From: Felis catus
Taxonomy: Eukaryota
Reading direction: 5' to 3'
Length of the DNA: 64,000 nt
Assembly: GCF_018350175.1 (NCBI RefSeq)
Contig: NC_058368.1
Coordinates: forward strand, 80,850,001-80,914,000
Below, piece by piece: positions 1 through 64,000 of this stretch. The translations under genes and the position numbers were made by a program. Position 1 is the stretch's first letter. Each line of letters begins with the position of its first letter. A model generated the notes under the pieces. It made no database searches, was not told where the DNA came from, and saw only the letters and a list, made by a program, of their open reading frames with translations.

Positions 1-328
1 CAGAGCTGTCTCCACTTCCCACCCTCCGTTTCCTCAACTCCCTGCAACGTGGCCACTGCTCATTACAACATCTTACTCAACTTCTTTCCTCACCTGAAAC
101 TTTAGAACACTCCCTGTTCTGGAAACTTTTCCCACAACCAACTGCACTCGCATCTCCTCAAGCCCTTCTGTCTCCCGTTTGCTTTCTGCCTTTCCTGTTT
201 GTCTTGGGCCTATGTAGCCACTCCCAGGCACATCACTCCTTCCCGGATCCCACAGTGACCTCTAAATTGATGAGTCCTTGTTTCTGTGGAGGCTCAACTA
301 TGCAGATTTTGGCCCTCTGGTCACACGC

Positions 329-1040
329 TGTGAGAGACAAAACATGCCGTATCAAACATGTTCCTGTTATGTGTCCTCCAGACTCTATGAGGTCTGTGAG
401 CATTTCACAGTTCCTCTTCCTCAGGGAAAAATGTTGAGTGCCCCCATGATTTTAGAGTGTGGCCCAAAAAGCCAATCTGCATTGACCCCCCACTGGACCT
501 TGAGACTGCGGGCTGAGCTCTTGTGTCCAGGACCTCGTGCACTGCCTGGTGCACGGGTGGTAAGCGCTGTGGTGATAAAACTTTTTTCTAGAATCAGCAT
601 TTTCTAGAGTATGCCTCTTTATATCACCAAATAAGCTCATGACTGCGTATCTTTCGGTTTGTGCTGGGATTTCTAGAAGGATCTCTCAGGTGGCAACTGC
701 CTAAAGTGTATGTCAGCACTTCACTTGATAAACCCAGGTATCCCTCTAAGGACAATCTCCATAAATTTCACGTTCAAAAGATGCCAATCTGTTGCCTCGC
801 CCCAGATATATCTGTTATGTCATTATTTGCTGAGAATTTCATCCGAGGGAGGGCTGTGTTAGCCTAGAGCTCTCTAAGAGAATTAAGTTGCTGAGGTTCA
901 AGTAAGACTTTGTAATAAGCTAGACCTTGATAAAGACACCCAGGAACCTGCACTGTGCAGCCTGTTTTTCAGAGAATGGACCTTCTTCTTTTTTCTTGGC
1001 AGCCAACTTAAAGAGGGGGACGTTTATTTTCCCTTTGACA
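329..1040. mobile_element. Candidate solitary ERV LTR (MER34-like ERV1), old
   Basis: About 710 bp bounded by TGTGAGAGACAAAACATGCC and TTTTCCCTTTGACA (TG...CA ends), resembling recalled MER34-type termini; no TSD found. Confidence 0.35.
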
Positions 1041-4000
1041 TGTTATTCTGTATTTTTGAAGGTGAGAAGGCATCCTGTTCAATAATAGGCATCCACACTT
1101 TTTCCACACCATTACCTTTTCTGGAACTCTTTTCTCCCCGACTCTATACTGTCATTTCCTCTCTGAGGCTGAATTAATTGCTCTTTCCTTATGCCCATTT
1201 TGATCATCTCTTGGTAATCACTAACACAAAATGGCTTGCATTTACCCTCTGTGTAAATCACGGGGTGGCTACTCTGTGACGAGCCGCTCTGTGTGCTTCG
1301 TGTAGTTGTGCGGGCCTGGGCTCTCCGTAAGTGGGGTTGAGTTGAGGTGATCAATGAAGCTTCCTCACCCCGTGCATTTCAAGTTGAAAGCCCCCACCCA
1401 CTTTGGGTTTTTGCATTGAGTGTTGTACTTTTGACTGCTCTTGGCTTCCTGTCCCCTCCCATGGCAACCAGGAGCATGTGAGGGTGTGAGGGACACTAGT
1501 GTGAGGGGTGCCTGTGTGGGAGATACAGGTCTGAGGGATGAGTGTGTGAGGGGTACTAGTGTGTGGAATACTCGGTGAAGGATAATTTAGCTTCCGAGGG
1601 ATTTATGTTCCAATGAAGGAAACTGGAAAGGGGACCAAAACTCACGGCAGCTGGCGAGCTCACCCTGCTTGTGTCCTCAGGGGCATGAGGACGGGGTTCT
1701 CAAGAGGAAGCTGTGCCAGGTTCGATGCCCTCAGAGAAAACAGACCTGGGGCTCCGTCCTCCTCCTCGAAAGCCTTCCCGATTGGCCATGGTCTGGTGGG
1801 TGGTGGAGGGGCCTGAGGCCTGGCCGAGCCCCAGAGCCCTTACTCTTTTCACGCTAACGTCTACTTTTAAGTGACTTTTGAGAGGCGGTTGTTCCTCCAC
1901 CGGGAAGAACGCAAAAATGCCTCTAAACTCACGCTGGATAATGGCTTGCTTCCACCGAGGGATGGTCCGGAGAGTCTAATGGTCTCAAGGATTACGGTTC
2001 AATTTCCAGTGTTAACAGCAGAGCCGAAACTGGCAAAGGTGGCGAATGGCCATTTTCAGACACTTCTGACTAAAAGAAAGGATATTTTCCAATCTCTGCC
2101 TTTTGTCCCCTGGCTTAGCAGAAAGTATTCTTTTCATGCACACACGAGCAGGTATAATGCTGTTCTTTTTGTGCATAACTTTTCATCTCAGGTCAATGCT
2201 GGTTTTTTGTTTTTGTTTTTTTTTTTGTTCTGCATTTCTTGAAGGAAACACATGTATTTGTATATTTTGGAATACCAATAAAGTAGTGCACTTCTGATGA
2301 ACTTTGTTATTCAGTAGCTGCTTCGACATGGTAGAGTCATTCTTTTGGGGCACCGTTTTAAGATTTGAACTACTTTTACACGATGTGTAGTTTTTCCAGT
2401 TAATCCTTTCAGCGGCAGTCTTCCAGGCCTATCCCTTAGTAATATTTAAAGACATCCCGTGGCTCCTGGTCCCTCTCTGTTGCCAGAAGCCTGGCCTCGG
2501 CCTCGTCCAGTTGGACACTTGACTCTTCCCTCCAGTGCCTTTGCTCCTTTGCCCTCCCAGTGCAGCCTGCCTCGCTGGCCTGGAAGGTGTCCAGCTGCTC
2601 GCACACCGGAGCGGAGAGGAGGATGGGGCGGAGAGGCCGAAGCTTTTCTGTATCCGGGGGTCTGACTTCGGCCCGCTGACCAGGGTGCCACCAGGTGGGC
2701 CGGGTGCCTGGCCGCGCTGGAGCTGTGGGGGGCAGCCATCCCAGCGCTCGCTCTCCCTTCCTCCGGGGGTTCCTCTCCGGTGGGCTGTGCTTGGCAAGGG
2801 TAGGGGGGCATGTGGGACAGTGTGAGCCTGCTTCCCTCCATCCGTGCTCCCCCCCCCCCCCCGCAGCGTACCCTCTCCTCTACCCCTTGTCTTTCTATGT
2901 AGGGTAGTCTCTTTGGCTGAAGGTGGACCTGTGGGCATGGAGGGTGGTGAGCGGTGGGGGTTCTCCGCCCCTCCTGCCAGAAGGAACGGTCTCGGCACTC
3001 AGGCCAAACACTCCCACCGGCAGTTCCCATTTGGCATCGTGTGACAGACAGGGAGAGCGGCTTTCTCAGGTGCAGCAGAGAAAGTAGACCGCGGCTAAGG
3101 GACAGGGCACTAAGCCCGGGCTACCTGGGCGCTGTCTCAGGGCTGCGGGGTCAGGCGGAGAGGGTCTAAGTCAGCCCATTGCCGTAACCTCTCCAGTGCG
3201 ACGTTACTCACCTGTCAGGTGAGGATTCTAGCGATGCTGGCATTACAGTTTGTCCTGATGACAGACGCAGGGCCTGGCATGCGATTATTATTTATAAGTA
3301 TGAGGTCTCATAGTCTTGTGGATAAGTTTCCACAGAGGACGGCAAATGAAAGCTGTCATTTTATAACCTGCTCTCCATGGAACATAGAAATGCTAAGTGA
3401 CGTGTGATCAGTTAGAACCTCACACGGTCCTGCCTTCCCTTTTCCCCACATCACCGCGAGTGGACGGTGAGAAGCATGTTGTCACCTCTGTGCCGGGGCA
3501 GCTGTGGGCCGGGTATAGGGGGTTGGAGCTTGGTGGTGACCTAGGGAGTGCTGTGCACGCGTGCACACTTGCACAGGCCACCGCCTGGTTCTCGGCATCA
3601 CCAGGAAGATGCTTGGGGAGGGCCCGCACCCGTTGGCTGTGTGCTGGAGCGGGACTCGCGCCGCCGCCGTCCCTGTGCTCCCCTGCAGAGCTGGCGGCGG
3701 CTCCCTGGCCGACTCTCCGGGGCTGCCGTCCGTGGAAGCTGCCCAGGTCCTGGCAAGGCCTTCGGTTCACAGGAGGATTCCCGGTCTGTGCTCGGTGTGG
3801 TCACCTGGTTGGGGGCGGCTCACCTGGGGCCTGTCCCCCCTCCCCCAACCCCGACATGTCTCAGCTCTGCCTCAGGTTTGCCGAGGGTTGAGGCTGATGC
3901 CCGTCTGGCCCCCCCGAGAAAGGATGCTGAGGAAGGAGAGCGGGAGCGCCCCAGGGGCACAGAGGCCTTCAGCGTGTGGCCTGCAACTCTGGACTCGCTC

Positions 4001-5129
4001 CTGAAGGCGTCTGGTGACTCAGCCGCGCCGGCAGGGTGGCCGCCCTGGAAAGTTCCAGAGGAAAAGCTCCTGTATTTCACCGGCTGGCTCTTTGAGAAAC
4101 TCAAGTCAGCCGTGGGAAGCGGCAGCTCGGTCTGGTCTCTTCTGGGCAAAGCCGTTTCTTAAAATGCGTCTCACAACCTTGCACCTCCGTCAGGGCCATT
4201 CAGGGAGTGAGTGTAGCCGGGTCATTGCGTGGCTTCAAGACGGCTGGGCACGGTGGCTCGGGAGATAGCACGGGGCAGTGCCTGAGCAAACACACCGTGT
4301 GGGGTTGGCAGATGAGGAGAGACATCACGTTATGCCCTGGGATGCGGCAGAGGCAGGTGAATAATTTTGAAACAGCTGTTTAGTGAAGGTTGCCGTGCAC
4401 GTCGCAGCCTGCACGCGGTAGTCCACCGTGTCGCCTCTTAGCCCATAGACATCATCCGCAAGACTCGCCGTGCCTTCCCGTTCCCGCTGGCCCATCCCTA
4501 GTGGCGGTATTTCCGCCCCCCGCACGGCTCGTGTGATTTCTTGTAGGTGTGTGAACACCTACATTTTGTGTTTGCACCTGAAACCAGTGTTTGGCATCCC
4601 CGGATGGAAGGTCTATGGGCAAGGCCTCGGTTTCATCCTAAGGGAGGACATGTCGCTCCGGGATGACGTCTCCTTTGTTCTTCTTCAGGGGCCAAGGCGT
4701 TTCTGCTGTTCGTTATGTGGACTCAATTAGAACACCTGGCAGATCCAGAGAGGCTAGATCCAGAAGGCCCAGAGTCTGCCTTTCTAGTCACTGACCCCAG
4801 TGGCTGAATGCCTCCCACGTTTGGAGGAGCCACATCTAAATTCTGACACTAAAATTCCGGCCCGACTCAAACCATCTTATACCCTAGAGTGGTCAAGATG
4901 TGGTCGCAAGGTTTGTCACCTTTCACCTCCCATCACCAGAAGCGTGGGTTTGGGGAAAGCAGGAAGAGCAGGGGTCCACCACAGATTTGGGACCTACCCC
5001 CAAGGCACCTTGCGGTAGACGCGCTGCCCCAGACCAAGAATATGGACACACCCTCCCAACCGCAGCAGCGGCCACACGGAGGCTGCCTTGGTCTGTGTAC
5101 CAGCTTCTTTACCCTTCGAGGAACGACAC

Positions 5130-5205
5130 TCAACTCCCAATTTCCAAAGAGGAAACTGAGGCCCAGGGAGGAGCCGATGGCCACTGGCTGTCCCAGGTTC
5201 ACACA
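5130..5205 (-). mobile_element. MIR fragment (core)
   Basis: CCCAATTTCCAAAGAGGAAACTGAGGCCCAG...CCCAGGTTCACAC matches the antisense MIR core. Confidence 0.6.
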
Positions 5206-6415
5206 AAGGCCTTTCCAAGGGCTTTAGACCCACATGACGTGGCCTCTCTCAGACTCTCTGTGCTTCTGGGTCACTTTGAAGCTTCTTACACTGGGCCGGG
5301 GAGCCCTGAGAAGGTTTTCCTGTCATTCTATGAGTATGGTGAAATAGTTTGCAAAGACAAGATGCAGCCCTTGCTTTGAAGGGCTTGCTCTCTTACAGGG
5401 CGACAGACACACACACTAGTGAGAAGGTCACATTCACTGGTTTGTTTTATTTATGGGGCAAATAAGTGGTTCTAGCCACAGATTGTGACATGTCAGCAGT
5501 TGGGGGGGGGCGGGGGCATGAGTGTAGGGGTCTCAGCAGAGGTGGGCCCTAACTGTCGAATTTGGAGGGAGCATGGCGGATGCGGGGACGGAGCGCATGG
5601 GGGAACGCAGTGCAGCTTCCTTTCCAACACGGTTGAGGGTCTTCAGTGCCTCAGATCCCACATGAGCATGAGTGCGAATGGGGCTGGGCCGCCACTCGCC
5701 CAGGGACCACCTGTGGTGGGGATTAGAACGGACACCCTTTCTCTGTGTGGACCCAGCCCCATCGTTCCAGGGTGGGTGGCTTGGCAGCCAGAGTCCCACC
5801 ATCTCCCTCAGCTGTCCTCAGTCCATCTGAGTGGTAGACAGCACGGTCAGAGGGATGTGTCCCGCTTCTGCTGAGCTTATGCCCTGGGTCGTGTTTGTGG
5901 GAAGGCAGCCCCGAAACAGGATGCTGAAAGAAAAAGTAGCCGTTCCCAACCAACAGAATGGGAAAAGATATTTGCAAGTGACATATCAGGTAAAGGGTTA
6001 GTATCCAAAATCTGTAAACAACTTACCAAACTCAACGCCCGAAAAACAAATAATCCAGTGAAGAAATGGCAGAAGACATGAAGAGACACTTTTCCAAAGA
6101 AGACATCCAGATGGCCAACAGATACACGAAAAGGCGTTCAACGTCACTGCTCATCAGGGAAATACAAATCAAAACCACACCGGTTTTGATTTGTCTGACC
6201 TGACACCGGTCAGAGTGGCTAAAATGAACAACTGAGGAAACAACAGATGCTGGAAATGATGAGGAGAAAAGGGAACCCTCATATACTGTTGGTGGGAATG
6301 CAAACTGGTGCAGCTGCTCTGGAAAACAGTGTGAAGGTTTTGCAAAAAATTAAAAATAGAACTACCCTACAATCCAGCAAAAGCACTACTAGGAATTTAA
6401 CCAGGGGATACGGGA

Positions 6416-6604
6416 GTGCTGATGCATAGGGGCACATGTACCCCAATGTTTATAGCAGTGCTTTCAACAATAGCCAAATTATGGAAAAAGCCTAAATGTC
6501 CATCAACCAAGGAATGGAAAAAGAAGATGTGGTTTATATATACAATGGAATACTACTTGGCAATGCGAAAGAATGAAATTATGCCATTGCAGCAACGTGG
6601 ATAG
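6416..6604 (+). pseudogene. LINE-1 ORF2p C-terminal remnant (non-functional)
   Basis: Translation matches the L1 ORF2 C-terminal segment; the element is 5'-truncated and the frame is broken. Confidence 0.85.
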
Positions 6605-6836
6605 AACTGGGAGGTATTGTGCTGACTGAAATAAGTCAGAGAAGGACAGATATCGTATGTTTTCACTCATATATGGATCTCAAGAAACTTAACAGAAGAC
6701 CATGGGGCAAGGGGAGGGGAAAAAAATAGATACAAACAGAGAGGGAGGGAGGCAAACCACAAGAGACTCTTAAATACAGAGAACAAACACAGGGTGGATG
6801 GGGGGTGGGGTGAGGGGAAAATGGGTGATGGGGAGG

Positions 6837-6982
6837 GAGGAGGGCATTTGTTGGGATGAGCACTGGGTGTTGTATGCAAGCGATGAACCATGGGAATCTA
6901 CCCCCGAAAGAGGAGGGCATTTGTTGGGATGAGCACTGGGTGTTGTATGCAAGCGATGAACCATGGGAATCTACCCCCGAAA
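6837..6982 (+). repeat. Perfect 73-bp tandem duplication in the L1 3' UTR
   Basis: 6837-6909 and 6910-6982 are identical (GAGGAGGGCATTTG...CTACCCCCGAAA). Confidence 0.97.
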
Positions 6983-7781
6983 CCAAGAGCACACTGTATG
7001 CACTGTATGTTAGCCAATTTGACAATAAATTATATTTAAAAAAAGAAAAGAGAAGAGAAGAAAAAGTAGTCATTCCAAATTGAGTGGAGGGCTGTGGGGA
7101 CCAGGCGCCAGGACTGGGAAGGCTTCCTCGGGTTGAGTGGTTGGTGTTCCCGAGAGGAGAAGGAGCCAGGTCAGTGTAGAGAGAATATTCCAGGCAGACA
7201 GAATAACAACCTCATGGGCCTGAAGAGGGAAACACCTCAGGGAGTTTGAGAACTTTTAGAAAGCTGGTGTGAACAGCTTACACTGGGATTTCCTAAAGTG
7301 GAAAATGCTTTCAGTTCTATCTGATTTGGTACTAGGTAGTAAATGTCGTTATAAGGACTTGGGAACCAAGCAGAGCCCTTCTAGAATGTTCGTGAATTTA
7401 GTTGCCTTCCATCTGGGGCAAAGTAAGCAACAAGCCCACGGAGTTGGTGCTGAGATTCAAGAGGGAAGAATTGGAATCTTTTCTGAACAGATGTTGTTAA
7501 GCACCTACCATGTGCTAGAATCTAGAGTCAGGCAAGGAAAAAACATACTTGAGCTGATTAGGACACTTTGAATCAGAAAGAGCTTTTCTCTGACTAAGTA
7601 GTATTGATGTAAAGGGGCTGTAAGTATGTCAAATAAAACAATCTCTGGAAGTAGGGCCTACACTGTGGGCCATTGGGATGGGATAGATCATAGCCTGTTG
7701 GATTATACTCTGTAAGACATACATTCTAGGGGTAATTAAGTTAACAAATGTGTGATCTAATAACACAATATCATTTCTTGG

Positions 7782-8150
7782 ATCGGTTAGCAGTTACCTT
7801 GATAATGCTATATAGCAAACCACACCAAATTCAGTGGTAGCAACAGCAATGCCTTGTTTTCACAGATGTGTTGGTTGGCTGGGGCTGGGCTGATCCACGC
7901 TGGGCCGCGTCCATGCTCCCCAAGCGATGGATGAGCTGTGTATGTTCTTGTGTCTGTAGCAGGGGTGTAAATGAACACGGGGAAACATGGAGGCTTCTTA
8001 AAGTCTGGGCTTGGAACTGGCCATTCAGTTAGTCAAGGCAGGCAGTGTGCCCGGCATAAGGTCAAGGGAGGGACCCCAATGCCCTTGCCCACCGTGAGGC
8101 AGGTGTGGATTCAGAGAGCGTGCAGAGTTAGGGCCAGTGCAGTCTACCAT
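7782..8150 (-). mobile_element. Old MaLR LTR (MLT1J/K-like)
   Basis: GGTTAGC...ATAATGCTATATAGCAAACCACACCAAATTCAGTGG and GGGCTTGGAACTGGC resemble old MLT1 LTR motifs. Confidence 0.55.
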
Positions 8151-8352
8151 TCCTCCCTTACCTGGGGGTCACTTACCCAACAACCTCTACCATCCAGAAC
8201 ATTGTTTCAGAACAAAATAAGCAGAAATGGTTTCAAATAAAACAAAGTGACAAAATCTGTAGCCTACAATTCATGCACTCTGTACCTGGGGGACCTTCAA
8301 GTTTTGCTCAGGCTGTTTACTTCTCCCTTATGTGTAATTCTGCTGAGAGTAC

Positions 8353-8729
8353 GTCTTAGTCTGTTTGTGTTGCTGTAACAAATATCACAAACTAGGCATT
8401 GTATTTCTCACAGAAATTTCTCATAGAAATTTACTTCTCACAGTTCTGGAGGCCGGAAGCTCAAGATCGGGATGCCTGCAGATCCATTGTCTGGTGGGAG
8501 CCTGCTTCCTGGCTCATAGACCACTGTGTTTGCACTGTGTCCTCACGTGGCAGAGGGGGTCAAGGAGCTCTCTGGGGTCGCTTTTATAAGGGCACTAATT
8601 CCATTTATGAGGACGTGACCCTCATGACCTAATCACCTCCCCAAAGCGCCACCTGTAATCACCATCACCTTGGGGGTTAGGTTTTAACATATGAATTCTT
8701 GCGGGGGCACAAACATTCAGTCCATGGCA
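8353..8729 (-). mobile_element. MaLR LTR (MLT1A/B-like)
   Basis: GTCTTAGTCTGTTTGTGTTGCTGTAACAAATATCAC...TTCTCACAGTTCTGGAGGC...CTTTTATAAGGGCACTAAT...AACATTCAGTCCATGGCA. Confidence 0.85.
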
Positions 8730-9643
8730 TATAGCAATTCACAACAGGGCTCCCTGTCACTAGTGCTATATCTCCTGGTTCTAGTGTGCCACATGGAATT
8801 CTAGAATATTACAAAGGCAACATTTAGCATCAAAATCATATTCTCAGATCAAGAGCAAAATATCTTCTAGATATGAAATTATTTTCCCCTTGGGTTTCTA
8901 GTTATTTATTTACTTATGCAAATCTGTGATGGATGTTTAAGTATATTTGTGAGAAAAATATTGAATATATAACACTTGCCTAAACATGATATTAGGCATA
9001 GAAAACTAGAAAGGAAGGGTGCGCAGGTGAATGTGCTGTGTCCATGTTTATGGGATTGAGCTGGGGAAACGTCCTGCACAGGAGGAAGAGTGGTATTATC
9101 TTACACACGGTCCACGTGGTACAAAGATGTGAACCGTTGCTGTCCTACAAGAAACTGCTCGAGCGCCAGCCCACCAGAGAATGTCTTAAGTGGGGCTGGT
9201 CCCAGGAGGGCGGGATGTGGGTGAACAGCTCCACTGTCCGTCCACGTGCATAGCCATATCACTGAGGCAGCCTGACACAGAGTCTCTCGTCTTGCATTCC
9301 GGCCGGTCCCGCCAACCTTGCTGCCAAGCCTGCCATTCCCCTCCCAGGCCTCCACTGGGTCCTCTACCCCTGAGCCTGTGTCTACCCCGGACTCCTGAAT
9401 TGCTGCAGGGACTGTTATGTGCCCTGCTGATCAGTGTACTCCCAGTGTTTGGCACGGTGCCCATACACAGGGGTGCTGAGGAAGCACACCGGCAAGTTCT
9501 CAGAAGGCCGCCCTTGGCATCCCGGACTGCCTGCCCCAACTTCTCTTCCCAAGGCCCTGTCCAGGCCTGCCAGGCCTAGAGGCTCTTCATCCTGCCCTCA
9601 CGCCAGCTTCGTCTCTGGCTGTTCTCACCTTCAATATCCAGCT

Positions 9644-10098
9644 CTGGGGGGTTGAATTGTGTTCCCTAAAGAGACTCATGGAAGTCCCAACTCTTGGAAC
9701 TTGTGACTGTGACCTTACCTGGAAGTAGGGCATTTGTGCATTTAATCGAGTTAGGATGAGTCATACTGTGTTGTGGGCCCATACACAATGACTGGTGTCC
9801 TCATAAGAAGAGAAAAATGCGGACATGGAGATACACGGGTAGACCTCCTTGAGGCGATGGGGGTAGAGATTGCAGTGACACAGCCAAGTGGTCCAAGCCA
9901 AAGAACACTGAGGATTGCTGGTGGTCACCAGAAGCTGGGAGAGAGGCCAGGAAGGTCCTCCCAAGAGCCGCCAGAGTGGGCCAACCCTTCAACACCTTGA
10001 TCTGAGACATTGCCTCTAAAACTGTGAGAGGGTAAATGTCTGTTTTCTAAGCCACCAGTTTGTGATACTTTGTTATGGCGACCACAGGAAAATGATAT
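9644..10098 (+). mobile_element. MaLR LTR (MLT1C-like)
   Basis: GGGTTGAATTGTGTTCCC...TGTGACCTTA...AAACTGTGAGAG...AAGCCACCAGTTTGTGATACTTTGTTATGGC. Confidence 0.85.
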
Positions 10099-10289
10099 GG
10101 CTGCCCACACAGATGTGCTCTCCACTTCTCAAATCCCCCTGCCTCTCTTTCACTCCTCCCAGTGAACCCTGTCCTTCCATCCCATCTCAGCCTGGCCTCT
10201 GTCTCTGAAGAGTCTCCTCAGACTCCTTGGACTGGCCTGATGAGGCCATCACTTTGTGACTTCACTTTGCCTGGTTCCCTCCCTTAGGC

Positions 10290-10460
10290 ATGAGCATCAC
10301 TACTGTAATTCTGCACTTGTCATATGAATTTGGTTATTTTCTGGACATCCCACTGGATGGTAAACTCCACGAAGGCAAAGACTCTGGCTGGTTTGCTTGC
10401 TGTTATACTCTGGTATCGAGTACAAGGCATGGCACTTGGGAGCTACTCGGCAAATTTTTG
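10290..10460 (+). mobile_element. L2 3' end
   Basis: GGTAAACTCCACGAAGGCAAAGAC...GCATGGCACTTGGGAGCTACTCGGCAAATTTTTG running into a TGGA repeat tail. Confidence 0.7.
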
Positions 10461-10885
10461 ATGGATGGATGGGTGGAAGATGGGTAGATGGATGGATGGA
10501 TGAGTGGGTGAGTGGGTAGGTGAGTGGATGGTGGGTGGGTGGGTGGATGGATGGGTGAGTGGGTGGGTGGTTGGGTGGATGGATGGATGGATGGATGGAT
10601 GGAAGATGGATGGATGGATGAGTGGGTGGGTAGGTGAGTGGGTGGTGGGTGGGTGGGTGGATGGATGGATGGGTGGATAATGGATGGATGGGTGGGTGGG
10701 TGGGTAGGTGGGTGGGTGGGTGGATGGTTGGATGGGGAGGGGTGGGTGGGTAGATGAATGGATGGGTGGATGGGCAGGTGAGTGGTTGGTGGATGAATGA
10801 GTGGACAGAAGGGTGAGTGGGTGGGTGGGTGGATGGATGGATGGATTGACGAGTGGAGGGTAGAAAAGTGAGTGGATGGATGATT
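10460..10885 (+). repeat. (TGGA/TGGG)n degenerate simple repeat
   Basis: Directly visible; source of the His/Pro-rich spurious ORFs. Confidence 0.95.
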
Positions 10886-11054
10886 GAAAACAAATGACAG
10901 ATCGTATTCTGTGGATATTTTCTTGGGATAGCACTAACTTATTCTTTTCTGTGCAGTTCAAGCATAACAGGTTCTCATAGGCTTTCTTCGAGACTTGAAT
11001 AAGATTCTGTCCAACTCTCGCATACAGTTCCCAGAAGCCTATACCTTTTGTACT

Positions 11055-11110
11055 CCCTCCATTTTACAGATAAGGACGCTGAGGCTGAGCATGACTTACC
11101 CAGGGTGGAT
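11055..11110 (-). mobile_element. MIR fragment
   Basis: CTCCATTTTACAGATAAGGACGCTGAGGCT...TGACTTACCCAGGGT. Confidence 0.6.
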
Positions 11111-12717
11111 TGCGAATTCTGCCTATGCCTCTCACACCTGCAGCCACCCTTGCTGCCACAGTGCCTGACCGCGGAAGGTGCTGAGGTTGAAGCAGCAGCC
11201 GCGGGGTGGGCTGGGCAGTGTCACGAGGCAGCTGCATCCCTCTGTGTTCCTGTTGGAGGGCCCGGCTGTCCCCCTGCGACGTTCTCCCCGTGTCTTGTGC
11301 GCTTTGAATGTGTCCTCCCTGCTTCCTCTCTGCAGCAAATCCAGGGAGAATGGATATAGAAAGGCAGCCTCTCTCTGTTCTGGAATCATCTCTGGGGATT
11401 TAGTGTGTGCTGAGCAGCTCTGTGCCTGGCTGCGGTTTTCTCTGTGGCCTCACAGTGAACAGTGAGCGTTTCCAGAGTCTCTCGTGACCCATTTATACTT
11501 TGCAAACCATTTCAAGAACCCGTCTTTACACAGCCCCCCACTTACATACTTCTGCATGCTTTCATGACGTTTTTCCAGAAGTGAGCAGGAATTTATGAGA
11601 GTGTCTTCAGAAAATGTAGCTCCCAGATGACGTGAGCCAAATTAAGCCGCCAGCGTATGTGCGCAGTGTTGGCGGTGGGCACAGACAGAAACCACCTTGA
11701 GCCGATGTGATTGTGGCTTTGAGGTCGGGCTGTCACCTTCCTCCCAGAGACAGTCCTGGCAGTGCGGCCCAAGGAAAGCATGCGTTTCCCGAGCCCTGGG
11801 ATAATAATACACCTCCTATTTATTTGAAATAAACTAGGCATAAGAAGTGAGATTAATGATATGTCCAGTCCCAGGGTAATCACTAAAATTAGCAGAAGCA
11901 AGTTGCATAATGCAAGTGGCGAACGTCCTTTTCTCGGGTGCTCCTGGGCTGCTCTGAATGGTCGGGTAATGAGTAATGCTAGGCCTGTTAATGAGAACAA
12001 GAATGCTTAAATAGGGAGGCTGCAAGGTTCTCTGCTGATTATTATCCACTACTTATGGGTGAATGGTGTTTGGGGTTAAATGTAAGAAATGCTCTCTGCC
12101 TCTCCCTCTCTCCTCCTCCTTCCCCTCTCTCTGCTTCGTCATCAGGCATTTTATAAATAGTGCTTGGGGTCAGAGAGACTTAAAAAAAACAAACCCAACA
12201 TAACTCTCAACAGAAAATAAGGCTAGTGGTACCTCCTGGAAGAATACCCCATGTGCCAGAGGCCATGCGTGTGAGGGAAGGGAGGCTTTGTCTCTCTCCT
12301 GTCGTTAGGGCTGCAGACACCTGACCCAGGTACAGGATCGATGTGCACGCGGGCCCTGGGCCTGGCGTTTTGTTTGTCTGCAGCTTGTGTGCTCTTCAGT
12401 TGCATGTCAGACCCTCAAAATCAATTCCTGTTTGATTTTTGCAACAGCCAAATGGGCCAGCTAACAAACGACAAAGGGCCCTATTCACAGCAAAGGGATT
12501 GTTGCATTTCATGTACAATTTTGCAGGAATTTAACCAAAAAAAAAAAAAAAAGAGACAGAGAAAGGCAACCCCTAACCAAGCACATAATTTTCCTGCACC
12601 ATTCACTATCTTGTCTGATTCACTGGCCCTCCTGCGAGCTGCCCAGCAGTCCTCAGGAGGTGCTCACGCAGACGGGGCCCCAGGGTGGCATGGGCCCAGG
12701 GCCCACTGGGAGGAGTA

Positions 12718-12949
12718 TTTTTTTATTTTTTTTTAATGTTTATTTATTTTTGAGAGAGAGAGATAGCATGCACACACAAGAAGAGGAGGGGCAGAGAGAG
12801 AGAGACAGACAGACAGACAGAATGGGAAGCAGGCTCCAGGATCTGAGCTGTCAGCACAGAGCCTGATGCACGGCTCTATCCCATGAACCATGAGATCATG
12901 ACCTGGGCCAAAGTTGGACCTTTAACTGACTGAGCCACCCAGGCACCCC
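12718..12949 (-). mobile_element. Can-SINE (felid)
   Basis: T-tract, TTTATTTATTTTTGAGAGAG, (GA)n, then GAGATCATGACCTG...TGAGCCACCCAGGCACCCC. Confidence 0.95.
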
Positions 12950-13117
12950 TAGAGTGGGAGATTTTTTAAAATTAAAATTTTAATTACCTTCTAGATGTGT
13001 AGAAAAGCAAATTGGTAGGATGTCACGTTTACATTTTTCTTCAAATTCTCTCCAATCTTAATAGCATATCATATTGGTACAATACTGTCTTCTATTGGAT
13101 TTCTAAATATTTGCTAT

Positions 13118-13298
13118 CATACTGAATTTATTGTAAGGTAGATATTTTTTACATTGAAGAATTTAAAAATCAGATGCATCTCCCTCCATGGCACCTCACA
13201 GTCACAGGTGGCCACATTTTTCTCTTAGTAGTACACAAGATAATGGTGTGTCTTATGACCAGCGGGGTCCGGCATTTAAATTCAAGTATTAGTATGGA
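13118..13298. mobile_element. MER104-like Tc2 DNA transposon
   Basis: TTTTTTACATT...AAATCAGATGCATC and AGTACACAAGATAATGGTGTGTCTTA resemble the recalled MER104 consensus. Confidence 0.55.
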
Positions 13299-13501
13299 TG
13301 TTCTGACCTGTGTCCCTAAGACAAGGTTGGTACCTGCTGCTCCTCTCCTGGGGAAGCATGAGAGCCAGCTGTGAGATTTTGGTGCCACCGTCCCCAGACA
13401 GGGACAGATAAATAGCACAGAGCAGCCAGATGTATAATCACATCGAGAACAGTTAAAACACCACCAGTCCTGATTTTCTGGAATTCAGTATTACTCTACT
13501 G

Positions 13502-13503
<2 letters not shown>

Positions 13504-13544
<41 letters not shown>
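13504..13544 (+). repeat. (GT)n microsatellite
   Basis: Directly visible. Confidence 0.97.
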
Positions 13545-13545
<1 letters not shown>

Positions 13546-13689
13546 TTTTGGGGTTGTTGGTGAGTGGTAGGGTGATTTACTTTATAGGTTTCAAATCCTT
13601 TTTAAAAAGATAAACAGGTTTATCTTATTATTTTTTACTTTGATACTTTGACCAGATTCTAGTAGTTTCTGGCTTTAATGTATTAGATG

Positions 13690-14300
13690 CCTCCCTTCTC
13701 CCTTCTTTCCTCCCCTTCCTTCCTTCCTTCTTTCCTTCCCTCTAGCCTTCTTTCCTTCCTTCCTCTATCCTTCCTTCCCTCTATCCTTCCTTCCCTCTAT
13801 CCATCCATCCTTCCTTCCTTCCTTCCCTCCCTCCCTCCCTCTTTCCTTGTTTCCCTTTATCCTTCTTTCCTTCCTTCTTTCCTTCCTTCCTTCCCTCCCT
13901 CTATCCTTCCTTCCCTCTATCCTTCCTTCCTTCCGTCTCTCCTTCCTTCCTTCCTTCCTTCCTTCCTTCCTTCCTTCCTTCCTTCCCTCTAGCCTTCTTT
14001 CCTTCCTCTATCCTTCCTTCCCTCTGTCCATCCATCCTTCCTTCCTTCCTTCCCTCCCTCCCTCCCTCTTTCCTTCTTTCCCTTTATCCTTCTTTCCTTC
14101 CTTCTTTCCTTCCTTCCTTCCCTCCCTCTATCCTTCCTTCCCTCTATCCTTCCTTCCTTCCGTCTCTCCTTCCTTCCTTCCTTCCTTCCTTCCTTCCTTC
14201 CTTCCTTCCTTCCTTCCTTCCTTCCTTCCTTTTTTCCTTTTCCTTCCTTCTCCTTCCCTCTGCACTCCCTTCCCCCTTCTCCCCTCCTCCTCCCTCTCCT
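13690..14300 (+). repeat. (TTCC)n polypyrimidine repeat with a higher-order duplication
   Basis: Directly visible; landmarks TCTAGCC (13741, 13988) and CCGTCTCT (13933, 14160) recur. Confidence 0.95.
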
Positions 14301-16689
14301 GTTTAAAGCCTCACCTCTGCCAGGCCCTGGGCCCTGCTGCCACCAGGCTAGATGTTTCTGTGTGCTTGCTCCCCTTTGCCCAAGTCAGCCGCATTTTGGT
14401 TCTCTTCAGCTCACTGCACGCGATAGCCCTCTTCTGCCCCTGTTTGGTCAGGAGAAAACATGTGTTTTCCCGAGTTTTTCTTTGGAAATTGCCTGAAGCT
14501 CCTCGCTTCTCGGGAAGTCGGGGCATCCTCGCTGCTAAGTGATCATCCGGGAGGGTCTTGCCAGGTGTCCTGACTTCTAGGTCCCTCCTGGTCACGGTTG
14601 TGGCCACACAATTTCTTTGCTGTCTTGGGTACCAGACTCATCCTTACAAAAGGAACTGAGGTCCAGTTGTCTGGGGGATGGCTCAGGAGTCCTCTTGGGC
14701 TGGTGTTTTTCTCGGGGCAGAGTGAACGCTGCCCTGACCACTGGACCCCCTCCTGCTGCCATCCTGTCCTGAAGCCCCTTCCTCAGCTGGGTGGGAAGCA
14801 CAGACAGAGAAGAGCCCTGTCCTCCTCCCCTGGGCCGCAGGACAGTAGGGGTGAGGCAGGGAAAACAGGGAGTTCTCTGGTGTTTCCCCTGTGCTTCGGA
14901 TCCGCAGCCTAGATGGCTCTCCCTTAGTGGAGTCAGGGGCGACCAGGGGACCTCTGGAGACCCCTTCTTGGCCTGTGGGCGTTGGGATGCGAAGGAGCCG
15001 TTGGTGTCGGTCTGCTCTGGGCTCTCCTGCCTCCTCCCACCAGAGAAGGACCTCATGACGTCCTTTGTGAAAGGCAGTGCCACCACAGGTGGATTCCTAA
15101 GTGTGTGTGGGAGGGCGGGGTGGTGGCAGGTCCTGCCTTGGGCCTCACGGGAGCCCCCAGAGCCCTCATCTTGCGTCCCAAGTTCCCAGGTGAGTGACTC
15201 TGGAGTTGGTTTCTGCCCGATGGGCCCTTTGGCAAGCTTTCCTGCATGCCCTCTAGTGCTCCAACGTGCCTGGACAGGAGGATGGGCATCTGAGGAACTG
15301 CCACCCTTCCAGATTCACGTTCAGAACCCCCGCCAGCGACCCACCGGCTGATGCAGACTCCTGAGCTTTCTTGTGCACGACTGGCAGAAGGCAGAGACAC
15401 CTACCTGTCTGCACCCCAAGGCTTTGCTAGGCAGCTTTACTGGAGAGGGTGGGCACCGAATCCTTGCACAGTTAGTAACTGGATTCGGTGGCCTTGCCTG
15501 GCGACAGACCTCCCACACATGTGGAAATTGCTACTGTGCTTAATCCTATGTGTAGAGAAAGCTGTTTTTTAGGGAATTTGGTGCCATCGTACTTTTGGGG
15601 CTTAATTTTATGTGGGTGGAATATTAGAATTTGGTATCCGTTGGGGGACATGTTATATTTTGCAACAGGAGGAAAAATGCTATGGTAAATAACAATAAGG
15701 AGATTTGGAAGAATTTCAGCTTTTTAAAAGGGCCTTCTGTCTTCCATTCCCAAGAGAAAGAGGTTTCCTTTCTCTTTAGAATATTCAAAATCAGCATTAA
15801 GCATTAAGAGTCCTGATTTTGAACACCACTTTTCTTATTGGTATTTTCTCTCCAGAAATGGTTTAAGAGTTTCTCCTGTTAGTATTTCATTATAGACTTA
15901 ATTTCTACCGTGTCCTTAAAAATTATTAAATGAATCTATTTTTAACCTAAAGGTAAAACGCATTCATTCTCAGGTAACGTTTTACAGTATTTGGATTATT
16001 TGAAATTAGATACTGCCTTTGTTTTTATTTAAAAAAATGTACCGAAACCCTTTTAAATACAGCTGTGGCGCTAGCGTCAGTAAATATTTTACAGTGTGAA
16101 TGTTTCAGAAACTCATTTTCACTTAATGTGTCTTAGCACTGTTGTTTTCCTTCCCCCGAGAGCCAGCCCCCAGCCGCGTTTCTGGGTCTGTCATTAGCGA
16201 TGCCAGAGTCTCTGCAGCCTGGGACGGGCTGAAGGATTTTCCAGTCTGAGTTTGGTTGCATTTCTGGCTTTTGCAAATAGATGGCACTTTTGACTTACCC
16301 AAGAACAGCGCCGATCAGACCTCTGCACATGGAAAACACTCACAATGGTCTCTGTATAAGTCAGAAATGTATTTGTTACTATTCACGTGGAGGCTGGAGA
16401 TTGTAAAATTAAGCCTCTTGGAAGACAGCAGTATTGCATCTCTCTTAAATGCTAAAACCTTAAACACGACTACCCCAGGTATGAAAATTGGCGCATTTCA
16501 TTCTGTGTTTTTATGATTTTAATTATGCGTTGGTGCGTGGCGGTCTTTGATCCGGAAGAGCAAAAGAAAACGGTATTATGAAAGTTTGATTTGAAATAGC
16601 ATTGTGTGGGGCTGTGAATGTTTTTAGTGACTCATTTGTTGCAAAAGGCCCTGGTGAGTATCTTGGTTTCCTCCCCTTTTCTTCCATCC

Positions 16690-16721
16690 GCGCACACACG
16701 TGTGTGCAGGCGCACGCACGC

Positions 16722-16808
<87 letters not shown>
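16690..16808 (+). repeat. Compound microsatellite: (CGCA)-like + (CT)n + (CA)n
   Basis: Directly visible. Confidence 0.97.
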
Positions 16809-16811
<3 letters not shown>

Positions 16812-16839
16812 GAGGCTTATAGCCCCTCACGCGCACAGA

Positions 16840-17230
16840 GGGGAAAAAAATCCGGCTGTTGTCTTGCAAGTGTTACTTATCATATTAATTAAAATCTGGT
16901 GACATGATAACACCGCCAGCTGTGTGGGAAAGCGAGGGAAATTAACAAACGTTTGATTTGTTGTCTTGCTAATGTGACACTTATTATACAGGTCAGAGTA
17001 AAACAATACCTCAGCCAAAATATGCTAATGCAGCGGGGAACTGTTGCAGGGGTAAAAACAGTGGTGTTTATTATAATGAGGCAAAATAGCACGTTACCTT
17101 TAAGGGAAGAGGTGATCTTTGAATCAAGCGGCATAACCCAGTTTTTAAACATCAAGTCGTCACAAGTAAAAGGAAAATGTGTTAGAAACTTTTCCTGTAT
17201 AAGCTTTGAAAAAACAATATGAGACCTTGT
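16840..17230. promoter_or_regulatory. Putative conserved non-coding element / enhancer
   Basis: Unique AT-rich island in GC-rich surroundings with TTAATTAA (16885-16892), TGACA motifs, E-box CAGCTG and TCF/LEF-like CTTTGAA (17117-17123). Conservation is inferred, not measured. Confidence 0.45.
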
Positions 17231-19672
17231 TTAAAATAATTTGGGTTCAAAGCAAATATGTTTGCTGTCTCATTTTTTGAACTACTTTTGTTAGGGTAAG
17301 AAATGAATTCCGTAGAACATCACCATATTGCAAATGTGTTGTGTATGCTTTTGTGCTTTGTCATCATCAATTAGGTTTATAAGGATGGGAGTGGTTTAAA
17401 ATCGGGCTGTATTTGCAGAGAAATAGTGGTATTTATATTCATCTTGGGGGTTATAAATGCTGCTAAGAGTGAAAGTCAAAATTGTTTTAAAAAATAGTAT
17501 AAACAAGAGAGTGTAATCTTAAGGGAATTGGTTACCGCCACTGGGTGCCTTCCTCCGGGCTCTGCCCCACCTCCTTTGGTCTTCAGTCCTGCACACTTTC
17601 TCAGAACACTTGGCAAACTTCTGCGTGCGGTGCGGCCGCAGACAGAGCCGGGGTCTGCATGTGTGTGCGGGGAACGCATCCTGCGTTTCTTGGGTGTCAC
17701 AGCATTTGCATCTGTATGCTCCAAGATCCGAGATTTTCCCTTTTCTGAAAGGTTCTCTGCGTCCTGCTTCATCTTGGCAAGGCCTCTGCAGCCTGGACGG
17801 GATCCCTTCCCCCTGCTTCCTCCCCGTCCTCAGTTTTGCTCCTGCTCCTGAGATGGGGCGTAAAGTCGAGCATTTGTCTGGCAATCTTTGACAGCAGATT
17901 GTGTAGATTTTGCCTGAGCGTGCACTCGTCACTGGGAACTGAATTTTGAGTGAGCCACCAAGATCAAATGTCAGACGGCAGGTCAGAAGGGTGGAGGTCC
18001 CCTTCCCAGGTGTGAGCGTGGTAGAGGGGGGCCAGGACAGGTTGGGGCCCTGGGGGGGGTCAACCACAACCTGTGCAGGCTGAGCTGTGTGGAGGCTCAG
18101 AACCTCCAGCCCCCCTCGGGGCCCTGTCCTAGGGCAGCGTGACTGTGCTCTCCACCAGGTCCAGAAGCCACTGTTTGGGGGTGTGCTTTTACCTGGGAAC
18201 CTCACCTGTGCACCTCAGCACTCGCCTTTGGGTCCTAACCGTGATGAAGGTGCTTTCGAACCCGCGTCACCGTTGGTTCTGTGGGCAGAGGACAGATTGT
18301 TTCGTACTGTTCTCTCGTAACATGCCGAATGATTCCATTCAGAAAGCCAAGGTTTGAACATTAAGTCAAAACGGCAGTCCCCGAAGGCCGAGGGCTCTGG
18401 TAGGCTCTGGGCTCCACATTGTAACTTCAGAAACGCCGCGGTAACAGTTTGCTCGTGGTCCACGTATTTGAGCTGTGCTGAGAGGGACCGTTGTCGTTGA
18501 TTACGTCCATACAAATCATCACGTCTCCTACCGTGTGGGGGCAAGACGCGAGTAGGTCCAAAATATGATACTGTGTGCACACATTCTCAGTCATTAGGAG
18601 GCGGTTTGCAGTCTGCTCGGACGGACAGAGCGCCGAGAGGCTACAGCGCGTCTCCTGTTAGCCCAGCAGTCTTAATCAGGCCTGCGTGACAGAAGTGGCA
18701 TTTCGACATACAAAGACATTTAACTCCGACAAAAAAAAATACCACTGTATTTAGCTTTGAATGGATTTTTTTCTTCTTTGAAGAGCTTGTGTTTTTCTGA
18801 ACATTAAATTATTAATGAAAGAGTGAAAGCAATAAATAGGGGACGATCGTAAATGTTACGGTCGTGGCTGCCAGATCCACACTACAGAGAGAAGCAAATG
18901 TCCAGCGTTGCCGAGGTTTTGTTTCCCTCCCGTCCGGGGACGTAAGCGGAGATGCAGAGAGCAAGCTTTGTGCGAACGTCCCAGCTGGAGGGGGTCCAGA
19001 GCATACCCAGAACGTGTTTGGTGATGCTGAGAACAAAATCAATAGCACATGCCCAGAGCAGGGTTTGAATCTATTAGATAAATGCTATCCAAATGCCATT
19101 ATATATATTAAAAAAACACTTAACGTGGATGACCCATCAAGGTGTATTACTCTGTCGGGGCGTGATGATGGAACTGGAACTAGGAAACAGGACTCTCAAG
19201 CAGCATTATTAAATAGCCTCCAAGTCTGACCCCTCCTGCCCCGCCATGAAGCCAGAGACACAAACAGCTACTTGCAGTGGCCATTAGCGTAGGGCAAGCC
19301 CGCACCCAGCATCAAAACAGTATGCTTCGTTCCAGACCGTGCTAGAATTTGTTCATGTGCCTGAAAGTCAGTGGCCGATTGATATGATCGACTTCGAACA
19401 AATAATGACAAATCACCCGAAGGATGTTGAGATGTCCTTCTGTTCACCTCATGTGTGCACTTTTCTCAACGTGCCCAGCCACAGACGCCGGGAATGTTCC
19501 AGGGCCGGAAGTACAGATTCACCTTAGACAGGAAGACCCTGCATCCTGGGGCAGGTGAACACCCTGCGGCCACCAATCACAGTAGTGACCGCTGTGTTTG
19601 TGCCACTGGCCTCACCACAGGCCGGTCTGTGCTCTGAACTGAGAGAGTGTTGTCAAATGGAGTGAGTGCTCG

Positions 19673-19673
<1 letters not shown>

Positions 19674-19714
<41 letters not shown>
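19674..19714 (+). repeat. (GT)n microsatellite
   Basis: Directly visible. Confidence 0.97.
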
Positions 19715-19715
<1 letters not shown>

Positions 19716-21294
19716 TGAACATTCTCCCTGTTGGGTTATGCACCCTCCCTCAACCTCGCCAGCTGTCCCTCTCCAGCTCAACTCAATTAACTGCCGAGAA
19801 GGCCACCCCGTCCTTTCAGAGTGTTGTTCCAGGCCGCACCTTGCTTTTCCGGAGCTGGTCGGAGGAGTGAGGCTCTGAGAGCTGCTACTGGACCTCCTTC
19901 TCGTTACATTGATCTCCGTAATTGTGCTCACGTTCACTTTAATTCCTCTTTGCATAAGACCTAAAACGGCGCGTTCTCACGACACAGCAGATTCTGTGGC
20001 GGCTTTCAGTCCGCCTAGGGACTTTGGAAACTGTGATGTGCAGGATACACTATTCCCAGGCTCCTCTTGGCCCTGGGGTGGCCCTTCCCGAAGCGCGTGT
20101 CCTGGGCAGCACCGCACAGGTCCGCACTTTGCAGTGGGCAGTGCTGCCTTGATCCTGTTTAAAAATAGACATAACGTAAGAAGGAGCCATGCAGACCTCC
20201 TTTTGTGTATGAGAAACAGTAATCTCATAGAATTAATTGAGAGAGCTGTCAGTCAGCCACTCCCTTCCCCGTAAGGCACTGAGGTAAGGACACATTTCTG
20301 ACCTTCTCAGTGTTGACTTTTGTCGCCGCACCTGCCGGGTGTAACCCCCTAGCCCTTTTAGTTACAGTGAGTGTGACCCTGGTCGCCCTGCTCCTGTGCC
20401 CTGGCAACACGGCATTAGTATACTATTTATTTCCTCTAATTCTCCATAAATACTGGGGAGGGTGTGATGTAGAGAAAAGAAATTCAAAACATACCATTTG
20501 GATTTTAAGGACAGTTTTTGAAAAAGAGCAATTTCCATATATCAACACTTTTTGGTGTGATCCGTGAAACATTTTGATATGATTTAGCAAAACCAGTTTT
20601 TGCATCAGGAACGTTATAGCTACCTCATCTGCATATGTAAAGAACACAAAATGGAATCACATTAGGTATAAATTCAATGCGAAAGAGACGCCCTTCGTTA
20701 ATGCAGCGTTACGGTGGAAAATTCACATGCACAGAAGTCATGAAATTCAGTGTTCCGGCTCCGGCAGCAATTACAGCTGGGCCACATTTGCATACTTCGG
20801 CATTATATATATGCCGGGAGGTCTTCTACCTTGAGAGGCAAGCACAGGCTCTTTGCTCAGCCCCACAGTGTCTAGGAAGGGAGAACTGGTGACCGTGAAT
20901 AAATTGTGAAATGTGCTTTTTCTTGAATCACGGGCTGTGTTTCCAAACTGAAACCGAGCGTAGAGAGATCTCGTTAGAAGAAATGCCGGTGGTGGTGGTT
21001 CTGGACAGAACAGGAACACGGGAGGACGGGAGCAGCCCTGCCGCCCTGGAGAACCTGCTCAGTGCCCTTGGTTCCCAGGCCTGACCCTGGTCCCTAGAGC
21101 ACCTGCCTGGCTAATGCATTGTTGGAAACAGGTTCCGGAGGCCCCCAAGGTTGCGCTATCACCCCTAGACCAGCCCTGGAGCTGACCTGGGTGGGCATGC
21201 TCCAGATGGGGGGGGGGGAGCGCGGGGGGGGGAGCCTTCCACCCATGGCTCTCATCCCTGCTAGTGCATTTCCATTTCAGACTCTCCCCATCCT

Positions 21295-22256
21295 CCAGGC
21301 CCCTCCTCCCCCTCCTCCTCCCCCCTCCCCCCACCCCTCCTCCTCCTCCCCCTTCCTCCCCCTCCTTCCACTCCTCCTCACCCCTCCTCTCCTCCCCTTC
21401 CTCCTCCCCCTCCCCCTCCTTTCCTCCTTCTCCCCCTCCTCACCCCTCCCCCTCCTTTCCTCCTTCCCCTCCTCCTCACCCCTCCTCCCCTCCCCTCCTC
21501 TCCCTCCTCCTCACCCCTCCTCCCCTCCCCTCCTCTCCCTCCTCCTCACCCCTCTCCCTCCCCCTCCTTCCCTTCTCCCCCTCTTCTTCCTACCCCCTCC
21601 CCCCTCCTCCTCCTCACCTTTCCTGCCCCTTCTCCTCCCCATTCCTCCCCCTTTTCCCCCTCCTCCTCACCCCTCTCCCTACCCCCTCCCCCCTCCTCCT
21701 CCTCACCTTTCCTGCCCCTTCTCCTCCCCATTCCTCCCCCTTTTCCCCCTCCTCCTCACCCCTCCCCCACTCCTCCTCCTCTTCACCCTTCCTGCCCCTT
21801 CTCCTCCACCTTCCTCCCCCTCTTTCCCCTCCTCCTCACCCCTCCTCTCCTTCCCTCCTCCCCTTCCTACTCACCCCTCCCCCTCCTTCCCTTCTCTTCC
21901 TCCTCCTCACCCCTCCCCTCCTTCTCCCACCCCTCCTCCTGATCTTTCTAGTCCCTCTTCCTCCTCTTCCTCACCCTCTTCCCCTCCTTACCCTCTTTCT
22001 CATTCCTCCTCAACCTTCCTGACCCCCTTCCTGCCCCTCCTGCCCCACCTCCTCACCCTTCCTCCCTTTCTTCCTTATTCCTCCTCCCCCTCACCTCTCC
22101 CCTTCTCACTCCCCTCCTCACCCCTCCTCCTGCCCCACCTGCCCCTTCTCTTCCCCCCTCCCCCTCCTCCTTTCCTCTTCCTGCCCCTCCTGCCCCTCCT
22201 TCCCCCTCCCCCCTCTCCTCCCCCCTCCTCTGTCTTCCTGCTCCTCCCCCATCTTC

Positions 22257-22290
<34 letters not shown>
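21295..22290 (+). repeat. About 1 kb C/T-rich low-complexity tract ending in (CAT)n
   Basis: Directly visible; includes an 89-bp internal tandem duplication starting at 21590 and 21679. Confidence 0.95.
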
Positions 22291-22291
<1 letters not shown>

Positions 22292-23303
22292 CTGGGATGG
22301 TGCTTTCTGAGAACATTGCTAAAGTCGTCCTTTCACTGGATCTCTGCTCCAACTCCGTGGGGACCAGAAGGAGTTCCCACTCTCACTGAAGGACTGCCTT
22401 ACCCAAGGTCAGGGCTGAAGCAGCCTTGACTCCTGGAGTTCTGGCTCCAAGCGTCTCTGCATCCCTGGCAGCCTTTGGCCTCCTGCTTGCAGGCGGCAGC
22501 AAACAGAAACTGTTTTGTGGAGGTGGAAGCTGGATGGCTCCCAGCAGCTTTTGGTGGAGGCGTGGTGAGGGAGCTGCAGGGTTTGAATACCTGTCACGTG
22601 CGGGCTTGAGCCCAGACATCCAAGGAGCCGCGTGACCTCCCTGGAGACTCCCATCCTCTTGTCCAATTTCCCTGGGGGGCCAAGAGCTGGGTTCCTGGGG
22701 CCAGAGAGCCCTGCGACCTCAGGGTGGGTGCTCTGAGCAGTTCTTTCCCTCTGAGGAAACAAGCTCCCCGTTAGTAGGCTGAGGGCACAGGTAGGCATCA
22801 GAGGGTGATGCAGGGTTGACCTCATTTCCTGCGTACCTGCCTTCTGCTCACACCTAGTGGAGCCGGCAGCTACGGGATCCGTCGCCCCCTCCCCGCATCC
22901 CCTGTGTTCCGGCCGGTCCTCGAGGCCACTCGGTCCTTGCTGGTTCCAGGCCCCAAATCCGGAAGCGCGTGGGGACTTCTTATTGCCCAGCGTATACGCA
23001 GCTGCTCTTTCAGATGCGTCTGAGCCCACCTCACAGGCACACCTGCCCGTGCTGACTGTGGTGTTCTGCCACAGTGACTCTGATGCACTGCTGTGCCACC
23101 AGAGTTCTCCCTCCAGGCCAGGGAGGTCACGGTCCGAAGGGTCAGAAAGCCCCGACATACCCCCAAGTCAGTAGCTGACGGGTAAGAAGATGTGATGCCT
23201 GGTACTGCAGTTCCAAGACATTGGACCCAGTTGTCCCCTAGCCCGTGGTGATCTCCGCGACCTTTGCAGCCACCAAAAACATTATTTTAAAAAGTATGTG
23301 CCA

Positions 23304-23618
23304 GGGCACCTGGGTGGTTCAGTTGGCCGAGCATTGGACTCCTGTTTCCAGCTCAGGTGGTAATGTCACAGTTTGTGAGTTCAAGCCCCGTGTCAGGCAC
23401 AGAGCTTACTTTAGGGGCACCTGGGGGCTCAGTCAGTTAGGCATCTGACTCTTGATTTCGGCTCAGGTCATGATCTCACAGTTCATGGGATTGAGCCCTG
23501 TGTCAGGCTTTGTGCTGACAGCAGGGAGCCTGCTTGGGATTCTCTCTCTCCTTCTCTCTGCCCTTCCCCCACTTGTTCTCACTCTAAATAAATAAATAGA
23601 TAAACAGTAAAAAAAAAA
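23304..23618 (+). mobile_element. Dimeric Can-SINE (short head monomer + full monomer)
   Basis: Two GGGCACCTGGG starts (about 23304 and 23415); one TSD AAAAAGTATGTGC at 23289-23301 and 23619-23631. Confidence 0.85.
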
Positions 23619-24058
23619 AAAAAAGTATGTGCAGCTCCAGTGACAGTGTGCTGAGGAAGGACTGAGCATGGGTTTGTGTGACCTTGAAGGAGTCACATAA
23701 CCTCTCGCTGGTTCTGTTCTCCAGTTAAAGAAATCACAGTGAAGATTCATGCCCTCTGCGTCCGAGATCTTTGTGACTGGCCAAAACCTACCACGCCCAG
23801 AGGGGTGCTGTTTGTGGAGGGATTCAGGCACTGATGGTGGATGCTGTCGGGCTCTGGGCTGTGCCCGCTGGCTGTGCGGATACAGCAGGTGCTGGTCCAA
23901 CTGTGCGGGTGACTCCTGAGAAGGACAGCCAGGACTTAGAGGTTGGTGGCATTTACAAAGTGGGCTTTTTGTTCCCTCTCCCTTAAAGATCTGGGGCCAG
24001 CACCCCACCCTGCCCTTAGAAAGATTCTGTATGTGTATTTAAAAAACCTTGTATGACA

Positions 24059-24271
24059 TGGGGCGCCTGGGTGGCGCAGTCGGTTAAGCGTCCGACTTCA
24101 GCCAGGTCACGATCTCGCAGTCTGTGAGTTCGAGCCCCGCGTCGGGCTCTGGGCCGATGGCTCAGAGCCTGGAGCCTGTTTCCGATTCTGTGTCTCCCTC
24201 TCTCTCTGCCCCTCCCCCATTCATGCTCTGTCTCTCTCTGTCCCAAAAATAAATAAACGTTGAAAAAAAAA
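24059..24271 (+). mobile_element. Young felid Can-SINE (SINEC_Fc-type)
   Basis: GGGGCGCCTGGGTGGCGCAGTCGGTTAAGCGTCCGACTTCAGCCAGG, intact B-box GTTCGAGCC, many CpGs kept; perfect TSD AAAAAACCTTGTATGACA (24041-24058, 24272-24289). Confidence 0.97.
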
Positions 24272-24294
24272 AAAAAACCTTGTATGACAAAATT

Positions 24295-24945
24295 TGGTTT
24301 TTTTCCCCTTTTGGTGTAGGGTTCTACGAGCATAACAGAGGCATAGATTCGTCAGGATAAAGAGCAGCTCCACCACCAGCAGACCCCCTCATGCTGGCCC
24401 TGCACAGTCACACCAGGGGTGGCTAACCGTCCTGGTTTTCCATGGAGGGAGGGGTGTCCTGGGACACGGGACTGTTGGTGCTGAACCTGGGAAAGTCCTA
24501 GAGTCACCGGGACAGCTTGGCCGCCCTACCCCTGGGAACCCTGGGGCTCTCTTCCCTTATTTCGTTGGAGCATCTAGGAGCCTCTGAGGCGACGTCTCCT
24601 GCTCCACACGACGCCTCGAGGGTTCACGCGTGCTCATCCATGGGTGGCTCCGCTGATGGCTGGGTGGCATTCTGTGGTTTGGACGCATCGCATCTGCTTG
24701 TCTGTTTACCTGTGGAAGGACATTTGGGTCGTTTCCAGCTTTGGTGTTCACAGATGAAGCTACCGTGAACTGTCGTGTACAGGTTTTTGAATGTACGTGT
24801 TTTCATTTCTCTGTGAGTGGGATGGCCGGTCATATGGCAAATCTGGGTTCAACTTGATAAGCGCTTGATTACCGGTTTCCCACAGTGGTGTGTCGTTTCA
24901 CTTTCCCACCGGGAATGTAGGAGTGTTCCCATCGCCCTGCTCACG
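24295..24945 (-). mobile_element. Ancient L1M (L1MB/MC-like) 3' fragment, interrupted
   Basis: Minus-strand ORF 24624-24833 (...QSWKRPKCPSTGKQ) resembles L1 ORF2 C-terminus; TTTGGGTCGTTTCCAGCTTTGG and TTTCCCACAGTGGTTGTG are typical antisense L1M. Confidence 0.7.
24414..24530. mobile_element. MER96-like hAT element nested in the L1M
   Basis: CAGGGGTGGCTAACCGTCCTGGTTT...CCGGGACAGCTTGGCCGCCCTA with imperfect terminal inverted repeats. Confidence 0.55.
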
Positions 24946-24974
24946 TACCTGAAACGAGGGTGCTCCTTCCTGCA

Positions 24975-25150
24975 GTGCTCAGCTTCAGGCCCCAGGGAAC
25001 TCTTGGTGGCATCTGGGGACAGTTTTGGTTGTCACAGCTTGGAGGGCCCTATTGGTATCTCGTGGGTGGAGGCCAGTAGTGCTGCTAGACACCCTACGGT
25101 GCACAGGTCGAGCCCACGACAGGGACCTGTGCACCCACAGGGCTAGTGAT
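24975..25150. mobile_element. MER20-like hAT-Charlie element
   Basis: ATCTGGGGACAGTTTTGGTTGTCACAGCTTGG...TGGGTGGAGGCCAG...GCTGCTAGACACCCTACGGTGCACAGG. Confidence 0.75.
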
Positions 25151-27159
25151 GCCTGCCTAAGACGGCCCTCAGCTCAACCATTAATTTAATTCAATTAAAA
25201 TGGACAGAAATGCTGCCAGACAAGCATTCTGGAGACCAGGGAATAGTTTGACTGCTCGAGGCCTGCAGAGGCCCAGGATGGGGGTGTCAGGAGACCATGG
25301 GAGGCTCGTGTGGAAATGTGGGTCCTCCTGAGACCCTCAGAGCATCCTCACTCACCAGCCGGCCATCCCGTGAATGTGGAGTATGGCCCAGCGGCTTCTT
25401 AATTGTGTGAACAACTTAACTCCTTCCCTTGCCCAAAATGAATGAAAGTAGCCTAAAGAGAATGGGGTGTCTCAGGGCACTTCCTTAAAATAGAATTGTT
25501 TCCCTGCATTTTTAGTAAGCATCAAGTGGCCAGCAGAAGTAGCAACAAGTCTGTGTATCTTTTAGAGTCAGATGAGAGGTAAAATAGTTCACTTAAAGAT
25601 GATTAAACCCAAGGAATGCATGGGAACCACAGTTATTTAATAAACAAGCAGGAAAGAGTTGAGTAAATCAGAAAGGAAGAGAACAGTATTTGGAGGAGAT
25701 AGACACAGGCCAGAAGCTTTTCAAAGCCCCTGTGGTTTAGCTAAAACTTACGCACGTGAACGTCCGATAGGATTAGTTCCAGCTTGTGGGTTTCTGGGAC
25801 GCGGGAGACGCGGGCACAGACACACGCCCACTGGGCCCCTCCAGCTCAGTGCCTTTTTTTTCAGATGTGGGTAACTGAGAAAAAAATCAGTCATCTTTGG
25901 CATCTAAGACTTTAGGTCTTAGCTCACTTGTTGATTTCTCTTTCCCTGAGACACGTAACTTCTAAAGAACGGCATATTCATCCGATTCTAATTTCTAATG
26001 ACAATCAAAGCAACATCCAGCTTAAAAGACCATATCAAAGTGATTCAAATACCTAAATGCCTTGTGATTAAATGTACTTTTTGGTCAAGGGCTGCTTCAT
26101 TGACGGTTGCCTTTCTTGGAGTCACCTCAGGACATCGTGGCTTCCATCTGGAGCCTCCTCGAAGGCGGGAGGCAGGGTCCCTATTCCACCTGCTGCCCTC
26201 AGTCCACTCGAGTCCCCCAGCGGCACGTGGAACCAGGTGGGGCATTTTTGGTGCTGCTACATGCATTTGGGGTGCTTCTGGTCTTTGGTGCCCAGGAAGT
26301 CCTGTCCCGAGAAGGCTGACCACCGAAGCCTCATCAGCCTGCCGGGGGCCCTGACTTTGGCCAGTTTGTGGAAACTGAGTTGGAGGAGCCAAAAGTGGAG
26401 GCTTACTTCTGGCTCCTGAGCAACTGCTTTGTACCTCTGGAGGCAAGTGCCGCCCTCGCTGGCTAAGCACTACTTCCCCTGGCCGTGACCTTTGACTTAC
26501 AAGATCCTGGTCTGAGCCGAGTGAGCCCCCAGAACCCTGTGACTGTTCCCCCAACTTTCATGCCTGTCCCGTTCCCTGGGTGCGGATGGGCCCGGGACCC
26601 TGCATTTCCAACCATGGGGGGATGTCTACACTGCGGGTCCACAGCCCTCACCACGGAGGCCGGGTGAGGGGATTGGTTTCGGATTCTTGCCAAATGCCCT
26701 GACACCTCACTGCTTTCTAGCAAGGGGTTCTTGGCTGCACTTTAGACTCTCCAGGGGAACTTAGAAAGCTAGACGGACAGAAGCAAGATCCCTGGAACCT
26801 GCTTGCTGGCAGCCACAGACCCACACCGTGTCCTATCTTGGTAGAGAGTAGGGACCTTGCAATGGCGGGACACATTCAAACGTACAACACCACGTGGTCC
26901 TCTTGCATTTGAAACACTTCACAGTCAGCACAGGCTGTGCTACGGTAAGACACTTGGCAGGGGTCGGTTGTCTTCCCAGGGCTCCGTCGGCTAAGTGCCT
27001 TTAAAGCCACCAACATCATTACCTCTAAAAAAGGCACAGGATGAAATGGAGAGTCTGACAGAATCCAGAGAGCAAGTATTCAGCGTTCCAAACAAATTAG
27101 TCATATTTGTCTGTGCAGCTTTTGTAATGGCTCACGAGGGAAGGCGTGGTGGAGAGGGG

Positions 27160-27325
27160 AATGCACGTGTGTGTACGTGCATGTGTATAAATGTACTGCC
27201 CGTGCCCACGTGCACACACCTGTACACTGGTGCACACAGTGTGCTGCGTACACGCATACGTACACCAGGTGCACATTCGTGCGTGCACGTGTATGTGCAC
27301 ATGTGTGCACGTGAGTGTGATCACA
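27160..27325. repeat. Degenerate alternating purine-pyrimidine (TG/CA/CG) tract
   Basis: Directly visible. Confidence 0.8.
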
Positions 27326-28119
27326 CATGAGGAAATGGTGGGAGGGCCACTTGCCAGGTCGTGTTGGTGAGCATGATCGTTACTTAGCATTCTCCTCTCA
27401 AGGAGCCCCGGGGGGCTTTGCTGATGTCATTTCAGGCCAGCGTGAAGCCGTGGAGGGTCCTCATTGTCACTCTGACAGGTGGAGGAGTTGGGGCAGGGCA
27501 AGGGTAAGTGACCCGAGTGGGGTGAGGCCAGGGGCTCTGTGACATTGCTCGTGCGCCGCCCACCCGGCAGGTCCCTTCGGTGGAGCTCGCAGGGGAGAGG
27601 GCAGCGCGGCCTGGTTCCCGCTCTTGGGTGAGACGGGCAGGCCCAGAGGAGGCAGGCGGGCGATGGCAGCAGGCCCACAGCCTCTGGGCCAAGCCCTGGA
27701 AGTCGGGGAGGGTTTCCCAAAATAACGTTAGCCTGGGAGTGGGCTTCAATCAGAGGAGAGATGTGAGTTTGGGAAACAAAGTGGTAGATCTGTGAGGAAC
27801 AGTTGCTCTTCATTCTCTGGAGCTCATGGTTAGGATTTGGTCCTCTGGTCACTGACACACACGCACCGTTATGGTGTGATTCGGGCACACAGGGGACACA
27901 CTGTTCCGCACAGCCGTGTGCTCACCGCCAGCCTTGACAGGCGACCGCGGCAGAGTCCCCTCTGAGCCTCCTCTCCAGTCCCAGAGGTAACCACCTGCGG
28001 CCCCGAATTGTTGCCTTTAAGACCAACGAGCAAGATTAATTCGCAGCTTGGAAAGGTTATAGAAACCCAGGCTGCTGTTTAACTGTTTTCATGTTTCTTG
28101 CTGGGGGCTGAACGTTCTG

Positions 28120-28341
28120 TTTTTTTTTTTTTTTTTATGTTTATTTATTTTTGAAGGAGAGAAAGACAGAGTGTGAGTGGGGGAGGGGCAGAGAGACAGG
28201 GAGACACAGAATCCGAAGCAGCTCCAGGCTCCGAGCGCTCAGCACAGAGCCCGACGCGGGGCTCGGACTCACGGAGTATGAGATCGATCATGACCTGAAC
28301 TGAAGTCTAATGCTTAACCAACTGAGCCACCCAGGCGCCCC
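28120..28341 (-). mobile_element. Can-SINE (felid)
   Basis: T-tract, GAGACACAGAATCCGAAGCAG, ending TGAGCCACCCAGGCGCCCC. Confidence 0.95.
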
Positions 28342-29059
28342 TTCATTGTAAATATTCTTAAATACAGTCACATTCTCTATGGGAACGTTACAGTTAATCA
28401 GGCTAAAAGGGTTCTGTAGAAGTGTCATTCCCTTGGTGGTAACGTTTTCCTGTGAAGAAAAAGATACCAAGGGTCGAACGTAAGAGCAACATCCTGGTCA
28501 TGTAAAAGTGCCTCTCTGACAATGTAACTTCAGGAGATAATCTTGAAAACACATTTTACCGTCAACGTTGACCGAAGGACTCATAGGCAGAGAGTTTATG
28601 AGAGCCCATAAAACGCGGCCTGTGTACAGGGTCGGATTTTTCTCTTGTTCTTTCAGTGGCATGGCCTCCCTCCTGTTCTCACATCCTATCCCCACATTAA
28701 CAAAGACGTTTGCAACTCTCCTGTGTAGAATCCAAACAACAGGTGCCTACTGGGCAAGTGACCACACCTTGAGAACCGCTGCACTAACCAGTGGTTCTCT
28801 GTGTTGGTGGAAGATTGGACTCACCTGAGGAGTTTTGCGTCCCCTGATGTCCAGGCTGCAGCCCACCCCGCCTTGCTCTGCGTGTCACATGGAAGGATCC
28901 GGGCCCCCCGTGTGGTCCCACAAGGATTCATTTTCTGCCGCCCCATTGCACGTAGCCACGGCAAGAGCAACATAAAGCACGTGTGTTCTTCCCCGGTTCC
29001 TGTGGTCCCAAGTCTCTGGGCTTGGGGGCTCTCTCACCGGGCTGGAGTTCTGCGTCGGC

Positions 29060-29335
29060 CACTGTGACCTCACCCGGGCCCATTCTGGTTGTGGGGGGCG
29101 CCGGGCTGCTGGAGGCTGCAGACCGGGGCCTGTCTTCTTGTGAGCCAGCTTCAATCTCTTTTCCTGTGCACCCCGTCCCTCATTAAGGCCTGGAACCTCT
29201 AAGGGGCTCATCAGATTGGGTCTGGCCCACCCAGGATAAACTTCTCCTTGGTTAACTCAGAGCTAACCGACCGAGGGGCCCTCATCTCATCTGCAAAACA
29301 CCTTCACTTTTCTCTGGCCAAGTCACAGGAACCCC
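29060..29335 (-). mobile_element. Old MaLR LTR fragment (MLT1E-H-like)
   Basis: AAGGGGCTCATCAGATTGGGTCTGGCCCACCCAGGATAA...CATCTGCAAAACACCTTCAC. Confidence 0.6.
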
Positions 29336-29429
29336 GTTGTTTTCTCCGGCCCTGCCCTCCCTCCTTGAGAGGATTATAGAGGTTGTCTTCATGGACGAGC
29401 AGGGGCAGGCGTGAACAGGGGTCCTGGGG

Positions 29430-29600
29430 GCCATTCTGCAGACCGAGCCAGACCAGGAGCCTCAACATCGCTTCAGGAACCTGCTGGAAATGCAGACTCT
29501 CGTTCCCACCCCCCACCTACTGCATCACAGCCTCTGGGGCGGGTCCAGCAGTCTGTCTCATGAGCCCTCCAGGCGGTTCTGGGCTGGGTCCCCAGCCCTG
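29430..29600. mobile_element. MER5A-like DNA transposon
   Basis: GGAACCTGCTGGAAATGCAGACTCTC...CCTACTGCATCACAGCCTCTGGGGCGGGTCCAGCAGTCTGT...GCCCTCCAGGCGGTTCT. Confidence 0.75.
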
Positions 29601-29914
29601 GGTCCCGATGGAGTCTGCGCACAGATTGAAAGGTGTCAGTGACAGCGGGGGGCATGGAACCAACTGTCTGAGCTAACGTGCTTCACAAGGCTACTATTGA
29701 GGCTCCGCTCGCCTGGCCCAGCTATTCCCCTGGGCCCTCTCCTCTGCATGGGGAAGTCTAACAGAAGGGTCTGGCATGAAGCCCTGAGCCACCACCGTGA
29801 GTCCTCGAAGAGGGGAAGCTGAGACAGCCTGGAGCCAAGGCCTTTTTGCTGCGTTGTTTGCTTAATGGGCTTTGTGCTGTCCTGGTGCTAAGGGCCACCA
29901 CTGTCCTGCTGGAC

Positions 29915-30260
29915 CCTGGGTGGGACCCTGGCTCGGCCATTCACTGTGTGAACAAGCAAGTCACTTGTTTCCTCATCTGTGGAAGGGGACCAATAATAGC
30001 ATCTTTGTGGGATGTTTTTGTAAAGAGCCATTGAGATAATCCATCTAAGTACTTAGCGGAGTGCCACCAAGTGTGCCGTCAATACCTTTTAGCTGTTACT
30101 GTGATAATACTCGAATTGGAGAAGCCTCTAGAAACCGTCATATCCCTCCCTCCATTTTATGGAGGAGGAAAAGGAGAAGGCTCAGAAGGCTTAGAGACTA
30201 GCTGGTGATTACAGAAGCAGTGGCAGAGCCTCAATCAGGCTTTAATTCCATGCCTCCACC
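29915..30260. mobile_element. Two MIR fragments in opposite orientations
   Basis: GTTTCCTCATCTGTGGAAGGGG...ATAATAGCA (sense) and CTCCATTTTATGGAGGAGGAAA...GGCTCAGA (antisense). Confidence 0.6.
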
Positions 30261-30679
30261 TGTCATCCTACCACCCGCTCTGTCCCTCCCTCCCTCCCTC
30301 CCTCCCTCCACCTGCCATCCCTCCCTCCATCACTCCCTCTGTCTCTCCATCTATCCATCCCTCCATCCAGCAAACATTTATGGGACATCTGAGTGCCAGG
30401 TGATGTCGCTGGTGATTCCTAGATGAAAACGTATGGTTCCTGTGCTCACAATTCTCCTGGCTTAGTGGGAATGGGGGCTTCGGCATCGTTGATTGTGATG
30501 TGGGGATCACGCTGGCACGGGTGCTTCCTGGATCCCAAGGAAAGAGGAGGGCACTTCTCCAGCTCGTGTGGGGCAGGAGGTGGGTTAGGAAAGGTTTTCT
30601 GGATCTGAGAGGGTACGTGGTGTAACTTTGGGCAAGGAGAGAGTTCTTACACAAGCCGAGTGTGCTCCTCTGCCGAGCA

Positions 30680-30795
30680 GAGCCATCATCCTCTGGGAGG
30701 CTATACAAATGCAGAGTCCCAGTCCCCACCCCATGTTGGGATCTGCATTTTCAAAGGTTCCTGGGGGTTGATGAGCACGTGGCAGTTTAAGGCAG
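30680..30795. mobile_element. MER5-like fragment
   Basis: ACAAATGCAGAGTCCCAGTCCCCACCCC...ATCTGCATTTTCAAAGGTTCCTGGGGG. Confidence 0.55.
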
Positions 30796-33700
30796 TGTAA
30801 TGCCACGTGACATGATGCGCCCCCTCTCACTCCAGCTGTACTTGTGACATAAGTGCAAGTGCTTTGCAGAATTCTGATACCAAATCTTGTTTTTCTCCAT
30901 AGTTCCCGAGATGCGGTCCCCACCCTTGTCTAAGTCTTGCCTGGAGCGCCGTGGACCCCCCCCCCCCCCCCCCCCCCCCCACCGAGGGCACGAGGCGCTG
31001 CCTCGTGGTGCTGCACCTGCGATCTGGGCTCACACGTTAAATAAAAGCGGCGACGTGTTAGAAGCAGACAGGGCTCAGTTCTGGAAAATGGTATGAATAC
31101 CATATAAACCAAATGGCCCCTACTTCCCTAGTCTCAACAGGAGAAAGCTCCCTAAGGAAAGGAGTGTGCTCTTGGGCGGCCACAGCTCGGCACGTCTGGT
31201 GGGTGTGGTCTGTGCTCTGGGTCGAGTTCGTCCCCTTCTGAGGACACTGGGCATGCCGGCTCCCTGCTGTGACCCGGGTCCCCACAGCCCGGCCTCGGAA
31301 TGTGGTGCCCTTGGCTCCTCTGCTCTGGTCGCCTCCGGGCCTCCTGCGGAAGCCGCTTTAATTGGCGGGTGGCCGGGCCCTGTCGCAGGGGCCGGGGGCA
31401 CATGTCCGTCTGCTGGCGGCACTTGTGCGGCGTGGTGCTGCTCTGGGCCTGGCGGGGGTGCCAGTGCCCCAGAGCGGGGCGAGTGGGGCAGGACCTCGAG
31501 CCCTTCCTGTCCCCCCTTCCCCCAGGCCCCCTGCTCCCCTTCTTCAGAGGGCCGTCTTGGCCTCTCCAGCTCTCGGTGGGGAGGAAGGAGACGCAGGACG
31601 ATATGGGCAACTTACACTGTGAACGTGTGACACAGTGACGTTTTATTTTTGCCAAAAAATCAGTCCCGTAACGAAAGCACGAAGTCAAGCTAAATCATTA
31701 AAGAATTCCCACTAAACCCAACAGCTCTTCCCACTGGAGACACTTGGGTTGAATCTTTGTTCCAGATCGCACTCTTGAGTCCCCCATCCACATTTCTGTC
31801 ACCTAACATGGCACATTTTGAGTTAGCGGCTGGCTGTCTCACCCTAAAGTCAGTTCAAGGAAAACGCCTAACTTTCTACTGCGATGCTGTTTCCTCTCTT
31901 CTCGATTTCGCTCGTTGGCATTTCCAGTTCAGTTAGAGCCTGTGAGGCACCTTAAACACCTTTCCTTCCTTGTGCCAACCGCCAAATACCCACTGCCAAC
32001 CCTTGTCAATTATATGATCTCCACGTATAGGAAAATCCCAAATTTATTTTGTCATGGACTGTTTTCTCCTCCTTATAAATGTAACCCAGTCTTACTGCAG
32101 AGCGCTTAGCAAATATAAAATTATAAAGAAGTAGATGAGACCACACCCCCCCCCCACACACACATAGCCACCATTTGCTTCTGTGCTTTTTTCTGGTCTA
32201 ACTTGTGCCTCGAGAAAGTTCCCCGCAGTCTGCTTCTCAGTGGGAAATGCCTCTGTGCTCCCTGTCGTGGTGGAGGCCTTTCTGAGCCAACCCCTTCCTG
32301 TCTCTCCAGGTGCGTGTGTCAGGGCCGTGTCACATGGCCCATCACCTGGAATGTCACCCTGGTTCCCCTGAAGCCCCCCCCCCCCCCCCCATGTCCCATA
32401 CGCCTGTGTCTGCAGGAGAAAGCCCGCTGATCTGCAGGCAGCTGGCTCTGTGTCCTTTGCTAGCCTGGTGCCATGGCGGACCCCTTCCTCACACCCAGCG
32501 TGTGCTCTGTGCCCCACGTGGTGGAGCCTCAGTAAATGTTTGCTGAGCGAGTGAGTGTGCTCTGAGCCTTGTGTGAGTGGATGTGATACGTCTTTTGTGC
32601 TCACCTGCGCTCCGTCTGCCTCTTCCTTGTCAGAGCCACACTAATGACCCCGAATTGTGCCCCACAGAGTGACTTGGCAGGCTGGCCGGGGCCACCACTG
32701 TCCGCAGGGACCTGCTGGGGCTCTCTGGTCTGTTGTCGGCGAAGGCACCAGGTTGCGGCTTTGCCGCTGCAAACCTCTCCCAGCGATAGAATGAGACCCC
32801 GCATAATAAGACAGTATTGACTTGCGTTGAGAACACCCATCAGATGTATTGATCTGAAAACAAAACGTTGGCCAGCATAAGGGCTACGGTCGGCACTTCA
32901 CCTTGAAGGACAAGACGCTTGGGTAGCTCACAGAAATATGTATCCTCGCACACGTCTTGAATGTCTTTGCTGGCAACCTCTGAGAAACAGTTTGTGTGCT
33001 TAGGACTCCACAGCAGGAGTTAGCACCTGGTGCTGAAGTCCTCCAGGAGGGGAAGCTGGGATACGGGTCCCACCCCTCCTTCCCAGCCCCCATGGTGAGG
33101 GCCGGCTGTGCTTGCCAGGCTGTCTGACTTCACTGTACTGGTCACCTTGGGGGAAGCCTGGTACTTCCGGTTTTAAAAGCACAGGGCCAGGTTCCAGGGG
33201 AGCCAGGGTGGAGCCAAGTCACCCGGAGCCCCTAGGATGAATGTGCAAGTGGGTCGCTTCAAGTTCAAGTTGATGCGACACCCAAACTATGTACCTTTAG
33301 ATAGCGTGCGTGTTGGCAGCCTGTAGCACCACATCCTTGGCATGAGTGAGGCTGGGAGGGACTGGGTCCGAGCTCCGTGAGGATAGACGTCGGGGCTGAG
33401 GAGGCCGAGGGGTCCAGGGGGCTCGGCGGAGTCTCCCGGGGCTGTGCCACCCCACCGGTTTCACGGCTGCGCGGCGTGGCCGGGCGGCTCTGGATGGCAT
33501 GCTGCAGACTCAGCTGGAACTCTGCATTGTGGACGTGAGGAAGCTTCCTGGCGTGGGGCCGGCCTCCTGGTTTTCCAGAGGGCCTAGCGGCCACGGAGCT
33601 TTACCCTCCCCTGTCTTTGCTGACTTTCCCTGCTCTGAATTCATTCCTCGGTTTTGCCTTTTCTGACCCCAACCGCCCCACTAGCACCGAGGGAGGCTGC

Positions 33701-34884
33701 TTAATCGGCACGCTGTTTTCAATGCAAGCAGCACCCCAGCGGGTGGGGGTGGGTGGTGGTCTTTAACCTCTGGTGCTTCCCCAGTCGCTATGCCAACGGG
33801 AAGGGCACCGCCGACAGAGTCACCAGACGTTGTGTGGTGTGCGGGATGGTCCACGTGAGGAAGCAGCATCCCCTGTCACACACATTCCATCAGGAGGTTG
33901 GAAACCCTGTCTCTAAGTGCCTGCTCCTTGCGCCAGCTTCTTTTCCGTGGTGTTTTCCGAGGCATTTCACACAGTTTTAATAATGCTACCGTTTTCAGAA
34001 ATGCTTAAAAGAAGGGAAGGTTATTCTTGATGGTATTTGGAGCTTGACCAAAAGTTGGTCCCCTTTCAGATAGCCCCCCCACTGATGAGAACACCACTCG
34101 CATCTGAGTCACCATGTACACGCACATCTGTCTCGTTTGACCCTTGTGACAGTCACGTTCACAGCAATGCAAGCGTCGACACAAACGTGGGGTGGCTTCA
34201 GGATGTCTCTGGGGTAATTCTGTCTAGGGACTTACTGGTGAGATCCATGGTGTTTCTCTTATGATCACTTCCCTTGAGTTGTGTTAGGACATTATGTCAA
34301 AACTTGAAACTATGTGTGCAGGTGGATTTTATTCCTCCTTTTTCAGATAGCACGGGAGATTATACAACAGGTTGTAAAGAAGGACCCTGGCTCTGCCTGC
34401 TGGTAGGGCACTTCGCACCCGCTTCTGACCTCGAGCCCTCTGACCACCCCTTTCTGGAACCTAGAACCTGACCTGGGCATGAGTCGGGCCAGACCCTCCT
34501 TCTGGGACTTGATTCATTTTTAGATTCCTTGTAACTTCGCTCAACACTTGCCTATGTCTCTTTTCTTCAATTCCCATAGTCACTCTCATTCAAATGTGTG
34601 AAGTGACATTTGCTATGACGTCCTATGTCATGATGTCACACAACCAATACACTACCTCCTATTAGGTCTGCACGTGGTCACATACATTGCTGTGTAATGT
34701 ATGTGCATAGTTTCCCTCTTGGCTTTATCTGTAATTTCAAGCATTTATTCTCTTTTCTTATTGACCTTATTCAAATTGTGCCCATTCTAAGAAATATGTA
34801 AGTTTATATTTATGTTTATTACCTAACTCAGAATTTTATTTTATTTTATTATTTATTTTTACATTTTGTAATGTTTGTTTAAAA

Positions 34885-35094
34885 AAATTTTTTTTAATGT
34901 TTATTTATTTTTGAGACAGAGAGAGACAGAGCATGAACGGGGGAGGGGCAGAGAGAGAGGGAGACACAGAATCTGAAACAGGCTCCAGGCTCTGAGCTGT
35001 CAGCACAGAGCCCGACGCGGGGCTCGAACCCACAAACCATGAGATCATGACCCGAGCCAAAGTCGGAAGCCCAACCGACCCACCCAGGCGCCCC
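34885..35094 (-). mobile_element. Can-SINE (felid)
   Basis: TTTATTTATTTTTGAGACAGAGAGAGACAGAGCATGAACGGGGGAGGGGC...CCAGGCGCCCC. Confidence 0.95.
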
Positions 35095-36019
35095 CTGAGG
35101 TGGTTTTTATACGTAAGCAAGACTTTGCAGACAGAGAGGAGGGGGGCAGCGGGAACGGCACGTGCACGTGTGGTGTCCTGAGTGGCCAGTGCTGTCTGAG
35201 GGACGGTGGGGGATGCCTTTGGAAGGGAGGCTGGACCAGGTTGGAAAGACTCTGGGGTGTCAGGTCAGGAGTTGGGACAGCTGGTAGAGACCCGGAGGGG
35301 GAGTGTGTTCAGACTAACTTGTCTTTGGAAAAGGTTTCTGGCCGCTGAGCTGCCGGCAGAGCGTTTTGGAGGCTGTGGAGGGAAGTAATGGGACAGACCA
35401 AGGCTGTGGCCGGAGGGCTGGGTTTGGAGACACTTGTCTCGTGGGCTCCACGGGTGAACAGTAGATGCTGGGGGCGGGGAGACAGGAAGGAGGAGATGAG
35501 CACCCTTCAGATCTCTAGCCTGGCTGACTGACGTGGGAGCCTGGAAACCGACGGGCTTAACGTGGTCTTTGAACTGTTTTCTGGTTCCGATTGATCTGTG
35601 GTTCCTAAAGACTCAGTGGAGAAGGGATGGTCTGGGCTCACAGGAGGAATGGGCTCCGTGGGGGACCCGCTGTGTTGAGACCAAGCATTGGGGGGTTCAG
35701 GGACACATATGTAGACACGTTAATTCTCTGCAAAGAACAGTCCCACAGACTTTAAAACATACCAAATTGTAAAAGTGCCCCATGACTGACGTGCCAGAGA
35801 ATGACAGATATGTTCAGAGTGGCCAGAGACTTTGGACTACGTAGCCTGGTTTGCTCATTTTCTAAGTGAGGTGGGATATGGGGGCCCCGGGAGGTTCAGT
35901 GAAGGTCACATATCTAGTGAGGGTCAGAAATGAGTTGGATCCTATGTTGTCCGGCCCTAAGTTTACACTGCGTTCACTCTCCCATGCTGTTTCTTTTTGT
36001 CTGTTCGTGTGTGTTATTA

Positions 36020-36175
36020 AAACACACATGGGTTCCTTGATATGAGAACTTCATTGTGAATGTGGTGGTTGTGTCGGAGAATATCCCTGTTCTTAGGAAA
36101 TATACACCCAGGCATGACCAGGTAGAAATGCATGTTGTTTGCAGCCTATACTCAAAAGAATCAGGGAAAACAGCC
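36020..36175 (+). mobile_element. Ancient L1M (L1MC/MD-like) 3' fragment
   Basis: GGAGAATATCCCTGTTCTTAGGAAATATACAC...TGCAGCCTATACTCAAAAGAATCAGGGAAAA, followed by a (TG/TA)n tract to about 36430. Confidence 0.55.
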
Positions 36176-37158
36176 ATCTTTCTCTCTCTTTTTGGAATAT
36201 ATATGTGTGTATGTGTGTGTGTGTGTGCCTGTGTGTGTGTGTGTGTGTGTATCTGGATTATATATTATATATGTCTAGATTATACAGATGGATATCTGTA
36301 TGTGTATATATGACAGGCACAGAGATGTGTATGTACATACAGAGGTAGAGTTGGAGAATTGTCTCTGTGTGTATATACAGACAGATCAGACAGACAGCTA
36401 GATAGATCTAGATGGATACCTGTATATCCACCTGATGACTGTGGGAGATTAACCTGGTTGGCTTACTCACTTCCTGTAACGTTTGGCACTTCTCAGGTTG
36501 TTCTGACATACAGGACCTCCTCTGTTCTAGTAGAACCCTCTCGGGAGGTAGGACAGGTGCATTGTCCGTTTTTCCTCCTGGCTGAATGGCTTCGCTAAGA
36601 CGCACCCAGCTGGCTGGAGACAGAGCCGGCCTGTGAAGAGGTCCCTGGTGTTCCGTCCATCGCTGTCCACATTCTCCCAGCGGAGGCCGTGCCGCGTTCA
36701 CGTCAGAGGGAGTCTGAAATGGGATCTATTTGGCCATCCCTGTTCGGAAGTTTTCTGTAACGGGAGCCTCGGCAACAGTGTCCACGGGGAACATTTTCAG
36801 CCACGGGGGAGCGTCGTGTCAAAAAGAAAATGCCACGTCTTCTGTCAAGGAAAGGAGCCCCCGAGTCCGGCCCAAATAGGCACTGCTTATTCTGGTTCAG
36901 CTTCGCTCAGCACTGTATTCTGGGGTCACTACTGTTGATAAGAAGCAAAACTTCTTTTTCTTTTTTCTCTTCAAAGAGAGGCATCTTGGATGCCATTGCC
37001 AACTTTGCCGTGGTTCTGTGGCCAGAGAGAAACTGGCATTGCCTGAAACTCAATTGTTACTTAATTTGTTCAAAAGCGCTAGAAAATCTGGAAGAAAGGG
37101 CAGTGCGGGATGTTTTCCTGGTCAGGTTTTATTTGTTTCTGCACTTTGAGAAACTCTT

Positions 37159-37386
37159 TTTTTTTTTTTTAATTTTTTTTTTAAGTGTTTATTTATTTTT
37201 GAGACCGAGAGAGACAGAGCATGAATGGGGGAGGGTCAGAGAGAGAGGGAGACACAGAATCTGAATCAGGCTCCAGGCTCTGAGCCGTCAGCACAGAGCC
37301 CGACGCGGGGCTCAAACCCACAAACCGCGAGATCATGACCTGAGCTGAAGTCGGACGCTTAACCGACTGAGCCACCCAGGCACCCC
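37159..37386 (-). mobile_element. Can-SINE (felid)
   Basis: Full antisense body; TSD GAGAAACTCTT at 37148-37158 and 37387-37397. Confidence 0.97.
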
Positions 37387-37700
37387 GAGAAACTCTTGAC
37401 AAGTAGACTGGGACACTTCCTGGTCATTCTTGTTCCTGGAGGATCTGACTCCAGAGCATTTTTGGCATGTTCAAAACTGTGTTCTGAGGAACATTTTTTT
37501 TTTTTTTACAGCTAATTAGTGTTGTATAAAAAGACTCTGCAGGACAAACAGATGCATCAAATGATTCACAGTCAACCTTGTTCTCAGTGAGCCACGTGGT
37601 CTCCAGCGTCCTACGGTTCTGGGAAATGTGGTGAAGATATGCCTGGTTTTTGTTGAGCCTAGCGATTCCCAAATCTGTGAACTGCAGAGCCCCCGTTTTC

Positions 37701-37924
37701 TTTTCTTCTTTTTTAAAGTTTATTTTTTGAATTTATTTTGAGTGAGAGATAGAGAGCAAGTGGGGGAGGGGCGGGGGGGAGAGGGAGAGAGAGATTGAGA
37801 ATCCCAAGCAGGCTCCACACTCCGTGTAGAGCCCGACGTGGGGCTCGGACTCACGAACTGTGAGATCGTGACCTGAGCCGAAGTCGAGTCAGACGCTCAA
37901 CCAGCTGAGCCCCGCAGGTGCCCC
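37701..37924 (-). mobile_element. Can-SINE (older subfamily)
   Basis: GAGAATCCCAAGCAGGCTCC...GAGATCGTGACCTGAGCCGAAG...CAGGTGCCCC. Confidence 0.9.
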
Positions 37925-38754
37925 GAACCCCGCTTTTCATTGGTAATTATTAACATCTACGTTGGCAACTTCTCCCGTCTATTCTTTTGGGCTGAAGTTT
38001 GCAGTAACACCTCGTTTGATCGTTAGGAAAAACAAGGTATCAGCTCCATTTTCTACTTAGGAATCTGTTCCTTCTGGGCTTTTCTCTACAGAAAGGTGCA
38101 GAGAGCATGAATATAGCTTGCAAATGTGTGTATTTAGGAGTGCAGGATGCTCTTAAAGTGTTGCATTTTAGGAGAGCCTAACCTGTAAACCGGGCGGTGA
38201 GGGGCAGATAGGCCTTGCTGAGTTAGGCCTGCTTCCCAGCGCTGGCGGCTGGCGGTGGTACGTGGGGCAGCTCACAAGATCCCTGAGCACAGCCCCGCCT
38301 TGCTCTCCTGGGTTCACCTCCACTCACTCTGCTGTCTGCACAGTTTGGCACCTCCTGTTTTCCTCCGTCCCCTTCCGTTGCCTTCTTCAAACCCAGATCC
38401 TGGGTTTTCCTGACCTTACTGTCTTCCGTATGTGTGTTCGTGTGTTCTGGGTCACGTGTTGACGGGTTGCCTGCCGCGTGCACGATGCTGTGGGTGCAAG
38501 ACCCAGAACGGTACCAGGACAGTCGCCCTGTGCGCGAGAGCCTCTCAGTCCAGCTAAGGAGAGGCCTCTGGGAGGGAATTGCTCGGATCTGCCTCAGCTT
38601 CGCGGCCTGCTCCAACCCACCTTCTCCAGGAGGTGACATTCCCTGGGCCACGTAAGCCAGCGCTGACCTCCCGCCCTTGGAATTTTCATGTCAGTGTAGT
38701 CTGCTCTTGTCCCCTTACTATTTATTTACTTACTTATTTTTCCGCACTGAGTTG

Positions 38755-38952
38755 TTTTTTTTTTAATTTAAATCCAAGTTAGGTAACATCTAGTGTAATA
38801 ATAATTTCAGGAATAGAATTTAGTGATTCATCACTTACATATGACCCCCAGTGCTCACCCCAGCAAGTGTCCCCTTAAGGCCCCTCGCCCATTTAGCCCG
38901 TCCCCCCACTCAGTACCCCACCAGCAACCCTCAGTTTGTTCTCTGTATTTTA
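38755..38952 (-). mobile_element. Carnivore L1 3' UTR fragment
   Basis: AGTGATTCATCACTTACATATGACCCCCAGTGCTCA...CCCTCAGTTTGTTCTCTGTATTT is antisense to the type of 3' UTR seen at 6770-7040. Confidence 0.85.
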
Positions 38953-39339
38953 TTATTTAAATGGAGCCGACTGTGTGTTCCCTTGGCTACTTGGTGGGGT
39001 TGAAAACCAGGATCATGTGTCAGGGCCCCCATGGTGCTAGGAGTGTGCACAGTGGGTGGTTGCCGGATTCCCCCTAACTCGACACTCACTGAGCGCCACG
39101 TCGCAGCCCAGGACTAGGGGCTGGGGTACGAGAAGGGGGGACACTTAAACCTTTCTTCGGGTGTTCGACGCCCAGAAGGCGAGTTCCTCATCAGGGGCTA
39201 AGCTAAAAGTCCCCGAATTCCCCTCCCACGAGAGCTGTGCCTTTACAGCACTGTGACCCAAACCCAGTAAGCAGTGGGTTTTAAGTCGGCACTCTGCATA
39301 CACGTTTGCCCGCACACCACACTGACATTAAGGTGTCGC

Positions 39340-39705
39340 ACAACTTTGCAGGTGTGGTCAGGTGAAGAGGGTCCCACTGGAGTAGCTCAGGTCTTCAACT
39401 CCATATGACTTCCTAGGAGGAGGAAGTTTGGACACAGACTCACAGGGGAGAAGCCACGTGGCAAGGGGGCCGCGGGACGGAGCATGCACCCACAGGCCGA
39501 GGAGCACCGCGGGCCGGGGGCCACACCAGAAGCTGGGGACGTAGGAAGAAGTAAGGGAGGCTTCTCCCCTGGGGCCGCCAGAGGGGGCACGGCTCTGCTG
39601 ACGCCCGAGTGTTGGGCCTCCGGCCTCCAGAAGACACATTCTGGTTGTGTTAAGCCGCCTGGTTTCTGGCAATGAGTTACGACAACCTAGGAAACGAGTG
39701 ATACC
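39340..39705 (+). mobile_element. MaLR LTR (MLT1B/C-like)
   Basis: CTTTGCAGGTGTG...GGACACAGAC...CACCAGAAGCTGG...GGCCTCCAGAA...TTAAGCCGCCTGGTTT...CCTAGGAAACGA. Confidence 0.7.
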
Positions 39706-40134
39706 ATCACAGAGTTGTAAACAGGATGATAAACGTGACCCCATTTGCTTTTTTGAGAAAACCCAAGTACTGTGGGAAAGGAAGGTGGGGACCAGGAAGG
39801 TGAGGCCTTTATATCAGCCACGGGGGCATCGGAAACCGGTGTGGCCCTCAACCGCATCGCCTGCCACCCTCTTCTCCTGTTCAACTCCACGCCTGGCTGG
39901 GTGTCCAGTCTCTACTTGGTGGCCGGACGGCCTTCAGACCAGCTCATGGGTTCCTCTCTTTCTTAAATCCCCGCCTAATGTGGTCTGCTCGTCCCTCCGT
40001 CGTTTCACTAGAGCTGTTTCCTGGGAGCGCTTAATATTAGGAACCTGTCCTGAGAAAGGCTGGAGTTTTTCTTGGCGCTTGGTGTTACATCTGGCTTCAC
40101 CAGTGAACCCATTTGGTGGCTCTGGCGGGCGACT

Positions 40135-40285
40135 CTGCGGTGTTTGCACTGTCTGGAGACATTCTAGCTGTCACAGCAGGCGGGGCGGGCCTGCCGACGG
40201 TGTCTCGCTGGTAGAGCCCAGGGACGCCGGCCATCTCACAGGCGCAGGCCAGACTGGAACAGCCGAGAACGTCAGTGGTGCTGGG
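40135..40285. mobile_element. MER20-like fragment
   Basis: TTTGCACTGTCTGGAGACATTCTAGCTGTCACA...GGTAGAGCCCAGGGACGCCG...AACGTCAGTGGTGCTG. Confidence 0.65.
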
Positions 40286-42004
40286 GTCACTTCCTCTCCA
40301 CGCTCGCGCTCTCTCGTCTGCAAGAGCGCTTCCGTCGGGCCAGTGTGAGCACGGGGTGAACAATACACACGGTTCGACAGTGCCGGGCTTAGGTCCTCAC
40401 TTAAAGGCCTGTCCCGTGCCCCTGGGTGCCCACGGCACCAACACCGACACTCCACCCGTGAGTGACCTGCTGCTCACAGTGTGTCTGTCCTGCCACCTTC
40501 CTGTGTCTGCCCGCCACGGAGCGCACTCAAAGTGCCACCCTGGTCGTGCTCAAAGTCTTAGTTATCAGAGGGGACTGGTGTCTTTCTGTCCTCCAGGCCC
40601 TCCCTCTGTCGGGACCTGCTTTTCCCTCCCTCTCCCTCTGGCCCGTTGCTACGAATGCCTCAGGCTTGAGCTGGGCGGTGCTGCTCACATCTGGACGGGA
40701 TTCCCTCACCCACCGTACTCCTGTCCCTCCATCATAGCCCCCGTCTGCCATAGGCCGCTGATTCCTCAGCCGTCCACCTCTCCAGCTTGGCGGCCACCGC
40801 AATGGGGACTGGTTCTGCGGCTGTTCGCACGTCACTGGTTCTCGGCCCTCGGTGCCCTGCTTGGCACGTGGTTGGTACGGAGCAGACACCGGCCCAGCGA
40901 GTGAAGGGGTGGCCGACCTCCACAGGTAGGCTGAGCGGTCCGGGAGTGGCCGGCCTGGAGGTGCAGACAGAGCAGGAAAGTGTCGGATCTGGAACGGGCC
41001 GGGTGGGGGTTGTCCACCAGCCCCGTCTCCCCCTCCCCTGCACTGTGTAGGTGTCATGGCACCAGAGAGGAGAGTTTGTCACGTCTGAGGTGTGAGATCG
41101 CTCCCTCTTCGTGTCTTCCAACCACCTAGAAGTTGTTTTATTTTGCTCCTTCCGCTGGTACTTTTGTTACGTCGCCCAGTTACTGAGTGCAAAGTGTGAA
41201 GGATTCCTGTCCTCAAACCCTCGCCGCTGAAGGAGAGAGAACGAGATGAGCGTTCATAATACCGGGAAGAGGTGAGCATGTGCTCAAAGGCACGGAAGGT
41301 TCCCGAGGGGGAGGTTGGCTTTGGAGGATGCCGGGAGGGTGAGGGGAGTCTCAAGCGCCGACCGGGACGGGGGTCAGGGAGGCAGGGGGTGCAGTGGCGT
41401 GCGGACGTCCCGAGGCGGGAGCCGCTCCGTGTCTGCGGGTTGGCAGGGGTGCCGTGCGGCTGCAAGAAATGGGAAAGCCACCGGGGGCTGACTTTCCTCC
41501 CGAGACTAGACAGGCAGCTCCCGGTGCCCGCATAGCTGTTGGAAGGCCCAGCAGCGATTCGGCCTGCTGACCTTCGTCCCCGTGCCTGGCCAGTACGTGG
41601 CGGTAAGAAGCCCCGCTCTTCAGCTGTCACATCCGCTGTCAGGCTGGAAGAGGGGCGGCGGGGGCAGGACAGGCCGCGGGGGGCCTCTTGCGGGAGGAAG
41701 GCAGCAGCTTCCTCTGACACCTGGGCCAACCCCCACTTCGGTGCCGTGGGCCACGCTGGGGGGCAGGGAGTGGAAAGGACCCCGGAAGGTCAGAGTTCTG
41801 TCCGCCAGAGGGGCAATGCCCATCATCATGCTCGGGCTGCGGAAGGTGGAGAGAAAGCGCAGACTGAGGCTGGACGAGGGGGAGCCTCGGCTGTCCCGCC
41901 AAGCGGTGGGACCCCACGGAAGGCACGGGAACCGTCGAGGAATTCACCTGTGGAGGGCTGTACTTTACAAAATTATTTATCTATTTTCAAAAGGTGTTAC
42001 TTTT

Positions 42005-42197
42005 GGGGCACCTGGGTGGCTCAGCCATTTAGCTTCCGACTTTGGCTCAGGGCATGATTTCATGTTTCATGGGTTTGAGTCCTTCATCGGATTCGATGTC
42101 AGCACAGAGCCTGCTTGCGTTTCTGTCTCCCTCTCTCTCTGCGCCTCTACTTGCACGCGCACGCGCTATCTTTGTCTGAAAATAAATTAAAAAAAAA
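42005..42197 (+). mobile_element. Can-SINE nested in the tail of an antisense SINE
   Basis: GGGGCACCTGGGTGGCTCAG...TCTGTCTCCCTCTCTCTCTG...AAAATAAATTAAAAAAAAA. Confidence 0.9.
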
Positions 42198-42199
42198 TA

Positions 42200-42312
42200 C
42201 TTTAAAATAAAAGATTTTACTTTTAAATAATCTCTACACCAAATGTAGGGCTCAAACTTACAACCCGAGATCAAGAGTCTCACACTCTAACAACTGAGCT
42301 GCCAGGCGCCCC
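42200..42312 (-). mobile_element. Short Can-SINE without a (CT)n tract
   Basis: AAGATTTTACTTTTAAATAATCTCTACACC...GAGATCAAGAGTC...CTGAGCTGCCAGGCGCCCC; outer TSD GAGGGCTGTACTTTA (41953-41967) vs GAGAGCTGTACTTTA (42317-42331). Confidence 0.85.
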
Positions 42313-43830
42313 TGGCGAGAGCTGTACTTTAGAAGAAGGATCTAGCAGCAAGTTGGGGAGTAGAATGAGCAGGGCAGGAGCGGAGGTGGAGAGAGAGTCG
42401 GGGAGCCCCCGCAGTAGCCCAGCGGAGGCCCGGCCAGGGTGTGGCTTCAAGGAGCAGGGTGGAAACCGAGAGGACAGAGGACCGGGTGCCCAGGCCCAGG
42501 AGGTGGGGTTGGGGATGATGGTGCTGCATCGGAGGGGACAGTATTGGAGTTAGCACCAGAATCTTGTGGGGGTGCCAGAGAATCCCTAGGTGTCCCCAAG
42601 TTCGAGTTCCACCTCAGTCTGCAGCCCCCCCACACACACAGGGTCTGTCTTTTCCAGTTTCAGCGTATGGTTTGGGCACCTTGTGGAGTTCGAGACACTC
42701 TTCTCTTTTTCCACCTGCAGTTTGGGGTGCTTAAAAAGAGCAGCTGTCCTCAAGTCTTCTTCATGAGTCTCAGAAGTGGCATCTAACTCACTCGAAGAAG
42801 TACATCCTCCATAAATAGATTTGGCAGGGAAGCTGGGTGAGGTCCCATGATTATATAAAAACTAGTGTTCATTTTACATAAAATGTCAAGTTGGTCTTTA
42901 AATAGCAGTCTCTGAAGCACAAGCCATTTTATTATCCATTAAGTCATTTAGCATCCACTATACAGTTTTTCAAAGTTATTTTTCCCAGAGGGGTTGCTGA
43001 TACACAGTATGCTTGCAGAAGGGCGCCAAGAGGAGAGGGGAGAGACTGTTGAGAAGAGACGAGCCTACAAGCAACCTCTTTAAACTGTTTGCTTTATGAT
43101 TTAGAGAAAATGCAGATATCAAATTTGAGACAAGGAGTCAAAAAGAAAATCTCTAGATGCTGTCGTGGGCTCAGGGCTGTGTTTGGTGCAGCTCAGTGAG
43201 GCTTGCCCTGCTTTGCAGCTCTAATAGTTTCCATCTCGGACACCCATAGTCCTAAATCTGTCACCCACTTTGAATTCCTGACCAGGACCCCGTATCAGGC
43301 ACAAATGCATCAGAGAGAAGCTGTGACCTCAGGCTGGTGAGAGCCCCATCTGGCTGGGGAGACTGAGTCCGCACACGTAAAGTGACCCAGATGCTCTCTG
43401 AACCGTAGATAACCATAGCCTTACTCTTCATGCTTACTTACTCCTTGCTGCTTCTCATTTTAAAATGCCAGGATAGCCCTGGACCCCTCCTCCAGTCCCT
43501 GCTCCCACCGCGCTGGACTCATCCCCAGGAGGGTAACTCCCTCCAGCTCTTCGTCTGAAGTTGAGCCTCAGGGAAAGTTAAAATGTGCGTGTGTCCCAGA
43601 CCTCTGAACTGTGTATGGCTCACCCTGGAGGGCCCAGGGTCCCTTGATATAAACACAAGGGGCCCGTGTGTTCTACGGTGTTGGGCGTCATGTGACATTA
43701 GGGTTGAAGGTGGCTCGTGAGGACGGCTCCTGTCACTTGTATGTGTGTCAGTGGTCCCTTACTTTTCTGGGTGTGGCTCACCAGGGGGTGAGTGTGGTTT
43801 GGAAAGAGGACTTCCCATGAGGTGGAGTGC

Positions 43831-43940
43831 TTTTTTTTTTTTTTTTTTAAGTTTACTAAAAAATAAATGAACCTGCAAGATCATAACTTGAGCTGAGTTC
43901 AAGAGTCAGAGGCTTAACCCACTGAGCCACCCAGGCGCCC
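43831..43940 (-). mobile_element. Internally deleted Can-SINE
   Basis: T-tract joined almost directly to the head ending TGAGCCACCCAGGCGCCC; TSD GTGGAGTGCTTT (43822-43833) vs GTGGAGAGCTTT (43945-43956). Confidence 0.85.
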
Positions 43941-44229
43941 GGGAGTGGAGAGCTTTGAATTCCTTTTGTGGAGGACCAGATGGCAAGGTCAAGCAGGGCG
44001 CTGTGTCCATTGGGTAAGGCCTGCTCCGTTTCACCCAGCGGCGGCCTCGTGGTCCTGAGCTTGAGTCTGTCCTGGGTGCTCTAACTAATGCAGGCAGCCG
44101 GGATCTTGCTGTCCTAACGTCGTTCCTGGGATTGTTTGTCCATTCCGACCCTACCTGGCTCTCTCAAAGTTGAAGCTGTTTCATTGGGGTGCTGCCTTGG
44201 ACCAGTCAAGCATGGGATTTTTTTCTAGG

Positions 44230-44526
44230 GTGTGCTAGCTTGGGGTGCTGTAACAAAATACCACAGATTGGCCGGCTTGTCAACAGCATAAATTTAAGAC
44301 CCAGTGCTGGCCGACTTGGTGTCCGGGGAGGGCTCTCTTCCTTGCCGCAGATGGCCATCCTCTCCTTGTGTCCTCCTTTGGTGGAGAGGAAGACATCATC
44401 TCTCTCCATGTGTCATCTCTTAAGGCCACTAATCTCACTTGTGAGGGCTTCATCCATGTGACCTAATAAATACCATCACATCACAAATTTGAACATGTGA
44501 ATTTTGGGGGAAACAGTCTGTAACAC
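44230..44526 (-). mobile_element. MaLR LTR fragment (MLT1A/B-like)
   Basis: GCTGTAACAAAATACCACAGATTGG...CTTAAGGCCACTAATC...AACATGTGAATTTTGGGGG...CAGTCTGTAACA. Confidence 0.7.
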
Positions 44527-45869
44527 AGGAGTAAAATTCAAGATATTTAATAACTCGTATGCCATGGATATAACCAGACAGAATAAGCCTCAGCTGTTGT
44601 ACAAGGGCGTGTCCAAGAAGCCCCTGTCAGCCAGGGATCAACCTGGGGGTTTTTGGGGTGGTCAGTGCAGCAAGGCATACGCAGGGAACGAAAGGCTGTA
44701 GCTATCTACCAAGTCCCGGGCAGTATTTCAGTAGCTTAACATCTGGCACAGCTCTATCCACTGCTTACTGGATGAATATCAGTTTAATTAGCTTGAAGCT
44801 CATGAGTCTGTCCTGCTTGGTTTCCCCCTCCCTGCTGCTTGGAAATTTTGGAATTCCAGGGTCATCTTTTGTTGCACTGTAGGACTTGAGGGCAGATATG
44901 TACCCAGGATATCTGCTTCCAGTTCCCAGAAAGATAGTGTCTAAACTATTGTCTGTTCCCTTTGACCTGCAAACTTCCCACTTCATATCATTTTTCCAGT
45001 AAAATAACACTATTTATTACTCTAATCCTGAAACTCAGCACCTCTTCCTAAGGACTTGAACCTATGGATTTTCCCGTGGACTCGGACACCTGCTGTGTGC
45101 CCATTCTGTGTCTTTGCTGGGGCCACATCCCCATGTGAAATGCCCCTCTGTCCACCTTCAAATGTCCCAGGCTGCTTATTACTTACGGCTAAGTTAAATG
45201 TTCTCCCCCACCTTTCTTACCTCGTCCATTTCCTTCACTCTTCTAATTCTTCATTGGCACCTCTCACAGACCCGTCACTTTCCACTTTGGATGGCAGTTA
45301 TGTCTCTGCGCACCTGTCTCCCTGGCTGTGCTGTGACATCTCTGAGCCTAAGACTCTGGCATAGATCTTAATGTTTCCTGAGTGCCTCTGGCAACATAAA
45401 GATGTTTTATATGGTGATAAACTGAGGGAAGGACAAGTTAATAATTGTTCCTGGCATTTGTAGGAGGTAGAGGATTTACTGATATTTTGCATTCCGGAGT
45501 TCACCTGAATTTTACAACAATCTGTAAGCCAAGTTGGTTATGAGGTTTATATAGTGGGTAAAATTTATAATCTAAGTAGGTTATAGCAATAAATTACAGA
45601 ATTGAATGGAGATAGCCATTATCAATTATTCAATGAATCTTTGATAAATCTAAAGATTCATGTCAACTGTGATCCTGGTTTTAACTCAACAGATTGTGAC
45701 ATGAACTCCTGTTTTAGCATTTCTCCTAAATAAATGGCTCTGGGTCGATTGGGCTGAGCTTTATGTCAGCCCCAGTCCCATATGCCTGTGAACCCAGGAC
45801 ACAGACATACATGGTTGGCTAAGGTTTCCAAGCGGCTTTCAGCTTATTTGGGGAGACAGGGGAGCAAAT

Positions 45870-46340
45870 CTATGAGATAACAAGTGTTTGGTTACCTCTT
45901 GCCGTGTAATCAACCCAAACAGCAGCTACGTCTCATGATTCTTTCTGCAGGTGGACTGGGCTCAGCGGGGGTGGGGGGAACCCTTCCATAGGGCTCACTT
46001 GGAGCTATCCGTGTGGGTGCGGTCAGAAGGTGCTGGAGTCATCTGCATCCTAAACATTGATGCTGAGGTTCGGGGGCCTCCCCTCTCCAGGTGATGCCCA
46101 TATGGTCTCTCTGGTCTTTCCAGTAGGAGGGTCGACTGTGTACACAGTGGTTGGGACCTTCCACACACTGTGTCCCAAGAAGAGGGCACAGAACATGCCG
46201 GTCCTCTTAGCAGCAAGGCCTGAGCCTGGCACAGTGTCATTCTAGCACATTCTCCTGGTTCATGGAACTCAGGTCCAACCCAGATGCAGTGTGAGAGGTC
46301 CAGCCCAGGAGGCATGGCCACAGCCACCACTGGAGATGAG
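45870..46340 (-). mobile_element. Old MaLR LTR (MLT1F-H-like)
   Basis: TCTCATGATTCT...GACTGGGCTCAGCGGG...GGCTCACT...GCTGGAGTCATCTG...CTGGCACAGTGTCATTCT...CAACCCAGAT. Confidence 0.55.
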
Positions 46341-46759
46341 CCAGCACACAGAGCAATGGGTGGGTTTTAGGAATGTGCACAGGCTGCCCTGGGAGCACAG
46401 AGAACCTCAGATTCAGGGCAGAGATGGTTTCTGCAAGGTAATGAATCTAGAGCACATGTGGGGTTTTTTTTCTGTTTTTTTTTTTTTTTGCAGTAAGATT
46501 TAGCCAAATGAGAAAGGAATACTCAGTGAGTGAATGAATTAACAAGTGAATGAGTAGAGTCAGAAATAGAATATTGGGGTTTTCTATAAAAAAAAACTTA
46601 AGGTGGGAGGCGTGGAGATAATATGGAAGGCATTTTGGAGATGTGTAGACATGGAATGGAAGGATCATTCATCAACATGAAAAATGTCTGTCTTTTCACC
46701 ACCCAGCTGGCATCACATCACTGCTGCAATCATGGGGACACATGTGCAGCGCACCAGCT

Positions 46760-48395
46760 CTGTACATGTTTAACTTTGACCTAGAGGCTTCAGCCAGTAA
46801 AATAGGACAGAAAAAGGAAAGAGGCAGTTTCAAGATAGAGAAGGTAATGTTGTCGTTTCAGATTAAGATTACCTAGAAGACCCAAAAGAATCAATGGAAA
46901 AACTATTGGAATAATGATTGAGTAGCGTAAGGTAACTAGTCACAAACTAAATGTTCAAAAATGGAGAGCTTTCTTCTACACCAATGGTAGTCAGATAACA
47001 TCACTGGGAAGACGTTCAGCAGGAGCTACAAAAGTTTACCTAAGAGTTAACATGACAAGAACCAGACCAGGACCGAACCCAAGAAAATTATAACTCTACT
47101 GTATGACAAGAGAACACAAAAAGAGGTTTCGGTGATTGCAGGGACATGCTCTGCCCCAGTTGGAAAAACCCAACACTGTAAAGGCATCATGGCTCTCCAA
47201 AGTGATTTGTAGGAGGCCTAAGGCAATTCCTATAAGACTGCAATGGGCATTTTCTTAGAACACGAGATCTTGATCTTTCTTGGTCTTGGGGTTGTAAGTT
47301 TGAGCCCCACACTGGGCACAGAGATCACTTGAAATGAAATCTTAAAACCCAAGAAACTTAGAGAAACCCATGAAATATCAGCAACATCAGATATTCACAC
47401 AGATCATAAAGCTGTAATACTTAAGAGGGTGTTTTGCTGCCGTAAGAGCAGATGGGCAGATCAAAAAGCCAAAAATGGAAACTGCGAAATGGACTCAAAT
47501 ATATAGTTAGTTCACGATAAATGTGATATTTCAGTCAGTGAGAAAGAAAAGGAATATTCTCTATGGAATGCTGAAATAATTGGTTAACCATTTGGAGGCA
47601 AAAAGTTAATTACATAACTTCATATATCATTTACAAAAAACAATACATTGAATGATTAAATGTAAAATAATTAAATCGTTCAGTAAGAAAAAGGAAATAC
47701 AATCTTGGGATGTGGATGGAGGCTTTTTTTTTTTTTTAACAGTAAAGGGAGCAAAGTAACTTGGAGAGATTTGACAATAATAACAAAAAAGAAATAGTTC
47801 TGTGTCTCTCAAAATACATGCAAATTAACCCCAAATGACAGACGAGGTGAAAATATTTGCAACAAAGATAAAGCCACGGTGTATTTTATCCACTACATAG
47901 AGGGATCACAGGGCAAGAAAGTAACACGTAATCTGGTAGAAAACTCAAAGGCAATGTGGAAAAGCAGAAATACAAATGGCTGGTAACTCCCTTAGAAGGT
48001 TCAATTTCTCTAGCAGTTAATGAAGCAGTAGTTAAAATGGGGTGTCATTTCATCTGTTAAACTGGCAAAGAAAGAGATGAGCGTTCCTAGTGCTGAGAAG
48101 GAGAGGCGATGGACACAGCAGAGAGGACTGAAGACAGTGAGTATTTTGGAGTGTAGTCTGACCTCAAGAGTTTTATAAAGTATATATATGTGTTGCCTTT
48201 CGACCTAGCAGTTTCTTATCACAGAACTTATCATAAGAGGAGAATCAAGAATTTGCACACTGTTCATATAGGAATACAGTCAGGGTGTTATGTCTGATTG
48301 TTAAAAACTAAAAACAGCCTAAATGCTTACTTTAAAACATGTAAGCTGTGACATCCATAAAGTGCTACACTGTCCAGCCTTTAGAAATTACTGTT
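46760..48395 (+). mobile_element. Ancient L1M ORF2-region fragment, highly decayed
   Basis: A-rich plus strand with L1 ORF2-like phrases (TACCTAGAAGACCCAAAAGAATCAATGGAAAAACTATTGGAA; AAAATATTTGCAAC; GAAATACAAATGGC; AAACAGCCTAAATG). Confidence 0.75.
47262..47347 (+). mobile_element. Short Can-SINE 3' fragment inside the L1M
   Basis: GGGGTTGTAAGTTTGAGCCCCACACTGGGCACAGAGATCACTTGAAATGAAATCTTAAAA. Confidence 0.7.
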
Positions 48396-48403
48396 TAGAG
48401 GGC

Positions 48404-48608
48404 GGGGCACCTGGGTGGCTCAGTCGTTTAAGTGTCCAACTTTGGCTCAGGTCATGATCTCCCGGTTCATGGGTTCGAGCACCACGTCAGGCTCTGTGCT
48501 GACAGCTCAGAGCCAGGAGCTTGCTTCGGATTCTGTGTCTCCCTCTCTCTCTGCCCCTCCCCCGCTCACGCTCTTTCTCTGTCTCTCAAAAAATAAACTT
48601 AAACAAAA
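48404..48608 (+). mobile_element. Can-SINE (felid)
   Basis: Full sense body; TSD AGAAATTACTGTTTA at 48383-48397 and 48609-48623. Confidence 0.97.
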
Positions 48609-49074
48609 AGAAATTACTGTTTAAAGCATGAAAAGGCAACGCAAAATGTGCACAACAGACGTCAAAGTGAAGCAAAGAGCAACGAACAAACAACAGTAAC
48701 CACAGCACAAAGCCAGGAGGCTGAACCATCAGCGCCGTATCCCGAATAGTCCTTTTTCTCTCCATCTACTCTCCTAGAGAAAGAGCTTAAGTTCTATGCG
48801 GCCGATGACATTTTGAATAGTTACGTTTCCTCTTTGTGCTTTTTGGAACTTTCCACGTTTTCTCCAATGGACCTGTGTCCCTTTTCTTCTTAATCCAAGA
48901 GGAAAATGTGGCTTGAAAAACAAAGCAAACAAATGTTAACTGCGCGTTGCTCAACTCCCGTATTGCTTAGATGTGGCTTTCGGTCCTGCTTTGGGAAGTC
49001 CCAACTCTTGCCTCCTGCTATATCCTTTCCAGGGACCTCAGGGCTGACAAATGTACCAGGACAAAATTAGTTGT

Positions 49075-49420
49075 ACTTGATTGTCTTCATCGGTCGAGCC
49101 ACTATAACGACACAGCACCGACTGGGCGGCTTGAACTACAAAATCTGTGTCTCATGGTCTGGAGTCTAGAAGTCTGAGATCAGGGAGGCGGCGTGGCTGG
49201 GTTCGGGGGTGGGGCTCTTCCCGGCTCCTCGCTGTGTCCTTGCTGTGACTGTGGAAGGGGCGAGGGGGCTCTCTGGGGTCTCCTTTATAAGAGCACCCAC
49301 TCATTGCAGGGACTCAGCCTCATGACCCAAGCACCTTGCATAGACCCTCCTACACCATCACACTATGGGGGTGGGGGTTTCAACACACAGATTTGGGGCA
49401 CACACATGTGGGCCACAGCG
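49075..49420 (-). mobile_element. MaLR LTR (MLT1A/B-like)
   Basis: GACTGGGCGGCTT...CTGGAGTCTAGAAGTCTGAGATCAGG...CTCTCTGGGGTCTCCTTTATAAGAGCAC...TTTCAACACACAGATTTGGGG. Confidence 0.8.
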
Positions 49421-50034
49421 CCAGACTTAAATGTGATGGACTGTTTGGGGGAGGGGATGGAGGAAATTGGAAACTCAGGACGTGCGGGTAAATGGGAGAT
49501 TCAGTACATCAGGTTTCTCCAGGATTTCTGCCTCTGGGAGGCCCAAAGCTCTGTGATTTTCACTGCCTGTCAGCATCTCTGGCATGTTCTGGAAGCAGGT
49601 CTGCTGAGAAAGCCTGTATGAGCTCAGAGGAGTTCTTTTCTGGGGCGCCTTATTTGTAGAAGGTGGCTTCTGCCCAAGGCCGGCTCTTAAATTGTCTCCA
49701 TGGTTAATGAGAAATAATTATGGTGAGGAGCCCCCAGCTCTGGACCTAAGTAACAGTCTCTGTTTAAAATAGTTTGTGGTTGATATCAAGTGAGGCCAAC
49801 ATGGTCTCCCCCCCACCCCCACCCCAGGTCTCCTTCTTTATATCATTCAGAGGGAGTGACTTCCAGCTCCATACCCCACGTGCAAGGGCAGAGGGCGCAT
49901 CTGCTTCCCTGCTGTGTACACAACAGCAGCTGATTGTACATTATTCACCAGCACACTAAATACAAAGGAGGAGAGGCGCGGGGCTCCATAGGTAAATTTG
50001 GAATTTTTTTTTTTTTAACAAATGTTTAAAAGTA

Positions 50035-50428
50035 CCAGGAAGGAAGAAAGGGAGGGAATGAGGGAGGGAGGAAGGGAGGCAGAGGGAGGCGAGGGAAGGA
50101 AGAAGGAGGGGGAAGAAGGAAGGGAGGGAGAGAGAGGCAGAGGAAGGGAAGGAAGGAAGGAGGAAGGGGAGGGAGAGAAGGAGTGGGGGAAGGAAGGAGA
50201 GAAGGGGAGGGAGCAAGAGGGAAAGAAGAAGGAGGGAAGGGAGGGAGGGAGGGATGGGCAAGGAAGGAGGGAGGCGGAGGGAGAGAAGGAGTAGAGGAAG
50301 GAAGGAGGGAGGGGGAGGGAGAGGAGTGGAGAAGGGAGGGGGAGGGAGGGGCGCAGGGGGAGGGAGGGGGAAGGAGGGGGAAAGAAGGAAGGAGGGACGG
50401 AGGGATCAAGGGAGGGAGGCGGGAAGGA
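50035..50428 (+). repeat. G/A-rich polypurine low-complexity tract
   Basis: Directly visible (GGAA/GGAG). Confidence 0.95.
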
Positions 50429-50519
50429 ACCCCTAACAAATCAAGATGTCTTGGCCATGACTTTGCATTAGAGTTGCCTGTCTGCTTCTCAAGAATTCAA
50501 ATGAATTTTGAGAATCCCC

Positions 50520-51100
50520 TTAGAAGTGACAACCCAAAGTGTAAGAAATGATAAACGGCTTTGGCCTCGGTAATTTTTATTAAGCACTAAATGTCACATT
50601 TAACCTGCATTACTGAGAGCAATTACCCACATATCAACAGTCAAGCGGCGCAGAGCCATGCCTGGAGCGGCGCGTTTGGCTCCATCTGGGAATAAGGATT
50701 TTCAATTAGGAGCCAAATAGCTGCAGAGGGGCCGGGGTCCTCCGGGGCTCCCAGAGGAGGCCTGCGGGGTAGTCTTCCGAGTGAGTCATCGCTGGCAGTG
50801 TCAACAGATCATCCCCAGCCATCTGCTGCCAGAGCGGCGCTTACTTTATCAAATCTCAATATTTACAGACGCTGATCAGCTCGTGGGACCAGGATGGCTC
50901 CCTGCCAGGGAGTTCTGGGAGATTCATTTAAGGTGTGTTTCAGCAGGCTAATTAATTTACAAGCACCTGTGTCATCGCCGGGAGCTGTTAGCACAGCAGA
51001 TGAGCCTCAGCCCGGGAGGGAGACTTTCTCTCGGCTAAATTGATTTCAATTGATTTTAATTTGCTGATGGCACAGTCGCAGGTTTAACGTGAGCCTAGCC
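50520..51100. promoter_or_regulatory. Putative conserved non-coding element / enhancer
   Basis: Unique sequence with TAATTAAT (50949-50956), tandem AATTGATTT (51038, 51048), AP-1 TGAGTCA (50782-50788) and TGTCA motifs. Conservation is inferred. Confidence 0.45.
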
Positions 51101-51287
51101 CGAAGCCCCTGTTTCCGCCCCCCTTTTGGGAGTGAGCCTTGCGGATGGCGCATTTCTTGGCCCTGTCGTGGAGGCGAGGAAAGCCCGCGGCGGGAAGCTT
51201 GCGTGACACCTACAGGCTCCACGGACTCTCGGAAGCAATATTCACTGTGTCTAATCAGACGTGAGGCGCGGGCTGCCAGTTAACATC

Positions 51288-51435
51288 CAGGGTTCCCAGA
51301 TAGATCCGGGCTTCGGATAAACAACAGATAATTTTTCAGTAGCCGAGCGTCCTGTGGGGACATTGTTATTTGTTTATCTGAAATCCAAACTTAACCAGGT
51401 GTCCTGGGTTTTATCCGCTGAGTCTGGCAGCCCTG
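51288..51435. mobile_element. MER53-like hAT element
   Basis: TIR-like ends CAGGGTTCCCAGA / TCTGGCAGCCCTG and internal inverted GATAAACAA / TTGTTTATC. Confidence 0.7.
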
Positions 51436-51534
51436 GTTGGGAGCTGCTGAGTCAGCACAGGAGCAAGCGTCCCCTCTACCTGGGTGGTCTCCTCTGCGGC
51501 TGAGAAGTTCTTGTCATGGAAACCTGATTTTTCT

Positions 51535-51715
51535 TAATATATATCTTTTAAATACGTATGTTTCTTAGAGAGCACAATCAGGGGAGAGGGGCAGAGGGGG
51601 AGGGAGGGAAGGAGAGGGAGAGGTGGAGGGAGAGAGAGAGAGGGAGAGGCGGAGGGAGAGAGAGAGAGAGAGGGAGGGAGAGAGAGAGAGGGAGGGAGGG
51701 AGGGAGGGAGGGAGG

Positions 51716-51777
<62 letters not shown>

Positions 51778-51896
51778 AGCAGGCTCCATGCTCAGCACGG
51801 AGCCTGATGCGGGGCTCGATCCCATGACCCTGGTTTCATGACATGAGCCAAAATCAAGAGTCGGACGCTCAACAGACTGAGCCCCCCAGGTGCCCC
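51535..51896 (-). mobile_element. Can-SINE with expanded (GA/GGGA)n tract
   Basis: Long GA-rich run 51590-51773, then CAAGCAGGCTCC...GAGCCAAAATCAAGAGTCGGACGCTCAAC...CAGGTGCCCC. Confidence 0.92.
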
Positions 51897-52024
51897 TTAA
51901 TTTTTATGTGAAGGTTTGAATCAGAATTTCTGAGCCAGATCTTCCACTTCCCCCTCTAAACACAATTCCTACAACTACGTCCTCTTCCTAGCCAGCTGCT
52001 TGAATGGTGGAGTGAGTCTGCTGT

Positions 52025-52330
52025 AGGCTGACCCCCATCCCCACCAAGGTGATGGTGTTAGGGGGTGGGGCCTTTAGGAGGTGATTAGGTCCTGAGGGTG
52101 GGGCCGCTGTGATGGATTAGCACCCTTATGAGAGACAGCCCTCCGCCTCCTTCTGCCTGCGCCGCCTGACAGCCAGCGGGGAGGCAGCCGTCTGGGGACC
52201 TCACCAGAACCCCGCCACATGGGTGCTCTCATCTCAGACTTCCAGCTTCCGGAGCTGAGAGAAGTGAATGTGTGTTACTGAAGCTGCCCAGTCTGTTGTT
52301 CTTTGTCATAGCAGCCCCACTTGAGACAGA
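52025..52330 (+). mobile_element. MaLR LTR (MLT1A-like)
   Basis: GTGATGGTGTTAGGGGGTGGGGCCTTTAGGAGGTGATTAGGTCCTGAGGGTGG...TCAGACTTCCAGC...TTTGTCATAGCAGCCC. Confidence 0.85.
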
Positions 52331-53005
52331 CGGAGTGAGACTTGTTCAGTGTCACACAACTACGGTGGGGACCAGGACCTTGACGGGCATTATCTTTTGG
52401 TGACAAGCAGAGATTCAAAGTTAGGACAGTACTTATGTACATGTAATTAACATGTCCCAGGTGGAACTCATGTGTGGGGGACTCAGTTCCCCATTCCAGT
52501 TCCTGTGGGTGTCACCCGCACTGCCCTCTGCCTGGGCCTCCTCCCTCACGGAAATGGCCACCGGACTGATTGATCCTCCTGCCTCTCCCGGTTCTGGATC
52601 TTCATTAGATCACAGGGCTATTGTTAACCTGGGCCTGGTTGTATTAGTAGTCAATTTGTAAGTAATTAAGTTCTCTGTTTATTTTTTAAAAGTGTTTTTG
52701 TCATTTATTTAATAAGTTTTGATTGCAGACCTACGTGTACAAAATGCCGTGATATACTCTGAGGGGGTTTGATCCAAGCATCAAGTCTAGACACAGGCCG
52801 TCTAGAAGCATACAACAAATACGTGTACATCTTGTGCTCAGTAGGATTTCATCCCTGGTGCTAAGACTTAAGAGAAAATTCTTCTGTGGTTCCTCATGGA
52901 AAGGTGGAACTCAGCTGTCCAGAGTGCTGAGTGTCATCCTAACAGCAGCCACGAGGACAGCTTGTGAGAGCTGTTTCTTATGGTGCCCTTAAAACAGGCT
53001 ACTGG

Positions 53006-53215
53006 GGGGCGCCTGGGGGGCGCAGTCGGTTAAGCGTCCGACTTCAGCCAGGTCACGATCTCGCGGTCCGTGAGTTCGAGCCCCGCATCAGGCTCTGGGC
53101 TGATGGCTCGGAGCCTGGAGCCTGTTTCCGATTCTGTGTCTCCCTCTCTCTCTCTGCCCCTCCCCCGTTCATGCTCTGTCTCTCTCTGTCCCAAAAATAA
53201 ATAAACGTTGAAAAA
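53006..53215 (+). mobile_element. Young felid Can-SINE (SINEC_Fc-type)
   Basis: Nearly identical to the 24059 copy; perfect TSD AAAACAGGCTACTGG (52991-53005, 53216-53230). Confidence 0.97.
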
Positions 53216-55879
53216 AAAACAGGCTACTGGTAAACCTAGATCTCGTGCTTTGAATAAAAGTCACCAAGGTGATCCCAGAGTAATTGTAGACCTGGTTTTG
53301 GTCTGGCAGACCCCGAGCAAAGCACTGGATGAACACGTCCTTCGGCACCCTTCCTTCTCTCGGTGATGTGTTGCTAAGTACCTGGTAGCACTGATTTCCA
53401 GGCAGTGGGTTGGGCGAGTTTTCACCGCCTGAACGGGGCCCGCCTTGAAGCTGCTTAACGTTGTTCCAAACGGAGAGTGAAAACCAGTTGTTTCCTCAGA
53501 CCTCTTCGCTTCTGTGCCGCCTTCCCGGGGCTTTTGTATCTGAGTGTTGCTAGTGTAGAATTGGCATTTTCCCCAACTTAATTTCTTTTTAAAAATATAA
53601 ATTACTATTTTTTAGATGGCTGTTTCAGCTTTTGACTAAGCAGTACCGTGAATGAAGTCATGGGTTTGATGCTCTCTGTTTTCTTGTCTTGTTACTTGTT
53701 CATGTGTTGCTGAGATCACCTGTGTGTGTCCTGCAGCCTGCATAATCCCAGGGTGGATGGGGTACCCGAGTCCTTCAGGAGAGATGAGGTTTAAGCAGAG
53801 ATAGCATCTGTTCAGTAGAGGATTAAATAGAGCACCTGAAGGTGAAGGTTCCCCACAAAAGCTGCCAGGACACGTGTCCTACCTTTCCACGAGAACTTTA
53901 AAAGTCTCAAGGTTCTGGCTGTGTACAGTACAGAGAGATTTAGGAGGTCCTCCCTGGAGCATTTTCTCAGCTGGCTGCAGCTGGGAAGTGCTGCGGATTC
54001 GGGATTTATGTGTGTGGAACAGTTGGTTAGAAATACCCACTGAGCAGGTGTTCTTGGAATCAGAGTATGGACTGATTTGATTGCTGGAGGCTGGTTCCCT
54101 GGCAGCATGCAGGACATTTGTTTGGGAGAGTGCTGGAGGCCCACAGCTGAGGAGGAGAGGGGAGGAGTGGGGGGATGCGGGGGAGCCAATGGGAATCGGG
54201 CTGGCCATGGTCTCAGTGGAGCACCTGGCTGGCCCCGTGGGGCGCCGTGAACCTGTGTGGTCTTTCAGGCTTTCCTGAGTTTGGGCAAGAGGACCAACCC
54301 TTTCTAGCCTGGGTGGGCCACCTTCCACGTGGGCTGTGTCCAGAGGGGTGACCTTGGGTGAGGCGGCTCTCTCTGGACAGGGCTGTCCCTGAGAAGGGCT
54401 GGTGGCCGAGGGCCGGCCTCCAGCAGCTTCCTGTGTCCAGGAGTGGGACCTTGCCTTCTGAGGTGGGACAGGTGGGGTCATAGCATCTTCCCCATTCACA
54501 AGGCAGGCATGTTTGACACTTGCCTCTTACGTATGCCATTGAGCCCTTTACACATCTTGTTGTGAATCCTCTCAATACACTTAAGAGGAAGGCATTTTTA
54601 TCACTTCCATTTATCGTGTGATAAAACTTTCATCCCAGGGTGGTAAAGGCACCAACATCAGTGAGTGGTTGAGTAAGGAGATGGAACCAGTGGGCTCACT
54701 CCAGGGCTCATTCCACTGTTGGGAGTTAAGTTCTGTAGATGTGTGCACACGCATATTTTACGTGTGTGTATAATGGACACACACGTGTGTATACATGTGT
54801 GTATAAATATATATCTTATGGGCGTACGTGTGTGGATATATATGTAAACCTGTGTACAGCCTCGCCTCGTATGCTGGTTCAGATGCTGCCAGAAATAGTA
54901 TTACCTGAAAACGTGTGTCAGGTGGTGGATGAGATAGAACTATCACTTTCTACCATGAGGGGAGAGCCGTCTGTGGAGGAAGGAGGCCCAGGATCTAGAG
55001 AATGCGGGTGGTTTGGCCCTTGAGGCCCAGAAGGCAGGGCTCGCACACCAGGTCTGGGGTCCGAGATTCTGGCCACCACATCCCCGTGGCAACCACAAGG
55101 TTTGAGAGGAGAAGCGTTTTGGACCCCTCCATGTGGGGGTGTGTCGGACAGTCTTTGCCCCAGCCCGTGGAGGGGTGTCTCAGGCCACCTGGGGAAAGAG
55201 CCCAGATGTGTCGGGAAGCTGTATTTTCCTCTCCCAAGTCAGTCTCTGTTCATCCACCCCTTTGTCTCCTTGTCCGTCCCCCACGCAGTCTCTGGATCAA
55301 AGGGCGGATTCGGGGCGGCAGTGAAGGAAGAGATCCCTACGGAGGCGTGTTCGGTTGCCCACTAGCCATTGATTAAGGCTTTGAAATTTGAATGCATTTC
55401 ATCATGGTTGCAATTATTTTAGCCTGGGGGGGAAAAAAACTTTCATAGCAGGTGCTCACCAGCACCATTAGGAAGAAAAGTAAATTACCTGAATAGTAAC
55501 TTTAAAAAATGTCATATGCTTGGGAACCTCCCGAGATACTGGTTGTAAAATGCTCTCAGTGATAACACAGTGATTTAATTTGCTGCATGAGGTCCTTAAT
55601 GATAAACCAGCTGAATAATGGTGATGAGTATTGGTGACATCGAGCTTAATTTTGGAATATATCAGGTCCTTGTTAGTGACGGTAGAACGGTGCCATCTGT
55701 GATGGGAAATACTTGCTTTCCAATTTTCCAGGGGGTGGAGTGGGGAGAAAGCATATGGGTGGCTCTTCCAAAAACGGCTTTAAAAGCATTCTTGTGTTTA
55801 CCTTTCTAGAAATTATTACGGGATTCAACAAAGGAAGTTTGCTACCCTACTGACACGTGAGGTGGTGTTAAGGAGAAAG

Positions 55880-56221
55880 TTTTTGTTTTTTTTAACTAAA
55901 ATTTTTTTTTTTTATTTGAGAGAGAGAGAGTGTGAGCAGGGGAGAGGGGAAGAGAGAATCCCAAGCAGGCTCCCACGACCATGGATCATGACCTGAGCCG
56001 AAACCAAGAATCCAAAAAATTAAAAGTCCATTTCTCAGGACAACTCTGTGCATAAAGAACACGCAAGATTCTATCAGAGAGATGACTGGCGTGTTCTTAA
56101 TCATCTTGTAGGATTCCGATTGGAGTAAAACAAAGTTACAGCTTTTATCGGTTTATCCTTAACCTTTGCATATGTGAGAGCAATCCAACCTAGGCTCAAA
56201 CCGATGAGCCACCAGGCGCCC
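55880..56221 (-). mobile_element. Can-SINE split by a 186-bp inverted copy of downstream DNA
   Basis: SINE sequence runs to GATCATGACCTGAGCCGAAACCAAGAATCC (56013) and resumes at GCTCAAACCGATGAGCCACCAGGCGCCC (56194-56221). Confidence 0.9.
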
Positions 56222-56470
56222 TGGGGCAGGTTTTGAATAAGTGTAATCAATGGCATTTTAAAAAAAATTTAGCACCTATAACTTAGCCTAGGTTGGCTTA
56301 CTCTCACATGTGCAAAGGTTAAGGATAAACCAATAAAAGCTGTAACTTCGTTTTACTCCAGTCGGAGTCCTACAAGATGATTAAGAACACGCCAGTCATC
56401 TCTCTGATAGAATCTTGCGTGTTCTTTATGCACAGAGTTGTCCTGAGAAACGGACTTTTAATTCTTAGGA
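56011..56470. repeat. Long inverted repeat: 186-bp arms, 88-bp spacer
   Basis: 56011-56196 aligns without gaps to the reverse complement of 56285-56470, with 10 mismatches by manual count. Confidence 0.97.
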
Positions 56471-57449
56471 AAGAAAGTGGATCAGTGCGGCAAACAGTAG
56501 GACTAGTGTCGTGAAAGGCCTACAGCTGAGGAGGGGTGTACGATTTCCATGTAAAGAAAGGCCTGCGATCCCACCAGACAGGGCTCATTAATTTAAGACA
56601 GTTGAACTCATAAGCATCAGAGTTCACAATTCAATTATGCAGGGAGATAATCTTCCTGTGGTGGTTTATTTAGCTCGTGAGTTCTAATTAATTCTGTTCC
56701 ACGAGGGAGGGCTGCAGAGAGCAGCCTGGGCCCATAATCTCAGGGCTGTTCGTGTTCATTTTAGTAAGCTGTGCCCACGCACACGCGCGGCATAAAATAC
56801 CTTCATCCAGTCTCTGCTGCATTTAGCTGACGACCTCAAGAGTCAGTGTTGGGATATTCTTTTTACTGAGCAGGCAGCAATTTCTAGAAACCATTGGGTT
56901 GGGTTCTGACTCTGCAGAAGCTGCCTATGGCAACTGTCCTGCTCCCTGTCACCAGTTTGGATGCTAAAAATAAGTAACAGATTCAACTCCAAGGATGACT
57001 CTGGTTGATAAGAGTCTATTTACAGTCTACCTGATCTGCTTCTGTCCTTTGGGGCCCCAGGATGCTCTCATTTCACTCCCGCATCAAAGCTCACTCCTCT
57101 CACCGTCTTCTGTGAGCCAGACCACAACCTACCTGAGTGCCCTGGTTTCTGATCTTCCTTTCTGGGCTTTCGACGAAGGTGAGGATGTCAGATGGCCCTC
57201 ACAGTGGTAGGTTGAACACAGGGACAGGGAGTGGGACAGAACAGCTGGACTCTGAGGACAAATGCTTCGAAGAGTTGTTACTAGGTGCCACATGTCCAGG
57301 ATGGTGATACTTTGCTCTCAGTATGTTTGGATGAGCTTGTTGTAGGATTTATTTTATTATAATGTGTGCATGTGTATATATCCTATTTATTCATTTGGCC
57401 CACCTTGGGTGAGGGCTACGTACCAGATACTGGGCGTAAAGTGGTAGGC

Positions 57450-57765
57450 TCGTCGGGACAAGCTAAGTTTTGTGAGGGAAACCACAGCCCCCAGAGCTCA
57501 GTAACCTGAAACAGCAAAGGCTGCTCAAGGTCCAGTTGGGGTCCTCCCTGTGTCTCTTCCCCTGCAGGCAGCACCCTCGGGAATGGTCAGCTGTGGTAGA
57601 AGAGAGAGTGGGAGCTGTGGAAGGCCTTTCCCCAGCAGTCCGGTCCTTTGGGCCAGAAACAACACACGTGATTTCCACTCACAGTCCATTGGCTGAAACT
57701 GGCCACGGACCCTCCCAAACACACGGGGTCAGGAGGGGCACGTCCCTCAAATGCCCACAGAGCCC
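57450..57765 (-). mobile_element. Old MaLR LTR fragment (MLT1J-L-like)
   Basis: CTCAGTAACCTGAAACAGCAAAGG...GGCCAGAAACAACACACGTGATTTCCACTCACAGTCCATTGGCTGAAACT. Confidence 0.55.
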
Positions 57766-58394
57766 GGGGCCAGGGGTGTTTGGTGGTCAGCAAAGTGACT
57801 GCCCGCGTGGCGTGGACACATCTGTGCGGTACAGTTCGGTTGGGCAGCTGGACATCAGCAGATGATTGCAGAAGTCACCACTGCGACCCTGATACGTGCC
57901 CTGGGGCAGTCTGAGGCATCACATGTGGTCCTTGGGCATTGTCGTCTATTCATGAGAGTAGTTTCTTGTTAGAGGTTTGACATCTCTCGGGTGGAATAAA
58001 TCACAGCCCGTAAACACTTAGAAGCCGAGGAGATTGACTAATAACTCTTGGTGGTTTTTAAATCCTATTCGCTAGGTCTCTTGGGTTGAGGGGTCTGGTT
58101 GGACCAGAGGAGTTCTGACTTGGCCCATTTGGATTTGTTTGATCCACAGAAACTATTCTCGGTCAGCCATTCTCGGTACGGGTCAAAGGCAACAGCAACC
58201 TGATATTTTGGGTTTGCGTATCAGATTTTCCAGGAAAATAGGTTTTGCTGCTTTGAGATATAATACAGACCAACCTCAAATAATTCTTTCACGTGAGAGC
58301 AATCTGAGGCCCGAGGAAGTTAGTGGCTTCTTAAGGCTATGTTAGAAACTAATGTCAGAGCTCAGTTGCTGCTTTCATTTTTCTAATCACTTAA

Positions 58395-58625
58395 AAAAAC
58401 TGTGGTGGAATGCATATAAATAAAATGTACAGTTTTCACCATTTTACATATTTTTAAGTGTAAGTTCAGTGGCATTAACTGCGTTCACATAGTTGTGCAT
58501 CCCTCACCGTCGTCCGTCTCCAGAACTTCCTCCCCACCTGAAACTGTCCCCATTAAACACCGAGTCCCCATCCCTACCCTGTGGCCAAGAGCCCGGTGTC
58601 CCCCCAGACTTTGGGTGCTCTGTGC
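58395..58625 (-). mobile_element. L1MB-like 3' end
   Basis: TTTTTAAGTGTAAGTTCAGTGGCATTAA...TTCACATAGTTGTGCA...TCTCCAGAACTT...GAAACTGTCCCCATTAAACA. Confidence 0.8.
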
Positions 58626-59626
58626 TGGGGTGAGTCCTCCAGGCTGGGGGTATGTCCGGTCTTTCAGCAGGACACCCCCAGATGTTAGGTTCCCCCAGTT
58701 ACCACGGTTAGTCCTGCTCTGCTGTGGCAATAGTCACTCCTTGGGGGTTGCGGGGACTTTCCCCTGCCTGCCCCCGGGCTGGGGGCACATTCACCTGGGG
58801 AAGGCCGGGGCCTGCGGGGGTCTGTGGGTCCCAGTCTTCCCCACCTGTGGTCTTGGCCCCTGCAGAGCGGGGCACAGAGGGGAGATCCCCCCACATCTTT
58901 CCACGGCCTGCTGCACACACCGCTCTCCTGTAGAGGCCGCTTGGCAGCCCCGTTTCCAATGGTTCGTGCAGTCGGACAAGGTGTATTGTCCGGCCAGCAT
59001 CTCTCAAAACTTGGGGTATGTCATTAGGGCCATCGATGCTGATGACATTTCTTCACTACTGTTGCTTCTGTTTGAAGTGTTCAGTCAGTTGTACGGGGAC
59101 CGACAGGAGACTCCACAGCCTGTGCACATGGCCCCGTCCCTCCTGAAGGTGCATCCAGACACTGGAGAGCAGCCCCTCGCGGAGGAGGCCCACGTCTCAG
59201 GAGAGGTGGGACTGGGTGCACCGGGGGACTTTGGTGGCTGCAGCGCTTGTATGAGAAGTGAGTGATGAATCAGGGAACGGTTGTGATGAATATTCTGGGA
59301 AGTTGTATGCAGCTGGGGTGTTCTGGTCATTGGAGGGACGGAGCTCAGAATCTTAGAATCGCAGAAATTCTCAGGAGTTACATGGTCTGCCGGCATCGAA
59401 TCGCACCAGAACTTTTCAGTTTTCCTTTCAATTTCTGCCCCAGAGGAGTGGGAAAAACAGAAAATTCATAAGAAAAGGCACCTGGCATACTTGAGAAATT
59501 AGTAGTAGAATGTAAAAGACAGTAAAGGAAACAATCTTTTGATACAAAGTGTCATAGCCAACATAGATAAATAGGTTTTGCATCTGTGATGTTACAAAGT
59601 TAACATAGAAACACAAGAAGAGTCTT

Positions 59627-59648
59627 TTAATTTTTAACATATTTATTT

Positions 59649-59727
<79 letters not shown>

Positions 59728-59881
59728 GGTGAAGGGCAGAGATAAGGAGACACAGAAACTGAAGCAGGCTCCAGGCTCTGAGCTGTCAGCAGAGCCCGAT
59801 GTGGGGCTTGAACTCACAAACTGTGAGGTCGGGACCTGAGCTGAAGTCAGACGCTTAACTGACTGAGCCACCCAGGTGCCT
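59627..59881 (-). mobile_element. Can-SINE carrying a (GT)n(GA)n compound microsatellite
   Basis: Antisense body ending TGAGCCACCCAGGTGCC; approximate TSD CAAGAAGAGTCTT (59614-59626) vs CAAGAAGGGGTCTT (59882-59895). Confidence 0.95.
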
Positions 59882-61784
59882 CAAGAAGGGGTCTTGATGC
59901 CAGATTTGTTTGGACGAATCCAGATCCAATTCCAGGAGAAGAACTCGTAGTGATTTTGTTGTCATGAACTGAAAGGACCAGTTCAAGGCAAGCGAAGAGA
60001 TTTGTTATTAGTAATTTAATTAACAAATGAAAATCAACTTTTCAAGTTGTACTGAAGGTATGCAATTTTAAAAACGTACTCTATATATGTGTTCATTTTA
60101 AGATAGAGCCACTTAGTAAAGTGGAAGGCATACATTTAACAGAGAAGTTTGCTTTTTTTTTTTTTTTTTTTTGTAAGAAAAAGAACGAAAGTAATGGGTG
60201 GGAGACAAATACACAAAGATTTGCCAGGCGGCCCAGGTGAAGCGTCTTTTCAAGACCCTGCTGTTCCTGAATCTCCCAATTCAGGGAAAGTTCTCAAAAT
60301 AAAGGCCTTTGAGAACTAAGCTTTGCCAACCGAAGCTTATGGAGGGACGGTACAGTCCCAGGTCTTAGTGGGACGCACAGCCCTCACATCTCTAGTCCTG
60401 TTCAGAATGCTTCATCGTCCCCGCAGAGGGATGTGAACCGTTGACCACACCCTGCAGGCTGCCTCGACAAGGCGTCCTCATCTGAGTGGCTTACAGGAGA
60501 CCCCGGCCCCTGCCGCCCCTCCCGACCCCTGCGCCACCACAGGGGCGCGGCTGAGCAGGGGGAAAACCGCGCCTGCCTCTCCTGGAGCCCGTGGCTGTGC
60601 TGGCCTGCACGGCTTGTTGCGGCGAGCGTGGTGGCCGCAGCCCTGACCTGCTGCAGGATGACGTTGTTATGACAGTGCCAGTCTCTCAACAGCTGGGGAG
60701 CCTTGAGGGTTGTATTCTGGACGTCACGCAAATACGTTTTTGGAGGTGATAATGTGGTGCTGGACGTAACGCTGATACGATGAAAGAGGCAGCGTTTGCA
60801 GGAATAAACCATCAGAATGCTCTTTGGGGACAATGAAGGTTACTCTGAATAGTTTAAACTGGATAAACAGCTTTTAAAGCAAACGGCACGCGTCCAGGGA
60901 TCCGTATGAGGCTTTTTACAGGTTAGACTAGATCTCTGGGTAACATTGTTGGGGAAACATCCTCTGTTTCATCTGGAACCATGCAACGTTCTGATTAATA
61001 ATATTAATGGGAGAACTGATATCCCTGTTTGTACAGGGAACAAAAATGTAATTCTAATAGAGGCCAGGGCAGGGACGGGGAGCTTGTCAGGACGGCTTCA
61101 CGCTGATGCTCTCGAGGAGTTCTGTCTTTGTTTAGCTTCTGGCTCCTTCCAAGCTGTTGGGTCTGTAGCCTTTATGTATCACCGACATCTGTCATCTCCG
61201 TCCGCCATGTATGGGACACGGACCCTCCTGAGCTGTATGTTTAAGCCTCTTGAAAATTGCAGAGCACAGAGTCTTGGTGATGGTCCAGCCCACACGTTGC
61301 CCACGAGAAGCAGCTTCCGCAGCCTGCTGTCCTCGGTGTCGGTCCCCACCCTCGAACAGCAGCACAATCGGAACGTGCCGCAGGCTTCCCTGGCCGACGC
61401 GCCTTTAACGTATCAGTGGTGTTGCCCGTCGGTGCCGCTTCCCTGGAGCATTTGTTCCACTCCACAGGGTTCCCTTCCCAGCCCCAAGTCAGCTCTGTGG
61501 TCAGGTGGCGGGGGGTGGGGGCGAGGAGGGGGACCAGCAGCCCTAATGTGACATGAGACAAAATTGCATGCTGTTTCCAACAACTTTGCGTCCTGTGAAA
61601 TCCTGGGCTGGGTCGTGTCCACATTGCGTGTATGTGTGTGTGTATCTGGGCACGTGTACGAGGCGATGAGTACAACTCTACTTGGGACTTGATGAAAACA
61701 GCAATGTGAAGATCACTTGTGGGAAGGTGGGTGTGGATTGCTGGGAAATGACTTTGTGAGGTGTGGGGACCATCACAGACTGTG

Positions 61785-61985
61785 CCCTCTGCAGGGCGTA
61801 ACCCCCCCCCCCACCCTCCTTGGGACCGCTGAGCCTCACACACACCCCTGCCCTCTTTGGGACCCCCAAGTTCACACCCCCCCCGCCCTCTGCATGGCTG
61901 CCGAGTGTCACATACCCAGCGCATCCTCTGGGGGGCTGCCGAGCGTCACACACACCCCCTGCCCTCCGCGGGGCCGCTGAGTTGC
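61785..61985 (+). repeat. Degenerate GC-rich minisatellite (about 37-40 bp unit, about 5 copies)
   Basis: Recurring CCCTC(T)..GG..GC(C/T)GAG..TCACACAC..CCC. Confidence 0.6.
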
Positions 61986-63274
61986 AGCAGGTCTGGTTTC
62001 CTTGCTTGTGGAGGGCGGGTAGGTTCAGCACCCTCTAGGCCTAGCCACGTGCACATAGATGCTCCCGGAACGCGCGCTGCACTGACTTGATGTGTAAGTT
62101 GTAACTGAGGCTGTATCCTCTCTCCCCTCCCGTGTGACCCTAGACCGCACTGCCTATCACTGGTGCGTGGGACCGAGTCTGGACCCCATCCGGCCCTACC
62201 CGACGCCCCGGCTCGGCCTCCGTTCCCCACCAGCCCCTCAGGTGTGGCGTTCTGATCTCAAGCAAATTCCCTTCAATATTTCACAGAAAGAAAACTCGAT
62301 TTCCAACACGAAACCTGTTCCTAGGCTTCCTGCACGACTGAGCCGGGCCCTCCTTCCGACACCGGGCCCGTCTTTGTTCAGAGGAAGGAAGAATGAGGTA
62401 GACTGCAGAGTGCTCGGGCAGGCGTCTGCTGCTCTAGGAACACGTGTATTGTGGCGTATCATGTAACGGTGCGCTGTGGGGAATAGTAATGAATAGTTGG
62501 GACCACAATAATGCGCATTGTTGATGTTTGTTAAAATAAAGATATTCAATTTATAATAAAAGGGATTAAAAGCTTAATTCATGGCTATGTTAATATTTGC
62601 CTGCGAGTACTCAGATAAAGGGTGACGCACCTTATCACGTCGAACACCTGCGCGCACAAGTTCCTCCACGGAGATCTCCATGGGATTGCATGTTTTACAG
62701 AGCTTAAACTTTCATTTCCCAAAATAATGATATCATTCATTTACAGATATAGATAGGCTCTCCTCACTCCAACTCTATCCTGCAATGAGTATTGTGACTT
62801 CAGCTACAAAAATGCGGATTAATGGCGGCAGTGATCCGCCGCGATTTTCCCACCGCAACAGCAGACGAGCAGGCAGGCGCCAGCCAGCCGTGTGTGCACG
62901 CTGTCGCTTCTGGACGCCCGCAGGCTGCCCCCACCTGGAGGTTCTCCCGCCAGTAGAGGGGCACGGGGGAACCGGCGTGGTGGAAAGTGCCTGGCCACAG
63001 ACACTTGTGAATCGAATCATGTTTTAAAGTATCCTGGCTGGGGTGGGGGGCTTTGCTCTTTGTGGGAGGTTTGTGACAAATTGTTTGGGTGAAGTGTCCT
63101 GATGGAAAGTTAACACGTGCTTGTGAGCACCTCTGACTTCATCATCCTGGGCTAATTCCCTAGGAGATGCGGAGGTATGGTCAACTGTTGCCTGTAGCCT
63201 CAGAACCCCCACCAAAGTACTAAGCTACATGTTATGTAGATGGTAGACTGTTGACATATTTAAAGATCTTGGTT

Positions 63275-63665
63275 GTATCAGTGTCCTGGGGCGGCAACAG
63301 AGCCCCACCCCGGGGGGGGCTGCACCACAGACCTTGCTTCCTCCCAGTCCTGGAGGTGCTGGCCTGGGATCGGCGTGCGAGCCCAGGATTGGGGTGTGGG
63401 CAGGGCTGTGCTCTCTCTGACGGCACTGTGGAAGGGGGTCCCGCACACGCCCAGAGTCCCCGCGATGGTTCCTGTGGTCTCTGCTGTGTCCAGACCTCGT
63501 CTTTTATAAGGACACTGTCCCTGGATTAGGGCCACCCGACCCCTGTATGGCCTCAACCAACCACATCTCCAGCAACCTTGTTCCCAGATAAGGCCACATC
63601 CTGCGGTTCTGGGGGTCAGGGCTTGAAGATATGCCTTGTCGAGGACACGATTCAGCCTGTTACAG
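63275..63665 (-). mobile_element. MaLR LTR (MLT1B/C-like)
   Basis: TGTATCAGTGTCCTGGG...CTCCCAGTCCTGGAGG...CTTTTATAAGGACAC...GGATTAGGGCCACCC...TTCCCAGATAAGGCCACATCCTGCGGTTCTGGGGGTCAGG...ATTCAGCC. Confidence 0.8.
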
Positions 63666-64000
63666 TGGTGGTAGCAGCTGGAGTCCTGGATGGCATAGAT
63701 GGCAGGGACCGGCATGAGGCCGGTGGTCTGAGCAGACGCTGCCTCACCCAGGGAGGTGGCCCAGAGAAGCTGGGCCCTGGGCAGGGCTGTTCTGTGGCCC
63801 CTGGCTAGCTTCTTGTTCCCAGACTTGCAGGAGTGCATGAGACAAGCATATGGGCTGGCCCCACAGTCACCGTGGAGGAAGCCACCCCCGTGGCCGGGAT
63901 CAGATGTAGGGAGATGGGGTAGACCCAGAACTCCCAGTGTCTCGAAATACAAGGGCGGTAAACTGTGATGCTCCTGGAAGTCAGGGAAGTGCTTCCTGGA

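Follow-up and report, generated by a model that had tools for sequence, protein, structure and literature searches.

A cat Can-SINE split by an inverted copy of its own 5' flank: a long template switch possibly made during insertion

Template switches and templated insertions described so far

Short-range template switches of the 3-2-1-4 and 1-4-3-2 types each make one inverted repeat and account for 31% of 794 human–chimpanzee events; such mirror types are indistinguishable, and the authors of that survey lean in general towards inter-strand switching (PMC5453318). In the ape gold set of 1,503 events the median length is 12 and the maximum 128 (PMC7954356), and in unmasked human sequence the per-person maxima are 97–180, with 318 overall (10.1101/2021.11.26.470150). 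For MMB-TI, 10 and 11 classical events of at least 25 bp have been reported in two donors (PMC8421209). Hairpins born in this way are seldom annotated as microRNAs, with only 57 such cases in 6,054 miRNA-sized template-switch hairpins of the human lineage (10.1101/2023.04.19.537475), and mammals carry millions of inverted duplicates of at least 10 nt, of which 7.8% of the human intergenic set is expressed (PMC5398296).

Inverted flank sequence is also reported at new retrotransposon insertions. Three new L1 insertions have inversions at the reciprocal end, one of them an inverted duplication attributed to resection, fold-back and displacement (PMC11702581, Fig. S9C and S10). In tumours, 3,598 somatic insertions included 22 that were templated, as a rule shorter than 250 bp and no more than 15 bp from the site (10.1101/2024.08.27.596794). 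The steps that complete retrotransposition, namely synthesis of the second strand and joining at the 5' side, are described as an open question (PMC11702581).

The cat locus described here is like the 3-2-1-4 and 1-4-3-2 switches in that nearby DNA was copied as its reverse complement, with a return near the point of exit, giving a new inverted repeat around an uninverted spacer. Unlike the ape gold set, it has a copied tract of 180 nt, and unlike the surveyed switches it lies inside a SINE; repeats are for the most part masked in such surveys, which leaves switches within SINEs uncounted. With MMB-TI as described (PMC8421209) it shares an inverted template less than about 100 nt off, here starting 94 nt from the exit, a small deletion, and microhomologies of 3 nt and 2 nt or a longer microhomeology, with the proviso that junction matches of 2–3 nt also occur by chance. 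It departs from MMB-TI in having one long tract with further SINE indels around it, and in that the enzyme is not identifiable from the sequence. Polymerase-theta snap-back insertions, too, combine an inverted nearby template, microhomology and a small deletion, as at the cat locus.

Likeness to the published L1 reciprocal-end cases lies in an inverted copy of the reciprocal-side flank, <250 nt long, beside the 5' end of a retrotransposon, whereas the cat event concerns a germline SINE and is fixed and old, its copy is enclosed by the element, 28 nt of whose 5' end remain on the outer side, and the template starts 54–66 nt from the site. As in template-switch-born hairpins and microRNAs (10.1101/2023.04.19.537475) and expressed inverted duplicates (PMC5398296), a single event yielded a fully paired stem, but at 186 bp this stem is far beyond the 30–55 nt of the miRNA-sized class in the former report. 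The mutation class is known; what is new is an unusually long member, inside a SINE and possibly made during its insertion. In the literature searched, which was mostly non-subscription, we found no germline SINE or Alu interrupted by inverted sequence from its own flank; the 22 templated insertions of the tumour preprint (its Fig. S4d) may include internal inverted cases.

The inverted repeat and the split Can-SINE

The window analysed is 64,000 nt of Felis catus DNA (GCF_018350175.1, NC_058368.1, 80,850,001–80,914,000, forward strand), and all positions are relative to it. Positions 56011–56196 are the ungapped reverse complement of 56285–56470, with 176 of 186 nt identical (95%), across a spacer of 88 nt (56197–56284) that is not inverted and comprises the SINE 5' end plus flank. 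Eight of the 10 mismatches are transitions and two are transversions, and 3 of the 10 fall at CpG sites. A repeat finder and alignment reproduced the arm coordinates, the 10 mismatches, the 8 transitions and the 88-bp spacer that an initial sequence-only reading had given. This is the sole long inverted repeat that the repeat finder returned in 54000–58500, and self-comparison of the 64-kb window yielded one other inverted match with arms <3 kb apart, a pair of SINEs (71% identity), and no third copy of the arm. A 25-nt motif of the arm matched nothing in metagenome contigs, and a SINE pattern matched nothing in metagenome and viral contigs; these collections contain no usable cat DNA, and the blanks carry no information. 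Folding of 55880–56500 (−366 kcal/mol, z −29.9 against 20 shuffles) restates the repeat; no unusual fold was found in the spacer region (56194–56300 as DNA, z −0.66).

The right arm (56285–56470, plus strand) appears to be the original flank, which served as the template; its ancestral status is suggested by the SINE that the left arm interrupts. Without its shared ends the left arm is a 180-nt inverted copy (56014–56193, minus strand) of 56288–56467. Within the template arm, two perfectly complementary stretches of 10 bp enclose a 24-nt loop (56383–56392 and 56417–56426; 14 of 16 when extended); this small inverted repeat was copied through without a slip and recurs in the left arm at 56055–56064 and 56089–56098; a stem of that length is present in 3 of 158 other 186-nt tiles.

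The left arm lies inside an antisense Can-SINE, with 28 nt of the element's 5' end cut off from the rest. Against 13 near-complete copies in the window, 56194–56221 aligns as the first 28 nt and 55884–56013 as the remainder of one Can-SINE, both antisense and consecutive, which confirms the split that had been read from the letters alone. Twin priming was considered and rejected, as the two SINE parts share one orientation. All on the minus strand, the element consists of an A-rich tail (55884–55917), a 3' part (55918–56013) with the (CT)n region, the tRNA-related body, a 7-nt ‘long’ motif and one or two one-base deletions, and the 5' 28 nt (56194–56221), which hold the A box and three one-base indels and keep both CpGs.

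The exit junction (56194–56196) has a 3-nt microhomology, or 5 of 6 nt with a one-base bulge. At the return junction (56011–56013) 2 nt are common with the SINE, the third base is template-derived, and ∼4 SINE bases were lost; a slip-back over a shared 6-mer, with 4-nt homology, fits equally well. Two of the 10 mismatches between the arms occur no more than 7 nt from the return junction. Of the two microhomologies proposed in the sequence-only reading, GCT holds at 3 nt, whereas TCC shrinks to 2 nt, its third base being present in 1 of the 13 in-window SINE copies. The same reading had some 40 bp missing from the SINE near 55972; the deletion is real, but comparison with the closest in-window relative (51769–51896) corrects its size to 35 nt, with a GGA microhomology at 55971–55973 (minus strand).

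Two candidate copies of a target-site duplication, uncertain at 9 of 12 identical positions, flank the element on the tail side (55872–55883) and the 5' side (56223–56234), both given on the plus strand. The latter ends at TTTT/GA, which we take to resemble the L1-endonuclease site motif. This best candidate sits in the expected register, and its 5 matches at 8 non-A positions have a chance probability of ∼0.04 at one register. The same search applied to the control copies gave a perfect match of 11–18 nt for 3 of 12 and a near match for ∼3 more.

Age signals from the arms and the SINE

The arms have diverged by 5.4% (CI 2.6–9.7%), which at a carnivore rate of 1–1.5 per billion per year corresponds roughly to 10–45 My, an estimate that could be too low if the arms were homogenised. 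About 7–8 of the 10 differences appear to be derived in the left arm, as polarised by CpG and GC-to-AT bias only, and the excess over the right arm is not significant. An APOBEC or ADAR signature was rejected: left-arm changes include 3 C-to-T and 3 G-to-A, free of strand or TC bias.

In ∼73 scored positions the split SINE has five one-base indels and one non-CpG substitution, or four and two in another alignment, compared with 9 indels and 54 non-CpG substitutions across the 13 controls, none of which has more than two indels. The excess gives a Poisson p of 0.006 for four or more, in a scoring where one control was covered on 2 of 3 blocks, the control consensus mixes subfamilies, and up to three differences beside the return junction were left out. 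These indels occur on both sides of the insert. All four of its CpGs are kept, whereas the controls together keep 14 of 52 and the four ‘long’ copies of the window keep 3 of 16 (Fisher p 0.007); for the arms the figure is 9 of 12 (p 0.53). By these CpG and substitution counts, the split SINE would be no older than the duplication.

Two other signals say otherwise. Feliform CanSINE subfamily I is described as having a diagnostic 7-nt motif at position 36, with GGGA in subtype IA, and is dated to 45–60 Ma, with 26 of 28 loci placed in the feliform ancestor, two in non-felid feliforms and none felid-specific (PMC4084570). In the split SINE a segment of 7 nt agrees with that motif at 5 of 7 letters, and the GGGA is present; the position-116/118 motifs fall within its deleted part. 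In addition, 3 differences in 12 positions of the candidate target duplication have a p of 0.024 at the divergence of the arms and 0.26 at 15%. On whether copy and SINE are of the same age, then, the CpG and substitution counts say yes, and the target duplication and subfamily say no.

Mechanism and timing of the switch

Whatever its timing, the left arm is very probably the product of a template switch; the structure, the junctions and the order of the switch, on the minus strand 3-2-1-4 (mirror 1-4-3-2), can be read directly at the locus. The out-and-back switch to adjacent DNA that the sequence-only reading had proposed is well borne out by this geometry and by the junctions. Both timings that it offered, a switch by the L1 reverse transcriptase during insertion and later break repair, are plausible; the sequence favours a fold-back of the minus strand over a jump of the first-strand cDNA. 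We favour, at a probability of about one half, a microhomology-primed fold-back that occurred as the SINE insertion was being completed. The strand, the timing and the polymerase (polymerase theta or ORF2p) we infer as follows.

When an antisense element inserts by target-primed reverse transcription, it is the minus strand that has its 3' end at the 5' junction. Resection at the 5' junction would expose the flank minus strand, which would supply both the end and the template that the event requires. The SINE would first undergo target-primed reverse transcription of the L1 type. On the reciprocal side, at the 5' junction, the 3' end would then copy ∼28 nt of the SINE and release, fold back and pair through the 3-nt homology with its own flank, resected and 88 nt distant, copy ∼180 nt of it, and return to the SINE ∼4 nt further on through the 2-nt homology. 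Additional slips would leave the one-base indels and the 35-nt deletion, and the product would since have decayed neutrally. Since the copy lies within the SINE, with another 28 nt of the element on its far side, second-strand synthesis would already have been under way at this end when it folded back.

Several observations support a switch at the time of insertion. The minus strand is the strand whose 3' end sits at the reciprocal end; the switch left the SINE after its first 28 nt and took its template from the 5' flank, a conjunction that we estimate a random later event would produce about 1 time in 13 (0.15 × 0.5); a resected reciprocal end that folded back is likewise described for the inverted duplication beside a new L1 insertion (PMC11702581), and templated insertions of <250 bp occur among somatic insertions (10.1101/2024.08.27.596794); and the split SINE combines its full set of CpGs with excess indels on both sides of the insert. 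Against this reading stand the age of subfamily I, 45–60 Ma, beside arms that differ by only 5.4%, the candidate target duplication with its differences at 3 of 12 sites, and the start of the template 54–66 nt from the site, compared with typically within 15 bp in L1 templated insertions. The closest published case (PMC11702581, Fig. S9C) is also described without a 5' element piece between flank and copy. We hold it possible, more tentatively than the fold-back as such, that what survives here is a fossil, in the germline, of second-strand synthesis during the retrotransposition of a SINE, in which a slippage-prone polymerase extended the reciprocal end by some tens of bases on the cDNA, folded back into the resected flank and resumed on the cDNA. 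Since 180 nt were copied without an indel, the SINE indels may instead stem from the source element rather than from a sloppy polymerase.

The main alternative, a serious one to which we give slightly less than even odds, is that an old subfamily I SINE was later struck by an ordinary short-range template switch, ∼10–45 Ma by arm divergence. A break or stalled fork in the SINE followed by snap-back synthesis (polymerase theta end joining or MMBIR-type), or a leading/lagging switch, would give the same junctions with no retrotransposon involved; the type makes up that 31% of human–chimpanzee events (PMC5453318), and a small deletion, a nearby inverted template and microhomology form the MMB-TI signature, reported among germline variants in people (PMC8421209). 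Both the subfamily age and the target duplication at 9 of 12 indicate a SINE older than the arms. A later switch, however, requires 4 of 4 CpGs to have lasted ∼50 My, leaves the indels on both sides of the insert unexplained and the 5'-proximal exit and 5'-flank template to chance, and places 180 nt at the top of the published length range.

It is improbable that the L1 reverse transcriptase, while making the first strand, jumped from the SINE RNA to the flank plus strand (a displaced DNA flap or nascent transcript) and back. Such a jump would yield the same product and age signals as the minus-strand fold-back, RNA-templated errors would restrict indels to the SINE, and L1 templated insertions have been modelled as cDNA dissociating onto nearby DNA (10.1101/2024.08.27.596794). 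Yet the plus strand 250 nt past the nick would have to be single-stranded or transcribed, and resection would probably remove it; because of this need for a single-stranded flank plus strand, we prefer a fold-back that starts from the 3' end on the minus strand.

A MITE with long terminal repeats, or an inverted repeat that predates the SINE, would also fit near-perfect arms and a short spacer, but we consider this highly improbable, given that a single arm lies within the SINE, the spacer contains the SINE 5' end in the element's own orientation, the outer ends lack a TA or 8-bp duplication, and the 64 kb hold no further copy.

Least credible of all is that assembly or amplification created the left arm as a chimera, since the arms differ at 10 sites with a transition and CpG bias and since a share of 0.99 of 162 words sampled from 55300–57000 occurs in 14 of the 24 sequencing runs listed, which all come from one organism; 8 of these 14, from 4 studies, are not flagged as a possible source. 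Without the left arm and its junctions 157 of the 1,671 31-mers (9.4%) would be lost, giving a score of ∼0.91 for a genome of that kind; a share of 0.99 would then have a p of ∼2e-5, assuming evenly sampled words. On these word shares and the transition and CpG bias, the left arm is genuine and an assembly chimera very unlikely.

Taken singly, the locus matters little, being a long, clean example of a known mutation type; it is of use as a lead. Counting, across whole genomes, the SINEs that an inverted copy of their own flank has split, with the side and position of each recorded, would bear on switching during insertion. If the fossil reading is true, mammalian genomes should hold SINEs or Alus interrupted near the 5' end by inverted copies of the 5' flank only, and that class would be a countable footprint of how, and by which enzyme, retrotransposition finishes. 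The split SINE could also serve as a homoplasy-poor marker for feliform phylogeny.

Hairpin, transcription and other features of the window

The sequence-only reading had suggested a hairpin RNA or a substrate for ADAR or Dicer. Nothing supports a functional hairpin at the cat locus: all 10 arm differences break Watson–Crick pairs and none is compensatory, Rfam has no match in the 64-kb window, and no host exon was found. Three of the differences give G-U on the plus transcript and five on the minus transcript; any transition yields G-U on the transcript of one strand. If transcribed, a 186-bp stem is expected to attract ADAR, as a consequence and not a function. Four RNA runs hold 0.27–0.64 of the words, but all are metatranscriptomes and may carry DNA; two further RNA runs, at 0.12 and 0.09, count as no evidence.

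In the search for host exons, 140 of 293 crude exon candidates were compared with Pfam and gave one weak match below the cut-off; a gene free of Pfam domains, or a lncRNA, is possible. An exon-like stretch at 55492–55617 had PDB matches at E 0.7 only. The surrounding AT-rich segment 55489–55695, with no Pfam or PDB match, is open for 69 codons on the minus strand and ends at a good splice donor; it could be a non-coding exon or regulatory element.

ARAGORN called a tRNA-Gln (35008–35089) and a tRNA-SeC (37296–37381); neither is a tRNA gene, as both lie within Can-SINE bodies. The SINE pair that appeared in the self-comparison (51714–51896 and 53006–53192) is in opposite orientation, 1.1 kb apart. 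At 51582–51774, the (CT)n region of SINE 51769–51896 has expanded to a purine/pyrimidine tract of ∼190 nt. Two old ‘long’ Can-SINEs stand head to tail at 23304–23409 and 23414–23625, the first truncated where the second starts; arrays of SINE into SINE have been described (PMC4084570).
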